DNA from: Octopus vulgaris | Lineage: Eukaryota | Direction: 5' to 3' | DNA: 64,000 bases | Assembly (NCBI GenBank): GCA_951406725.2 | Contig: OX597839.1 | Location: 37,572,001-37,636,000 of the forward strand | Shown here: positions 1-64,000 of the stretch, in pieces | How positions within the stretch are numbered: position 1 is the first letter of the stretch | Layout of the letters: every line of letters starts with the position of its first letter | Program-made: the position numbers and the translations under genes | The notes under the pieces: generated by a model | The model's input: only the letters and a program-made list of their open reading frames with translations | The model's database searches: none | Told to the model about the DNA's origin: nothing

Positions 1-1660
1 GTAGGTACTCCTTCGTGTGTATCCTACATGTAGGATACACATGTAGCCCAGATACATGTGTATCCTACATAGAGGGGTTTTGTTGGGATGGAGAGTGGTA
101 CTGTTGAAATATTGTGTGGGGTAGAGTGTGTGAATGTGGGTATATTATGTGGGGTGGGCGGTGGGTGTATTTTGTTTGGTGGGCTGTGAGTACATTATGT
201 GGGGTGGGTTGTGGGTACATCGTGTCGGGTGAAATGTGGGAATATTGTGTTGGGTGGAGAGTGGGACGGTTGGTATGTTGTATGAGGTGGGGCGTGGAAT
301 TGTGGGTATATTGTGTGGGGTGGAGTGTAGGACAGTGGGTACGTTCTGTGTGAGAAGAGGAGTGTGGCAGCATGTTCAGCAACACATATCCATGTTCGAC
401 AGGGGATACATTGTGTGTGTGCATGTGGTGGGAGGGACGTAGTATGGAAGAGATGGGGTATAGTGTGTAGGGGTCTTGAAGATGCATTGTAGTATGGAAT
501 GTTGTGTGGTGTTGTATGGTGGATGAGGACATACTGTATATGTGTAGTGTTTTGTGGTAGTGAGGCCATGTGTGTGTGATATGATGTGGATGTCTGAGCC
601 ATATGTTCTTATATTCTTAAGACATTTGGGTGTTGTTTGTAGCTGTTAATTCTTGCATATCAAACGACCTATCATGACTTCCTTATCTGTTCATGGATGG
701 AGTGGTTATTTATAACTCAGTTCCTTCTCTTCAGGTTTAACTAACCATATAATATTGAAATAAGAGGAACCTGTCATTTGTCAACCAGGTAGACTGGGGC
801 AAGCGTAGTTATGCCTCTTTGTTCAACGGCAGTAGTAGTCCAGTACCTTAACCTCCAATATTTACGCTCCGCAGATTGTATACAAACTCAGTGGATAGCA
901 ACTCTGGTGACACACTACACCACTGCTTCTTAAAGCGGATGGTACTGATCCTTGGGGTTATGGGTGGGAGTGGAAAATCTTACATAAGTACTGCAGATAT
1001 ATGGGGTGATAAAGGAGTGATATCATCATCATCATCATCAATCCTTGGCATTCCTGTATTGAGTCCGAGAACTCATTTGGCTGGTTACTCAGTTTTCATG
1101 GCACGTATCACCAAGATCACAATGTCACCCTTGAACTGGACACAGTCCATCTCACGGTTATGAATTTACAGCTGAGTGGATTTAAGCCATGTGAAATGAA
1201 ATGTTTTGTTCATGAACACGATGCACCACCCAGTCTGGGAACTGAAACCACAATCTTGCAACTGTGAATGCAACACTCTTACCACCAGCCCATTCCCAGT
1301 GAAGCCATGAGGTTTTTGAAGCAAATTTCTTAACCATACAGCCATGCCTGTGGCATTGTAGACGAAAAATAGCTGAGGGTTTTTAATATGCAAACAAGAA
1401 GGATTGGTGTCTGTCATCATATCACTGTTTTAATGCCTACTTTTCTATGCTTTCATGGGTCGGACAAAATTTGTCAAGGAAGAATTTCTCCAGCTGGACA
1501 CTTTTCCCGTCACCAACCTTCACCTGTTTCAAGTTAGGTAATATTTCCCCTAATATGATTACCACAGAGCTCTGAAAACAAACACCTTTTCCATGATGGT
1601 GACATTTGCTTACAATTATCATATGAACTCAAGATAAGGGGACTACACATTTACACATAT

Positions 1661-2040
1661 GCAGGAGTGGCTATGTGGTAAGTAGCTTGCTAATCAACCA
1701 CATGGTTCCGGGTTCAGTAGCATCTTGGGCAAGTGTCTTCTGCTATAGCCCCGGGCCGACCAATGCCTTGTGAGTGGATTTGGTTGACGGAAACTGAAAG
1801 AAGCCTGTTGTGTATATGTATATATTTATGTATGTGTTTGTGTGTCTGTGTTTGTCCCCCTAGCATTGCTTGACAACCGATGCTGGTATGTTTACGTCCC
1901 CGTCACTTAGCGGTTCGGCAAAAGAGACCGATAGAATAAGTACTGGGCTTCAAAGAATAAGTCCCGGGGTTGATTTCCTCGACTTAAGGCGGTGCTCCAG
2001 CATGGCCGCAGTCAAATGACTGAAACAAGTAAAAAAAAAA
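1661..2040 (+). mobile_element. SINE family A (tRNA-derived head, internal TA/TG microsatellite, tail ...gactgaaacaagtaaaag)
   Basis: A-box tggctatgtgg and B-box ggttcagt; about 25 related copies in the window. Confidence 0.85.
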
Positions 2041-2058
2041 TACAAATACATACATACA

Positions 2059-2105
<47 letters not shown>

Positions 2106-2276
2106 GTACCAGGTTAGCCTTCTTTCAGTTTCCATCTACCAAATCCACTCGTAAAGCTGTGGTCGGCCCAGGGCTGTAGTAGAAGCTACTTGCCCAAGGT
2201 GGCATGCAGTGGGATGGCTTTGAATAAACCTTCGTCTTTCTCCTATCTTTCTTTCATCACATGATGGCGTTACCAG

Positions 2277-2388
2277 GAATGTGGTCCAGTACCACAGTTG
2301 AACACAGAAGAGAGATTGTGTAATTAGTGACTAAATAGTGTTTTGTTGTGTTGTCGTGGCAATGAATTTCAATGCTTCTGTAGAATTG
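2277..2388 (+). other. Candidate non-coding (5' UTR) exon
   Basis: Polypyrimidine tract 2229-2260, ccAG at 2275-76, donor G|GTAAGT at 2389, unique sequence between SINEs. Confidence 0.35.
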
Positions 2389-3544
2389 GTAAGTTTATAT
2401 TGTGCTATTAGATTGTGTGTGTGTCTCTCTCTTTTTCTCTCTATTTCTATATATATATATATGTATATATACATACATACATACATACACACACATACAC
2501 ATGCAGATATACATACATAGATAAATTTATGTGGTATCAACAAGTAGAATAGCAGTCGATCAGCTAAGAGAATAAAGATAATGTTATAATGTTGTATTTT
2601 ACAAGATCTGTGGTTTTTATTAAATATATATATATATATATATAGTTAGTTAATCCAAACAAGAAAGCACAAAAAAACATAACAACGAGAGGACGTGGAA
2701 CAGATATAGTATTATTGGACGCTCAGGAAAGAAGGAAAGAAGGAGGGTTTAACGTTTCGAGCAGAGTTCTTCGTTGGATACATAGGAGAAGGAAAGACAG
2801 AGGAAAAAAATCGCCAATATATATATATATATATATATATATTTAAGTCACAATATATGGGTTGTACTCATATCCAGTTGTACTCATAAAAAAATACTCC
2901 ATAATGTATCATTCTACATAACATAGAGAATATATAGTCTGATACAATTTGTCGTGGTATTAGTAAAAAATTTCACCAAACTATTTCTCATTCATTTATG
3001 ACTGGGGACGTAACAAACACCATCCGATCGTGGCCGTCCGCCAGCCTCATCTGGCACCTGTGTCGGTGGCACATAAAAACACCATCCGAGCGTGGCCGTC
3101 TGCCAGCCTCGTCTGGCACCTGTGTCGGTGGCACATAAAAACACCATCCGAGCGTGGCCGTTCGCCAGCCTCGTCTGGCACCTGTGTCGGTGGCACATAA
3201 AATCACCCACTACACTCTCGGAGTGGTTGGCGTTAGGAAGGGCATCCAGCTGTAGAAACACTGCCAGATCTGACTGGCCTGGTGCAGCCTTCGGGCTCCC
3301 CAGACCCCAGTTGAACCGTCCAACCCATGCTAGCATGGAAAACGGACGCTAAATGATGATGATGATGATGATGATATATATATATATATATATAATCAAA
3401 ATAAGCAACAAGAATATCCAGAGATATTGTTGCTTATTTTGATTCTAATCACCTTACTTTGAAATTGTATGGATAATACCGTACTAAATTCTGAAGCCTC
3501 AACTTATGTACCATATTCATCTGAATCTATATCTATATATATAT

Positions 3545-3750
3545 AGTCAATCCAAGCAATAACAAGCAAGATAAAACAAGAATGCAAGGACGTGGAATAA
3601 GTACTGTATTATTGGATGCTCAGGAAAGGAAAGGAAAGAAAAGAAAGAGGATTTCACGTTTCGAGCAGAGCTCTTCATCAGAAATATAGAAAAAGTCCAA
3701 AGAAGGGAAGACGGAGAAAAAAAATTGCCAACAATACACGTGCAGTCACA
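3545..3750 (-). mobile_element. Penelope-like terminal-repeat fragment with minimal hammerhead core at 3651-3685 (related degenerate copy 2645-2820)
   Basis: Minus strand AUUU-CUGAUGA-A-GAGC-UCU-GCUC-GAAA-CGUG-AAAU; flanked by (TA)n. Confidence 0.55.
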
Positions 3751-3753
3751 CAC

Positions 3754-3784
<31 letters not shown>

Positions 3785-3916
3785 CATACATATAACAATT
3801 AAGGAGTGACCCTAACAGGTCATTCGTCCACCAGAAAGAGCAGCCATAACTCACACCGCCAAGTAGTAGTAATTCAGAAATTAGGTGAAAATTCAAAAAC
3901 ATTTACCCTAATTCAT

Positions 3917-4016
3917 CTTTTAGACGTTGCAACGTTTCTGTGTCATTAATGATTAAATTAGCTTAATTAAATTAAATTAAGCTAATCTACCATAGGTTAC
4001 ACTTCATCAGTAAAAA
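3917..4016 (-). ncRNA. Type I hammerhead-ribozyme-like motif in a Penelope-like remnant
   Basis: Minus strand reads UUUUUA-CUGAUGA-A-GUGU...ACAC-A-GAAA-CGUUGCAACG-UC-UAAAAG: conserved core, stem I, long stem II, palindromic stem III, GUC triplet. Confidence 0.65.
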
Positions 4017-4249
4017 ACCTGGGAGAGACAAATATACACGAGGCGTCTGTATCGATGCCTACGAAATATCTGTCTTAAAATTTTACATATATTCGGAGTG
4101 GTTGGCGTTAGGAAGGGCATCCAGCTGTAGAAACACTGCCACATCTGACTGGCCTGGTGCAGCCTTCGGGCTTCCCAGACCCCAGTTGAACCGTCCAACC
4201 CATGCTAGCATGGAAAGCGGACGTTAAACGATGATGATGATGATGATGA

Positions 4250-4293
<44 letters not shown>

Positions 4294-4574
4294 GGCTGAT
4301 TCATGTTTCTCTGTGTGTACGTATAAATATTGCTTTATATGTGTGTGTATACACACATGCATGCATACACACACACACACACATATATACACATATTAAT
4401 GTTTGTTTTTATGTCAAGTTATCATAAAAACAATTTAAAACTTTCAATGGATTGTTTGACAATCCGGAGAAGGCTGGCAAGTAAAAACTTCAAAGTCACC
4501 GAAGTCACCACTTTTCTTGTACAAGTATTTTATGTATGTTTGTGTGTATATATATATGTGTGTGTGTGTGTATT

Positions 4575-4764
4575 CTTTTATTTGTTTATCAGTTTCAGTC
4601 ATTTGACTGCAGCCATGCTGGAGGATGGCCTTTAGTTGAGCAAATTGACCCCAGGACTTATTCTTTGTAAGCCTAGTATTTATTATATTAGTAATTTTTG
4701 TTGAATTGCTAAGTTATGGGGACGTACACACACAAACATCGGTTGCCAAGCAATGGTGAGGGTA

Positions 4765-4798
<34 letters not shown>

Positions 4799-4960
4799 AT
4801 GGAATTCTTTCAGTTTCCATCTACTAAATCCACTCACAAGGCTTTGGTTGGCCCGAGGCTATAGTAGAAGACGTTTGCCCAAAGTGCCACGCAAGTGGGA
4901 CTGAACCCAGAACCATGTGGTTCGTAAGCAAGCTACTTACCACACAGCCATTGCTACGCC
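4575..4960 (-). mobile_element. SINE family A
   Basis: Reverse complement of family A. Confidence 0.8.
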
Positions 4961-6658
4961 TGTGTAAATTTTTTTTTGTATGTATGTGCATGTGTGTATC
5001 TGTGCATATGTATGTGTGTATGTGCATCTGTGTTTGGTTTTAGGGAATTGTAAATATATGTGTGTGTGTGTGTCTGTGTGTTATGTAACTTTAACGAGAT
5101 AGAAATGGTCAACCTCTGTCAACTCACACACAGCTGACATTTTAGGTTTTCCTCCTATGTTTTTCCTCTTTTCTTTTTCTGCCTTTCCTCCACCTCCTCC
5201 TCCTCTTCTCTTTCCCCCCTCCTCTCTCATCAGGTCATCTTCACATCACCTTGCAAGTCATCATGTCACCACCACCACCACCACCACAACAACAACAATG
5301 ACCACCACCGCCGCCATCACCACCAGAGCCATATCGCTACTACCACCACCAACACCACCATTCCTACTACTACTACTACCACCACTACCACCAACACCAC
5401 CATTACTACTACTACTACTACCACCACCACCACCACCATTACTACTACTACTACTACTACCACCACTACTACCAACACCACCATTACTACTATTACCACC
5501 ACCACCACTACTACCATCACCACCATTACTACTACTACTACTGCTGCCAGCATCACACTTTTGCTAGAAATAGCAGTCATGTCACTTTGAAATTGCACTC
5601 TACTTTCTTGTGTATGGTTGAGCCAATGAGACCTCTGCATGGGTACCGAGAACATATTAGAAATAACAGCCAAGTCTCTCACAAATGACACCATCGAACA
5701 TCTTGAAACGAAGGAAAGGGAACATTGGATAATGTAGTTCAGCTCTCCCGCACCACACCAAGGAAAAAAAAAGATGGAATGGTCATAAGTGGAAAACCTT
5801 TGATCATAGGTCAACTTGACCCCAGAGCTGAACTGGGGGTAGCTGACACCAGCAAACAATGACTCCCAGTAAACCTAATCAATCCCTGCCACCAACACCA
5901 CCACCACCACTACTGTCACCACCATAACCTCTTCTACCCTTGTCACCATCACTACTATACTACCACCATCACAATGACCACCACCACTACCACCACCACC
6001 TCTTAGTGCAGAATTTTGTGAATTTGAGATTACAAGATTAATAAAAAGCATGCCTGCAGATGTGTGTTGTGTCCGTCCGTCCATCTGTTCGTCCGTCTGT
6101 CTGTCTGTCCGTCCATCTGTCCGTCTGTCTGTCTGTCCGTCTGTCTGTCTCTATTCCTCTTTCTGTTGTCTACCTACCTATCTATCTATCTATCTATCTA
6201 TCTATGTGTCTGTCTGACTGTCTTTTCATCTTTCTGTCTGTCTGTCTGTCTCTATCTTTATGAATGTGTATGTGTGTGCATGTGTGTGTGTATGCATGCA
6301 TATATAAATGTATATGTGTACATGTATATATATGTGTGTGTGTATATATTTACAGGAGTATGTATATATGCATATACATATATACATGTCTGTGTTTTGT
6401 GGATTGCAACTGTAAAATAAGAGTCTTTATAGTTCTATCCAACTCATACAGTCTTCTTTAGATTTGTGGTCTCCTAGATCTTTGATTCAAGAATATTCAC
6501 ATATATATTGGCGTTAGGAAGGGCATCCAGCTGTAGAAACACTGCCACATCTGACTGGCCTGGTGCAGCCTTCGGGCTTCCCAGACCCCAGTTGAACCGT
6601 CCAACCCATGCTAGCATGGAAAGCGGACGTTAAACGATGATGATGATGATGATGATGA

Positions 6659-6704
<46 letters not shown>

Positions 6705-6825
6705 ATGTCTATGTATATACATATATCTATGTATATGTGAGTATCTATATGTTTGTTTGTATATGTGTATGTATATACATATGTATATGTATGAGTATCT
6801 GTATGTTTTTATGTATGTGTATGTA

Positions 6826-6873
<48 letters not shown>

Positions 6874-7350
6874 CATATGACTACACACACACGTGCACGT
6901 ATACAAATGCTGCTTTATGTATGTGCTTCTGTTTATCTCTGTGATCAGTAACAAGATGAAATAGCATGTGTGTGTGTGTGTGTGTGTGTATTGTAGGACA
7001 GATGTCTTTATATTTTTTTGAATCAAAATAGAAACAGGACAGAGATAGAGAGATTTTACGTAGGTAAGTAGCTTGATAGGAGGGCGATGGAGAGAGATAA
7101 CCGGCACTGCGTCAGTGATGAAGACAAGTGGTTCCGCTCAATCCTATCAACAGAACTGCCTGCTTGTGAAATTAATGCACAAGTGGCTGAGCACTCCTTA
7201 GACACGCATATCCTTAATGTTCTCAGGGAGACTTAGTGTGACACAGAATGGGACAAGGCCGGTCATTTGAAATACAGTGATCCCTCGCTACCTCGTGGTT
7301 CAACTGTTGCGGATTCACGACTTCGTGGATTTAAAAAATATATATATATA

Positions 7351-7829
7351 ACCAAAATCGAAGTCGATCAACATCAATGGAAATTGCAGCAGTGATACCA
7401 GTGCCGGTGGCACGTAAGCGAACCATCTGATCGTGGCCGTTGCCAGCCTCCGTGCTGGTGCCATGTAAAAAGCACCATCCGATTCTGGCCGTTTGCCAGC
7501 CTCGCCCGGCCCCTGTGCTGGTGGCACGTAAAAAGCACCATCCGATCGTGGCTATTTTGCCAGCCTCGCCTGGCCCCTGTGCCGGTGGCACGTAAAAAGC
7601 ACCATCCGATCATGGCCGTTTGCCAGCCTCGTCTGGCACCTGTGCCAGTGGCATGTAAAAAGCACCCACTACACTCACGGAGTGGTTGGCGTTAGGAAGG
7701 GCATCCAGCTGTAGAAACATTGCCAGATCAGACTGGGCCTGGTGCAGCCTTCTGGCTTCCCAGACCCCAGTTGAACCGTCCAACCCATGCTAGCATGGAA
7801 AGCGGATGCTAAACGATGATGATGATGAT
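7351..7829 (+). mobile_element. SINE-like family B with internal ~63-bp tandem units and (GAT)n tail. Other copies near 3005-3374, 4094-4252, 6508-6660, 11370-11665, 14418-14702, 17165-17530, 25181-25537(-), 37298-37480, 45467-45695(-), 49652-50008, 51905-52225, 62268-62597(-)
   Basis: Unit gtgccggtggcacgtaaaaagcaccatccgatcgtggccgtttgccagcctcg; invariant 3' end ccatgctagcatggaaagcggacgttaaacgatgatgat; variable 5' truncation typical of retroposition. Confidence 0.8.
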
Positions 7830-9078
7830 CCTTAATGTTCTTAGGGAGATTCAGCATGACACAGAATGGGACAAGGCTGGTCATTTGAAATACAGTGATC
7901 CCTTACTACTTCGCGGTTCAACTGTCACGGATTCATGACTTCGCGAATTTAAAAATATATATATATATATATATGAACACCTAAAATGTTTCATTAAATC
8001 CATTAAAATATTAATAATAAATATTATTTCCTTGTCTAGGAACAACAAAACAAGCGTAAAATAGCAAAAAAGCATATACAGGGGTATTTGAACTTAAGAC
8101 GGGCTGTTATTGGCACCACTGTCAGCTTCATCATCATCATCTCTACTGCGCAGCTAATTCATCACCATCATACTATGTTCCATCAATCTTTTGTCAGAAA
8201 ATGGTCATTAAATGACGACGCTGACATAGTCCTTATGTGTAGATTTTCAAAGATTGTAGGTTGTGATTTGAGGGAAATTTAGCTGCTATTTTTAGTTGTT
8301 TCAGTGACATTGACGCTTTCTTTGTTGCTGTTTATCCCCAGGTCAGTCCTAATGAAAAGTTTTCCAGCTGTGACCATCCCATCTGTATATCACAAGCTAC
8401 AGAGCCTTATCTAACTTTTCAAGGACTGTAGGAAGTGATTTGAGTGATACTTAGCTGTTGTTTCTAACTGTTTCAATGGCATCAACTCTTTTTTTTTTTT
8501 TTTTGCTGTTGTTACTTAGCCCCAGATCAGTCCTGATCAAAGCTGTTCCAGCTGTGACCATCCCATCTATTTGTATAGATGACAATTAGAGTCTAGTCAG
8601 CTCCTGTCAAACTGTCCAACCCATGCCAGCATGGAAAACAGACGTTAAATGATGATAATGATAATGAAGATATAATAAGATGCAGGTGTGCCTGTGCAGT
8701 AAGAAATTTGCTTTCTCACTACATTGTTCTGGGTTCAGTCCCACTGTGTGGCACCTTGGGCCAGTGACTTCCACTACAGCGTCAGGCTGACCAAAGCCTT
8801 GTCAGTGGATTTGGCAGACAGAAATTGAAAGAAGCCTGTTGTGTATAGATGTGTGTACGTACATATGTACACATGTATGTATGTATGTATATATATGTAT
8901 ATATATAGCCGAAATTGCGAGGATGATCCGGTTCTTGACTGAAGATTAGAGACTTCGAATGACCCATCCGTTTTTTTGTGTCGTCTATTTGAATGTTTTG
9001 CGTTCTTGTCCCATTTTGTATTTTTATATATATTTTTTATACACACACTTAGGTATATATATATATATATATATATAC

Positions 9079-9390
9079 AGGCGTAGGAGTGGCTGTGTGG
9101 TAAGTAGCTTGTTTACCAACCACATGGTTCCGGGTTCAGTCCCACTGCGTGGCACCTGGGCAAATGTCTTCTACTATAGCCTCGGGCCGACCAAAGCCTT
9201 GTGAGTGGATTTGGTAGACGGAAACTGAAAGAAGCCCGTCGTATATATGTATATATATGTATGCGTGTGTGTGTTTGTCCCCCTAGCATTGCTTGACAAC
9301 CAATGCTGGTGTGTTTATATCCCCGTTACTTAGCGGTGCTCCAGCATGGCCGCAGTCAAGTGACTGAAACAAGTAAAAGAGTAAAAGATA
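9079..9390 (+). mobile_element. SINE family A with internal deletion
   Basis: Head and tail match; middle segment absent. Confidence 0.8.
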
Positions 9391-9403
9391 ATATATATAT
9401 ATG

Positions 9404-9473
<70 letters not shown>

Positions 9474-9659
9474 AATATATATATGTACATACACACATAT
9501 GCATGACAGGCTTCTTTCAATTTCTGTCTACCAAATCCACTCTCAAGGCTTTGGTTGGTGCGAGGCTACAGTAGAAGAGACCTGCCCAAGATGTCACGCA
9601 GAGGGACTGAACCCAGAACCATGCGATTGGGAAGCAATCTTCTAACTTCACAGCCACAT

Positions 9660-9729
<70 letters not shown>

Positions 9730-10944
9730 GGATAAGCAGAGTAATTAATAGACAGACAGAAAGTTGAGATGATGAAAGTCATTCACTGACCATATATAGC
9801 ATTATTCCAAAGAGGAAAAAGGGACGGGGGGGGGCTTTATTTATTTATTTATTTATTTATTCATTTCCTAATCTCCCTCTGATAACTGATGGGTGTGTGT
9901 GTCTGTGTGTGTGTGAGAGTGTGCAGGGGGTGGTGTTGGCAGTAGAGGTGGTGATGTAATGAAGTAAGGTATTACAGCCACTACATCCATCTCCCCTAGA
10001 CACGACAGAGAAATTGGAAGTTCTACTGAGACATAGTGCCCTCTCACTGCCGCCACCACTACTGCCCTCCCCCCACCCGCCACTGCCACCACCACCCCTG
10101 CCCACAACTACTGCTCCACCCCTGCCCCCCCCCCCCACTGCTGCCACCGCCACCAATCCTGTTTTCAAGACTTGAAGTATAAATAGAACTGAAATTGTAA
10201 AACTGTTTGAGATTCTTTGAGAGATATTGGTTAACATTGGGTGTACGGGGAGGGCGTGTATATATGTGTGTGTGGTGGGGCATGGTGATGTGTGTGTGTG
10301 TATGTGTGGTATTGGCTAATGTGTGTACATGTGTGTTGTATGATGTGTGTGGGTGTGTGTACATGTGTGTTGTATGATGTGTGTGGGTGTGTGTGTGTAT
10401 ATATATACGGGGTGGAGGGCTGTGTGTTTGTGCAACAAGCAGCAGGGGATGTTTGTGTGTGGGACTGAGGGGAGAGCAGTGTGTGTATGTGTGTGTGTGT
10501 GTGTGTGCAGGTGTTGTGTGTGTGTGCGGAGCTGTATTTGTGTGTGTGCAGGGGGGCTATTTGTGGGGACCATGTCTTATCCTGGATGTTCCACTGCCTC
10601 AAAGTTGGGGTGGAGTGGTGCTTGTGTAGGTGGGGGTGGGGTGGGGGAATGTGTATATATATATCTTTTATCTGTTAATAAGCACTGAAAACAATTAAAA
10701 CAATTAACAAAAGCCTGATACATGTTTACTTATCCATGTTCACGCATGGGTGACAGTTGGCTGTACTTTATAAATATCATCATCCTCATCATCATCGTCA
10801 TTCTAATATATTCACTTCACCATGTTCACATGGCAGATTGTCCTTAGCACAGATGCCCTTCTTGTCATCAACCCTTAAATCCTTTCCAGGCAATGTAATA
10901 TTTCCTGATGATAGGAAATTTTTTTCTCAAAAGATCAAAAGAAA

Positions 10945-11200
10945 GAAGCTTGTATGGTTCGCCGGATGTGCAGTTACTGTGTGTGTATGTATGACAGAGT
11001 GCAAGTGTTTTGAGAGGAAAGCTGGGCATAATGGACATCAGATGTAGTATGCAAGAGAAATGACTGCACTGGTATGGGCATATGATGCATGTGGATGAGG
11101 ACAACTATGTAAAGAAGTGCCAATTTTTAACTGTGGATGGAACTTGTGTAAGAGATAGACATAGGAGGGCATGGGACGAGATGGTGAAGCAAGATCTTTG
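10945..11200 (+). mobile_element. RTE-clade LINE ORF C-terminal fragment, decayed
   Basis: QEK*LHWYGHMMHVDEDNYVKKCQFLTVDGTCVRDRHRRAWDEMVKQDL matches the RTE motif RLRWYGHV.RM...G.R.RGRP.KTW...V..DL. Confidence 0.8.
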
Positions 11201-11838
11201 AGTAAGGTATTACAGCCACTACATCCCTCCTAGACATCACAGAGAAATGGAAGTTTTACTGAGACATAGTATCCTCTCACTGCCACCACTGCCACCACTA
11301 CTGCCCCCCACTGCCACCACCACTGCAACCACAACTACTCCACCCCCACTGCTGACACCACCAATCAGATGATGACAAGTGACTGAGTCCTTTGGTGATG
11401 AGCCATGCATGAGAAGACTCACCAAGCCAAGTGAAATCCTAGTCGTGGCCATTGCTGGTGTCAAATAAATGGTACCCGTGCCGGTGGAACGTAAAAAGTA
11501 CCCATTGCATTCTTGGAGTGGTTGGTGTTAGGAAGGGCATCCAGTGATAGAAAACCATGCCAAATCAGACTAGAGTCTGGTGCAGCCTTCCAGCTTACCA
11601 GTCCTGGTCAAGCCGTGTAACCCATGCCTGCATGGAAAGCAGATGCTAAATGATGATGATGATGATTGGAAATGGACACTGTTCATATGAGTACCATTAA
11701 AGCAGTTTGTTCTGTGTGCTAATGATTTCTGACAGCTCACTGCCTTGTGTTGATTAATAATAGCAATTATTTCTTGTATAAGTACAAGAATTTGGAATTT
11801 TGGGGATGGGACTAGTTAATTACATTGACCCCCAGTCT

Positions 11839-11932
11839 TCAGAAAAGGTACCACAGGGATAACCAGCTTGTGGTGGCCAAGCGTTCACAGCAACGTTGGT
11901 TTTTGATCCTTTGATGTCGGTTCTTCCTATCA
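11839..11932 (+). pseudogene. 94-bp 28S rRNA fragment (domain V, peptidyl-transferase region)
   Basis: tcagaaaaggtaccacagggataaccagcttgtggtggccaagcgttcacagcaacgttggtttttgatcctttgatgtcggttcttcctatca matches the conserved eukaryotic LSU motif with roughly ten substitutions. Confidence 0.9.
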
Positions 11933-11949
11933 ACTGGTACTTATTTTAT

Positions 11950-12180
11950 GGCGGCGAGCTGGCAGAAACGTTAACACGTCGGGCGAAATGCTTAGCGGTA
12001 TTTCGGCTGCCGTTACGTTGTGAGTTCAAATTCCGCCGAGGTCGACTTTGCCTTTCATCCTTTTGGGGTCGATAAATTAAGTACCAGTTACGCACTGGGG
12101 TCGATGTAATCGACTTAATACCTATGTCTGTCATTGTTTGTCCCCTCTATGTTTAGCCCCTTGTGGGTAATAAAGAAATA
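11950..12180 (+). mobile_element. Full-length tRNA-head SINE, family C, with 14-bp TSD, nested in an older opposite-strand family C copy (~11790-12290)
   Basis: Starts ggcggcgagctggcagaaacg; B-box-like gagttcaaatt; TSD ggtacttattttat at 11936-11949 and 12181-12194. Confidence 0.9.
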
Positions 12181-13532
12181 GGTACTTATTTTATCAGCCC
12201 CAGGAGAATGAAAGGCAAAGTCAACCTCTGCAGAATTTGAACTCAGAATGTAAAGATGGATGGAATTCTGCTTAGCATTTTGTCTCATGAAAGATTGGAA
12301 ATGAAGAAAAGCCACTTGTTTAGAGCCATCAGACAATGCCAAGAAAAGAAGACATGGCTATGAAGCCTACCTGACATGTGACTGATACTTAATAACATCT
12401 ATTGAGGCTGCAGTAGTTGTTTACAGGTCCACTTGCAACTACAGGTACCTGACTAGGTGATTTAGAGGGGTCAGAATGAAAGTAAGGGGTTAAGTAGCTG
12501 GCCATGAATCCTGTTTTTGTCGTCCTTTTCTTTCCTTTATCACTCTTGGTCAGAATGAGTTGATTAGGTGCAGCTGACTGGAGGAGCGAGCCTGTTTCCT
12601 CTCAGTAGTTGCTGTTGCGAAAGAGGTAGTATGGAAGACGAGAGTGAAACGAATTACAACAGGCATGTTCATCTCCAGTCTCGAGCTAATTGACTTTTTC
12701 GTTTTCCACATGAAATGGAAAATAAGGCTGGAGAAGAAATGCCTGTCGCAAAGTGTGTTTCGTAAAAGATGGAAGTCTATAGCAAGTATGTTGTGAGTGA
12801 AAGAACCTGTTTAAACGAGAATATAAAAAAGGAGAAAGCAAAGTCTTCAGTGTGAGTCTGTGGTTTGTGGGGTCGACCGCGTCCTCCGCTTCATTTTTTG
12901 TTAATCACTCATTCTCATTTAATTGTATATATTTTAATTGTTTGTTTATTCATACGTTTCATCTCATTCGATACCCTGACCCCAACGTTTGTTTTGTCTG
13001 TCCCCTCTTTTTCTCAACCTCATGGTTAATAAAGAAATTTGACTGGACATTCAATCTGGTTTGGCAATGGCCCTTTTTAGTGCTAGAGGCAAACACACAC
13101 ACAAACACAAACATGCTTGTGCTCGCACTCAAAAATGTACACATACAGAGAGAGAGAGAGAGAGATAGAGAAAGAGGGAGTGAGAGAGTAAGAGAGAATT
13201 ACGGTTTATTAATTGAACACAATTGGTATCAACATTTTCCCTCTCCTCAGACGCATAAAAGAAAATATGCTCACACACATAAACAGAGAGAGAGAGAGAG
13301 AGAGAAGGGTGAAAGAGGGAGAGAATGAAAGAAACATTAATACATCTGATGTCAAATAAATCAGTGTTGAATCAGTGATGCCAAAATAAGTGGCACCAAA
13401 ATATCCCCGTGCCCTTCCTGTTCCCCCCCCACTTAACCTTTAAAAAGAAGTATTTTATTTTTTGCTCCATTCACCCCCTCCCCCCCCTCCATACAAACAC
13501 AATTGAAAAAAAGGAGATAAATTATTCGGAAA

Positions 13533-13887
13533 TCTTTATATATAAAACTGCAGTTGTGTGAGTGTCTGTCCCCTTCGATTTAGATTCCTAACTACTCCCA
13601 CATTTTGCGGTGCAGTTTAACCAAAACCGGGTATCTTATAGTCGTGATTCATATCGAGCCCTTATGGGTATTAGCGTGCGTCTACGATGAGTCTACGATT
13701 TAAAAAAAAATTTACCATCATTTTTTCCCATTTTTAATGCATTTTTTGACATCAGATGTTTTTTATGTTTCTTTCTCTCTCTCTCCCTCTTTCACCCTTG
13801 GCTATTATATAAGGGAAGTAACTCTCTAAAAATGCTTATATAGTTATTTCCCTTACAAACCCGAGCAACGCCGGGCGATACTGCTAA
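13533..13887 (+). mobile_element. Non-autonomous Helitron
   Basis: 5' TC (tctttatatataaa), subterminal hairpin cccgagcaacgccggg, 3' CTAA (CTRR), inserted between A and T, no TSD. Confidence 0.8.
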
Positions 13888-14019
13888 TAAAACATAAAAA
13901 ACAAACTATTTTTGCTCATGACTCGCAACTGCATTTGGAAACATTTGAACCTGTAAATTTACAACATCTTTCATGTTGAAGTCATCATCATCATCAACAT
14001 CATCATCATCATGTATTAC

Positions 14020-14395
14020 TTACTTTACTTTACTTTTACTTGTTTCAGTCATTTGACTGCGGCCATGCTGGAGCACCACCTTTAGTCGAGCAAATCGACT
14101 CCGGGACTTATTCTTTTTTGTAAGCCCAGTACTTATTCTGTCAGTCTCTTTTGCCGAACCGCTAAGTGATGGGGACATAAACACACCAGCATCGGTTGTC
14201 AAGCAATGCTAGGGGTACAAACACAGACACACATATATACGACAGGCTTCTTTCAGTTTCCATCTACCAAATCCACTCACAAGGCATTGGTCGACTCAAG
14301 GCTATAGCAGAAGACACTTGCCCAAGGTGCCACGCAGTGGGACTGAACCCGGAACCATGTGGTTGGTAAGCAAGTTACTTACCACACAGCCACTA
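14020..14395 (-). mobile_element. SINE family A
   Basis: Reverse complement of family A. Confidence 0.85.
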
Positions 14396-15004
14396 CTGTA
14401 TTATTATTATTATTCTTCGAGCGAGGTCGTTGCCAGTGCCGCTGGATTGGCTCCTGTGCAGGTGGCACGTAAAAAACACCATTTGAGTGTGGCTGTTGCC
14501 AGTACTGCATAACTGGCCCTCGTGCTGGTGGCACGTAAAAGCACCCACTACACTCTAGGAGTGGTTGGCGTTAGGAAGGGCATCCAGCTGTAGAAACTTT
14601 TGCCAAATCAAATTGGAGCCTGGTGCAGCCATCTGGTTCGCCAGCCCTCAGTCAAATCGTCCAACCCATGCTAGCATGGAAAGCGGACATTAAACGATGA
14701 TGATAATGATTCTGTCAACTCACAATCATCATCATCGTCGTCATTGTCATTGTCGTCGTCATAATAGTCCTTTCTACTGGAGGCACAAGACCTCATATTT
14801 GTGGGGAGGGGGACTTGTCGATTACATCGATTCCAGTGTTTCACTGGTACTTAATTTATCGACCCTAATAGGATGGAAGTCGACCTCAGGCGGAATTTGA
14901 ACTCAGAATAAAATGCCAGATGAAATACTGCTAAGCGTTTTGTCCAGCGTGGTAACGATTCTGCCAGCTCCCCACCTTAATCATAATAATAATAATAATA
15001 ATAA

Positions 15005-15445
15005 TTAATTATTTCTATTGGCCACAAGGGCTGACAAATATGATTGGAAAACATAAAGGGACAAAACAGGACGAAAGGTTACGAAAGGTTTTGTCCGTTT
15101 GTGAAAAAAAACCCGAGGAGAAAGCTGTTTAACAACGAAAATATAACAATGAAAAACTCCCAATAGGGGGAGGCGTTACGAAAAAAGAAAAGGTCTCATG
15201 TGGAAAAACCCATAAAAGTCACAGTAGCCTGGTGAAAAGCGGGGTAGAGAGCCCCGTTCTCCTTTTATAATACCTTTTTCAATTACAGGCGAAACCTCAG
15301 AATTGGTCCATTTATATTGGCCATTCTTGCACAATTCACCCACCTTTCAGAAAACTTGCTATCAGACAGCACTCTCCTCTCTAACCTCATCTTCCTTTTC
15401 AAGTGAAACTTGAAAAAGTTGATGAGGCCTTGACCAAAGAGGAAA
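15005..15445 (-). mobile_element. LINE 3' end (L1/Tx1-like, tentative)
   Basis: Minus-strand translation LFGQGLINFFKFHLKRKMRLERRVLSDSKFSER, then a UTR ending agcccttgtggccaatagaaat and (ATT)n. Confidence 0.5.
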
Positions 15446-16269
15446 TAATTGTTTCAGATTTTGGCACAGTGCCAGAAGTTTTTGAGTTGCGGGGGTGGTG
15501 GGAAGTTTGTTACATCGTCCCTAGTACTTGACTGGTACTTAGTTTATCAACCTCTAAAAAGATGACAGGTAAAATCGACCTCGGTGGAATTTGAACTCAG
15601 AATGTAAAGATGGATGAAATGCCGCCAAGAATTTTCCTCTGACATGCTAACAATTCTGCCATTTTCTTGTTGTACGGTGGTGGTGGTGGTGGTGGTTGTG
15701 GTTTATCTCTCTGATGTCTTCATACTAGAAAGAACACATGTGGGGCAGATGGATTGGTGAAGTAGTGGGGAGATGAGATATTGTGTGTTTGGCGGGTGCG
15801 GTGGTGATATATATATATAAGGGACTTTGTGACGTCATATTGATAATCTTTCTCTCTCTTTCTCTTTCTCTCTCTTTGCTTTTTGCTGTGTTTGTTTTAG
15901 TTGTTTATATTGTTCCCAGTGAAAGCAAAAAAAAAAAAACCCCCAAACTAAACTAAAATACGATATAAATAAAATAAACTTATTTAAATGCTTATCAAGT
16001 TTTCGGCCACCTCCAATGGTTTTTGCCCTTTTTTTTGTTTCCTTCATTTCCATTCAACACACCTACTCACTTTGTTGTCCTTCCTTCCTTCCTTTTTTTC
16101 TTCCACCCAGCCAACCCCCCCTCTCTCTCTCTCTTTCTCCTAACCCTTAACCCAAACCCTCCTTCCCCCACCTCTGTCTGTCCTCTGCTTGCGGAGTGGG
16201 GATGGGGGTGAAAAAAGGCCTGACTTAATCTATGTGAGAAAAGAAACAAATATGTAAATAGAGAAACAA

Positions 16270-16740
16270 TCTCTCTCTCACTCTCTCTCTCTCTTGCACT
16301 TGCTCTCTCTCTCTCTCTCACTTGCTCTCTCTCTCTCTCGCACTTGCTCTCTCTCTCTCTCTCTCTCTCGCACTTGCTCTCTCTCTCTCTCTCTCTCTTG
16401 CACTTGCTCTCTCTCTCTCGCACTTGCTCTCTCTCTCTCTCTCTCTCGCACTTGCTCTCTCTCTCTCTCGCACTTGCTCTCTCTCTCTCTCTCTCTCTCT
16501 CGCACTTGCTCTCTCTCTCTCTCTCTCGCACTTGCTCTCTCTCTCTCTCGCTCTCTCGCACTTGCTCTCTCTCTCTCTCTCGCACTTACTCTCTCTCTCT
16601 CTCTCGCACTAGCTCTCTCTCTCTCTCTCACTTGCTCTCTCTCTCTCTCTCGCACTTGCTCTCTCTCTCTCTCGCACTTGCTCTCTCTCTCTCTCTCTCT
16701 CTCACTTGCTCTCTCTCTTTCTCTCTCTCTCTCTCTGTGT
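16270..16740. repeat. (CT)n microsatellite punctuated by CGCACTTG
   Basis: About 17 units of cgcacttg+(ct)n. Confidence 0.95.
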
Positions 16741-18932
16741 CTGTCCCAATCTCCTTCCCTCTCTCAGTGCCCTGGCTTGAGTAATTTCCTTCCCCCCCCT
16801 CCGTAGGAATGAAAAGAAAATGCGTGACTTTATCTATTTGAAAAAAAAAAAATAACTGCATGAGCACCGCTCCTCCACAACACCAACCACAACACCACCT
16901 TTGCCGCAGTCTCAAGTTGGTGTATTTAAGACTGACTTTAGTAGTTATAAAATCTATTTCTGTTGGAGGTGAGAGAAAAGAGAGGAAGAAATGCAGGTAT
17001 TTGGGCAAGATATATATATATATGTGTGTGTATATATATATATATGTATATATACATACATGCACAACTGGATTAACCTGTGTGATGTCAATATTGCTTT
17101 ATATGTAGTTTATATTTGCGTTTGTCTTTCATTTATTTTTAGCAAAATCGAAATAATAATAATACGTAAAAAGCACCAACCGATCGTGGCCGTTGCCAGC
17201 CTTGCCTGCCCCCCCGTGCCGGTGGCACGTAAAAAGCACGATCCGACCGTGGCCGTTTGCCAGCCTCGCCTGGCCCCCGTGCCGGTGGCACGTAAAAAGC
17301 ACCATCCGACCGTGGCCGTTTGCCAGCCTCGTCTGGCACCTGTGCCGGTGGCACGTAAAAAGCACCCACTACACTCACGGAGTGGTTGGCGTTAGGAAGG
17401 GCAACCAGCCGTAGAAACATTGCCAGGTCAGACTGGGCCTGGTGCAGCCTTCGGGCTTCCCAGGCCTCAGTTGAACCGTCCAACCCATGCTAGCATGGAA
17501 AGCGGACGCTAAATGATGATGATGATGATGAATAATGATTTCTTTATTAACCACAAGGGTTAACATTAAGAAAAACATTATGTACAGCACAGGACAAAAC
17601 AAAGAATGTGTGTAAGTGTGTGAATGTGTGTTGTTGTGAGGGTTTTGCATGTAAACAAGACTAACAACAACAAAAAAAAAGACCCCCAAAACAACATGTA
17701 ATCCTCAATAGGGTGGAGACATTTGAGGGCTGCTGCTCATGGAACCCCTCCCCCTAAAAAAACCATGGGTACCCTGACTTTTGGGGCAGGTGCCTTTTTT
17801 TCCTTTTTCCAACTGCAGACGTATGATAATAATAATAATGGTTTCAAATTTTGGCACAAGGCCAGCAATTTTGGGGACAGGTTAAGTCGATTACATCGAC
17901 CCCAGTGTTCAGCTCGTACTTATTTTATCGACTCCCTAAGGATGAAAGGCAAAGTCAGCTTCAGTCGCATTTGAACTCAGAACGTAAAGACAGGTGAAAT
18001 ATCTCTAAGCAGTTTACCTGGCATAGTAACAATTCTGCTAGTTCACTACCTTATTATTATTATTATTAATAATAATTATAATAATGATAATGATTTCAAA
18101 TTTTTGCCATAAGGGCAGCCTGGAGGTGGGGATTAAGTTGATTACATTGACCCCAGAGCGTAACAGGTACTTATTTAATCGACCGCGAAAGGATGAAAGA
18201 CAAAGTCGATCTCAGTGGAATTTGAACTCAGAATGTAGCAGCAGACAAAATACCTATTTCTTTACTACCCGCATGGAGAGGATAAACAAGGACAGACAAA
18301 CGGATTAAGTCAATTACATCGATGCCAGTACGTGACTGGTACTTATTTAATCGATCCCGAAAGGATGAAAGGCAAAGTCGACTTTGGTGGAATTTGAACT
18401 CAGAACGTAGCGGCAGACGAAATACCGCTAAGCATTTCGCCTGGCAGGATAACGGTTCTGCCAGCTTGCCTCCTTGATAATAATGATAATAGTAATGATG
18501 ATGCTAATGTGATGATAATGACAATTGTTTTTGTGATTGGTTACAAGGACCCAGATGCTGAGGATATTCGTCATAAGGATAAAGTGAAAAAAAAAAAAAA
18601 AAACCCAAAAGAACAAAGAAAAAATGAAAGAAAAGAACTTAATGAGAAGGGGGAAAAAAATACAGAACAAAGCCAGTGGGAGATATTTGGAGTAAAAACA
18701 TGGGGATCAACTATTGCAATATAGAAAGCACATTAATAATAAATAGATAATAACAATAGGATAGTAAATATTGTATCGTCAGTGATTCAGTCACACAGCT
18801 TGCATTCTATACAATTACCACTCATAAAATATAACACAGCCTACGCAGCACATTTTCTATAACGACCAGCACACTGTCTGTAACTATGTAACTTTTAGAG
18901 CACAAAGTCTAGAACAATATCCACACTGCCAT

Positions 18933-20020
18933 AGGCGCAGGAGTGGCTGTGTGGTAAGTAGCTTGCTAACCAACCACATGGTTCCGGGTTCAGTCCCACT
19001 GCGTGGCACCCTGGGCAAGTGTCTTCTGCTATAGCCTCGGGCCGACCAATGCCTTGTGAGTGGATTTGGTAGACGGAAACTGAAAGAAGCCCGTCGTATA
19101 TATGGATATATATATGTATGTGTGTGTCTGTATTTGTCTCCCTAGCATCGCTTGACAACCGATGCTGGTGTGTTTATGTCCCCGTCACTTTGCGGTTCGG
19201 CAAAAGAGACCGATAGAATAAGTACTGGGCTTACAAAGAATAAGTCCCGGGGTCGATTTCCTCGACTAAAGGCGGTGCTCCAGCATGGCCACAGTCAAAT
19301 GACTGAAACAAGTAAAAAGAGTAAAAAAAAGAATACTGCCTTGGTGTGGCTGCACGGTTAAGAAGCTTGCTTTCCTAACAATGTGTTCTTGGGTTCAGTC
19401 CCACTATACAGCACCTTGGGAAAGTGTTTTTTTTTTTACTATAACCCCAGGCTGAGTAAAGCTTTGTGAAGTGATTTGGTAGATAGAAACCAAAAGAAGC
19501 CTGTTGTAAGTGTATACATATCAATCGATTGATTGATTGATTGATCGGTAGATAGTCAAAATAGACTTGGAGGAGACAGGACATGTTATTGATGAGGTCA
19601 TGAATAATGATGAGAGGACTTTGACAAATAAGTAATTGATTGTTAAACCAACAAATTAAGCAAATGATTGATTAATTAGTTGGTTCCATGGAGAAAGATT
19701 GCCTTGCTTGGAAACATGCGAGGGTTTGCAACAGGAAGGGCATCTAGCCATAGAAAAAGGTCTGCCGCAGTGAATTCCATTTGACCCTTGTAAGCATAGA
19801 AAAGTGGACATTAAAACAATAATGATGTGTATAATTAAAAAACACAGTGAAAGAAACGAGTGGCTGTGTGGTAAGTAGCTTGTTTACCAACCACATGGTT
19901 CCGAGTTCAGTCCCACTGCGTGGCACCTTGGGCGAGTGTCTTCTACTATAGCCTCGGGTCGACCAAAGCCTTGTGAGTGGATTTGGTAGACGGAAACTGA
20001 AAGAAGCCCGTCGTATATAT

Positions 20021-20064
<44 letters not shown>

Positions 20065-20832
20065 ATATGTTTGTGTGTCTGTGCTTGTCCCCCCAACATC
20101 GCTTGACAACCGATGCTGGTGTGTTTATGTCCCCGTAACTTAGCGGTTCGGCAAAAGAGACCGATAGAATAAGTACTAGGCGTAAAAAGAATAAGTCCTG
20201 GGGTCGATTTGCTCGACTAAAGGCGGTGCTCCAGCATGGCCACAGTCAAATGACTGAAACAAGTAAAAGAGTAAATATGTTGAGGTAGATTTTCTGTAGA
20301 TATTTGGATGTCCTTCCTGTGACTAACATTGACCTCAAATTTTATACACATACTCCATAAGGTCAGAGCTAGGTCATAGCAAAGAAATTACCCCCCGTGA
20401 CCTGCACGCATGATAGGGGGCATAGACATAAAGTGACCTTATGCGCACATGTGTTGCTGAACTTTTGTTCACGCCTTAATTACTCTGTTTTACACGTTAA
20501 TGTGTTATTTTAGGGGGAGAGAGCAAAAGGGCTCACGCACCAACACGTTTTGCACCTCTAGCTACCCTTTTGACACATTTTTTGGCCCAGTAAATGAAGC
20601 ACTTACCCTTTCTTTGCCAGGGTCCAATGTAAGGCTACCCTAAAAAAACCAGTTGCCAAACGTTTAGTCGTTACATCGTTACACTTTTTATTTTGAAGAA
20701 AGACAGCAAAAGAACTCAAGTTCCATACTTTTTGCAAGTTCAAATGCATAACGTTGAGCAATAAGGCTTTCTTAGTCGAGGGCCATAGCGGTGGTTCGTT
20801 GTAAAAAAATCACGTCAAAGCTTTTGAAACCC

Positions 20833-20886
<54 letters not shown>

Positions 20887-21280
20887 TGGCTGTGTGGTAA
20901 GTAGCTTGTTTACCTAACCACATGGTTCCGGGTTCAGTCCCACTGCGTGGCACCTTGGGCAAGTGTCTTCTGCTATAGCCTCGGGCCGACCAAAGCCTTG
21001 TGAGTGGATTTGGTAGACGGAAACTGAAAGAAGCCTGTCGTATATATGTATATATATATATATATATGTATGTCTGTGTTTGTGTGTCTGTGTTTGTCCC
21101 CCTAGCATTGCTTGACAACCGATGCTGGTGTGTTTATGTCCTCGTCACTTAGCGGTTCGGCAAAAGAGACCGATAGAATAAGTACTGGGCTTACAAAAGA
21201 ATAAGTCCCGGGGTCGAGTTGCTCGATTAAAGGCGGTGCTCCAGCATGGCCGCAGTCAAATGACTGAAACAAGTAAAAGA

Positions 21281-21282
<2 letters not shown>
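18933..21282 (+). mobile_element. Cluster of three near-full-length family A SINEs (18933-19330, 19858-20275, 20887-21282)
   Basis: Near-identical ~400-bp copies in the same orientation. Confidence 0.85.
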
Positions 21283-21313
<31 letters not shown>

Positions 21314-22163
21314 GTAGAAAATGCAGAGTTTGTCCATCGATATCCTTGAGTAACACCAAATACTTTGCTTGTCTGTCTTCCATTTTTTTTATCTATCTAT
21401 CTATCTATCTATATATATATAATATATGTGTGTTTATATGTATATAAATAGATACACATACACACATATCAAATTGAACTTTGTAATTTATGTTCCTGAA
21501 AGCATTCTTAACATGGGGGTGTCTTTGTATTTCTTGTGACTGTTGGACTTGCCTGTCAGTTGGTGTGTCATTTTTATGTCATATTTAAAGATGATAATAA
21601 GAATAATAGTTGGTGTCTCTGTTTAATTGTTTGTGTGTGTGTGTGTCTTACTAAAATGTGTTCTCTTGTGTTAGTCTTGTGGGGTGTGTGTCTACTCTTT
21701 CTGTCAATCCATCTCACTCACTCACTTTCTTTATATATATGTGTGTGTGTGTGTGTGTGTGAAATTTAAATGTCATGTCAACCTGCTCTTGTCAAAAGCA
21801 CCTCAGCTACATTCCCCACCCTGTTCTACCCTCCCTTCCACCCTATTCTACCCTACCACTGTTACAATGCCAGTACCTGCCACCACTACTTCTTTTTACT
21901 ACATACAACTTGGTGGGTACCTCGGTGGGTACCTTGGTGGGTACTTGGTGGGTACCACAGTGGTGTTAGTAGTAGTATGAGTGGTGGTGTAGTAGCAGTG
22001 TTGTGTTGGTGGTAGTATGGTAGTGGTGGTGTTGCATGGGCAATGTGATGGTGGTAGTAATGGTTCTGTAGAGGTGTTGTATGGGTTGTAGAAGTAGTGG
22101 TGTTGCTGTGTAGCCACAAGTCAATTCAGTTTGAGCAAAGGTCTTACAATTAATGCCATTCTT

Positions 22164-22396
22164 ATTTCTTTATTGCCCACAAGGGGCTAAACATAGAGGG
22201 GGACAAACAAGGACGGACGAAGGGATTAAGTCGATTACATCGACCCCAGTGCGTAACTGGTACTGAATTCATCGACCCCGAAAGGATGAAAGGCAAAGTC
22301 GACTTTGGCAGAATTTGAACTCAGAACGTAATGGCAGACAAAGTACCTCTAAGTATTTCTCCCGGCGTGCTAACGTTTCTGCAAGTTTGCCGCCTT
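22164..22396 (-). mobile_element. SINE family C, full length, 15-bp TSD. Other copies near 14765-14978(-), 15455-15660(-), 17838-18050(-), 18090-18475(-), 23820-23960(-), 27250-27418(+), 31875-32090(+), 32203-32430(-), 47977-48490(+)
   Basis: TSD attaatgccattctt at 22149-22163 and 22397-22411; shared core gactttgcctttcatcctttcggggtcgataaattaagtaccag. Confidence 0.85.
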
Positions 22397-23057
22397 ATTA
22401 ATGCCATTCTTGCCATGCCCATCACCCCCTATTTTTATTTCTTTCTTACCCATGAACTCTGAAATACATCATCCAATGTGTTTGCAGTTTGATGGTGGTT
22501 TACAGTTTGAGTAAGATTTGACTATTATTACTAGCAGATCAAGTGAAAGCGTACATCAAGCGTTGACAAGCCATGATTCGTGGGACACACCTAATTTCAT
22601 GAGGACAATTACATTTATTAAAATTTTCATATAGTCATGCACCCTACATGATAATGAATCATGTCTCATGTGGGTCAATTCTTGAAAAGGGCTGCCCATG
22701 CTTGACATTAAGAAACTCATTTTGGCTCCCATTGTGATATTATACAGATTATGCAGTGGTAGTTGTCACCACTGCTATTGTTCTCTCTGTTGTTCTTGTT
22801 GTGTGGGAGGTCTGTACGCGGCAGTTATAATGTAGTCAACCGTGAGGTATTTTGTTTATGAGTGAAGTAGAAAAGAATGAAAAATTTCATAGTGTCTCTT
22901 GATTAAACGTGTACATATACACAGATACACATACTGATAAATGCTCTTGCACACACTTGCACAAGTAGTTTTATGAAGGAACCAAAAAATACTCAGTTCT
23001 TTTCTATTATATCCAAGAAATCTGCAATCATTGTTGGCCACCTTTAGTTAATATATA

Positions 23058-23569
23058 TGGGGTTATTCAAAAAGAATGAACTGATTTCATTTTGCAATAT
23101 TTTAATAAAGAAAAGCAATAGAAAACTCCAGCTAAGTCACAAGTATTTACTCACAATCATCTTTTATTTCTTGTCTTACAAGTGTTCAGTATGGGCAACA
23201 TCAGTGCAATAGGAGAATTCTTCCTAGACACGTATCAGCATATCAAAAGCAAGTTCATTATGGAACTAACGAATAAATTTGCTTTGCTTGAGGTGATTCC
23301 AGAAGATATTGACATAGAAAGGAAATGGTAAAACTTGGATAAAGCATTCAACCAGACAGCCAAAGAAGTACTCAGTGGATCATGACACGGTGATACGTGT
23401 CTGGGAGGAATCCTCACTGTGCTGCAGGTGGTGGCCACATTGAACACTTTAAAACAAGAAATAAAAGTTGATTGTGAGTAAATACTTGTGACTTAGCTGG
23501 AGTTTTCTTTGCTTTTCCTTATTAAAATATTGTGAAATGAAATTGGTTCATTCTTTTTGAATAACCCTA
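23058..23569. mobile_element. Tc1/mariner deletion derivative with ~130-bp TIRs (right-end copy at 29514-29602)
   Basis: gggttattcaaaaagaatgaa...cacaagtatttactcacaatca mirrored at the right end; TA flanks; GGHIEH transposase C-terminal remnant. Confidence 0.75.
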
Positions 23570-24558
23570 TATATATATATATATATACACACATACACAC
23601 ACACATATATACGATGGGCTTCTTTCAGTTTCCGTCTACCAAATCCATTCACAAGGCTTTGGTCGGCTTGAGGCTATAGTAGAAGACACTTGCCCAAGGT
23701 GCCACGCAGTTGGACTGAACCCGGAACCATGTGGTTAGTAAGCAAGCTACTTACTACACAGCCACTCCTATGCCTGTAGGTTTCATCATAATTACCATCA
23801 TCACCAACCTCATAAATGCTCAACTGGCATTTATTTTATTGATCTTGGAAAGAGGAAAGGCAAAGTGGACCTCAGCAGAGTTTGAACTCAGAATGTAAAG
23901 ATGAATGAACTGCTGTCAAGCATTTTATCCGGCATGCTAACAATTCTGTCAGCTCATTGCTTCAGGTCTGGTTTAGTATTGTAATAATGCTGTGCAGTTG
24001 TAGTGTTGTGATGGTGTTGTGTTGTTGTAGTGTGGCCCAGTGGGTAGTGTGTATGCTTTACAGTTGTAAGGTTGTGAGTTCAATACCTGGGGATCTGTTG
24101 TGTCCGTGAGCAAATACTTCATTTCATGTTGCTCCAGTTCACTCAGCTGGCAAAAGTGAGGTATACCCCTAATTCAAGAAGGGCCGGCCTTGTCACACTG
24201 TGTGCCACACTGAATCTCCCCGAGAACTGCGTTAAAAGTACATGTGTCTGTGGAGTACTCGGCCAGTTAATTTCATGAGCAGGCTGTTCTGTCGAGCGGC
24301 TCAACTGGAACCCTCGTCATTGTAACCGACAAAGAGCCGGTAGTAACAAAGGCAGACACCCACCTCAAACTGCAGTCTTCCATTGATACGGACACAGTAT
24401 GATTAATGAAGGACAATAAGCGGCAGTGGTGGCAGTGGTGTAGCGTTGCTGTGGTAGCATGGTGGTGGTGGTGGTGGTGGTAGAGATGACAGTTGGGTGG
24501 GGTTATTGTTATGACACACAGTTTGAATCCTCAATACATGGCAGGTGTACAATACCTG

Positions 24559-24591
<33 letters not shown>

Positions 24592-26574
24592 ATGTAAATG
24601 TGTGTGTGTGTATATATATGTGACTGTGTGTGCCATCTGTAAGTGTTTATGTGTGTGTGAGTATGTATATGTGACTATGAGTGTGTTTGTGTGTGTATTT
24701 AAAAAATATAATATACGTATGTGACTGTCACATATGGAGTTATGTGAATATATGGGATTATGCTGGTGTGTATATATATGTATACTATATATGTATGTAT
24801 GTGGCTGTTTATATGTATGTGTGTGTGTGACAGTGTATATTTATGTGTGTGTGACTATGAGTGTATGTCTGTATGTGTGAAATCTGTGTGACTAAGTATG
24901 AGTTGTGTGTGTTTATGTATGTATATATGTAGTTATCTATCTCTTCTGTTTTCCTCTATTGTTATGGCCATGCTGCAGCATTTACCACTTTCAGCAATAC
25001 AGATGATTACATTGGCAAGCAAAAATACACACACAAACACATGCTCATGGCTTCCACACAATTTCCATCTACCAAATTCAGTTAAATGATAATAATAATG
25101 ATAATAATAATGATAATAATAATAACGAAATTATTGCGTATCGTGCTCAGGTGCACCACAACTCATCAAAGGTGCGTGTACATCATCATCATCATCGTTT
25201 AACGTCCGTTCTCCATGCTAGCATGGGTTGGACGGTTCGACCGGGGATCTGGGAAGCCAGAAGGCTGCCCCAGGCTCCGGTCTTGTCTGGCAATGTTTCT
25301 ACAGCTGGATGCCCTTCCTAACGCCAACCACTCCATGAGTGTAGTGGGTGCTTTTTACGTGCCACCTGCACTGGAGCCAGGCGAGGCTGGCATCGGCCAT
25401 GGTCGGATTGGTGCATTTTACGTGCCACCTGCATGGAAGCCAGTCGAGGCGGCACTGGCTTCGGCCACGATTCGGATGGTGCATTTTACGTGCCACCGAC
25501 ACAGAAGCCAGTCGAGGCGGCGCTGGCATTGGCCACGAGAATTATGAACAAATGTCTGGGAAGTGAACAGTGTATGGGTCATGATATACATGTGTGAATG
25601 TGTATGGAGGGGGACGGATATCAGCTGTAGTGTTGGCGAATTTCAGGAAACATGGAGGTTTTAAAGGATGCAATGTCTTGGCAACTAACAACTGATGCAG
25701 GTAGTTTGTTCCATGCTTCAGCAACTCAGAGTGTGGAAAAATGTCTCCGAAAGTCATGGGAGCTGTGCTGTTTTCTGACTTTGTAGGCATGCCCACATGT
25801 GTTAGACACATGGAGCTCAAAAAGGTGTTCAAGGTGGTTGTTGGCATGATGGTTAATAATTTTGTGGATGTTTACTAAGTCAGTTGCCAGATGTTGGAGT
25901 TTCAATGTTTCTCTGCCCAGGGAAGCAAGGCTTTCAGAGTATGGCAGATTCCAGATGGAGAATATTCACTTGGTTGCGCATCTCTGAACAGTTTCCAGGA
26001 GGCCAATGTCCTGAGCAAGGTAGGGCTTCCAGACTGGTGATGCAAATTCCAAGTGTGGCCACACCTTAGCCATTTACAGCACATTTGTCGGCCCAGGGCT
26101 ATAGTGGAAGACTAAATGCCATGCAGTAGGACTGAACCTGAAACCACATGATTGTAAAGCAAGCTTCTTAACCACTCAACCATGCTGGTCTCTGTGTTGA
26201 TTGTTTTTTTGTTTTCTTCTTTTTTACTATTTTATCAATCCCTGAATGATGGCAACCAAAGTAGACACAGGCAAGATTTGAACTCAAAACTTAAAGGGAC
26301 AGAATGAAATATCACAAGACATTTTTGTCTGATGCTCAACCGCTTCTGCTAATAACCAAACTCCCAAAATTGTTTCTCACCGAAATAATGATGGTGATGA
26401 TAGTGATGATAGTGATGATGATGTGTGTGTTTGTGTATAAAATGTCTACATTTGTGTATATACACCTATAAACATGTGTACCTTTGTGTGTATATAGTGT
26501 CTTTACTGTCTACACACACATGCACATAATATACATCCTGTGCAACTTCCTGTCAGTCATTACACCGCCATGTG

Positions 26575-26665
26575 TGTGTATGTATATATATATATATATA
26601 TCTATATATACACATACATACATATACACACACATATATATATATATATATATACATACATACAT

Positions 26666-26702
<37 letters not shown>

Positions 26703-26851
26703 CATAGATATATATATATATACACATACATAGATATATATATATATATACATACATAGATATATATATATATATATACATACATACATAGATATATATA
26801 TATATATATACATACATACATAGATATATATATATATATATATACATACAT

Positions 26852-26886
<35 letters not shown>

Positions 26887-26960
26887 CATACATAGATATA
26901 TATTTATATATACATACATATATATATATATACGCACGCACGCACACACACACACACAAA
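26575..26960. repeat. (TA)n microsatellite punctuated by CATACATAG
   Basis: Direct inspection. Confidence 0.95.
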
Positions 26961-27470
26961 TATAACATTTTCCCTGGAGTACCGACACAACTCCTTTCAA
27001 ATACTCTCATCTACCTTCTTCCTCTCTTCCGATTACTTCATTTCCTATTACCACCACCGCCGCTATCACCACCACCACCACCACCACCACCATCACCACT
27101 GATGTTAATGTTGTTGTCACTGCTGCTGTTGTTGTTACTGTTGTTGTTACTGCATCAGCTGGCACACTGCCTGTATGCGTTTGTTGTTGATGGTGGTGGT
27201 GGTGGTGGTAGTGCTTGTAGTGGTAGTGCTAATATTAACGGTGGTGATAAGGTGGCAAGCTGGTAGAGTCGTTAGCACACCAGACAAAATGCTGAGTGCC
27301 ACTTCGCCCCCCTCTTTACTTTCTAATTTCAAATTCTATCAAAGTCAACTTTGCCTTGCATTTGTTTGTGGCTCAATAAAACAAGTACCAGTTGAACCCT
27401 AGGGTCAATGTAATCAACACACCAGCATCGGTTGTCAAGCAATGCTAGGGGGACAAACACAGACACACAA

Positions 27471-27511
<41 letters not shown>

Positions 27512-27711
27512 CATATATACGACAGGCTTCTTTCAGTTTCCGTCTACCAAATCCACTCACAAGGCATTGGTCGGCCAGACTTGCTGGCCTCTTGCCAAAA
27601 TTTGAAACCATATTATTATTATTAACTTTCGTCCTGTGTTTTGTCCCTTTATGTTTTAATTGATTTTTGTTAGCCCTTGTGGCCAATAAGCAAATGAATT
27701 ATTATTATTAT

Positions 27712-28105
27712 TGAGTGAGAGAGCAGTGCATGCCATCAAAGTGACACTGGGGTAAAATATATGAAGCCCAGTATACCCATCATGACTACCCGTCTGATAA
27801 GGGTACACTAGGCACATGCATCACAACCATATGTGCACGACATGGTGATCTCATATCAAGATAAACAGCACATGACCTTGCAGGTGGGGCCCAGTTAGAA
27901 TTTTCTTCAGGTCGAGTAGCCTATCCCACTCAAAAGGTCCCTGAATAAGGGCTGTTTAAGGATGTTGAACAAACCACCCATGTTTCCAGAGGTGAATTAT
28001 TCAAACCCCAAAGAATCCCTCTCAACACGTGGCCATGATGCTCCCCTACTACTTCTGCTCATGATCAGAGATGCACATATCATCAGCTACCAAGGGACAC
28101 GTTCA
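27712..28105 (-). mobile_element. Unclassified interspersed repeat, probable LINE 3' UTR
   Basis: Higher-complexity block ending (minus strand) ...gcactgctctctcactcaataataat in a simple-repeat tail. Confidence 0.4.
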
Positions 28106-28600
28106 GGAGAGCAGCAGCCATCATAGTAGCAGTAGCGGAGATACAACGAGATGATACAGCATATCTCTTGTGAAGTGGTGGGTGTTGGTGGTGGTGTTGG
28201 TGTTTAGCCTCAGGTTATCTTTGCACACCTATCTTATTAACGGGTGTTGTTTGTTGGTGACTAAGCATTTTACTAATTAGCCGGATGTTGTCTTGCATAT
28301 TCTCTGCTTCTACGTATGAACGGCACCTTCGCATAAGTATATACTTAAATACATACAGACATGCATACACATGTATGTATACATACATGTATATGTACAT
28401 AAATACATGTGTACAGGCACACACACATGTGTATGTATGTATGTATGTGTGTGTGTGTATATGTATATAGCCAGCTACAATACTTATCTTTTAAGTCTGT
28501 ACTGATTCTGTTGATCTCTTTTGTTGAGCTGCTAAGTTACAAGGACAATAAACAAACCAACAGCAGTTGTCATGTGGTGGCAGTGATGACAGACATGCAT

Positions 28601-28648
<48 letters not shown>

Positions 28649-29873
28649 GCTTCTGCACAGTTTCCAGCCACCAAATTCACTCACAAAGTATTGTGTGGCC
28701 CAAGGCCATGGTAGAAGGCATTTGCCCAAGGTGCTGTGCATTGGGATTGAACCCCAAACCATTTGGTTGTGAAGTTAGCTTCTTACCACAAAGTAGAGAA
28801 CAAAAAAAAAGGTCCTCATTAACAGTGCACATGAGATGAAGTCTGCTCTGAATCTCACTGTAGGTGCTCCAGCATGGCCATAGTCACAAGAGTTCAACCA
28901 GGTTAAATTTAAAGTTGTAAATAGCTGCAGGCATGGCTGTGTGTTAAGGAGTCTGCTTTTGTTACCATGTGATTTCAGGTTCGATCCCACTGCATGACAC
29001 CTTGGGCAAGAGTCTTCTGCTATAGTCCTGACTTGACCAATGCCTTATGAGTGGATTTGGTTAATGGAAACTATGTAGAAGCCCATCATATGTTTGTGTG
29101 TGTGAGTTATTGTGCCCATCCCCCCATTTCTTGACAACCAGTATTGGTTTGTTTACATTCCTGTAATTTAGCTGTTCAGGAAAGGTGACCAGTAGATTAA
29201 GTAACAGACTTTAAAAATATGTACCAGAGTCAATTTGTTCAACTAAATCATTCTAAGTGGTGCTCCAGCATGGCTGCAGTCTAATGACTGAAACAAATAA
29301 ATGAGTAAACATTGATCCAACATCCCTGGTATTCCATATTCTTGCCCATATTGAAAGACCCCATTGCTCAATTTGATATATAGCAATCAATAGTGTGGAA
29401 CTGGTGTTATGTAATCCTTTGGTTAGTCTTGCTCAAGCTAACTTATAAGTAAGTGGCTGGTCAAATGCCTGGATTTGAAACTCTGTCCTCACCTCCATCA
29501 GATCATGCTTCTGATAAAAGTTGATTGTGAGTAAATACTTGTGATTTAGCTGGAGTTTTCTATTGCGTAATGAAATTGGTTCATTCTTTTTGAATAACCC
29601 TGTATATAGAGTGGACGCGCAATGGTCCAGTGGTTAGGGTAGCAGACTCACGGTCATAGGATCGCGGTTTCGATTCCCAGACCGGGCGTTGTGTGTGTTT
29701 ATTGAGCGAAAACACCTAAAAAAGCTTCATGAGGCTCCTTCACCACTCTTTCTCTCACTCTTTCTTCTGTTGGCCTGCTCGCTTAGCCAGCGGGGTGGCG
29801 TCATTCGAAGGCTAAAACAATGCGAACGCATTGTGATCAGCGATGTGTAGCAACATCTGATGGTCTGGTCGGT

Positions 29874-29921
<48 letters not shown>

Positions 29922-30380
29922 GATGGGCTTCTTTCAGTTTCCGTCTACCAAATCCACTCACAACGCTTTGGTCGGTCCGAGGCTATAGCAGAAGACATTT
30001 GCCCAAGGTGCCACGCAGTGGGACTGAACCCGGAACCATATGGTTGGTAAGCAAGTTACTTACCACACAGCCACTCCTGTATGTATACTCAACATGGTTC
30101 TCAGGGAGATTTAGTGTGATCTGGTGTGTGACGAGGCTGGGCCTTTGAAATGCAGGTACATATTATTTTTGCTGGCTGAGTGGACTGGAGCAACTTGAAA
30201 TATGGTTTTCTTGGTCAAGGAGAAAATGCCACCATCAGAAATGAAACTCACATCCTTGTGATCGTAAGACATGTATCCTAACCACTGAGCCACGCAGCTT
30301 CACAAGCCTGAATTAGAAGGACAAATAGAGGCAGACAGACGGAGATAATGATGGAAAGATGGATAGACAGACAGACAGAC

Positions 30381-30411
<31 letters not shown>

Positions 30412-31035
30412 TAGATAGATAGATAGATAGACAGACACATAGATAGACAGACACATAGATAGACAGACAGATAGATAGACAGATAGACAGACAGACAGAC
30501 AGATGGATAAAGAAGAGCAGAGGAGAGAGAGAGAATAAGAAAGAAGAGCAGAAGAGAGAGAGAGAGAGGGAAATAGAAAGAAGAGCAGAAGAGAGGAGAA
30601 AGGGAGACACACACACAAAGAGAGTAAAAGACACACACACTCACACACACACATGCACACACACACGCACACACACACACACACACAAAGAGAGCTGCCA
30701 GTTTAACTTTTCTGATTGCATACTGCAAAAATGTCAGGAATATTTATAATAAATTATAATATAATGAAGATATGTCATTTACCTACATTAATTAAACATA
30801 ATTATAACGTTTTAAATGGTAAAAAGTAAGTCTGTGGACAAGTGTATGTATGTATGTTTGTGTGTGTGTGTGTGTGTGTGTGGGGTGTCTCCTCATTGCT
30901 TTTATGTCAGGGTTAGAGAAGACATCTTAACTCTTTAGCATTTAAGCTGGTCATATCCAGCCCAAATATTCTCTGTTTTATGTTCAAACTGGCTAGATCT
31001 GGCCTCTCACACCTAACCTACAATGTCATTCTAAA

Positions 31036-31435
31036 AGTGGCTGTGTGGTAATTAGCTTGCTTACCAACCACATGGTTCCGGGTTCAGTCCCACTGCGTGG
31101 CATCTTGGGCAAGTGTCTTCTGCTATAGCCCCCGGGCCGACCAATGCCTTGTGAGTGGATTTGGTAGACGGAAACTGAAAGAAGCCTGTCGTATATATGT
31201 ATATATATATATGTGTGTGTGTATATGTTTGTGTGTCTGTGTTTGTCTCCCTAGCATTGCTTGGCAACCGATGCTGGTGTGTTTACGTCACCGTGACTTA
31301 GCGGTTCGGCAAAAAGAGACCGATAGAATAAGTACTGGGCTTACAAAGAATAAGACCTGGGGTCAATTTGCTCGACTAAAGGCGGTGCTCCAGCATGGCC
31401 GCAGTCAAATGACTGAAACAAGTAAAAGAGTAAAG
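31036..31435 (+). mobile_element. SINE family A inserted into a piggyBac-like MITE (~30928-31495)
   Basis: Family A match; flanks are two halves of the MITE family seen intact at 61997-62215. Confidence 0.8.
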
Positions 31436-32899
31436 AAATCTTGAAGCCTTGAGACAATGCATGATTAATTCAAAACAATGTTAATACATAAGTACTACTA
31501 GTTGGCCCCATGCCATGAAAAATGACGGCTAATTGTAGAGCTTTTTATGAATAAATATGGATGGTAAATCAAATTAATACACTTGTCAATGTTATCTAGT
31601 GGTTGTCTTTTGAGATGTGATTTCGATTATCGTTTGTTACTGAAAGAACGGGTGAAACGTTGAATGTTCACCATCCACATGGTTCCGGGTTCAGTCCCAC
31701 TGCGTGGCACCTTGGGCAAGTGTCTTCTTCTATAGCCTCGGGCCAACCAAAGCCTTGTGAGTGGATTTGGTAGACGGAAACTGAAAGAAGCCCGTCGTAT
31801 GTATGTATGTATGTATATGTGTGTGTGTGTGAATTTGGTAGGTAGAAACTTTGTGGAAGTTTCCCTAACCCCAAAGGCGGCGAGCTGGCAGAAACGTTAG
31901 CGGTATTTCTTCTGCCCCTACGTTCTGAGTTCAAATTCCGCCAAGGTCGACTGTGCCTTTCATCCTTTCGGGATCGATAAATTAAGTACCAGTTACGCAC
32001 TGGGGTCGATTTAATCGACTTAATCTGTTTGTCTGTCCTTGTTTGTCCCCTCTGTGTTTAGCCCCTTGTGGGAGTAGTAAAGAAATAAGAAACCGTGTGG
32101 AAGTCTGTTGGCATCGTAATCATCATTTAACGTCCATGTCCCAAGCTGGTATAGGTTGGACAGTTTGACAGAATTCAGAAGGTCCGAGGAATATGTGTAT
32201 TTGTTATTTCTTTACTGCCCACAAGGGCTACACACAGAGGGGACAAACAAGGACAGACAAACGGATTAAGTCGATTATATCGATTCCAGTGCGTAACTGG
32301 TACTTATTTAATCGACCCCGAAAGGATGAAAGGCAAAGTCGACCTCGGCGGAATTTGAACTCAGAACGTAGTGGCAGACGAAATACTGTTAAGCATTTCG
32401 CCCGGCGTGCTAACGTTTCTGCCAGCTCACCCCCCTTCTATCACAGCTTGACAACCTGTATTGTTTTGCTTATGTCCTCGTAACCTATCGGTTAAAAGAG
32501 AGTGATAGAATAAGTACCAGGCTTGGAAAAGCCCCCTTCTTCTTCTCCCCACCAAATAAATAAAGCAAAAATATAAGAGCTGGGGGTCGATACATTCGAC
32601 TAAAACCCTTCACCGTGGTGCTCCAGCATGGCTGCAGTCCAATGGAACAAGTACCAAAAAGACCTAAAGGAAAATAGAAGCCAAGCCGTGCTAGAAAAGA
32701 TTAAGAAAGGTCACACGTCCATCAAATTCGGGTGAAATTATTTAAAATAAAAACGGTCGTTTTGTTTGTTTGTTTTTTTGTCATTTTTATTTCCGGAATC
32801 GTTATTTATTTATTTATTTGTTTAAAAATTTTTTTTTTTTTTCTCTAAGCTAAAAAATTCCTTCACATTCTTTCATGAGTAGAACCTTCCAGAAAACCA

Positions 32900-33580
32900 G
32901 GTCGAGAGGAAAAGATGGAGAAAGAGATTAGAAGAAGGGAGGACAAAGAGGACGGAGAGAGAGAGAGAGAGGGGGGGGAGACGAAAGAGTGGAAGGGTGA
33001 AGAGAAAGAGGGAGAGAGGAACGAAAGGAAAGAGAGGAATAGAGGGAGAAAGAGATAGAAGGGACAAAGAGGACAGAGAGAGAGAGAGACGAAAGAAGAG
33101 TGGAAGGGAAACGAGAGAGAGAGAGGGACGACAGAAGAGTGGAAGGGAGACGAGAGAGAGGGGAGGGAAGGGTGAAGAGAAAGAGGGAGAGAGGGGGACG
33201 AAAGAAGGAAGAGAAAGAGACGAAAGAAGAGAGAGAAAGAGACGGACGAAAGAAGAGTGGAAGGGAGTCGAGAGAGAGAGGGACAAAAGAAGAGTGGAAG
33301 GGAGAGGAGGGAGAGAGAGAGGGACGAAAGAAAAGTGGGAGTCGAGAGAGAGAGAGAGAGAGAGAGAGGGACGAAAGAAGAGTGGAAGGGTGAAGAGAAA
33401 GAGAGAGAGAGAGGAACGAAAGGAAAGAGAGGAATAGAGGGAGAAAGAGATAGAAAGAAGGAGGACAAAGAAGATGAGTGTAAGGAAAAGAGGGAAGGAG
33501 GGTAAAAACAGAGAGAGAGAGAGAGAAAGAGGAAGGGGGAAACAGGGATAAGACAAATGAGAGGGGAGGAAGGGGAGAGA
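32900..33580. repeat. Purine-rich minisatellite with recurring gacgaaagaagagtggaaggg
   Basis: Direct inspection. Confidence 0.9.
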
Positions 33581-34079
33581 ACTCTCAGAGTGGCCATTAT
33601 ATATGATATGGTATCTGTAATTTGGTTCACTACAGGGTCTGCAGCGTAGTGTGTGTGTGTGCGTGCGCGCGGCAATAACGCATACATACACGTGCATTAA
33701 TGCACTTACACACACACACACACACATGCTCACGCATGTACGCACTCTGCCAAACGCACATGCATTCTCACACACACCGTTCACTTCCCATATTTAATTA
33801 CCGTATAACATCTTACTTACATCTTATATAGTCTGTATCGCTATAACAAGCAGAGGGGGCCAGATGTTTGAGGAGAGAGAGAGAGTAGGGTGGTGGTGGT
33901 GGTGGTGTTGGGAATTAGATTTCCCCCCACCCCCTCTATCCCCCAGTACATAACTGGTATTTTTATTATCAGGAAGAATTTGAAGGCCAAAATGTAACCC
34001 GAAAGGATTTCGGCCGAGGATGCTATAAATAGCTGTAACAAAATACTTGTCTGACGTTTTTGTATAATAATGTTGTTTA

Positions 34080-34690
34080 TCACTGGGTTATCCCTGATCC
34101 AGCTGACCTATGATTAAAGACATTCCAGCAATGGCCATCCCATCTTTTATTCAAGTATAGTGTATCTAGGATACGTTATTTACTTTACTTAGCTTATTTT
34201 CTTCTATAGACAGCAAGGTGTGGTATTAGGGAAATTTGGTTGCTATTTCTAGCAGATAAGGAAGGTCTGTGAAGGCGTTCCAGCTCGGACCATCCTATAT
34301 TTGGGGGCATAGTGTCTCTAGGACTACATTATCTACTTGTCCTTTTCCCTTTTTTATGATAGTAGGGAGAGACATGATGGGGATTTGGTTGCTATTTTCA
34401 GCAGATCAAGAAGACCTATAGTCCTGGTTAGGACTATCCTGTATATTTTCAGGTATAGTGTATCAAGGACTATTTTATTTACTGTGCTTTTTTTCTAAGC
34501 CTGTAGGGCGTTGATGTGAAAGGGATTTGGTTGCTATTTCTAGCAGATCAGGAAGACCTATGAAGTCATTCCGCCTAGAAGCATCCCATATTTTTCAGGC
34601 ATAGTATATCAAGGACTACATTACCAATGTTACTTTCTTCAAGACTGTAGAATGTTATATGAAGATTTAGCTGTTATTTCTAGCAAGTCT
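34080..34690. repeat. Tandem array (~140-150 bp x4) of dispersed family E; also ~8180-8570, ~55120-55500, ~5565-5860
   Basis: atttggttgctatttctagcagat recurs at ~34234, 34383, 34525, 34665. Confidence 0.7.
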
Positions 34691-35188
34691 AGCAGCAGGA
34701 AGGGGACTGTAGTTACATGCCTCAAGTGCAGTACAGTTACTGATAATTACCTAGTAGAACCTCCCTACCCCTGGAGGAACGGAAAGCATAGTCAGTTCCT
34801 GTGGGACTTGAGCTCAAAATGGAGAGAGGTGGATGGGCGGGGGAGAAGAGATGTTAGAGTGTATATATATGTATGGACATGTGTATGTGTTTATGTATGT
34901 GTGTGTATGTATATATATATATATATATATATGTTTGTGTCTATATACGAGTGTATATGCCTGTGGTTGTCTGTAAATGTGTATATGGGTATGTGTTTGT
35001 ATGTATATATATATATATATATGGGTATGTACATATCTGTAAATGTATATATATATATATATAGTTTTCTATTCTCTCTCTCTCTGTTTCTATATATATG
35101 TATAAATGGGTGTGTGTGTGTGTATATATATTTATGTGCATAGAGATACATGTGTATATATATATATATATATATATAGATACATGTT

Positions 35189-35220
<32 letters not shown>

Positions 35221-35643
35221 CATGTTTGTGTGTGTATATATATATATATATATATACATGTTTGTGTGTGTATATATATATATGTATGTACGTATGTATA
35301 GAGTTAAGTAATTCCATTCAGCGACATCCTATATCATTACATAACAGTCTAGTTCACAAAGAGGTATAGAAATATCCAGATTTGTGTCTAGGCATGCTGT
35401 ATGAGACTGATTTCTGGCTCTCTTTTTACTGGGAATATCTATTTGGAGGCTTTCTCATATAAAACCTGTTGTTGAATTATCTTCCAGAGGCATGGCTGTG
35501 TGGTTAACAAGTCTACTTTCTAACCGCATGGTTTCAGGTTCAGTCCCACTGTGTGGTACCTTGCATAAGTGTCTTCTACCATAGCTTTGAGCTGACCAAT
35601 TCTTTGTGAATGAATTTGGTTGATAGAAACTGTGAGGAAGCCC

Positions 35644-35713
<70 letters not shown>

Positions 35714-36772
35714 ATGTGTACGTGTGTATATGCATGTATGTGTATATCTATGTGTGTATATATGTCTAAAAGTGTATTATATGTGTGTGTGCTTGTTCTC
35801 TACCCCTGCCATTTGACAACCAGTGTTGGTTTGTTTATGTCTTTGTAACTTAGTGGTTTTGGAAATGGGACCATTAGATTAAGTACCAGACTTAAAAATA
35901 TATACCGAGGTTGATTTGTTTAGCTAAATCATTCAAGGCGGTGCCCCAGCATGGCCACAGTCCAGTGACTGGAACATGTAAAAGATAAGTTATCATGTTC
36001 TTGTTTGACACTGAATATTTAACTACAGGACACTTAATAGAACATTATATATAAATATTATACAGGTGTGTCATCACAACAATCCAACATTGTACAGATA
36101 TTGGGTGTATCAAATGTAACGGCCATCGTTCAACCAGATCAGGTAATCATCCTCATTGCAATAGGCATAGACATGGCTGTTTGGTTAAGAAGGTTGCTTC
36201 CCAATCACATGGTTTCATATTCAATCCTACTGCTTGCTACCTTCAGTAAGTGTTCTGGATTAACTGATACATTTAGTAGATGGAAAACTTAATTGTTGTT
36301 TTTTTTCTCATGAAGAAGGCACTGAATTTCTTAGTTATTGTCTTCTAACCAGTCCTAGTGGATAGGGCGTTGCTCTCGTACTTTCAAGATAGTGGCTTCA
36401 ATTCCTAGGCTGGGTGGTGCATTGTGTTCCTGAGTAAAACACTTCTTGGACACATTAAACCTCCAATGTCCAGCAACTGATTTGGTAGACACCCACAAGA
36501 TTATCCACCATCTTTCCAATAACAACAACAACCTCATGGACATTTTTGAATTCCATGTGTCTAACACCCGTGCACATGCTTCCAGAGTCAAAAAGCAACA
36601 CAGTCTCCTTGACTTTTGGAAACATTTTGCCTCATGCAGAAATGTTGAAGCATGGAAGAAACTATCCATCAGTCGTTAACTGTTGAGACTTCAAAAATTC
36701 CATGGTTCTTGAAATTCACTAGCATTACACCTGTTTCCCTCTCCACTCTTTTTTTCAGTAACTCATTCACTG

Positions 36773-36811
<39 letters not shown>

Positions 36812-36814
<3 letters not shown>

Positions 36815-37036
36815 TCTTTACTCTTTTACTTGTTTCAGTCATTTGACTGCGGCCATGCTGGAGCACCGCCTATAGTTGAGCAAATCGACCCCGGGACTTA
36901 TTCTTTGTAAGCCCAGTACTTATTCTATCGGTCTCTTTTGCCGAACCACTAAGTGATGGGGACATAAACACACCAGCATCGGTTGTCAAGCAATGCTAGG
37001 GGAACAAACACAGACACACAAACACACACACACATA

Positions 37037-37092
<56 letters not shown>

Positions 37093-37246
37093 TACGACGG
37101 GCTTCTTTCAGTTTCCATCTACCAAATCCACTCACAAGGCATTGGTCGGCCTGGGGCTATAGCAGAAGACACTTGCCCAAGATGCCACGCAGTGGGACTG
37201 AACCCGGAACCATGTGGTTGGTTAGCAAGCTACTTACCACACAGCC

Positions 37247-37247
<1 letters not shown>
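36812..37247 (-). mobile_element. SINE family A
   Basis: Reverse complement of family A. Confidence 0.85.
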
Positions 37248-37295
<48 letters not shown>

Positions 37296-38186
37296 CCTAC
37301 TGGCACTTAAAAGCACCCATTACACTTTCGGAGTGGTTGGCATTAAGAAGGGCATCCAGCCATAGAAAACCATGCCAAATCAGACTGGGTCTGGTGCAGC
37401 CTTCCAACTTATTAGCCCTAGTCAAACCATCCAATCCATGCCAGCATGGACAACAGAGGTTAAATGATGATGATGATGATACTTAATGAATACACACTGT
37501 TGAAAGACCAGTTACTGCCATATTTGTCTTGAGATACCATCTCTTATGGACCTGATGTATTTAAGAAACACAAATATCAGAGTGAGATGAAAATTCATTT
37601 CAGCAGCTGCCAGTGAAAGTGCCAGATGTATTTCAGCCTCCTTATATCAATAAGGAGGCACACTCACAGCCAGTGACATGCTCCGATGAGAGCTTTTTGT
37701 CATCTGTGATATAGGAAGAAGTGAATAAAAGATTCACTGATGTTGCAAATAGCTGTGCAGCTGGTATGTGTGTGTGTGGGGGGGTTAAGAAACTCTCAAC
37801 AGAAGGTCCTTGGAGAAGACTCTCTCCCTCATCAGGCTGGTGTTATGGCCCTTAACTTTTTACACACTAAGTGGGCTGGGCCACGTCCAAGTCATGACTA
37901 TTGGGTGCCCTTCTGCTGACACATTTTAGCTACTTGGATATCAGAGATTTGTGCATTCAAACTGCCGAGAGATTTTATCTAGTTGTAACTCCTCTTTATC
38001 TGACTCAGCTGATGTGTGTGTGTGTTTGTGTATTTGTACTTACACACATTCACATGCATATATGCACCCCATATGTATAATAATACATAACTTGTCTATT
38101 AATTGCAAAGTCACTACATCAGATTACATTGTTTTATTGCAAAAACTTGTGTGTGCTTATCTATCTATCGATATCTCCCCCCACCC

Positions 38187-38214
<28 letters not shown>

Positions 38215-38218
<4 letters not shown>

Positions 38219-38400
38219 GATTATATAAAATCTGTTCTGTCTGCATGTGTGTGTGTCTTCTAGAATCTCGGGCATCCTCCATCCGATTGAGCTCAAATTT
38301 GATATGTAGATACCGACAGTATCAGGGTGTGTATAAGTTTTGAAAAAAATTAGAAAAATCGATTCCAGGTGAGAATGCGATCGATAAAGCCGTGGGAACG
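38215..38400 (+). mobile_element. Helitron-like non-autonomous fragment
   Basis: tatataaaat..gtctg..tgtgtgtgtc..ccgattgagctcaaatttgatatg..aaagccgtgggaacg layout typical of such elements. Confidence 0.4.
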
Positions 38401-39297
38401 TGCATTTGTACGTGCAAGTACATCATCAGCTGTTGAGATCAATACTACGTGTACGTGAGAAAAATGTACATGCAGTTTGTGCAAAAAAATTATCATACTT
38501 TTCTACATAACTGCACCTTCCATTTTTTGTTGTTTTTGTACTGCCTAAAGGCACGTTTCTTTCCTGCCAAGCTTACTGTTTAAACCATATTTGTGTTCTC
38601 CCAGTCAACAGCCTTATCATTACTGGTACTTTAAACTCTTCGGTTGCATATTTGTGTGAATAAAATCGTTTTTCTTTGGAATAGAAAAAAAAGTCAATCT
38701 TTATTTCTTCTTTTGCTGGTGTCTCAAATTTAGGTGAAATCAGTGTTTCTCAAAGGGGAGGCCTATGGGACGGACAGACAAGTTGTTTTGAGAAAATTTG
38801 GTTTAAATGTTTGACAACTCAGCACTGTCCATTGGACGGGGGTGCATTTTGCTCGTATATATATATATACATATATATATATGGCTATTTCTGAGTATGT
38901 ATGTGTGTTGGGTATGTGTTTTGTCAAGCTAGTCTTACTTATCCCTAGAAAATTCTTTGTCAGAGATACTCAGTTGCTAAGCAACTACCAGAAGTGCTAA
39001 CATCATTATTATCATTATCATTTTAACGTCCACTTGTTCATGCTTGCATAGATTGGACGGAATTTGTTGTGGATAAATTAAGTACTAGTTGTGTGCTGGG
39101 GTTGATCTAATTAACTGGTCCCCTCTCCCCAAAAATTTCAGGCCTTGTGCCTAGAGTAGAAAGGATTATTATTCGTGTAATGAAGGCAGGGGGCTGGGAG
39201 AATAGTTAGTATTATTATTATTATTATTATATTAAATATTTTCATATATTTTCTTGTATTTCAGGTTGACCAGTAAAGAAAGAAATTACTTTTGAAA

Positions 39298-39463
39298 ATG
39301 GCAAACCAAGGTTTGGCAGAAGAATTCTCTTATTTGTCTGTTGACGATATTCGGAAGCCACCTGCACCAAAACTTCCTCCAGCTTTACAACCCCGCCAGC
39401 GTGTCGAGCAATCACAGAACCCTGTCACTTCCCACAATTCCCATCCACAGATCTACAGAGCTG
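39298..39463 (+). CDS. LPP: First coding exon of zyxin/LPP-family LIM gene (exon 39265-39463, ATG at 39298): MANQGLAEEFSYLSVDDIRKPPAPKLPP...IYRA
   Basis: Acceptor ttttcttgtatttcAG at 39263-64; ATG in aaaATGg context; donor G|GTACAT at 39464 is phase 1 and joins in frame to the next exon. Confidence 0.75.
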
Positions 39464-39734
39464 GTACATGTTATTCTTTGATAAATTTTACTCAGTCCTT
39501 AACGATCATGTTATTTTTAGGGGCCAGACAGGTGTGTGTGTGTGTGTGTGATGATATGAATGCATTGATTGCAGGCCTGGCTGTGGTTAAAAGGCTAGCT
39601 TTGCAACCACATGGTTTTGGGTTGCCTTGTGACTGAATTTAGTAGACAGAAACTTTGGAATCCTGTCATATGTGTGTGTGTGGTGATGATACCGATGATT
39701 GTAAATTGATGGTTAGAATGAGCGTGATGATGAT

Positions 39735-40490
39735 AATAATAATAATAATGAAATTATTGTATACAGTGCTCAGGTGCACCACAACTTGTCAAAAGTGCGT
39801 GTAAAGCATATGCAGTGGAAGCACTCCGTCGGTTACGACGATGAGGGTTCCGGTTGATCCGAATCAACGGAACAGCCTGCTCGTGAAATTAACGTGCAAG
39901 TGGCTGAGCACTCCACAGACACGTGCACCCTTAATGTAGTTCTCGGGGATATTCAGCGTGACACAGAGAGTGACAAGGCCAGCCCCTTGAAATACAGGTA
40001 CAACAGAAACAGGAAGTAAGAGTGAGAGAAAGTTGTGGTGAAAGAGTACAGCAGGGATCACCACCATCCCCTGCCGGAGCCTCGTGGAGCTTTTAAAAGC
40101 ATATGCAGTAATGTACAAATGTCTGGAAAGTGAACAGTATATGAGTCAGATAGATGCTTGCGTGTGTATGGAGGGGAGAAAATCAGGTGTAGTGTTGGCG
40201 AATCTCAGAAAGCATGGAAGTTTTAAAGAAAGCAGTGCTCCGACAACTAACAACTGATACCGGCAGTTTGTTCCATACTTCAGCAACTTATAGCGTGAAA
40301 AAATGTTTCCGAAAGTCATGGGAGCTGTGCTGTTTTCTGACTTTGTAAACATGTCCATGGGTGTTAGACGGGTGGAGTTTGAAGAGGTGCTCAGAGTTAT
40401 TGTTTGTAAGATGGTTAATAATTTTATGGGTGTCTGCCAAGTCAGCTGCCAGACGTCGGAGTTTCAATGTATCCTTCCCCAAGGAAGTAA
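39735..40490 (-). mobile_element. CR1-type LINE 3' fragment (others at ~25100-26090 minus, ~36445-36720 plus)
   Basis: Translation DTLKLRRLAADLADTHKII...NTHGHVYKVRKQHSSHDFRKHFFTL resembles the CR1 ORF2 C-terminus (TRGH..K...RKHFFS.RVV..WN.LP); (ATT)n tail. Confidence 0.8.
39817..40095 (-). mobile_element. 5'-truncated family D SINE with 14-bp TSD inside a CR1 3' end
   Basis: TSD aaagcatatgcagt at 39803-39816 and 40096-40109. Confidence 0.85.
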
Positions 40491-41396
40491 GGCGTTGATG
40501 ATGGTGGTGGAAAGTGTATATTCTTAAAACATTAAATTCAAAGCAATGGTCAGGTCAGTCGTTACATGACAGTAACCCATTTTGTGCTAACAGTTAGATC
40601 AGATCGTCGCCTTATTTTAAAGAATTTACTGAAGCCGTTTCCAGCCACAAAGACTTCGTTTCAAGGGACGTAACTCTTGTTGGATCGTCTGGTTGTAATG
40701 TCAAAAGCGAAGTCATACTGCTTACGATCTTAAAAAAAAAAAAAGACACATTGGGTTATGTAGTCTAGAAACATTATACATGGATAAAGAAAAAGACGAG
40801 AGAGCTATGGATGGAACGGTTTTAATCATAGCTGACAGACTGACCAATAATAATACCAACTGCTATTGATTTTGTGATTCTTACTGACTCCCACCGCCTC
40901 TACTGGAGATACGGACTTCTAGAGTTTCTTACATAAAGAGAGGGAACCTCTGCGTGGTTCTCGATTTGCTAGAACAACAGTCAAATCTCTCTCAATTACA
41001 TCCCCAAAAGTAAAAACATGTTTGGATAAAGTAATGTGTGGAAACTCGTTACTGGGTGAGTGGACAACAGAAATTTTCAGCAGATCTCTTCGTTCAACAA
41101 ACAAATGTTTTGACTCGTTTGTTCTTGACACTCTAAGGGAACCAGGACCACTTTCGGTAGTGACAGGAGCTTTTCAAACTGGCTTTCCTTCCCTCTGTGT
41201 TTAGGGGCTTGCTGTATCCCTTTCAGTTCCGTCTATCATGCCCTTCATCCATAACCACATCAACGACTGTGGTTTCAATTCCTGCGTTGTGTTTTAGAGC
41301 CAGACACTTCATTTCATGTTGCTCCAGTCCACTCAGCAGATAAAAAGGAGCATTGCTGCGACAGACCAGTATCCTGTCCAGGGACACACACACACA

Positions 41397-41620
41397 GAGT
41401 AATCCTTTGACTATCGTGAGTGTTATGTTCCACCCCCACTCACGATAGGTGAAAATCTGTGAAGTAGAAACAGTACTGTACTATATATTTTTTAAAAATT
41501 ATTTTTATAATTTGTATATATTTATTTTATTATAAATGCAAAACAACACCACTGAGGAATTGATGTAAGGTTAAATAATAAACCGCAATAGGTGAACCAC
41601 GATATGATAAGGGATTACTG
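41397..41620. mobile_element. Tigger/pogo-like MITE (related ends at 7274 and 7893)
   Basis: TIR-like gagtaatcctt...aagggattactg followed by TA. Confidence 0.55.
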
Positions 41621-41659
41621 TATATACATACACACACACACACATATATATATATATAT

Positions 41660-41990
41660 CTATCTAATGAAGGATAAAATTTTTTTCGAAAAAAATATAT
41701 TCTTTTTCAAAAAAAATTTTATCAATGGCCAGCATATCAAAAAATACCTTTAAAGGTTAAATCTATAAATAATTCATAATTAAGGGCAAACAAAAAAATT
41801 TTCTTATGCCAGATATGCCGAAAAATTGGACATATTGTCCATTAACCATGTAATTTTTTCACAATATGCACGCTACTCGAAAAAAGGTCGACAGAAATTT
41901 CTAAAACATTCCATTATTACCATATCGGACCGATTTCAGGGTTAGCTTATTACAGCCCTCCCTTCATTGTTTGCCCTTAATTATGAATTA
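41660..41990 (-). mobile_element. Penelope-like remnant with an inverted junction and 5'-truncated hammerhead (41928-41967)
   Basis: aattcataattaagggcaaaca (~41771-41792) recurs inverted at ~41968-41989; minus strand AUGA-AGGG...CCCU-GAAA-UCG-GUC; flanked by (TA)n. Confidence 0.45.
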
Positions 41991-42120
41991 TATATATATA
42001 TATGTAGGTGTGAGAACCTGGGTCTGGTCAGTTTGAACATAAAGCAAATGGAAAATTTTGGCCAGATATGGCCGGTTTAAATGCTAAAGGATTAATGCTT
42101 AAAGGAAAGGAATGAGTTTT

Positions 42121-42148
42121 GACGTTTCGGACAATAGTCCTTCATCAG
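42121..42148 (-). ncRNA. Minimal hammerhead core (Penelope-type), stem I missing
   Basis: Minus strand CUGAUGA-A-GGAC-UAUU-GUCC-GAAA-CGUC. Confidence 0.5.
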
Positions 42149-42367
42149 ATAATGCCTGATTAATTCAAAACAAGGTGAATCACTAAGTATTACATTTGAC
42201 AGAATTACCTAAATGGTGAAACGAATACAACATTCGTTAAAACTTGTCCCTTCTGTGTTATCATTTTTCTTTTTTGTGTTCATCATCTATTAACAGTAAT
42301 AAACTGTGTTTTTTTAATAAATTTTGTGAAACTAGTCTTTTACGAAGGTGACGTTCCTCTGTTTCAG

Positions 42368-43135
42368 TTCCTGCTGTCTTCAGACCATCTATGAGAAATG
42401 ATGAAGAACTACCACCTCCACCCGTCGTGCACTCTATGACCACTCGCTACACAGAAGACAACTTCCCCCCACCGCCACTCTTTCCTCCCCCTCCTCCGAC
42501 CACCTCCGACCTCACCCACACCACTTACTACTCTAACCGCAACGATGCCTACAACCTTCCCCCTCCCCCTCCGCCAATCGAGCATGCAACCTCTGGCACA
42601 GCCATGGCCACCCCCACTGTGTACAATCCATCCCTGCCCCCACCCTCTAGCTATCCATCAGGACAGCCACCCTACAGCAGTGTAAGCAGCAGCTACAACT
42701 CGCGGTCGGTTTCCGTGACGGCGCCGTCTTCGGCTGCGTCTTCCACCCCATCGCACTACTTGAACCAGCCGAACTACATGAACCATAGTGATCTTCCCCC
42801 TCCACCCCCGGGTCCCTCCCAGGCCGTGCCGAGCTACTCCAATGTCCACAGCAGTGCTAGTGCTGTGGTTGGCGGTGGGATTGGTGTCGGTACTCCGCAG
42901 CAGTCGGTCAGCTACAAAGCACCCGTTCAAGCGTTGCCACAGCAGCACAAATACCCGGGGTATTCGGATCCCGTCAACCCTAGCCCTCTCGCTGCTTCCA
43001 GTCCAGCAGGCAGCTACACCACGAACTCCCTACCTCGGTCCGATGGTAGGAAGGTGGGCAAAGAAGCAGAAGTAGATGCCTTGACTAGTTTGTTGATGCA
43101 AAACATTGAGTCTGCTGGGGATCCTGACTTCTTTG
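42368..43135 (+). CDS. LPP: Proline-rich exon of zyxin/LPP-family protein with EVH1-type FPPPP/LPPPP motifs and pre-LIM helix KEAEVDALTSLLMQNIESAGDPDFFG
   Basis: Acceptor gttcctctgtttcAG (42366-67) and donor G|GTAAGT (43136), both phase 1; open frame; end resembles the LPP pre-LIM segment (EDELEHLTKKML...DEYFG). Confidence 0.93.
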
Positions 43136-43152
43136 GTAAGTAACAAACTTTC

Positions 43153-43570
43153 GGCGATCTTTCGTCTCTAGTAGACCTTTCCGTCGATTTCCATAAAAAA
43201 ATTTTTTTTTTTCACATATGGGCTTGCGGGAACTTTTGAAGTAATATACATACATATACACATACACCGAGTAAAAAATTTCAGTTATCTCTTTCTTTCA
43301 CACATTACTCTGTCTCTTCACACACATTAACAGAAGCACTTCACTTACACAACATACTGTCTGTCTCCCACACCCCATCAAACACACACACACATGTCCA
43401 TCAATGCTCCCCTGGACGGTAACTTCAAAAGAACTTCCCTCGTCATACAATCGCTTTCTCTTAGTCTCTTTCGCTTTCATTACTTCAAAAGTTCCCGCAA
43501 GCCCATATGTAAAAAAAAAAATTTTTTTACGGAAATCGACGGAAAGGTCTACTAGAGACGAAAGATTGCC
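43153..43570. mobile_element. 418-bp MITE with ~93-bp TIRs and 8-bp TSD (Merlin-like, tentative)
   Basis: Arms 43153-43245 and 43479-43570 are near-perfect reverse complements starting GGC; TSD aaactttc at 43145-43152 and 43571-43578. Confidence 0.85.
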
Positions 43571-43731
43571 AAACTTTCTATGCGATCTACTGGCATTACC
43601 AAATATTCTTGTCTTCTTTTACTGGTTAAACTCAATGTTCTGTGGCCATGCTAGAGCACCACACACAGTCTAGTGGGTGGGGGGCTGAAAGTGAAAGATC
43701 AAAAGTATATTCAGTGTTGATATTTTGCAGA

Positions 43732-44125
43732 GGCGCAGGAGTGGCTGTGTGATAAGTAGCTTGCTAACCAACCACATGGTTCCGGGTTCAGTCCCACTGC
43801 ATGGCATCTTGGGCAGGTGTCTTCTGCTATAGCCCCGGGCCGACCAATGCCTTGTGAGTGGATTTGGTTGACGGAAACTGAAAGAAGCCCATCGTATATA
43901 TGTATATATATATATGTATGTGTGTATTTGTGTGTGTCCCCGTAGTATTGCTTGACAACCGAAGCTGGTGTGTTTACGTCCTCGTCACTTAGCGGTTCGG
44001 CAAAAGAGACCGATAGAATAAGTACTGGGGTTACAAAAGAATAAGTCCCGGGGTCGATTTGCTCGACTAAAGGCGGTACTCCAGCATGGCCGCAGTCAAA
44101 TGACTGAAACAAGTAAAAGTAAGTA
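43732..44125 (+). mobile_element. SINE family A, full length
   Basis: ggcgcaggagtggctgtgtg...gactgaaacaagtaaaag. Confidence 0.85.
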
Positions 44126-44519
44126 AGTACATGAACACCATGTGAGGACACCATCAGGACAAATGTCAATCTACCTGTCTATCAGTCTATATATATATGT
44201 ATGTATGAGGCACGTGCCGTCAGTAATTACTCAGGGTAGGCAGTTGGTGATCTTTATGTAGTAAAACACACAAAAAAAATTTAGTGAAATACACGTGCGA
44301 CTGAGTTGAAGGCAGATTTACTTCTGCCTTTATAGCATGTAACGAAAACAGTGTTGTAGGAGTGCACGCAGCATGTGTACTACGGCAGTATTATGTGTAG
44401 CTTAGATACTGAGATTGAATAGCAGGGGCGAATTATGTCTACCTAATGTACAAAAAAATAAAATATTTTGTATTTTATGCATAGTAATCAGAGTAGCCTT
44501 CAGAATTTTATTGAATTAG

Positions 44520-44881
44520 GTGCATATTTTGCCATAAAAGGAAAATGTTGCTTTCGATCTATTTTGATCGGTTCTTTCAGTTATGGCACCCTCTCCATCC
44601 ACAGCACAAATGTCATGAGCAGCTTTTGCAGCCTTAGAACCTTGATTAAAAGCAAAAAGAAGGAGGTGTTGAAAACAGTCATTTTTCTTAACTTGACATT
44701 CCATTTTAATGATCTGAAAATAAACTAAAATTAAATAAAATTAACTAGAAAAAAAAAGACAAAATACATTCCAAAATGATTTAAAAAATAAAATTCTCAA
44801 AAAAATAGATTACAAAATTTAAAAACACGATAAATTCCAAAATTTAAAAAAACGAGCAGGAACTTAGTTGCCAACCCAATA
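44520..44881 (-). mobile_element. Mariner 5' end with transposase HTH fragment
   Basis: TIR tattgggttggcaactaagttcc; MECQVKKNDCFQHLLLFAFNQGSKAAKAAHDICAVDGEGAITERT resembles the Mos1/Hsmar-type N-terminal HTH. Confidence 0.8.
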
Positions 44882-45701
44882 TATATATGTTACACATACA
44901 TGTTCATACACTGGGGGGAAGTGTGGATATATAGATGTGCTTATGTGGTAAGAAGTTTGCTTTCCAACCACATGGTTTCAGGTTTGATCCCACAGTGTAA
45001 CACCTTGGGCAAGTATCTTATACTATAATCTCAGGCTAACCAAAGCCTTGTGAATGGATTTGGTAGATGGAAACTGAAACATGTACATATCTCTTCTGCC
45101 AAACCATTAAGTTATGGGGATATAAACAAACCAGCACCGGGTGTCAAACTGGTGGAAGTCAAATACAACACAAATACAAAACACACACACAATATGCGAC
45201 AGGCTTTGACACAGTTTTGTGTACCAAATTCACTCACAAGGCATTGGTTGTCCCAAGGCTATAGGAGAAGACATTTGCTTAGGGTGCTGCACCAGTGGGG
45301 CTGAACCCAGGACCATTTGGCTGGAAAGTAAGCTTCCTAACCACACAGCCACATCTGTACCTTACTAACATACTTGAAAAACTCAATCAAACTTTAGTGG
45401 GGTCTTTGTCCTCATACTGAACCTATCTCAAATAGTGAACAACCAAAGAAGAATTATATGTATATATCATCATCATCGTTTAATGTCCGCTTTCCATGCT
45501 AGCATGGGTTGGATGGTTCAACTGGTGTCTGGAAAGCCCAAAGGCTGCACCAGGCCCAGTCTGATCTGGCAGTGTTTCTACAGCTGGATGCCCTTCCTAA
45601 ACGCCAACCACTCTGTGAGTGTAGTGGATGCTTTTTACGTGCCACCGGCACAGGGGCCAGGCAAGGCTAGCAACGGCCACGATCGGATGGTGTTTGTTAA
45701 G

Positions 45702-45754
<53 letters not shown>

Positions 45755-46114
45755 CCAACTTATTCAGCTGTTAAAATTCTGGCTTGAATTTCTTGTTATT
45801 CAGTTTTCTTACTTCTTAATTTCCATTCCCAGTTCAAATCCCACGAAGCAGGATGGTATTTATGAGCTTTCGAAAAAAAAATTCAATAAGCTAAGTACCA
45901 GTAATACACTGGAGAAAAACAGTCTATTTGAGTTTCCTTTCTCGCTTAATTCCTTTCCAAAATCGGTTCTTGTGGTTAATCTAAACAGAAATGAAAATAT
46001 TTTTCTGGCATTAAACGAAAAGTTATCTCCCTTGTGTTGTCCGTGTCCGTCTGTCTCATCGTACCCGTCTTTCTCTCTGTATGTCCATATTTCCCTTTCT
46101 CTCTTTGTCTTTGA

Positions 46115-46466
46115 GGGGTTAGGGCAGCGGACTCGCGGTTTCGATTCCCAGACCGGGCCTTGTGAGTGTTTATTGAGCGAAAACACCTAAAGCTCCACGA
46201 GGCTCCGGCAGGGGATGGTGGTGACCCCTGCTGTACTCTTTCACCACAACTTTCTCTCACTCTTACTTCCTGTTTCTGTTGTACCTGTATTTCCAAAGGG
46301 CCGGCCTTGTCACTCTCTGTGTCACGCTGAATATCCCCGAGAACTACGTTACGGGTACACGTGTCTGTGGAGTGCTCAGCCACTTACACGTTAATTTCAC
46401 GAGCAGGCTGTTCCGTTGATTCGGATCAACCGGAACCCTCGTCGTCGTAACCGACGGAGTGCTTCC
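46115..46466 (+). mobile_element. SINE family D (tRNA-like head). Relatives near 7105-7272(-), 24035-24340(+), 29610-29880(+), 48113-48405(-), 54160-54460(-)
   Basis: ggttagggcagcggactcgcggtttcgattccc head; tail ccctcgtcgtcgtaaccgacggagtgc. Confidence 0.75.
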
Positions 46467-46731
46467 ATATATGTGAAGTTTAAGCTTAAAAAACTTTTTA
46501 AAAAATTTCTTTTTTGAAGCAATTTTTGAGATTTAAAAAAACAAAAACACAAAACGAATTTTCTAAAAAAAACTTTTCACCTTTTTTTCGTCCTGCTCTT
46601 AATTGCTTTAATTCCCCTAATTTCGTTCTTCCCCTTTACCTCCCTAACCACTCCTATTAACAGCATTCCCCTGCTCTCTTTCTTTACTGTTTCTTTTATG
46701 CCTTTTTTCTTCTTTCCTCCCTCCCTTCCTT

Positions 46732-46771
<40 letters not shown>

Positions 46772-47154
46772 AATGACTGCTTATGTCCCCTTAGTGTGTC
46801 CTTTCTCTTTCTTCTTCCTCCTCCTTTTTTCTCATTTCGACAAGACAGAGGAGTCGGAGGAGGCAAAGTTGTACATAGGTGTATATATATATATGTGTCT
46901 CTATATGTGTATTATAGACAAATAGAAAGATAGATAGACCGTACAAGCTTATCAAAGCTGCACCAGTGTGAGAGACGAGTGTTGTTGGAGGTCGTGTTTA
47001 TTCTAGGTTCAAACAGAACAAGAGGTAAAGGTAAAAATTCGTGGGTGCAGCAGTAGCAACAGTTCTTTACCTGTATATTGTTGTTCTTTTATATTCATTT
47101 CTATCTCTTTATCCATTTTCTTTTTTTTTTTTTTATTGTCTTGTCTCTATTTAG

Positions 47155-47256
47155 GAATGTGTTCCAAATGTGGCCATCGTGTGGTGGGTCCGAGCAATGG
47201 CTGTACAGCAATGGATCAAGTTTTTCATATTGACTGCTTTATCTGTGACAGCTGTG
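47155..47256 (+). CDS. LPP: LIM1 exon: GMCSKCGHRVVGPSNGCTAMDQVFHIDCFICDSC
   Basis: Long poly-T tract plus ttAG (47153-54); donor G|GTAAGT (47257); C-x2-C...H-x2-C-x2-C-x2-C LIM pattern; GCTAMDQVFH matches vertebrate LPP LIM1 as I recall it. Confidence 0.95.
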
Positions 47257-47299
47257 GTAAGTTCACTCACATTACTTCACCTTTGCACACTCTGCCATT

Positions 47300-47623
47300 G
47301 GCTTTCTCTCTCTCTCTCTCTCTTTCTTTCTTTTCGTTCTTTCTTTCTTTCTTTCTTTTCTTTCTTTCTTTCTTTTCTTTCTTTTTTTCTTTTTTTCTTT
47401 TTCTTTCTTTCTTTCTTTCTTTTTCTTTCTTTTTTCTTTTCTTTCTTCCTTTCTTTTTCTTTCTTTTTTCTTTTTCTTTCTTTCTTCTTTCTTTTTTCTT
47501 TCTTTCTTTCTTTCTTTCCTTCTTTCTTTTTTCTTTCTTTTCTTTCTTTCCTTCTTTCTTCTTTCTTTCTCTCTATCTTTCTTTCTATCTCTTTCTTTCT
47601 CTCTTCTTTTCTTTCTCTCTTTC

Positions 47624-47658
<35 letters not shown>

Positions 47659-47660
47659 AC
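47300..47660. repeat. (TTTC)n/(CT)n polypyrimidine tract just after the LIM1 exon
   Basis: Direct inspection. Confidence 0.95.
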
Positions 47661-48895
47661 CACTTCTCTTTCCTTCTTGTATTTCTCTCTTACATTCTAC
47701 ACCACCTTCACCACCTTTGTTGCTGCTGTTTGTTCTTTGCAAGGAAGTTACATGTTTGTGCATGTATATATGTATGTGTGTGTGTGTGTGTGTATATATA
47801 CATATATATTCATGCATATATATGGATGTGTGTGTGTGTGTACACTTTACAGTTCAACACATTTTCAAATACAAACATAACATCTTTATACACACATATA
47901 CGTGTGAGTGTATATATACATATCTATATTAACTGGAAAAAGTAACAGAAAAAGTGAAGTAATATTGCTGTCTGTAAGGTGGCAAAATGGCAGAATGATT
48001 AGCATGCTGGGAAAAATGCTCAGCAGTGTTTTGTTTGTCTTTATGTCTTGAGCTCAAATTCCACTGAGGTCAACTTTGCCTTTCATCCTTTAACAAAATG
48101 AGAAACGTCGCCCTTTTCAAGCCTAGCCAGGCTCATGGGCCTGGTTTCCCAGTTTCTGTGGCATATGCGTTCCCCACAGCTGGACGGGACGCCAGTCCAT
48201 CGCAGCGTTACTCAAGAAACAGGAAGACAGAGTGAGAGAAAGTTGGGGCGAAAGAGTACAATAGGGGTCACCACCACCCCCTGCTGGAGCCTCGTGGAGC
48301 TTTTAGGTGTTTTCGTTCAATAAACACACACAACTCCCAGTCTGGGAATCGAAACTGCGATCCTCCAACCGCAAATCTGCTGCCCTAACCACTGGTCCAT
48401 TGCATCTCCACTTTCATCCTTTTAAGATCAATAAATTAAGTACAAAATTTGAACTGCTTCTATCTGCAGGGGTTGACATGATGGACTGGGGATAGGCAGT
48501 GGAGAGAAGAAAAAAAAAGTTTGCCATCTTTTGCGTTTGAGTGATTGGCTGCAACTGATGGGGAACACAAAACAATGTCAGACTACATAGGAAGATGGGA
48601 AATGGAGAAAGAAGCTATGAATGAGAAGGAGAAGGAGCAGTAATATGGGGACATGCCCTGTAACTGTGCGTTGCTGCATCCATCATTTGTTGTTGATTCC
48701 CTACTCCTGGGAAATGACCCCTTTGCACCACTCCTCCAACCCATTCTCCACTCAATGACACACCACAAAGAATAGGTAAGTCGAAACATTTGCAGCTGCA
48801 AGGGATGCCAAATATTAGTTAAATATAATTGTACATATCTGCCTTAGGATCACTCCCTCAGAATTTTCCCTTAATCCTTTTATAAACACTCAATA

Positions 48896-49290
48896 GGCGT
48901 ATGAGTGGCTGTGTGGTAAGTAGCTTGCTTATGAACCACATGGTTCCAGGTTCAGTCCCACTGCATGGCACCTTGGGCAAGTGTCTTCTACTATAGCCTC
49001 AGGCCAACCAAAGCCTTGTGAGTGGATTTGGTAGACGGAAACTGAAAGAAGCCCGTCTTATATATGTGTATATATATATGTGTGTTTGTGTGTCTGTGTT
49101 TTTCCCCCCAACATCGCTTGACAACCAATGCTAGTGTGTTTATGTTCCCGTAACTTAGCGGTTCGGCAAAAGAGACCGATAGAATAAGTACTAGGCTTAC
49201 AAAGAATAAATCCTGGGGTCGATTTGCTCAACTAAAGGTGGTGCTCCAGCATGGCCACAGTCAAATGACTGAAACAAGTAGAAGAGTAAA
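48896..49290 (+). mobile_element. SINE family A, full length (another at 54478-54880, minus)
   Basis: Family A match end to end. Confidence 0.85.
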
Positions 49291-50917
49291 GAGAGATTTC
49301 CCCAGAAGACAGCAGGGGTTTATTAAATTATTGAGCATGGTTTGTGCAGAGCCAGTGCTATGTTCCTTTTCTTTAAACTTCTATTGGTCTTGTGCAAATG
49401 TCACAATCCCAGGAGTTATCAGAATTTGTATTGGACGAGCAGCTTAAGAGCTGAAGGGCTTCATTTGGCATGAGTCCATTGGGGTGTCCATGACTGGCAT
49501 TCTTCTAAAGGCAATTCTATGACATGCTAATTACTGCATAGCTATAGGCGAAATACTACAAAGCATTTTGCCTGGCGCACTAACATTTCTGCCAGCTCGC
49601 TGCCTTATGTATATATTTATTTATATATATATATATATATATACATACATACATCAACATCAATGAAAATTGCAGCTGTGATACCAGTGCCGGTGGCATG
49701 TAAGAGAACCATCCGAACGTGGCCGCTGCCAGCGTCACCCCGACTGGCCTCGTGCCGGTGGCATGTAAAAAGCACCATCCGATCATGGCCGTTTGCCAGC
49801 CTCGTCTGGCACCTGTGCAGGTGACACGTAAAAAGCACCCACTACACTCACGGAGTGGTTGGCGTTAGGAAGGGCATCCAGCCGTAGAAACATTGCCAGA
49901 TCAGACTGGGCCTGATGCAGCCTTCTGGCTTCCCAGACCCCAGTTGAACCGTCCAACCCATGCTAGCATGGGAAGCCGACGCTAAACTATGATGATGATG
50001 ATGATGATACACACACACACACACATACATACACACATATATGCATGCACACACACACACGCGTATATCATACTCTATAAACATATTACATTTATTACAT
50101 AATATGAATACACATACTCAGATGCAAACACTCATTCTACGACCATGCTGGAGCACCATCAATTAACCTGTAGCCTGCCTTTACACACATGGCCACCATC
50201 ACCACCACCACCACCACCACCATCACATCCACGGACTCCCCACCCCTACATTCAAGTCCTCCCCCCCACTATTATTGTGAAGTGCGTACTCTTGAGATCA
50301 TCCAATAGTGAAGCTTACTCATCTTGGTTTTAGTGGTTGAAGAGATGCTGGTAAATTCCCATGACATTTTTTCACCCTTGACCCCTGATGTCTGACCTCT
50401 GCTGGTCACTTTAGCTTTTTCTTTAGACAGAACCTTGATGATGACGATGATGATGTTGATGTTGATGATGTCATTTATGTTTTCTTACTGTTTTATCATT
50501 TGTCATAATCGCTGTTGCGTGTGTGTATGTGTGTGTGCGTGTGTATGTGTGTGTGCGTTTGTGTGTATATTCAAATGCATGTGTATGCGTGTGTGTGTGT
50601 CTTTCTGTGTGTCACTACAGGAAAGGTGATTTCTATAATGACTGTTTGCATGATATAATACGGGCGCACTCACATGCATACACACACACACACACGTAAA
50701 CCCACACACACACACACGTAAACCCACACACATACCTATGAGACTGATTTTTTTTTTAAGTGTGTGTGTGTGTACCTTGTGAGTCATGAACTGTTCAGTA
50801 ATAAATGTATATCTTCTGCAGCTTATTAAAAGTTTTTAAAACTTTTCTTTGAACATACATTATGGCGTGTATATATATATCTATATATATATATGTGTGT
50901 GTACATACATTTACTCA

Positions 50918-50957
<40 letters not shown>

Positions 50958-51550
50958 CTAATAAAAAGGGTTCAGCAAAGAATTGCTTCACCACACACCG
51001 AAGCTCAGAAATAGCAGCCAAAAATCTTAGCTATTTCTTCTACTTTAAAAAGGGTCTTCCAGAGAAACCAAAATACTTGAAGGTTATTCACACAGGCAGA
51101 GAGTAAAGCAACGAAAATTAATCAAATCTACCCATGTATGTATGTGTATGTATATATATATACACGCACACACACACACACGTGTGTATAAAGTTATGCA
51201 TGAAGGGAAAGACTACTAAGTGGTCTTCCTACATGCTGTGAAGAGGATTTGGGGATTTGACATCTCTTTTCAGCAAGTAGGAAGACCACTTGGTGGTCCT
51301 TCTCTTTGTGTATAATTTTATACACACGTATATATTATAAAAATATTTATGGTCTACAGAAATTTTTTACACATGCTGGCCACCTGTATAAATTATTATT
51401 TTTAATAATTTTTAACCTTTATATTTATATATATATATATATGTATATGTATGTATATATGTATATGTATGTAAAGGAGTGGCTAGGTGGTAAGTAGCTT
51501 GCTTACCAACCACATGGTTCCAGTTTCAGTCCCACTACGTGGCACCTTGG

Positions 51551-51780
51551 AAGGCCATCCGCAGTACCACCGATGCAGCAGAGAGAGCCTCAAGATGGCT
51601 GTGGATCAAAAGAGGAGAGCCCTGGGAGTAGCTAACTGGTCAGCTGGACACAAACTGCAGTCTGATCAACCCCAGCTGGATCACCTGGAGGAGGGTGTAT
51701 GAGGTTGAAAGACCCAACACATGATGATTCCAGGCACATCACTAAAGATGTGTCCAGATGCTTCAGTCATTGATGTATGT
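51551..51780 (+). mobile_element. 3' end of HERO-like RLE non-LTR retrotransposon
   Basis: KAIRSTTDAAERASRWLWIKRGEPWE* (51551-51631) followed by a UTR resembling HERO 3' UTRs (gggtgt..ga.gttgaaagaccc...catcact..gatgtgtcc). Confidence 0.7.
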
Positions 51781-52273
51781 ACACAACAGAGTGTCCATAA
51801 ATTGCAGACATCACTAAATATATCTCCAATGGTTGTTATATTATTTTGATAACATAATAGGTTAGATAAGATGATGTCTATATTACAATATTACAATAAC
51901 CAATGACCGGTGGCACGTAAAAAGCACCATCCGAACCGTGGCCGATGCCAGTGCCGCCTCCACTGGTTTCCGTGCCGGTGGCAGGTAAAATGCACCAATC
52001 CGACCGTGGCCGTTGCCAGCCTCGCCTGGCACCTGTGCAGGTGGCACGTAAAAAGCACCCACTACACTCACGGAGTGGTTGGCGTTAGGAAGGGCATCCA
52101 GCTCTAGAAACACTGCCAGATCAAACTGGAGCCTGGCGCAGCCTTCTGGCTTCCCAGATCCCCGGTCGAACCATCCAACCCATGGAGAACGGACGTTAAA
52201 CGATGATGAAGATGATGATGATGATGTTGTGCATGGATAGTAATATTACCATCATGAAATTAGCATTAGCTTG

Positions 52274-52760
52274 TCTCACTCTTTCTCACGAACCCCTAGG
52301 AACCTTTTATAGAACCCTAGGGTTTTGGGGAACCCCGGTTGAGAAATGCTGGGTTAGGGTATTGCAGTCATCATTATAAGATTGTGATTTCAATTCCTGG
52401 ACTGGGCAATGCATTGTATTCTTGAGAAAATCATCTCACTCTTTCTCACGGAACCCCTAGGAACCCTTTGCAGAACCCTAAGGTTTTGGGGAACCCCGGT
52501 TGAGACATGCTGGGTTAGGGTATTGCAGTCATCATTATAAGATTGTGATTTCAATTCCTGGACTGGGCGATGGATTGTATTCTTGAGAAAATCATCTCAC
52601 TCTTTCTCACGGAACCCTTAGGAACCCTTTGCAGAACCCTAGGGTTTTGGGGAACCCCAGTTGAGAAATGCTGGGTTAGGGTATTGCAGTCATCATTATG
52701 AGATTGTGGTTTCAATTCCTGGACTGGGCGATTGATGCATTGTATTCTTGAGAAAATCAC
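52274..52760. repeat. Tandem repeat, ~160-bp unit x3
   Basis: Units start tctcactctttctcacg at 52274, 52434, 52595. Confidence 0.9.
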
Positions 52761-53531
52761 TTCGTTTCATGTTGTTCTTCCGGTCCTCTCACCTGGTGAA
52801 TATAAATAACCCTGCGACAAACCAGCATCAACGTCCAGCGAGGGATTATACAAATATATAGGCCACAGAATGCAAGAAATCAGCTTTGTCAGCCTCTACC
52901 TCCGGAAGGATCTTTGCTTTGCTTTGTATGTGTTTATATATGCATGGAGCGTGGTGTGTGTTTGTAATGACACATTAATTGTGGCTGCAGTAAATTTTCC
53001 AGGGATGTGTACTGAGTTTTGGGTTAATGAGGTTTGAGGGATAGCGCTTGGAGTGGCCCCGGTGTTGGTGGCAGCACTGATAGATATGTGGTGATGGTGG
53101 TGGTGGTGATGGTGGTGTTGGTGGTGACAATGGTGAGTGTGATGATGATGATGGTTACCAATAAATAAATAAATAAATAATATAATTGTTGTTTCTGATA
53201 CAGGCGAAGATAATTATGATCTTGTCTCTCCTAATGAGTGTTGTAATTAGAATGTGTGTGTGTGTGTGTGTGTTTTTGTGTGTGCGTGCGTTTGTGTGTG
53301 TGTGTAGCATCCGCTTTCTCTTGTATCAGTTTCTCTTTCTCACAAGTATGTGTGTATATATATATACATACATATGCACACACACATATGTATATATATA
53401 TATTTATATATATGCACACATGTGTGTATACACTTATATACACACACACATACATACACACACACACACATGCTGTGAGTGCTTTCTATTTATACAGCTG
53501 TGCCACTTTCTGTGTGTTTAAATATAGGTTG

Positions 53532-53562
<31 letters not shown>

Positions 53563-55729
53563 TCCAATGTTCCATTTTTTCCGTGCCTTCACGGAGGCGG
53601 CAGGGATCAGACAGAATTTGTTGAGACAGATTTTCTATGGTCGGGTGCTCTTCCAGTTGCCAACCTTTACCTCTTTCCAAGCAATGTCAATGCAAGCTAA
53701 TATCTTCCCCATAACCAGGACATGTTTCCAGGAATGAATGGAGACAAAGTACATCACTTGTGTGATGAGGATGTTCGTTAACAATTATCATACAAGGTCG
53801 TGACAAGGAAATACTACTACTACTACTGCTGCCGCCGCTACCACCACCACTACTACTAATTAAAAGAAGAGTGCCATTGTCATCTAGTGAACAATATTTC
53901 GATATCTTGTGTGTCTTCACAATGGCACTCTTCTTTTCTTTTAATTTTGACTCTATATCTTCTGGAGGAGTTACCCCAATCCTTTATCCCTCTCTCTCTC
54001 TCTTTCGGAGAGGCACAAGCACCTACATGCACATATACACACACGGCAGTAACTTCCGCCTACCGAATTCAATCACAAAGCTTCGGTCAGCTCGGGGCTA
54101 TAGCAGAAGACACCTACCCAAAGTACCACGCAGTGGGACTGAACCCGATTAATAATAATGCTGAGACCCCCTTAGGTCGTGACTGATCATGGGATTGCAC
54201 CTAGAAAGTTACCCTTCCAGGCACAAGTCCAGGCAGGGTTGTTTATGGAAGGCCAGCAGTCACCCATGCATACCGGCCTTCCCTCACCACGCCACCAGTG
54301 TTATCCAAGGGAAAGGCAAAGGGGCCGATACAGCTTGGCACCTGTGACGTTGCAACTCATTTCTACAGCTGAGTGAACTGGAGCAATGTGGAATAAAGTG
54401 TCTTGCTCAAGAACATAACACGCAGCCCGGTCCGGGATTCGAACTCACAACCTCATGATCGTATTATTATTATTAATACTCTTTTACTCTTTTACTTGTT
54501 TCAGTCATTTGACTGCAGCCATGCTGGAGCACCGCTTTTAGTCGAACAAATCGACCCCAGGATTTATTCTTTGTAAGCCTAGTACTTATTCTATTGGTCT
54601 CTTTTGCTGAACCGCTAAGTTACGTGGACGTAAACACACCAGCATCGGTTGTCAAGCGATGTTAGGGGGACAAACGCAGACACGCAAACATATACACACA
54701 CATACATATATATATATGTACATATATACGACGGGCTTCTTTTCAGTTTCCATCTACCAAATCCACTCACAAGGCTTTGGTCAGCCCGAGGCTATAGTAG
54801 AAGACACTTGCCCAAGGTGTCACGCAGTGGGACTGAACCCGGAACCATGTGGTTGGTAAGCAAGCTACTTGCCACACGGCCAATAATGAACTTATTGTAT
54901 ATTGTGCTCGGGTGCATTACCACTCCACAGAAAATGTAGCCAAAAGTGTGCATGACCAATACCTAGGACCATGCACCGGATGTGAACAGTGAATGAGTCA
55001 TTTAAGGAAAGAAAAAAAAGGGCAGGGGGGATCGGGTGTATGTACACAAATACTTGCATATATGCACACATACACTCACACGCATGCATGCACATATATA
55101 CACACACACATACTCATTTAACAGAGATGTTCCTGTTGTGACCATCCCATCCTTTATTCAGACATGGTGTATCTAGGATTATATTAACTAATGTGTCCTT
55201 CCAGTTTTTCAGTTGGTAGTTTGTTAATTAAAGATTTGCTGCTATTTCTAGCAAATCGAGCAACTATATAGTGCTTTGCCATGTTGTTGTTTAGTCCTGG
55301 GTCAGCCCTGATCATGCAAACTTAAGTACAAAGCCGTTCCTGTTGTGACCACCTCATCTAGTTTACAAGAATAGTGTATTTAGGACTATTATTGTTCAAT
55401 GCAATTTTTTTTTTTTTTACAATTGTGTATGTGCGATTGAAGTGAGATTTGGCTGCTATTTCTAGCAAGTCATGCAATCACATAGAGGCATTCTCATGGG
55501 CTCACACCTGCTGCTGCTGCTGTTGTTGTTGTTGTTGTTACAGTGAAAGAATTGGTCATCTCCAGCCTCTTTGAAAAAAAAAACAAATAATAAAAACAGC
55601 CCCCCCCCACCAACAATGATATAAAAAAAAAAGAACAAATAAAAATAAAAAAAAGCAAAAGAAGATACTGTATGTCTCTCTCTTCATGGCATTGTCAAGG
55701 AGTTGAAGTATCTTCAATACCATCCAGCA

Positions 55730-56330
55730 CTATCACCACCACCACCACCTAACACCACCACCCACCACCTCCACATCGCCACTACCATCACTTCAATAGC
55801 ATCATGCATTGCTATCACCTTGTCACCACCACCACCATCATCACCACCACCATCATCACAACCACCACCACCACCACTACCATCACCACCACCATCACCA
55901 CCACCATCACCACCATCATCACCATCACCATCATCACCATCACCACCATCACCACCACCATCACCACCACCATCACCACCACCACCACCATCATCACCAC
56001 CACCACCATCATCACCACCACCACCATCACTACCATCACCACCATCACCATCATCACCATCACCACCACCACCACTGAGGCAACTACCATCACCACACAC
56101 ACACACACACACACTACTAGCACCATGCATTATCATGCACCCCGCCCCTCATCCACCAACCCGGCACCACCACTGCGACCACCACCACCACCACCACCAT
56201 CACTACCGTTTTAGTTCATTGTTATTACCACCACCACACCTACCATTACAACTACACGCCCCACTAAAACTCCCCTCACCACCACTGCCACCACCACCAC
56301 CACCACCCCTGCCACCACCACCACCCCTAC
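55730..56330. repeat. (CAC/CAT)n trinucleotide repeat; similar tracts at 5265-5545 and (AAC/AAT)n at 57730-58220
   Basis: Direct inspection. Confidence 0.95.
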
Positions 56331-56471
56331 CGGATGTTATGTTATGTGATAGTTCTTGGTGTGTAGTTAATTCTGTTGCCAAACAGTGTGTGTGTGTGCA
56401 TATGTGCATGTGTGTGTGTGTGTGACATGAAAGTCAGTGTGCATCATACACAGATACACAAAAGATTGTGC

Positions 56472-56505
<34 letters not shown>

Positions 56506-56710
56506 GGCAGACAGACAGAGAGGGAGAGCAAGAGGGAAGGACGCACATACAGAGAAAAAGACACAGAAAATATGTATGTGACCGAGAGAGAGACTGGTGA
56601 CTACTATGAGACTAGTTGCTGAGACCACAACGACAAGTGGTAACAGTGTGAAACAGAAAGTTAGTGCTCGCAGTTTACCACATCTAATGCTGGCCTTCCT
56701 TGTTGGTATC

Positions 56711-57330
56711 GACTAGTAACTGGTAACAGTTTTGTAAAACCTAGGCCGTTTTTTGTGAGGTATTGACTAGAAATTGGCTAGTTTAGTAGTACCGGTCTCC
56801 TAAGTAATGACAGTTTTCTGGGTGGTACCAACTAGTTACTGATAGTTTAGTAAAACCGAGGCCGTTTTTTGTGAGGTATTGACTAGTATTAGATAGTTTA
56901 GTAGAACCGGTCTCCTAAGTAATGACAGTTTTCTGGGTAGTACCACTAGTTACTGATAGTTTAGTAAATCCTAGGCCGTTTTTTGTGAGGTATTAACTAG
57001 TATTAGCTAGTTTAGTAGTACTGGTCTCCTAAGTAATGACAGTTTTCTGGGTGGTACCAACTAGTTACTGATAGTTTAGCAAATCCAGGGCCTTTTTTGC
57101 GCAGTGTTAAGTAACATCTAATTTACAAAATCCTGGTCCTTTACTGTGTGCTGTAGACTAGTAACTGAAAGTTTTAGCAGATTCTGGGCCATTTTTGTGA
57201 GGTGTATCATTTAGCTAAGTAAAACTAGGTCCCTAACAGGTAGTTGTCATGTAGGGCCTGGGTCTTTCTGGATGGTATAAACAAGTAAGAGATAATTTAA
57301 TAGATCTCGGGATATTTTTTTGAGGGGTGT
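56711..57330. repeat. Tandem repeat, ~115-bp unit, about 3.5 conserved plus 2 degenerate copies
   Basis: aggccgttttttgtgaggtatt recurs at 56743, 56859, 56973, with degenerate copies at ~57088, ~57187, ~57310. Confidence 0.9.
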
Positions 57331-58222
57331 TAGGGCTTGTATCAAGTAGTTTGGTTAGTTCCTGCGTCCTTCTTGTTAGATGGAACCGTGTGTGATAGAC
57401 AGCCCTCCCCCTCTCTCCCTTACCGTTTGTGTGTCTGGTTGGGTGGTCGGCATGGAGATTTGCTTTTATACTGCGATTCCAACACGTTGGGAATACCCCT
57501 TCCTTGTGTGACCATCACACCTCGCTTTTGAGTCTACATTATGTCAACTTGGAGACATGTAGTAGTTGGCGACTGAAACAGAGGATAACTACTACTACTG
57601 CTACTACTACTACTACTACTACTACTACTGGATTATACCACAATCACCATCACCATTATCAACAACATCAGCAATCTTTGCAACTATTATGGCAAAAATA
57701 CTTTTAACAACAACAATGTTTATGGTAAATGCATCACAGTAACAACAACAACAACAAACAACAACAAACATCAGCAATGACCATCGCAACAACACCAACA
57801 ATAACACTGACCGCATCGACAGTAACAATGATATCACCACCACAACAACAGCAACAAGCATAGCACACTACTGTTACAACCCAATCTCCTCCCCGACACC
57901 ACCACCACCACCACCACCGCCACCACAACAACCACAACAACTACCATAACACTAACAGCACCAATAATAATAATAATAAGAACAACAACAACAACAATAA
58001 TAATAATAATAATACCAACAACAATAATAATAACAACAACAACAAGAATAATAATAATAATAATAATAATAACAACAACAACAACAGCAACAATAACAAC
58101 AACAACAGCAACAATATCATTACAACTACTACCACTAAAATAGCACCACCGTTTGAACCTCACCTCCTCCCCTTTTACCTCCATCATTACTGCTAACAAC
58201 AACAGCAGCAACAACAGCAAGT

Positions 58223-61200
58223 ATGTTTACTGATTCTGGTACCAGATCTAACTCTAAGATGGTACAAAGTTCTGCCATGATGAACGTAATCAACATGGAA
58301 TCTCTCTCTGACTGGAAGTACAGCTACATCTTCTGTTACCAGGATTCTGCCAGCAAGACGCTCATTCTCCATGCCATCGAGTCCAAGAAGCCGCAACATG
58401 TCGCGACGGTCCTCCACGATGTCCTTCATCTTGTTGGTTTCCCCAACGTCGTCAGGAGCGAGAGCGGCCACGTGTTCGTGTCACGAGTCCTCCAGGAAAT
58501 GCGGATTTTGTGGGGCGCCTGCAGTTCGGGCCTGAATTCTACACAACAGGTCGACATGTCGAATTACTCCGGGGAAGAAGAAGCGGAGGAGGAGAATGAG
58601 GCGGAGGATGAAGATAATGGCAGCCTGATAAATAATGTGTATGTCCTGGAAAGCCTCAAAAACTGGATGATACAGCACAACAGCAGCAACTGGAGCCTGG
58701 GTGTGAAGCTGGTTCAATTTCAAGAGAACTCCATCAATCAAAACGCTAACATTGACTTTGTGTCTTCGGATAAACTGCTCACGGAACTTGCAAGTATTTA
58801 TATGCCATTTGAATGTTTAAAGAGTTTGAAAAGCAATGACGAACTAAACCAAATCCTTCACAGGACCCTTACGACAGGGCTTGAAGATTTACTATCACAA
58901 TTAGGTGTAACCCCTAAAAGGACCGTTTGCTGCAGATCGTCAACAACAAAACCCCAGGGAAAATGTACAAACGGGCATGTTGCTGATAAAAAATTCCAGT
59001 TTGAAAGAAGGGGTGTGTTGCGCTCAGATTTAGGGACCTCTACCTGCTGTAACATAAAACCTTGTGTTACAAATGAAGTATCCTCAGTAAAAGACATATC
59101 CGAGTCCAGACTCGATGGTTCTGTCCTTGGTAGGTCCATAATCCAAGACAGTGACACCAGCTCAAGGACAGCTGCAGTGACAAATGATTCTCCTGCTCAG
59201 GATTTATCATCCAATTCCATACATTCTCCTCATTCTGATTTCCACACAACCGGAATTAAATCTCAATTGGATCGTTCTGCAGCAAGTGGGGCACTTGAAA
59301 AGCCAAGTGCTGTAATTGTAGATGTTTCTTCTAATTGCCCAGATAGGCATCTACATCTTCATCATCACCATCACCATCATCATCTTCATCGATATTCTCG
59401 ACCATCTTCTCCTCGTTCCCAGCAGCATGAGCGTTTCTGGGAAGCACTTAGCAATGATGGGGAATACCAATGTGACCTTTCTCGTCACTCTGATAAATGT
59501 ACGCAGGATCTCAGTTGCAAATCGAAATGTGTGCGGGACATCATTCGGTTTATGGAGTTGCAGTCTTGCCAGTCCAGTAAAAACAAAATATCCTCGACCG
59601 CTGATAAAAAGTTGCAAAATCAATCCCTGGATGATTCAGCGAATTCTTCCCTTGATGGAGACAGTGGTCCCAGTCAAATGCTCAGCCAGTCTATATCAGA
59701 AACACCAGTTCAAGTGACCACCCTTCCTGCTTTAAATATGAGCAACAGCCCTGTCTGTGTTGCCGACACGGGTGACAGGACTCCGGATCAGGATTGGGTT
59801 TCTTGTGGTCAAATAGCCACTCATTCCTGTTTGGACATCGGTCAACCTTCACTTGATAACAGAATCGATGATGAAACACCTGTCCAGACTGCATTGCACG
59901 TGCAGCAAATATCGGCACCAACTGATGTGTGGAATGAAGATGAAAATAATTTTGCAAAGAACTTTACAGAAGGTGCATTGAACCGTGAAGAGACAGCATT
60001 GAACTGTGCAGAGAATACATCGTCACAGACGTCGAGAAATGATCTTACATCACCATCGGTTAACATAGGGGAACGGTGCTTTGTTTACAGCACCAAGAGG
60101 GGTTCTGCGAAGGCTTTTGTTTCTTTAAGTCGGAGTTCAAGTTTAACTGAGATTAATACACCTATGACCTGCATATCAGTGCCCCCTTGTAGCATTCCTG
60201 AAATACAGAATCCTGTTGATTTGTCCACTGTCGAAAATTCTGATAAATTCCAGGATTCACAGTGCTTGCTTAAAGTTCAGGACATTGTAAAAAAACTGGA
60301 AATATCCAACGCGAAATGTTCAGACTGTGAGGATTTTAAAAAGAACAGGAAAATTCCTGAAAGAGCTAGCAACATCGGAAATATCATAAAACAGCTGGAA
60401 TCATTTGCAGGACCTCATCCAAAGTGGAGAACTTTGAGAATAATTGGTCAAAGCTGCGAGGACTTGAATAATCTTGGTAAGGACTGTGATGTGAGCAGTT
60501 GTGCTTCTGATGGGTCCATCGTGTCGGGGAATACTTCGTTGTCAGGCGATGATGAAACTGAGGAAGTGGAGTTACCAAACGATCTACTTGTGCAGAAGCT
60601 GGACACTGGTCTTGTCTTAAGCATTGATGACCAGTCCTCACCTGACCACAGGTGTTTAACGCGGAAGGATTCTAATCAGTTGATTGAGGCCTCAGATAAT
60701 TATGACACTGATGATGTTGGTCATGGAAATGATGATGATGATGACAGGTGTCATGATTATCATAAAGTTAATTACAGCAATGATGTTGATGATGATGATG
60801 ATCATATCTGCAGTGATGGTGCCCCTGATAAAGTGAAATACGTGGATGAGAAAAAGAACATCAAAGAACGTCACTTTTCCAGTTGTTCCACTTTAAAGCT
60901 TTCTAATTCAGAAAACTTTATCGACTCATTATCCAATAATGACACTGACGATGATGATGTTGATGATGATGATGATGATGATGATGTTGATGATGATGCT
61001 TTTACTTATACGGAAGAACTGAACCAACGCATAAACAAAGTCATTTACCGTCTCAAGTCAGAATCCGATATGCCTGACTACCTGAAGGATGAAGATTTCG
61101 GAGAATGTTGCCAAGACAGCAGTATTGGCGGCATGTCTCAGAACACAACTGCCGATGAGATATCAATGTCACAGGAGGCAGGTTTCCATGGAAACAGGTC

Positions 61201-61996
61201 AACCGACGCGGACTGTGCGGACCCTGTAACTCCTACCAATGCTGACCCGCCTCAGTGTTTCCCAAGCAAACTCCGCACCTCTCCTTCTTGCTACAATCTC
61301 AACTCCTACATCTCGACGAGTTATTTCTGTGAGAGCAGCCAAGACGGTGCCTATGTCAAACCTAACATCTGTGAAAGTTTCAATGAGGTTTCAAACCCAG
61401 TCCCGTCCGATGGAGATCACGTATCTTTAAATCACATCCACAACAACCCTAACTCTGTCAATTTGAGTACCCCCTCTAACAGACTCGAACCCCTTACACA
61501 ACAACGGTCCAGCACATGCACCACAGTCATCCACACCCCATCTTGGTACGTCCCTTCTTATGAAAACCCTAAACAAATCACAAATCCAAATGACAATCAC
61601 AGTGAGATGCCCTTCCTCACGGACATTGAGCAGAAAATAAAGCAAGCCCTACAGGAACTCGAGTCTGTGGATTTCTGCCGTCACCTGACATTCGACAGTC
61701 TCTGTCCCACATCAGTATTGTTCAATGAGGGTGGTGGGGCAAAGCCGGAATGCATTTCATTTCCTCAGTGCAAGCAGTGCGAGTGCGATGGTGCATCACA
61801 TTGCCAGAAGTGCAACTATGCGCTGCCACATCAGCTGCAGGATCACTGCTACTTGTACTGCCAGTTGTGCAGTCTCTTCAACAAACGCCTCGTTGCAACT
61901 CAGGAACAATTTCATTATCAGGTTTATGAGAAAAGTAAGGAATTTTCTTTTTATGTCAATTTTTTTTACACGTTTCTCTTGTTTTTGTATTATTAA
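58223..61996 (+). CDS. 1257-aa ORF: degenerate KRBA2/SCAND3-like integrase core (aa ~10-215), long Ser/Asp-rich region, C-terminal Cys/His finger; exon probably ends at donor 61934/61935
   Basis: 3.77 kb without a stop in AT-rich DNA; motifs YIFCYQD..SK.LILH.IESK....VA..L.DV...VGFP.VVRSESG..FV..VL.EM..LW and NW....NSSNWSLGV..VQF align by eye to KRBA2-type integrases; His and Asp repeat tracts stay in frame. Confidence 0.88.
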   Translation: MFTDSGTRSNSKMVQSSAMMNVINMESLSDWKYSYIFCYQDSASKTLILHAIESKKPQHVATVLHDVLHLVGFPNVVRSESGHVFVSRVLQEMRILWGACSSGLNSTQQVDMSNYSGEEEAEEENEAEDEDNGSLINNVYVLESLKNWMIQHNSSNWSLGVKLVQFQENSINQNANIDFVSSDKLLTELASIYMPFECLKSLKSNDELNQILHRTLTTGLEDLLSQLGVTPKRTVCCRSSTTKPQGKCTNGHVADKKFQFERRGVLRSDLGTSTCCNIKPCVTNEVSSVKDISESRLDGSVLGRSIIQDSDTSSRTAAVTNDSPAQDLSSNSIHSPHSDFHTTGIKSQLDRSAASGALEKPSAVIVDVSSNCPDRHLHLHHHHHHHHLHRYSRPSSPRSQQHERFWEALSNDGEYQCDLSRHSDKCTQDLSCKSKCVRDIIRFMELQSCQSSKNKISSTADKKLQNQSLDDSANSSLDGDSGPSQMLSQSISETPVQVTTLPALNMSNSPVCVADTGDRTPDQDWVSCGQIATHSCLDIGQPSLDNRIDDETPVQTALHVQQISAPTDVWNEDENNFAKNFTEGALNREETALNCAENTSSQTSRNDLTSPSVNIGERCFVYSTKRGSAKAFVSLSRSSSLTEINTPMTCISVPPCSIPEIQNPVDLSTVENSDKFQDSQCLLKVQDIVKKLEISNAKCSDCEDFKKNRKIPERASNIGNIIKQLESFAGPHPKWRTLRIIGQSCEDLNNLGKDCDVSSCASDGSIVSGNTSLSGDDETEEVELPNDLLVQKLDTGLVLSIDDQSSPDHRCLTRKDSNQLIEASDNYDTDDVGHGNDDDDDRCHDYHKVNYSNDVDDDDDHICSDGAPDKVKYVDEKKNIKERHFSSCSTLKLSNSENFIDSLSNNDTDDDDVDDDDDDDDVDDDAFTYTEELNQRINKVIYRLKSESDMPDYLKDEDFGECCQDSSIGGMSQNTTADEISMSQEAGFHGNRSTDADCADPVTPTNADPPQCFPSKLRTSPSCYNLNSYISTSYFCESSQDGAYVKPNICESFNEVSNPVPSDGDHVSLNHIHNNPNSVNLSTPSNRLEPLTQQRSSTCTTVIHTPSWYVPSYENPKQITNPNDNHSEMPFLTDIEQKIKQALQELESVDFCRHLTFDSLCPTSVLFNEGGGAKPECISFPQCKQCECDGASHCQKCNYALPHQLQDHCYLYCQLCSLFNKRLVATQEQFHYQVYEKSKEFSFYVNFFYTFLLFLYY

Positions 61997-62215
61997 CCCT
62001 TTAGTGTTCAGATTATTCAATCAAACATAATGCTTATTGATTCCCATTGATTTGAATTAATCATGCATTATCTCATATCTTCAAGATCTTAATGATGTAA
62101 TTACTTAATGTAGAATAACATTGTAGGGTAGGTGTGAGGGCCTGGATCTGGTCAGTTTGAACATAAAACAGATTAACTATTTTGGCCGGATATGGCCGGT
62201 TTAAATACTAAAGGG
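61997..62215. mobile_element. piggyBac-like MITE
   Basis: TTAA|CCCTTTAG...CTAAAGGG|TTAA; related pieces at ~30928 and ~42005-42095. Confidence 0.85.
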
Positions 62216-63060
62216 TTAAGGGGAGGAGGTATGATGTTATCGTCTTTGCTTTCTCTCTTTTTATATGTATCATCATCATCATCATCATCGTTTGATGTCT
62301 GCTTTCCATGCTAGCATGGGTTGGACGATTTTGACTGAGGGCTGGCGAACCAGATGGCTGCACCAGGCCCCAATCTTGATCTGGCAGAGCTTCTACAGCT
62401 GGATGCCCTTCCAACCACTTCAAGAGTGTAGTGGGTGCTTTTTACCTGCCACCGGCACGGGGCCAGTCAGGTGGTACTGGCAACGACCTCGCTCAATTCT
62501 TTTTACACATGCCACTGACACAGGTGCCAGTAAGGTGACGCTGGTAACGATCACACTCGAATGGTGCCTTTTACGTGCCACTGGCACAGAAGCTGGTATA
62601 TATGTATATGTCGTATGTCTGGCTCAAACAGTTTCATTTGTATCATTATCTCCACATCTTCTCACTTGGATTCCCCTTACAGTGATTCTTTACCCCATAG
62701 ACTTAGTTCCCACTGCAGATTTTGGATTGTAAGTTCAAATCATTTCAGCGCTATTAAGTGTTTTCTATATCGAGCATCTCTGGATTTCATCTGTTGACTC
62801 TGTATGTGTGTATGTATGTATGTGTGTATATATATATAAATATATATAAATAGATGAGTGTATTTTTCCCTTGTTAACAATTAACATGGAAAAAATAGAT
62901 AAATAGTTACCAGGGTAGCAAAAAATCACACAAGTAAAGAGGTTGTAGCTCCTTGTTTTTAAAGGTAGAAACTTTGGGTTTACGTGGAATAATGTCAGTG
63001 AAATCTTCAAAACATGTGTCGTAAGTAAAAGTATTTGAATTATACCTGCGTTAAACTCCA

Positions 63061-63107
<47 letters not shown>

Positions 63108-63412
63108 AGAGAGAGAAAGGTTATGAGAGGTAATGGTGTGAATAAGACTCAAAGTTGTCAGGTAATGCTGAGTAAGTGCTATGGACAGACCATAGTTAAG
63201 CTCCAGGTTCGGTGATTATGTGAATAAGAAGTCCAACATAGGTCATATATCAGCATGTGTATATATATAAAAAAAATTTTTTTCAGAATGAGCTAAAAAA
63301 CCAAGGCTGTGAAGATTTTAGAACATTTATAAATATTTATAAATGTTCTAAAATCTTCACAGCCCTGGTTTTTTTTTTTATCTCATTCTGAAAAAAAATT
63401 TTCATATATATA

Positions 63413-64000
63413 CTAGCATTATGACCCGTCTTTGCCGGGTCATAGTGCTAGTGCATGTATATATGTGTATATATATATATGTGTACATATTACATGTACA
63501 TCTATATATATACATCTACACATAAAATACAAAATACAAAGTTATATCTTCATATCGCTAGTGATAATAATACTGAAAATATATAACAGACTGGAATTGT
63601 AGGACTATTCCATTTCTGCATGCTAATTTTATTTTTAATTTATTCCCATTCATGTAAAACCACTTATTCAAGTTCAAATCCTTGATGCAATTTTATACCA
63701 ATTGCTATTTTTACTTTTGTTATATTACGATTATATTATACTTTAGTTTGATTTTAATTATTACTTACAACATATAATTCAATTGTTATTATTATTATTA
63801 TTATTGTTAAAGTGAAAGTATCTGACATAAAATAGAGAAATGTTTTTGTTTCACTTTTAACACGTAATACTGAAATAGTGGAGAAGATATGATATTGCTA
63901 TGGGCTCGCCCTAGGCAAGAAGTTGAACATTTTTTTTTTGCCGATGATATTCCCCAGACCCTAAGTAAGGCATGTGTAAATTTTGAATGAAATTGGTTGT
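63413..64000 (-). mobile_element. Helitron-like element, 3' end at 63413, running off the window
   Basis: Terminal CTAG with hairpin ctagcattatgacccg...cgggtcatagtgctag. Confidence 0.6.

Follow-up and report, generated by a model that had tools for sequence, protein, structure and literature searches.

The stretch of Octopus vulgaris DNA described here, referred to as the window, comprises 64,000 nucleotides (G000:C26:37572001-37636000) of a 2.8-Gb genome (G000) and carries exons of LPP, a gene of the zyxin family (Table 1). A long open reading frame lies on the same strand within the LPP intron that separates the LIM1a exon from the LIM1b exon (the latter starting at G000:C26:37643868). It extends from stop to stop over 58157-61996 (+) and contains 1279 codons, or 1257 when counted from the ATG at 58223; at the local base composition, the probability of such a stop-free length arising by chance is about 1e-32. 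A preliminary description of the window had reported this 1257-codon frame together with a set of integrase motifs, and the frame and all the motifs quoted were found again. The same intron contains a 161-bp tandem repeat (52274-52759, 3 copies, 93% matches). Nested inverted repeats at 63262-63412 of the window form a near-perfect hairpin of ~150 bp (40-nt arms 98%, outer 39-nt arms 90%) that resembles a small non-autonomous element.

A search of the genome with aa 1-226 of the frame returned its own locus as the sole high-identity match, along with 3 further matches at 23-25% identity. The transposase-derived exon is thus present in one copy, as the preliminary description had anticipated. 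Its closest named protein is Octopus sinensis LOC115224746 (97% identity over aa 1-226), which is labelled 'uncharacterized protein' in RefSeq. LIM is the only Pfam family assigned to this protein, and its transposon origin is therefore invisible to routine annotation.

Table 1. Features of the LPP intron and of the open reading frame (window coordinates; aa, residues counted from the ATG at 58223)
Feature	Position	Strand	Basis or remark
LPP proline-rich/pre-LIM exon	42368..43135	+	5' boundary approximate
LPP LIM1a exon, phase 1-1	47155..47256	+	bypassed in the fusion model
Single-copy upstream stretch with 114-bp x3.2 minisatellite (56728-57099)	56620..57580	.	may hold a promoter or 5' UTR
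Pyrimidine tract and candidate phase-1 acceptors (AG ending 58205, 58208, 58217)	58158..58217	+	
Coding part of the probable LPP alternative exon, transposase-derived	58223..61934	+	1237 codons + 1 base; O. sinensis models P0001/P0002
GINGER2/KRBA2/SCAND3-type integrase catalytic core and subsequent helices, aa ~15-226, without H2C2 finger	58265..58900	+	
First catalytic position, Asp>Asn, N21	58283..58285	+	alignment
Second catalytic position, Asp>Glu, E80; adjoining Asn>Ser (S81)	58460..58462	+	alignment
Diverged loop containing an acidic insert (aa 104-134), with L135/I136 as third catalytic position	58532..58630	+	alignment, model
Ser/Asp/Asn-rich low-complexity region with His and Asp runs, aa 236-1130, predicted disordered	58928..61612	+	composition
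SFM-like motif 1, aa 437-445, common to P0004 at similar distance from the domain	59531..59557	+	relaxed match only
SFM-like motif 2, aa 685-693	60275..60301	+	relaxed match only
SFM-like motif 3, aa 718-726	60374..60400	+	relaxed match only
Cys/His cluster, aa 1177-1216	61751..61870	+	without significant match
Phase-1 splice donor GTAAGG	61935..61940	+	partner acceptor G000:C26:37643867/37643868 (LPP LIM1b exon, beyond the window)

A GINGER2-derived integrase core

The Pfam family rve matched the frame at E 0.021 only. A phmmer search with the domain collected 310 relatives at E<=0.001, the best 150 of which supplied the homologue counts given here, and a language-model search of the domain returned rve clusters with a score of 0.94. 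When 24 proteins (23 phmmer matches and P0002) were scanned with Pfam, rve was present in 14 and Integrase_H2C2 in 14; P0083 (phmmer E 3e-8) combines SCAN, integrase, Znf_SCAND3 and hAT, which is the architecture of SCAND3. The family name GINGER2 rests on this link and on PMC3575427, which in its accessible part describes SCAND3 (ZNF452) and KRBA2 as mammalian chimeric genes derived from GINGER2; the tree discussed below holds no named GINGER2 reference element. The earlier label 'Ginger/GingerRoot-related' is thereby narrowed to GINGER2 (SCAND3/KRBA2 clade), and its GingerRoot half is dropped, as GingerRoot forms a separate superfamily according to the portion of PMC6839031 at hand.

The catalytic positions were read from an alignment of 146 homologous domains, taken from 140 of the 149 best-listed phmmer matches (of 310). 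Asp occupies the first column in 105 of the 146 domains, and the second likewise in 105 of 146; the octopus residues are N21 and E80, the latter followed by S81 in place of Asn. The third position falls on L135 if counted from the conserved Trp148 or on I136 if counted from Gly133, non-acidic in both countings, an exact alignment being prevented by an acidic insert of ~20 residues. An LPxExL..EL motif follows at aa 192-212. The loss of three acidic positions and the retention of this motif, both reported in the preliminary description, are thus borne out. DDE loss is not unique to the octopus domain among GINGER2-type cores: in the 119 complete homologous domains (27 incomplete ones were set aside), three catalytic residues are kept in 69, two in 25, one in 18 and none in 7. 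P0005, P0006 and P0040 each contain three tandem, catalytically dead GINGER2 cores and form a clade of their own (SH-aLRT 99); P0005 starts with an N-terminal THAP domain, the N-terminus of P0006 is similar, and these proteins represent another domestication. In P0078 and P0145, a GINGER2-type core with a changed second Asp is joined to C2H2 zinc-finger arrays, and both are likely further host-transposase fusions.

A model of the domain built from an 86-row alignment reached a pLDDT of 80.6, with values of 51-62 over most of the loop (aa 104-134) and a helix beginning at aa 135. The best match in a VIA structure comparison was the foamy-virus integrase 4bac (Z 14.0, rmsd 3.6 over 133 residues), the top 18 rows being retroviral or Ty3 integrases throughout, and the best Foldseek match was the PFV integrase (E 2e-4). 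The rve/RNase H fold predicted beforehand was therefore recovered, in a match that is not independent of the sequence evidence because the model alignment consists of transposases and leans to their fold. A single-sequence search of solved structures yielded chance matches only. The first 226 codons of the frame derive from a GINGER2 transposase and lack all three catalytic residues.

GINGER2/Tdd transposons are characterised, in the available text of PMC2836005, by TIRs of 50-180 bp, a 4-bp TSD, several copies, the DDE triad and an H2C2 finger. The octopus frame begins only 20 codons ahead of the first catalytic position, and a search of the intron with 11 transposases for an H2C2 finger upstream of the core gave no match under E 0.1. 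No TIRs were found around the exon, in agreement with the preliminary description, since the inverted matches inspected there were simple repeats, short-range hairpins or interspersed repeats with 76-87% identity. Judged by the features given in that part of PMC2836005, the exon is not a GINGER2 transposon any more: it belongs to the same DDE core lineage, of which broken copies persist in the octopus genome, and it differs in being single-copy and in having neither TIRs nor H2C2 nor DDE. Five GINGER2/KRBA2-like copies are located at C2:56.15 Mb, C3:140.11 Mb, C8:89.23 Mb, C18:18.78 Mb and C20:28.85 Mb. All five are broken by stops or frame changes with their DDE motifs still readable, and transposases of this kind share only 23-28% identity with the octopus domain. 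There are many other genomic matches at 21-30% identity, and the four inspected (L029-L032) are Gypsy-type integrases. A scan of JGI metagenomes gave 63 pattern matches, 0 of them confirmed.

Selection and age of the exon

Run X6, one of the sequencing runs compared with the window and representing a close relative, differs from it within aa 95-319 by 10 nonsynonymous and 15 synonymous changes, a count of 25 drawn from 40 listed of 173 difference rows. The resulting pN/pS is 0.18, rising to 0.26-0.29 when transition bias is allowed for (P 2e-5 to 3e-3). For the greater part of the exon, subtraction of protein differences from nucleotide differences gives a rough estimate of ~0.23. The listed amino-acid differences of X6 agree with O. 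sinensis, and the upstream non-coding DNA differs by ~5% (14/275). Between O. sinensis and the exon there are 43 substitutions in 1237 aa (8/235, 34/894 and 1/107 by region), and the indels between the two species are frame-keeping only. The exon is under purifying selection, with the ratio well under 1 that had been anticipated; together with the dead triad and the single copy, this supports the earlier proposal that a transposase was domesticated as a host gene.

A more distant relative is P0004, an ENA protein from a 305-kb contig that is 55-56% identical over 88 aa and finds matches in the octopus genome at the exon locus alone. In a quick IQ-TREE search of 149 rows, in which the row of P0004 was 41% filled, it groups with the octopus domain as its sister (SH-aLRT 100) on a long stem of 1.9; the 149-row tree does not resolve the place of the octopus clade among the GINGER2 lineages. 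The sequence of P0004 suggests a much older gene. Orthologue searches yielded one cluster at lengths 691-2200 and P0004 alone under 691, and protein searches up to 2457 aa gave no model from any third named species, which leaves O. sinensis as the single named orthologue. A search for orthologues of the C-terminal part retrieved 15 other LIM proteins that aligned in the LIM part only.

Probable connection to the LIM exons of LPP

The donor (GAGAAAA/GTAAGG at 61934/61935) lies ~1000 codons beyond the recognisable integrase core and is in phase 1, the same as the donor of the LIM1a exon. The RefSeq isoforms X1 and X2 of O. sinensis (P0001/P0002) both join the frame at this point to LIM1b, LIM2 and LIM3. 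When the octopus exon is joined in silico to LIM1b-LIM2-LIM3, the frame is open to the LPP stop and encodes 1403 aa, the last 166 of which are identical to P0002. The canonical LPP exons also join into an open frame with three LIMs, so that the parent isoform is still encodable. P0001 and P0002 differ by 72 residues between two GAT (Asp) repeats (window 60720-61000), and isoform X2 of O. sinensis may be an alignment or template-switch artefact instead of a real intron.

Four of the 24 listed sequencing runs (X1, X5, X6 and X18) were compared with 56600-62600. X1, X5 and X6 represent three studies and two organism codes, their status as RNA being the tool's guess. In these three of the four runs, contigs match through 61935 and then continue with 29 non-matching letters; in the large run X18, a contig continues unbroken across 61076-62017. 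The first base of the LIM1b acceptor exon is G, which accounts for the match to 61935 and speaks against a poly(A) tail; an end 30 letters beyond the donor is what would be expected where a 31-mer graph branches at an acceptor shared by two exons. Splicing from the donor at 61934 into the LIM1b exon, in addition to the canonical LPP isoform, is thus very probable; the contig break suggests that the canonical isoform is expressed alongside the fusion, and we infer the junction letters in O. vulgaris. The in-phase donor, the O. sinensis models and the contig ends therefore make the frame most likely an alternative exon of LPP, not an independent gene.

The preliminary description had placed a gene of its own in the LPP intron, and of this only the location stands. 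For an independent single-exon host gene ending at the stop 61996, it can be said that the frame continues for 20 codons beyond the donor and that an unspliced minor form is possible, but in all three runs that are probably RNA the contigs depart from the genome at the donor, both RefSeq isoforms of O. sinensis are spliced, and the extra 20 codons are a T-rich, intron-like stretch. Such a gene is very improbable, and the 20 codons beyond the donor (61935-61996) most likely represent read-through into the intron. Still less credible is a decayed transposon or low-complexity frame that is open by chance and was joined to LPP through annotation error. This reading would fit the lack of a family match over the greater part of the frame and of a model from a third named species; it is largely refuted by the openness of the frame, the pN/pS well under 1, the exclusively frame-keeping indels, the conserved sister P0004 and the spliced contigs.

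At the 5' end, the exon fairly probably opens the protein from its own start, a private 5' end being favoured because of the RefSeq start and 504 unbroken letters. These letters belong to record 2 of run X1, in which they precede 58224 without matching the window, and X1 has no depth at 57605-58207; the letters and the depth gap could also mean an upstream exon. LPP upstream exons would then splice into the acceptors at 58205-58217 and the proline-rich part would be kept, in a protein of 1704 residues (exon inserted within LIM1) or 1670 residues (LIM1a replaced). A pyrimidine tract with three AGs in the right phase is available and both joins are open frames, yet an A/C-rich run separates the tract from the AGs, both O. 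sinensis models begin at the same Met, and a contig entering from shared LPP exons would be expected to stop after ~30 letters, like those at the 3' end, instead of continuing for 504. An internal exon is therefore unlikely; a repeat mask at 57885-58223 conceals any 5' join. The minisatellite 1.1 kb 5' of the exon is single-copy (3.2 units, 91% matches) and is covered by contigs of 4/4 runs.

The predicted fusion protein and its relation to known systems

The predicted protein would consist of the dead integrase core, a disordered region of ~900 residues that carries three SFM-like motifs, and then 2.5 LIM domains; because the exon would open the protein, the isoform would drop the proline-rich half of LPP, and LIM1 would lose its first six zinc ligands. 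A Pfam scan of aa 236-1130 detected no family. The short F-actin-binding motif (SFM) has been published, in the accessible portion of PMC13364712, as VxxLxxxFE with Phe/Tyr at P8. Strict or paper-allowed variants gave 0 matches in the frame, and a relaxed pattern with Leu/Met at P8, chosen post hoc once the sequence had been seen, gave 3 matches vs 0.18 expected (4/5000 shuffles). The similarity of the P0004 tail is modest (15/1000 shuffles). The Cys cluster near the end of the exon may be the transposase's own C-terminal finger: it is similar by eye to the SCAND3-like finger, an impression matched in score by 103/1000 shuffles, and a C-terminal SCAND3-like zinc finger occurs in 15/149 phmmer matches (best-listed of 310). 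Pfam gave no match on the cluster, and an Atlas search with the end of the exon reached 0.77 at best. Duplication of the LIM1a exon was ruled out as the source of the cluster (940/953 shuffles score equally).

In a model of the C-terminal part, LIM2 and LIM3 fold, and the exon end has no confident fold except for one helix. In the predicted fusion LIM2 and LIM3 remain whole and LIM1 contributes only its last zinc pair, which makes fewer than three tandem LIMs. Strain-site binding requires tandem LIMs and two bind weakly, and parallel clustering of single LIM1 domains gave no strain-site binding, according to the available part of bioRxiv 10.1101/2020.03.06.980649; the latter result makes it less likely that a dimeric core would act through avidity alone. 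Elsewhere in the octopus genome, roughly a dozen divergent actin-like genes are clustered in tandem at G000:C27:12.58-12.88 Mb, and L035:1498-2628 (-) encodes an intact intronless divergent actin of 376 aa that is 75-79% identical to conventional actins.

We consider it likely that the single-copy exon serves LPP as an alternative first coding exon leading into LIM1b-LIM2-LIM3, yielding a fusion isoform of 1403 residues for which its parts predict the role of a non-catalytic actin-associated scaffold. Integrase cores dimerise, and the dead core could act as a folded dimerisation or interaction module. The three short helices of the disordered arm would bind F-actin without need for strain, and LIM2-LIM3 would retain binding of LPP partners with weak strain sensing only. 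This division of labour in an actin/adhesion scaffold is put forward tentatively, at slightly less than even confidence. Given weak strain sensing and strain-free actin binding, the LIM module of LPP would change its role in this isoform, no longer a repair adaptor triggered by strain but a constitutive actin/adhesion scaffold. A more far-reaching version, which is doubtful, assumes an old capture in the cephalopod lineage of a whole GINGER2 gene, from the core to the C-terminal finger, as alternative first exon of LPP; catalysis and DNA binding would have been lost, a disordered arm of 900 residues would have grown in which three Lifeact-like F-actin helices evolved independently, and the product would be a dimeric actin cross-linker with LIM2-LIM3. 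If true, a transposase has turned into a cytoskeletal protein and a mechanosensor has been rewired in soft-bodied, muscular-hydrostat tissue.

The fusion might instead work in the nucleus, where the dead core would bind nucleic acid or poison GINGER2-type transposases and the LIM pair would recruit transcriptional partners, in line with the majority of host-transposase fusions of vertebrates. LPP shuttles to the nucleus, and GINGER2-like copies occur at 5 loci of the genome. Transcriptional regulators make up most of the fusions described in the accessible text of bioRxiv 10.1101/2020.05.07.082677, which is also in favour of this view. However, the H2C2 finger is gone and an acidic run replaces the loop before helix 4, which disfavours DNA binding, and the five GINGER2-like copies are all broken and only 23-28% identical, so that there is no evident active target. 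A nuclear role is accordingly unlikely, and the actin-associated LPP isoform is the reading retained in the following comparison.

Like SCAND3 and KRBA2, the octopus gene is a single-copy host gene in which a GINGER2 integrase core is fused to a host domain. Unlike them, it results from an independent capture, its host part consists of the C-terminal LIMs of a cytoskeletal protein in place of an N-terminal SCAN or KRAB, and the exon has no H2C2 finger, three changed catalytic positions and a disordered spacer of ~900 residues. P0005 (THAP), P0006 and P0040 are comparable in that GINGER2 cores with lost DDE lie inside long proteins, but they have no LIM domains and the octopus domain falls in a separate clade. 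With LPP, zyxin and TRIP6, the fusion has the LIM1b, LIM2 and LIM3 exons of LPP in common, and it is predicted to differ from them in having two whole LIMs and neither a proline-rich half nor a complete LIM1. Host-transposase fusions such as KRABINER, SETMAR and CSB-PGBD3 have been described for tetrapods, mostly as transposase DNA-binding domains joined to regulatory domains (bioRxiv 10.1101/2020.05.07.082677, as far as the text is available). The octopus locus resembles these in the transposon in a host intron, the capture by alternative splicing, the parent isoform being kept and selection on the fusion; in contrast to them, it keeps a catalytic core without a finger, upstream of the host exons, and LIM1 is split in half. 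Under the definition made for tetrapods in that part of the text, the exon most likely gives rise to such a fusion isoform.

No literature on this gene was found in a search that mainly covered sources other than subscription journals, and the available text of a survey of transposon-derived factors that includes Octopus does not mention Ginger (PMC10027918). New here is a probable octopus fusion that places a dead catalytic core, not a DNA-binding domain, on the conserved adhesion and strain-sensing LIM region. It offers a testable case of a lineage-specific isoform of a cytoskeletal gene that was probably made from a transposon.

Follow-up and report, generated by a model that had tools for sequence, protein, structure and literature searches.

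KRABINER, SETMAR and CSB-PGBD3 are host-transposase fusion genes (Cosby et al., bioRxiv 10.1101/2020.05.07.082677). A separate group of DNA transposons, GINGER2, is the origin of SCAND3 and KRBA2 (PMC3575427), and GINGER2 transposases combine an H2C2 finger with a DDE core (PMC2836005). Among the LIM-domain adaptors, human LPP carries VASP sites and an export signal ahead of its LIM domains and binds PDZ domains through its C-terminal tail (PMC546208). In mammalian zyxin, full binding to strain sites needs three tandem LIM domains, and two bind weakly (bioRxiv 10.1101/2020.03.06.980649).

How does the octopus locus compare with these systems? In the window, a 64,000-nucleotide stretch of the Octopus vulgaris genome, we consider it highly probable that a 3.7-kb exon with a GINGER2/SCAND3-type transposase at its front end, lying in an intron of a zyxin/LPP-type gene, is spliced to five LIM exons and likely serves as an alternative first exon. 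Transposase-derived and host domains are joined in frame, contigs that are presumed to be RNA cross the junction, and the exon is under purifying selection. With the fusions described in the main text of Cosby et al., the locus shares an intronic transposon, alternative in-frame splicing to host domains and purifying selection, and fusion and parental transcripts likely coexist. In KRABINER, as presented there, the host exons come first and the transposase gives the acceptor, whereas in the octopus chimera the transposase exon comes first and gives the donor. The hosts differ as well, the octopus one contributing a cytoskeletal LIM adaptor where KRABINER has a KRAB-type domain. The main text of that tetrapod survey has no mention of Ginger or LIM, and its supplements might differ.

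SCAND3 and KRBA2 have the same transposase family at their core and, like the octopus exon, belong to single-copy chimeric host genes, but a SCAN or KRAB domain precedes the core in the accounts of PMC3575427, whereas the octopus core is N-terminal. Unlike theirs, the octopus core has lost the H2C2 head and two Asp residues and is followed by ~950 low-complexity residues and then by LIM domains. The octopus domestication is likely independent of SCAND3 and KRBA2. The nearest isoform logic is that of Caenorhabditis elegans ZYX-1b, in which an alternative first exon also drops the proline-rich region and the resulting isoform has a distinct role; as described in PMC3623643, ZYX-1b gains 5 residues and keeps three LIM domains, whereas the octopus form gains 1237 residues and keeps LIM2, LIM3 and half of LIM1. 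The nearest architecture is that of the HMGA2/LPP fusions, which together with MLL/LPP place a foreign N-terminus on LPP LIM domains in tumours and are mainly nuclear according to PMC546208. These fusions arise by somatic translocation and bring AT-hook DNA-binding domains, whereas the octopus fusion is germline and selected and has no demonstrated DNA-binding domain.

The same protein, 96% identical over the large-exon ORF, is modelled in RefSeq at Octopus sinensis LOC115224746, as RefSeq isoforms X1 and X2 (XP_029651497.1, 1404 aa; XP_036369609.1, 1332 aa) joined at the same codon. The locus is named 'uncharacterized', LIM is its sole Pfam domain, and the transposase origin does not figure in its name; the entries are predictions and not independent proof of a protein. 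The literature on octopus zyxin/LPP, cephalopod domesticated transposases and LIM-transposase fusions yielded no published description of the octopus fusion or of LOC115224746. The main text of a screen for TE-host domain pairs (PMC12062965) has no mention of LIM, octopus, cephalopod, rve or Ginger, and its supplement might list the chimera. The chimera sequence is already in RefSeq; its fusion nature and transposase origin are undescribed in the literature searched.

The host gene and the chimeric junction

By its sequence, the host gene falls within the zyxin/LPP/TRIP6 group (Table 1). Among PDB sequences, TRIP6 matches both LIM parts best, with 1x61 as the top match of the exon that encodes the first half of LIM1. 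In the genomic frames, the likely first coding exon joins in frame to the acceptor at 42368 and on to the LIM1 exon without a stop. The five downstream exons lie outside the window (G000:C26:37643868-37650727) and encode the rest of LIM1, followed by LIM2, LIM3 and the C-terminus. The intron also holds a ~177-bp unit in roughly three repeats, judged by eye, at 52250-52760.

Table 1. Features of the zyxin/LPP-type locus and its transposase-derived exon (window numbering, extended beyond 64,000 for the downstream exons)
Feature	Position	Strand	Remarks
Likely first coding exon of zyxin/LPP/TRIP6-type gene; Met 39298, phase-1 donor	39298..39463	+	genomic frame
Proline-rich exon ahead of the LIM region; motifs FPPPP x2, LPPPP x3	42368..43135	+	absent from chimera
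Exon for first half of LIM1, phase-1 donor G/GTAAGT at 47256/47257	47155..47256	+	Pfam LIM E=7.5e-6
Candidate promoter/5' end of alternative transcript: single-copy stretch	56590..57580	+	one genome match; inferred
In-frame TGA 58154-58156 and CAA/CAG repeat with proposed acceptors	58154..58222	+	likely 5' UTR
Coding part of alternative exon, 1237 codons + 1 nt	58223..61934	+	from Met 58223
SCAND3/KRBA2-type (GINGER2) transposase core, residues ~16-230	58268..58912	+	phmmer, alignment A1
Likely disordered, Ser/Asp/Asn-rich stretch of ~950 residues, carrying a short hydrophobic motif in four copies	58913..61744	+	no Pfam family
Cys/His-rich exon end	61745..61934	+	last 66 residues unchanged from O. 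sinensis
Used phase-1 splice donor GTAAGG	61935..61940	+	sequence, junction contigs
Young high-copy TTAA-flanked MITE, in intron; supplies read-through stop	61993..62219	.	TTAA-CCC...GGG-TTAA ends
Five downstream LIM exons	71868-71935, 73285-73332, 75734-75864, 76241-76361, 78595-78727	+	AG/GT ends

The initial annotation had proposed that a donor at 61934/61935 (AAA A/GTAAGG), sharing its phase with the LIM1 exon donor at 47256, could fuse the large exon in frame to the downstream LIM exons. Both donors are indeed phase 1, the former within a 1279-aa stop-to-stop frame (58157-61996), and they compete for the same downstream acceptor; the fusion itself is borne out by junction contigs in four runs and by the RefSeq model. 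Just three of the ORF's GT sites agree with the donor consensus at 7 of 9 positions or better, and the spliced one is among them, which is more than chance. Contigs were examined from five of 24 listed runs (X1, X5, X6, X10 and X17), all presumed RNA, with none on record as RNA and X17 unlabelled. The exact junction from 61934 to the downstream LIM exon occurs in one contig each from X1, X5, X6 and X17, which represent four studies (P1, P2, P3 and P6) and two organisms (A and B), while run X10 has zero cover there. All four contigs diverge from the genomic sequence at 61935 with an identical 29 letters. Within the 184 kb examined, these letters have a single occurrence, at 71869-71897; the match is offset by one base because 61935 and 71868 share a G. 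The check proposed for this junction, run here on contigs, placed the acceptor at 71868, 9.9 kb downstream and beyond the window, so that the join removes a GT-AG intron of 9933 nt. A second proposed donor, at 61921, was rejected: it is phase 0, its splicing to the LIM exons would end the frame at residue 1273, and it is used in none of the listed contigs.

The junction contigs align over 284-768 letters and run unbranched into the LIM exon at a depth of 3.7-11.5, which is no measure of expression; contigs also drop rare variants and cannot reveal the start of transcription. Each of the four ends precisely at the 30th letter of the LIM exon, the pattern predicted when another path merges in a graph of 31-letter words, which we take to be the word size used to build them. 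That other path probably comes from the normal LIM1 exon, although intron retention could produce it too. Contigs cover the large exon in 30 of 30 bins in both X6 and X17, none of them spanning it whole or tying its 5' end to the junction at 61934. Joined through 61934, the genomic exons read 1403 residues without a stop, and all 166 residues of the chimera's tail are identical to the O. sinensis tail (166/166).

Origin and composition of the exon

The phmmer search returned 295 relatives of the exon at E<=1e-3, the best at E=2e-13. Besides P0004, an unnamed ENA protein, seven relatives were scanned; rve was present in 7/7 and H2C2 in 5/7, and one is a SCAN-rve-Znf_SCAND3-hAT protein. Pfam assigned no family to the whole ORF, and its rve model matched the N-terminus at E=0.018, a score below the cut-off. 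In a protein-cluster atlas, rve clusters ranked first for the exon (0.94), and the profile of relatives matches integrase structures. Since the exon's own rve score is below cut-off, homology to the transposase rests on the phmmer hits and the atlas score. Its likeness to SCAND3, taken with the origin of that gene (PMC3575427), indicates that the core belongs to GINGER2.

Alignment A1 has 75 rows, of which 73 relatives were counted. The first catalytic Asp is replaced by Asn21 and the second by Glu80, opposite which 57/73 and 58/73 of the relatives, respectively, have Asp; the third catalytic position, beside an acidic insertion, is ambiguous. The H2C2 motif, found in 42/73 relatives, is absent from the chimera, in which 20 residues of ORF precede the first catalytic position and an in-frame stop lies further upstream. 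Measured against an active GINGER2 transposon, the locus has the homologous DDE core and lacks the intact D, D, E and the H2C2 zinc finger. With two Asp residues changed and the H2C2 head missing, the core is likely catalytically dead. The earlier description of a dead integrase was thus right as to an integrase-type origin and changed catalytic residues, but the relic is of a GINGER2/SCAND3-type DNA transposase and not of a retroviral integrase. Likewise, 'integrase-derived exon' applies to the first ~230 residues, the part whose transposase origin is demonstrated.

In searches that give a lower bound, the core is single copy, and the broken transposon copies in the genome are 24-26% identical to it. 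The family is present in this genome at L015, L016 and L017 (G000 C8, C20 and C2), where broken SCAND3/KRBA2-type copies retain pieces of H2C2, rve and a SCAND3-like zinc finger. As for terminal inverted repeats, there are 64 inverted pairs, and the longest 25 consist of simple repeats of CAT/GAT type. In beetles, proteins P0005 and P0006 contain several tandem degenerate SCAND3-type cores, possibly another domestication, and a member of the P0006 cluster is labelled THAP-type by UniRef.

Beyond the core, the four hydrophobic motif copies (59531-59554, 60275-60298, 60374-60397 and 61031-61054; residues 437, 685, 718 and 937) may be binding motifs, the first being common to P0004. The chimera ORF contains no FPPPP or LPPPP motif, and Pfam matches none of the 90 residues across the new junction. 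Two explanations for the Cys-rich 3' end were tried. A decayed copy of the LIM1 exon, suggested by an atlas lead (0.88), was rejected, since shuffling gave p=0.40 at the DNA level and p=0.23 at the protein level and Pfam found no LIM match; an origin as the transposase's C-terminal zinc finger is not supported, the end being equalled in score by 171 of 2000 shuffles. RefSeq isoform X2 is without 72 residues between two Asp runs (window ~60730-60997), which may mean that a short intron lies within the exon or that the repeats were misaligned; contigs of X6 and X17 cover this region except for a masked repeat.

Selection and relatives

The large exon is under purifying selection, with a pN/pS of about 0.23. 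The 33 listed differences to run X6 comprise 18 synonymous and 15 non-synonymous changes (pN/pS 0.23, p=3e-5); within the transposase core the counts are 10 and 7 (pN/pS 0.17, p=4e-4). These values come from two X6 contigs of a very close species, may include polymorphism, and span close species, as against >50 My in Cosby et al. Twelve of the 14 changed codons agree with the O. sinensis protein. Against that protein, the exon has 43 amino-acid differences in 1237, one of them in the last 137, with no stop and no frameshift.

How old is the domestication? P0004 is 56% identical over 88 core residues, the other 149 matches listed being <=40%, and has one repeat motif outside the core in common with the exon (unpicked tail-to-tail shuffle p=0.012). 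By sequence, P0004 is likely a distant orthologue, and its identity together with the motif outside the core suggests an older domestication. Word-based protein searches, which are weak for distant relatives, returned only the O. sinensis cluster and no named orthologue from another cephalopod. A LIM-like motif is present in 3 of the 153 proteins compared, none of them a transposase hit, and these yielded no LIM-fused homologue outside O. sinensis.

Alternative readings of the exon

Is the large exon a first exon or a cassette? The initial annotation allowed either an alternative first exon or a 3729-nt symmetric cassette entered through CAG sites at 58205, 58208 and 58217. These sites are phase 1, as it had stated, and lie inside the CAA/CAG repeat, with ctaac and a pyrimidine tract upstream; all three acceptors (58206, 58209 or 58218), paired with the donor at 61934, would stay in frame with the LIM1 exon, reach the normal stop and place the cassette inside LIM1 of a full-length LPP-type protein. 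Yet contigs of X6 and X17 reach 137 and 139 letters beyond 58209 in the upstream direction, unspliced and with no break at 58206-58218, and of the 30 upstream letters compared 29 equal window 58174-58202, that is, the proposed branch point and pyrimidine tract. The organism-B contigs are moreover 6 nt shorter at the repeat and retain one CAG of the three, and neither RefSeq isoform in the cluster has the proline-rich region, both beginning at Met 58223. The cassette, although frame-compatible, is hence improbable, and the unspliced upstream letters and the RefSeq start support the alternative first exon. Disruption of LIM1 would occur in the cassette form, as had been suggested, but is not peculiar to it, since the first-exon form also halves LIM1. 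The stretch 58154-58222 is likely 5' UTR because it is read unspliced in the organism-B contigs, which could be pre-mRNA, and the TGA at 58154 leaves no in-frame entry from further upstream. It is conceivable, if on balance unlikely, that the large exon is a second exon, preceded by an unseen non-coding first exon and entered through an acceptor upstream of about 58070, with the protein unchanged. The contigs did not reach the 5' end, those of organism A extending 504 letters (X1) and 30 letters (X10) upstream of 58224; no joint was seen, however, and the exon is immediately preceded by a single-copy stretch that would suit a promoter, a weak point against a second exon. Inside this stretch, at 56728-57099, a 114-bp unit is repeated 3.2 times with 91% match, possibly as a regulatory element.

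The other end of the frame bears on whether the exon could stand by itself. Its stop, TAA at 61994-61996, lies inside TTAA at 61993-61996, where a 227-bp element begins. With a TTAA target duplication, CCC...GGG inverted ends and many copies, the element has the hallmarks of a piggyBac-type MITE, which we take it to be from its ends; first-look candidates number 1968 in the genome, and the 40 scored, its own copy included, are 98-100% identical. The summed depth of this MITE in the examined runs is very high. As the initial annotation had surmised, the ORF end is read-through beyond the donor at 61934, since no listed contig continues from the exon into the intron (61936-61992) and the stop belongs to the TTAA of the young MITE. 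That the ORF, open to 61996 by itself, is a free-standing nested gene whose splicing to LIM exons is a minor leak would be hard to reconcile with these observations, with the unbranched passage of the junction contigs into the LIM exon, and with final residues, after 61934, that come from T-rich intron-like DNA; we regard a nested gene as most improbable. Neutral exonization of transposon debris, transcribed without a selected function, fits the low depth of the junction contigs and the lack of a recognisable domain in most of the exon. It is very improbable all the same, given the pN/pS, ~1237 codons that are open in two species, a single-copy core so far from the broken genome copies that it must have stayed open while diverging, and a likely distant orthologue in P0004.

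Predicted isoform and implications

On the alternative-first-exon reading, a promoter upstream of about 58070, within the intron, would drive a transcript in which the large exon replaces three upstream exons and is continuous with the five LIM exons. Translation from Met 58223, or from Met 58259, which has the better start context, would yield a 1,403-residue hybrid. We hold this structure of the fusion transcript with considerable confidence. The predicted isoform would be a scaffold rather than an enzyme, having exchanged the proline-rich N-terminus and half of LIM1 for the transposase core and ~950 disordered residues. Three intact tandem LIM domains are not present in it, the first half of LIM1 sitting on the skipped exon 47155-47256. 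With half of LIM1 and no VASP-type motifs, the isoform is thus predicted to be a poor strain sensor, which would bind strained actin weakly and recruit no actin-repair factors. It would retain LIM2, LIM3 and the C-terminal TTEL and so share, or compete for, the partners of the normal isoform, and the dead transposase fold and Cys-rich end would serve as new interaction modules. These functional predictions rest on mammalian zyxin and LPP, and a role as a strain-insensitive scaffold or competitor, possibly nuclear, is put forward tentatively.

What would such a fusion mean? In the transposase-capture cases compared, transcription factors were built from host N-terminal domains and a transposase; the octopus layout is reversed and its host is a cytoskeletal adhesion protein. 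Junction contigs support the fusion in two octopus lineages, and the exon is under selection although it has lost two catalytic residues and the zinc-binding head. The 'uncharacterized' RefSeq name conceals an LPP/zyxin-type gene. If the reading is true, a cytoskeletal mechanosensor captured a transposase in the orientation opposite to that of the compared fusions. More speculatively, an old cephalopod domestication may have made a GINGER2 transposase into a giant N-terminal zyxin/LPP module, uncoupling the LIM2-LIM3 platform from actin-strain sensing and VASP recruitment and giving a natural competitor or nuclear form. Transposon-driven protein novelty in cephalopods can be tested at this locus, which also provides a natural experiment on what a zyxin-family protein would do once its proline-rich arm is gone and two and a half LIM domains are left.
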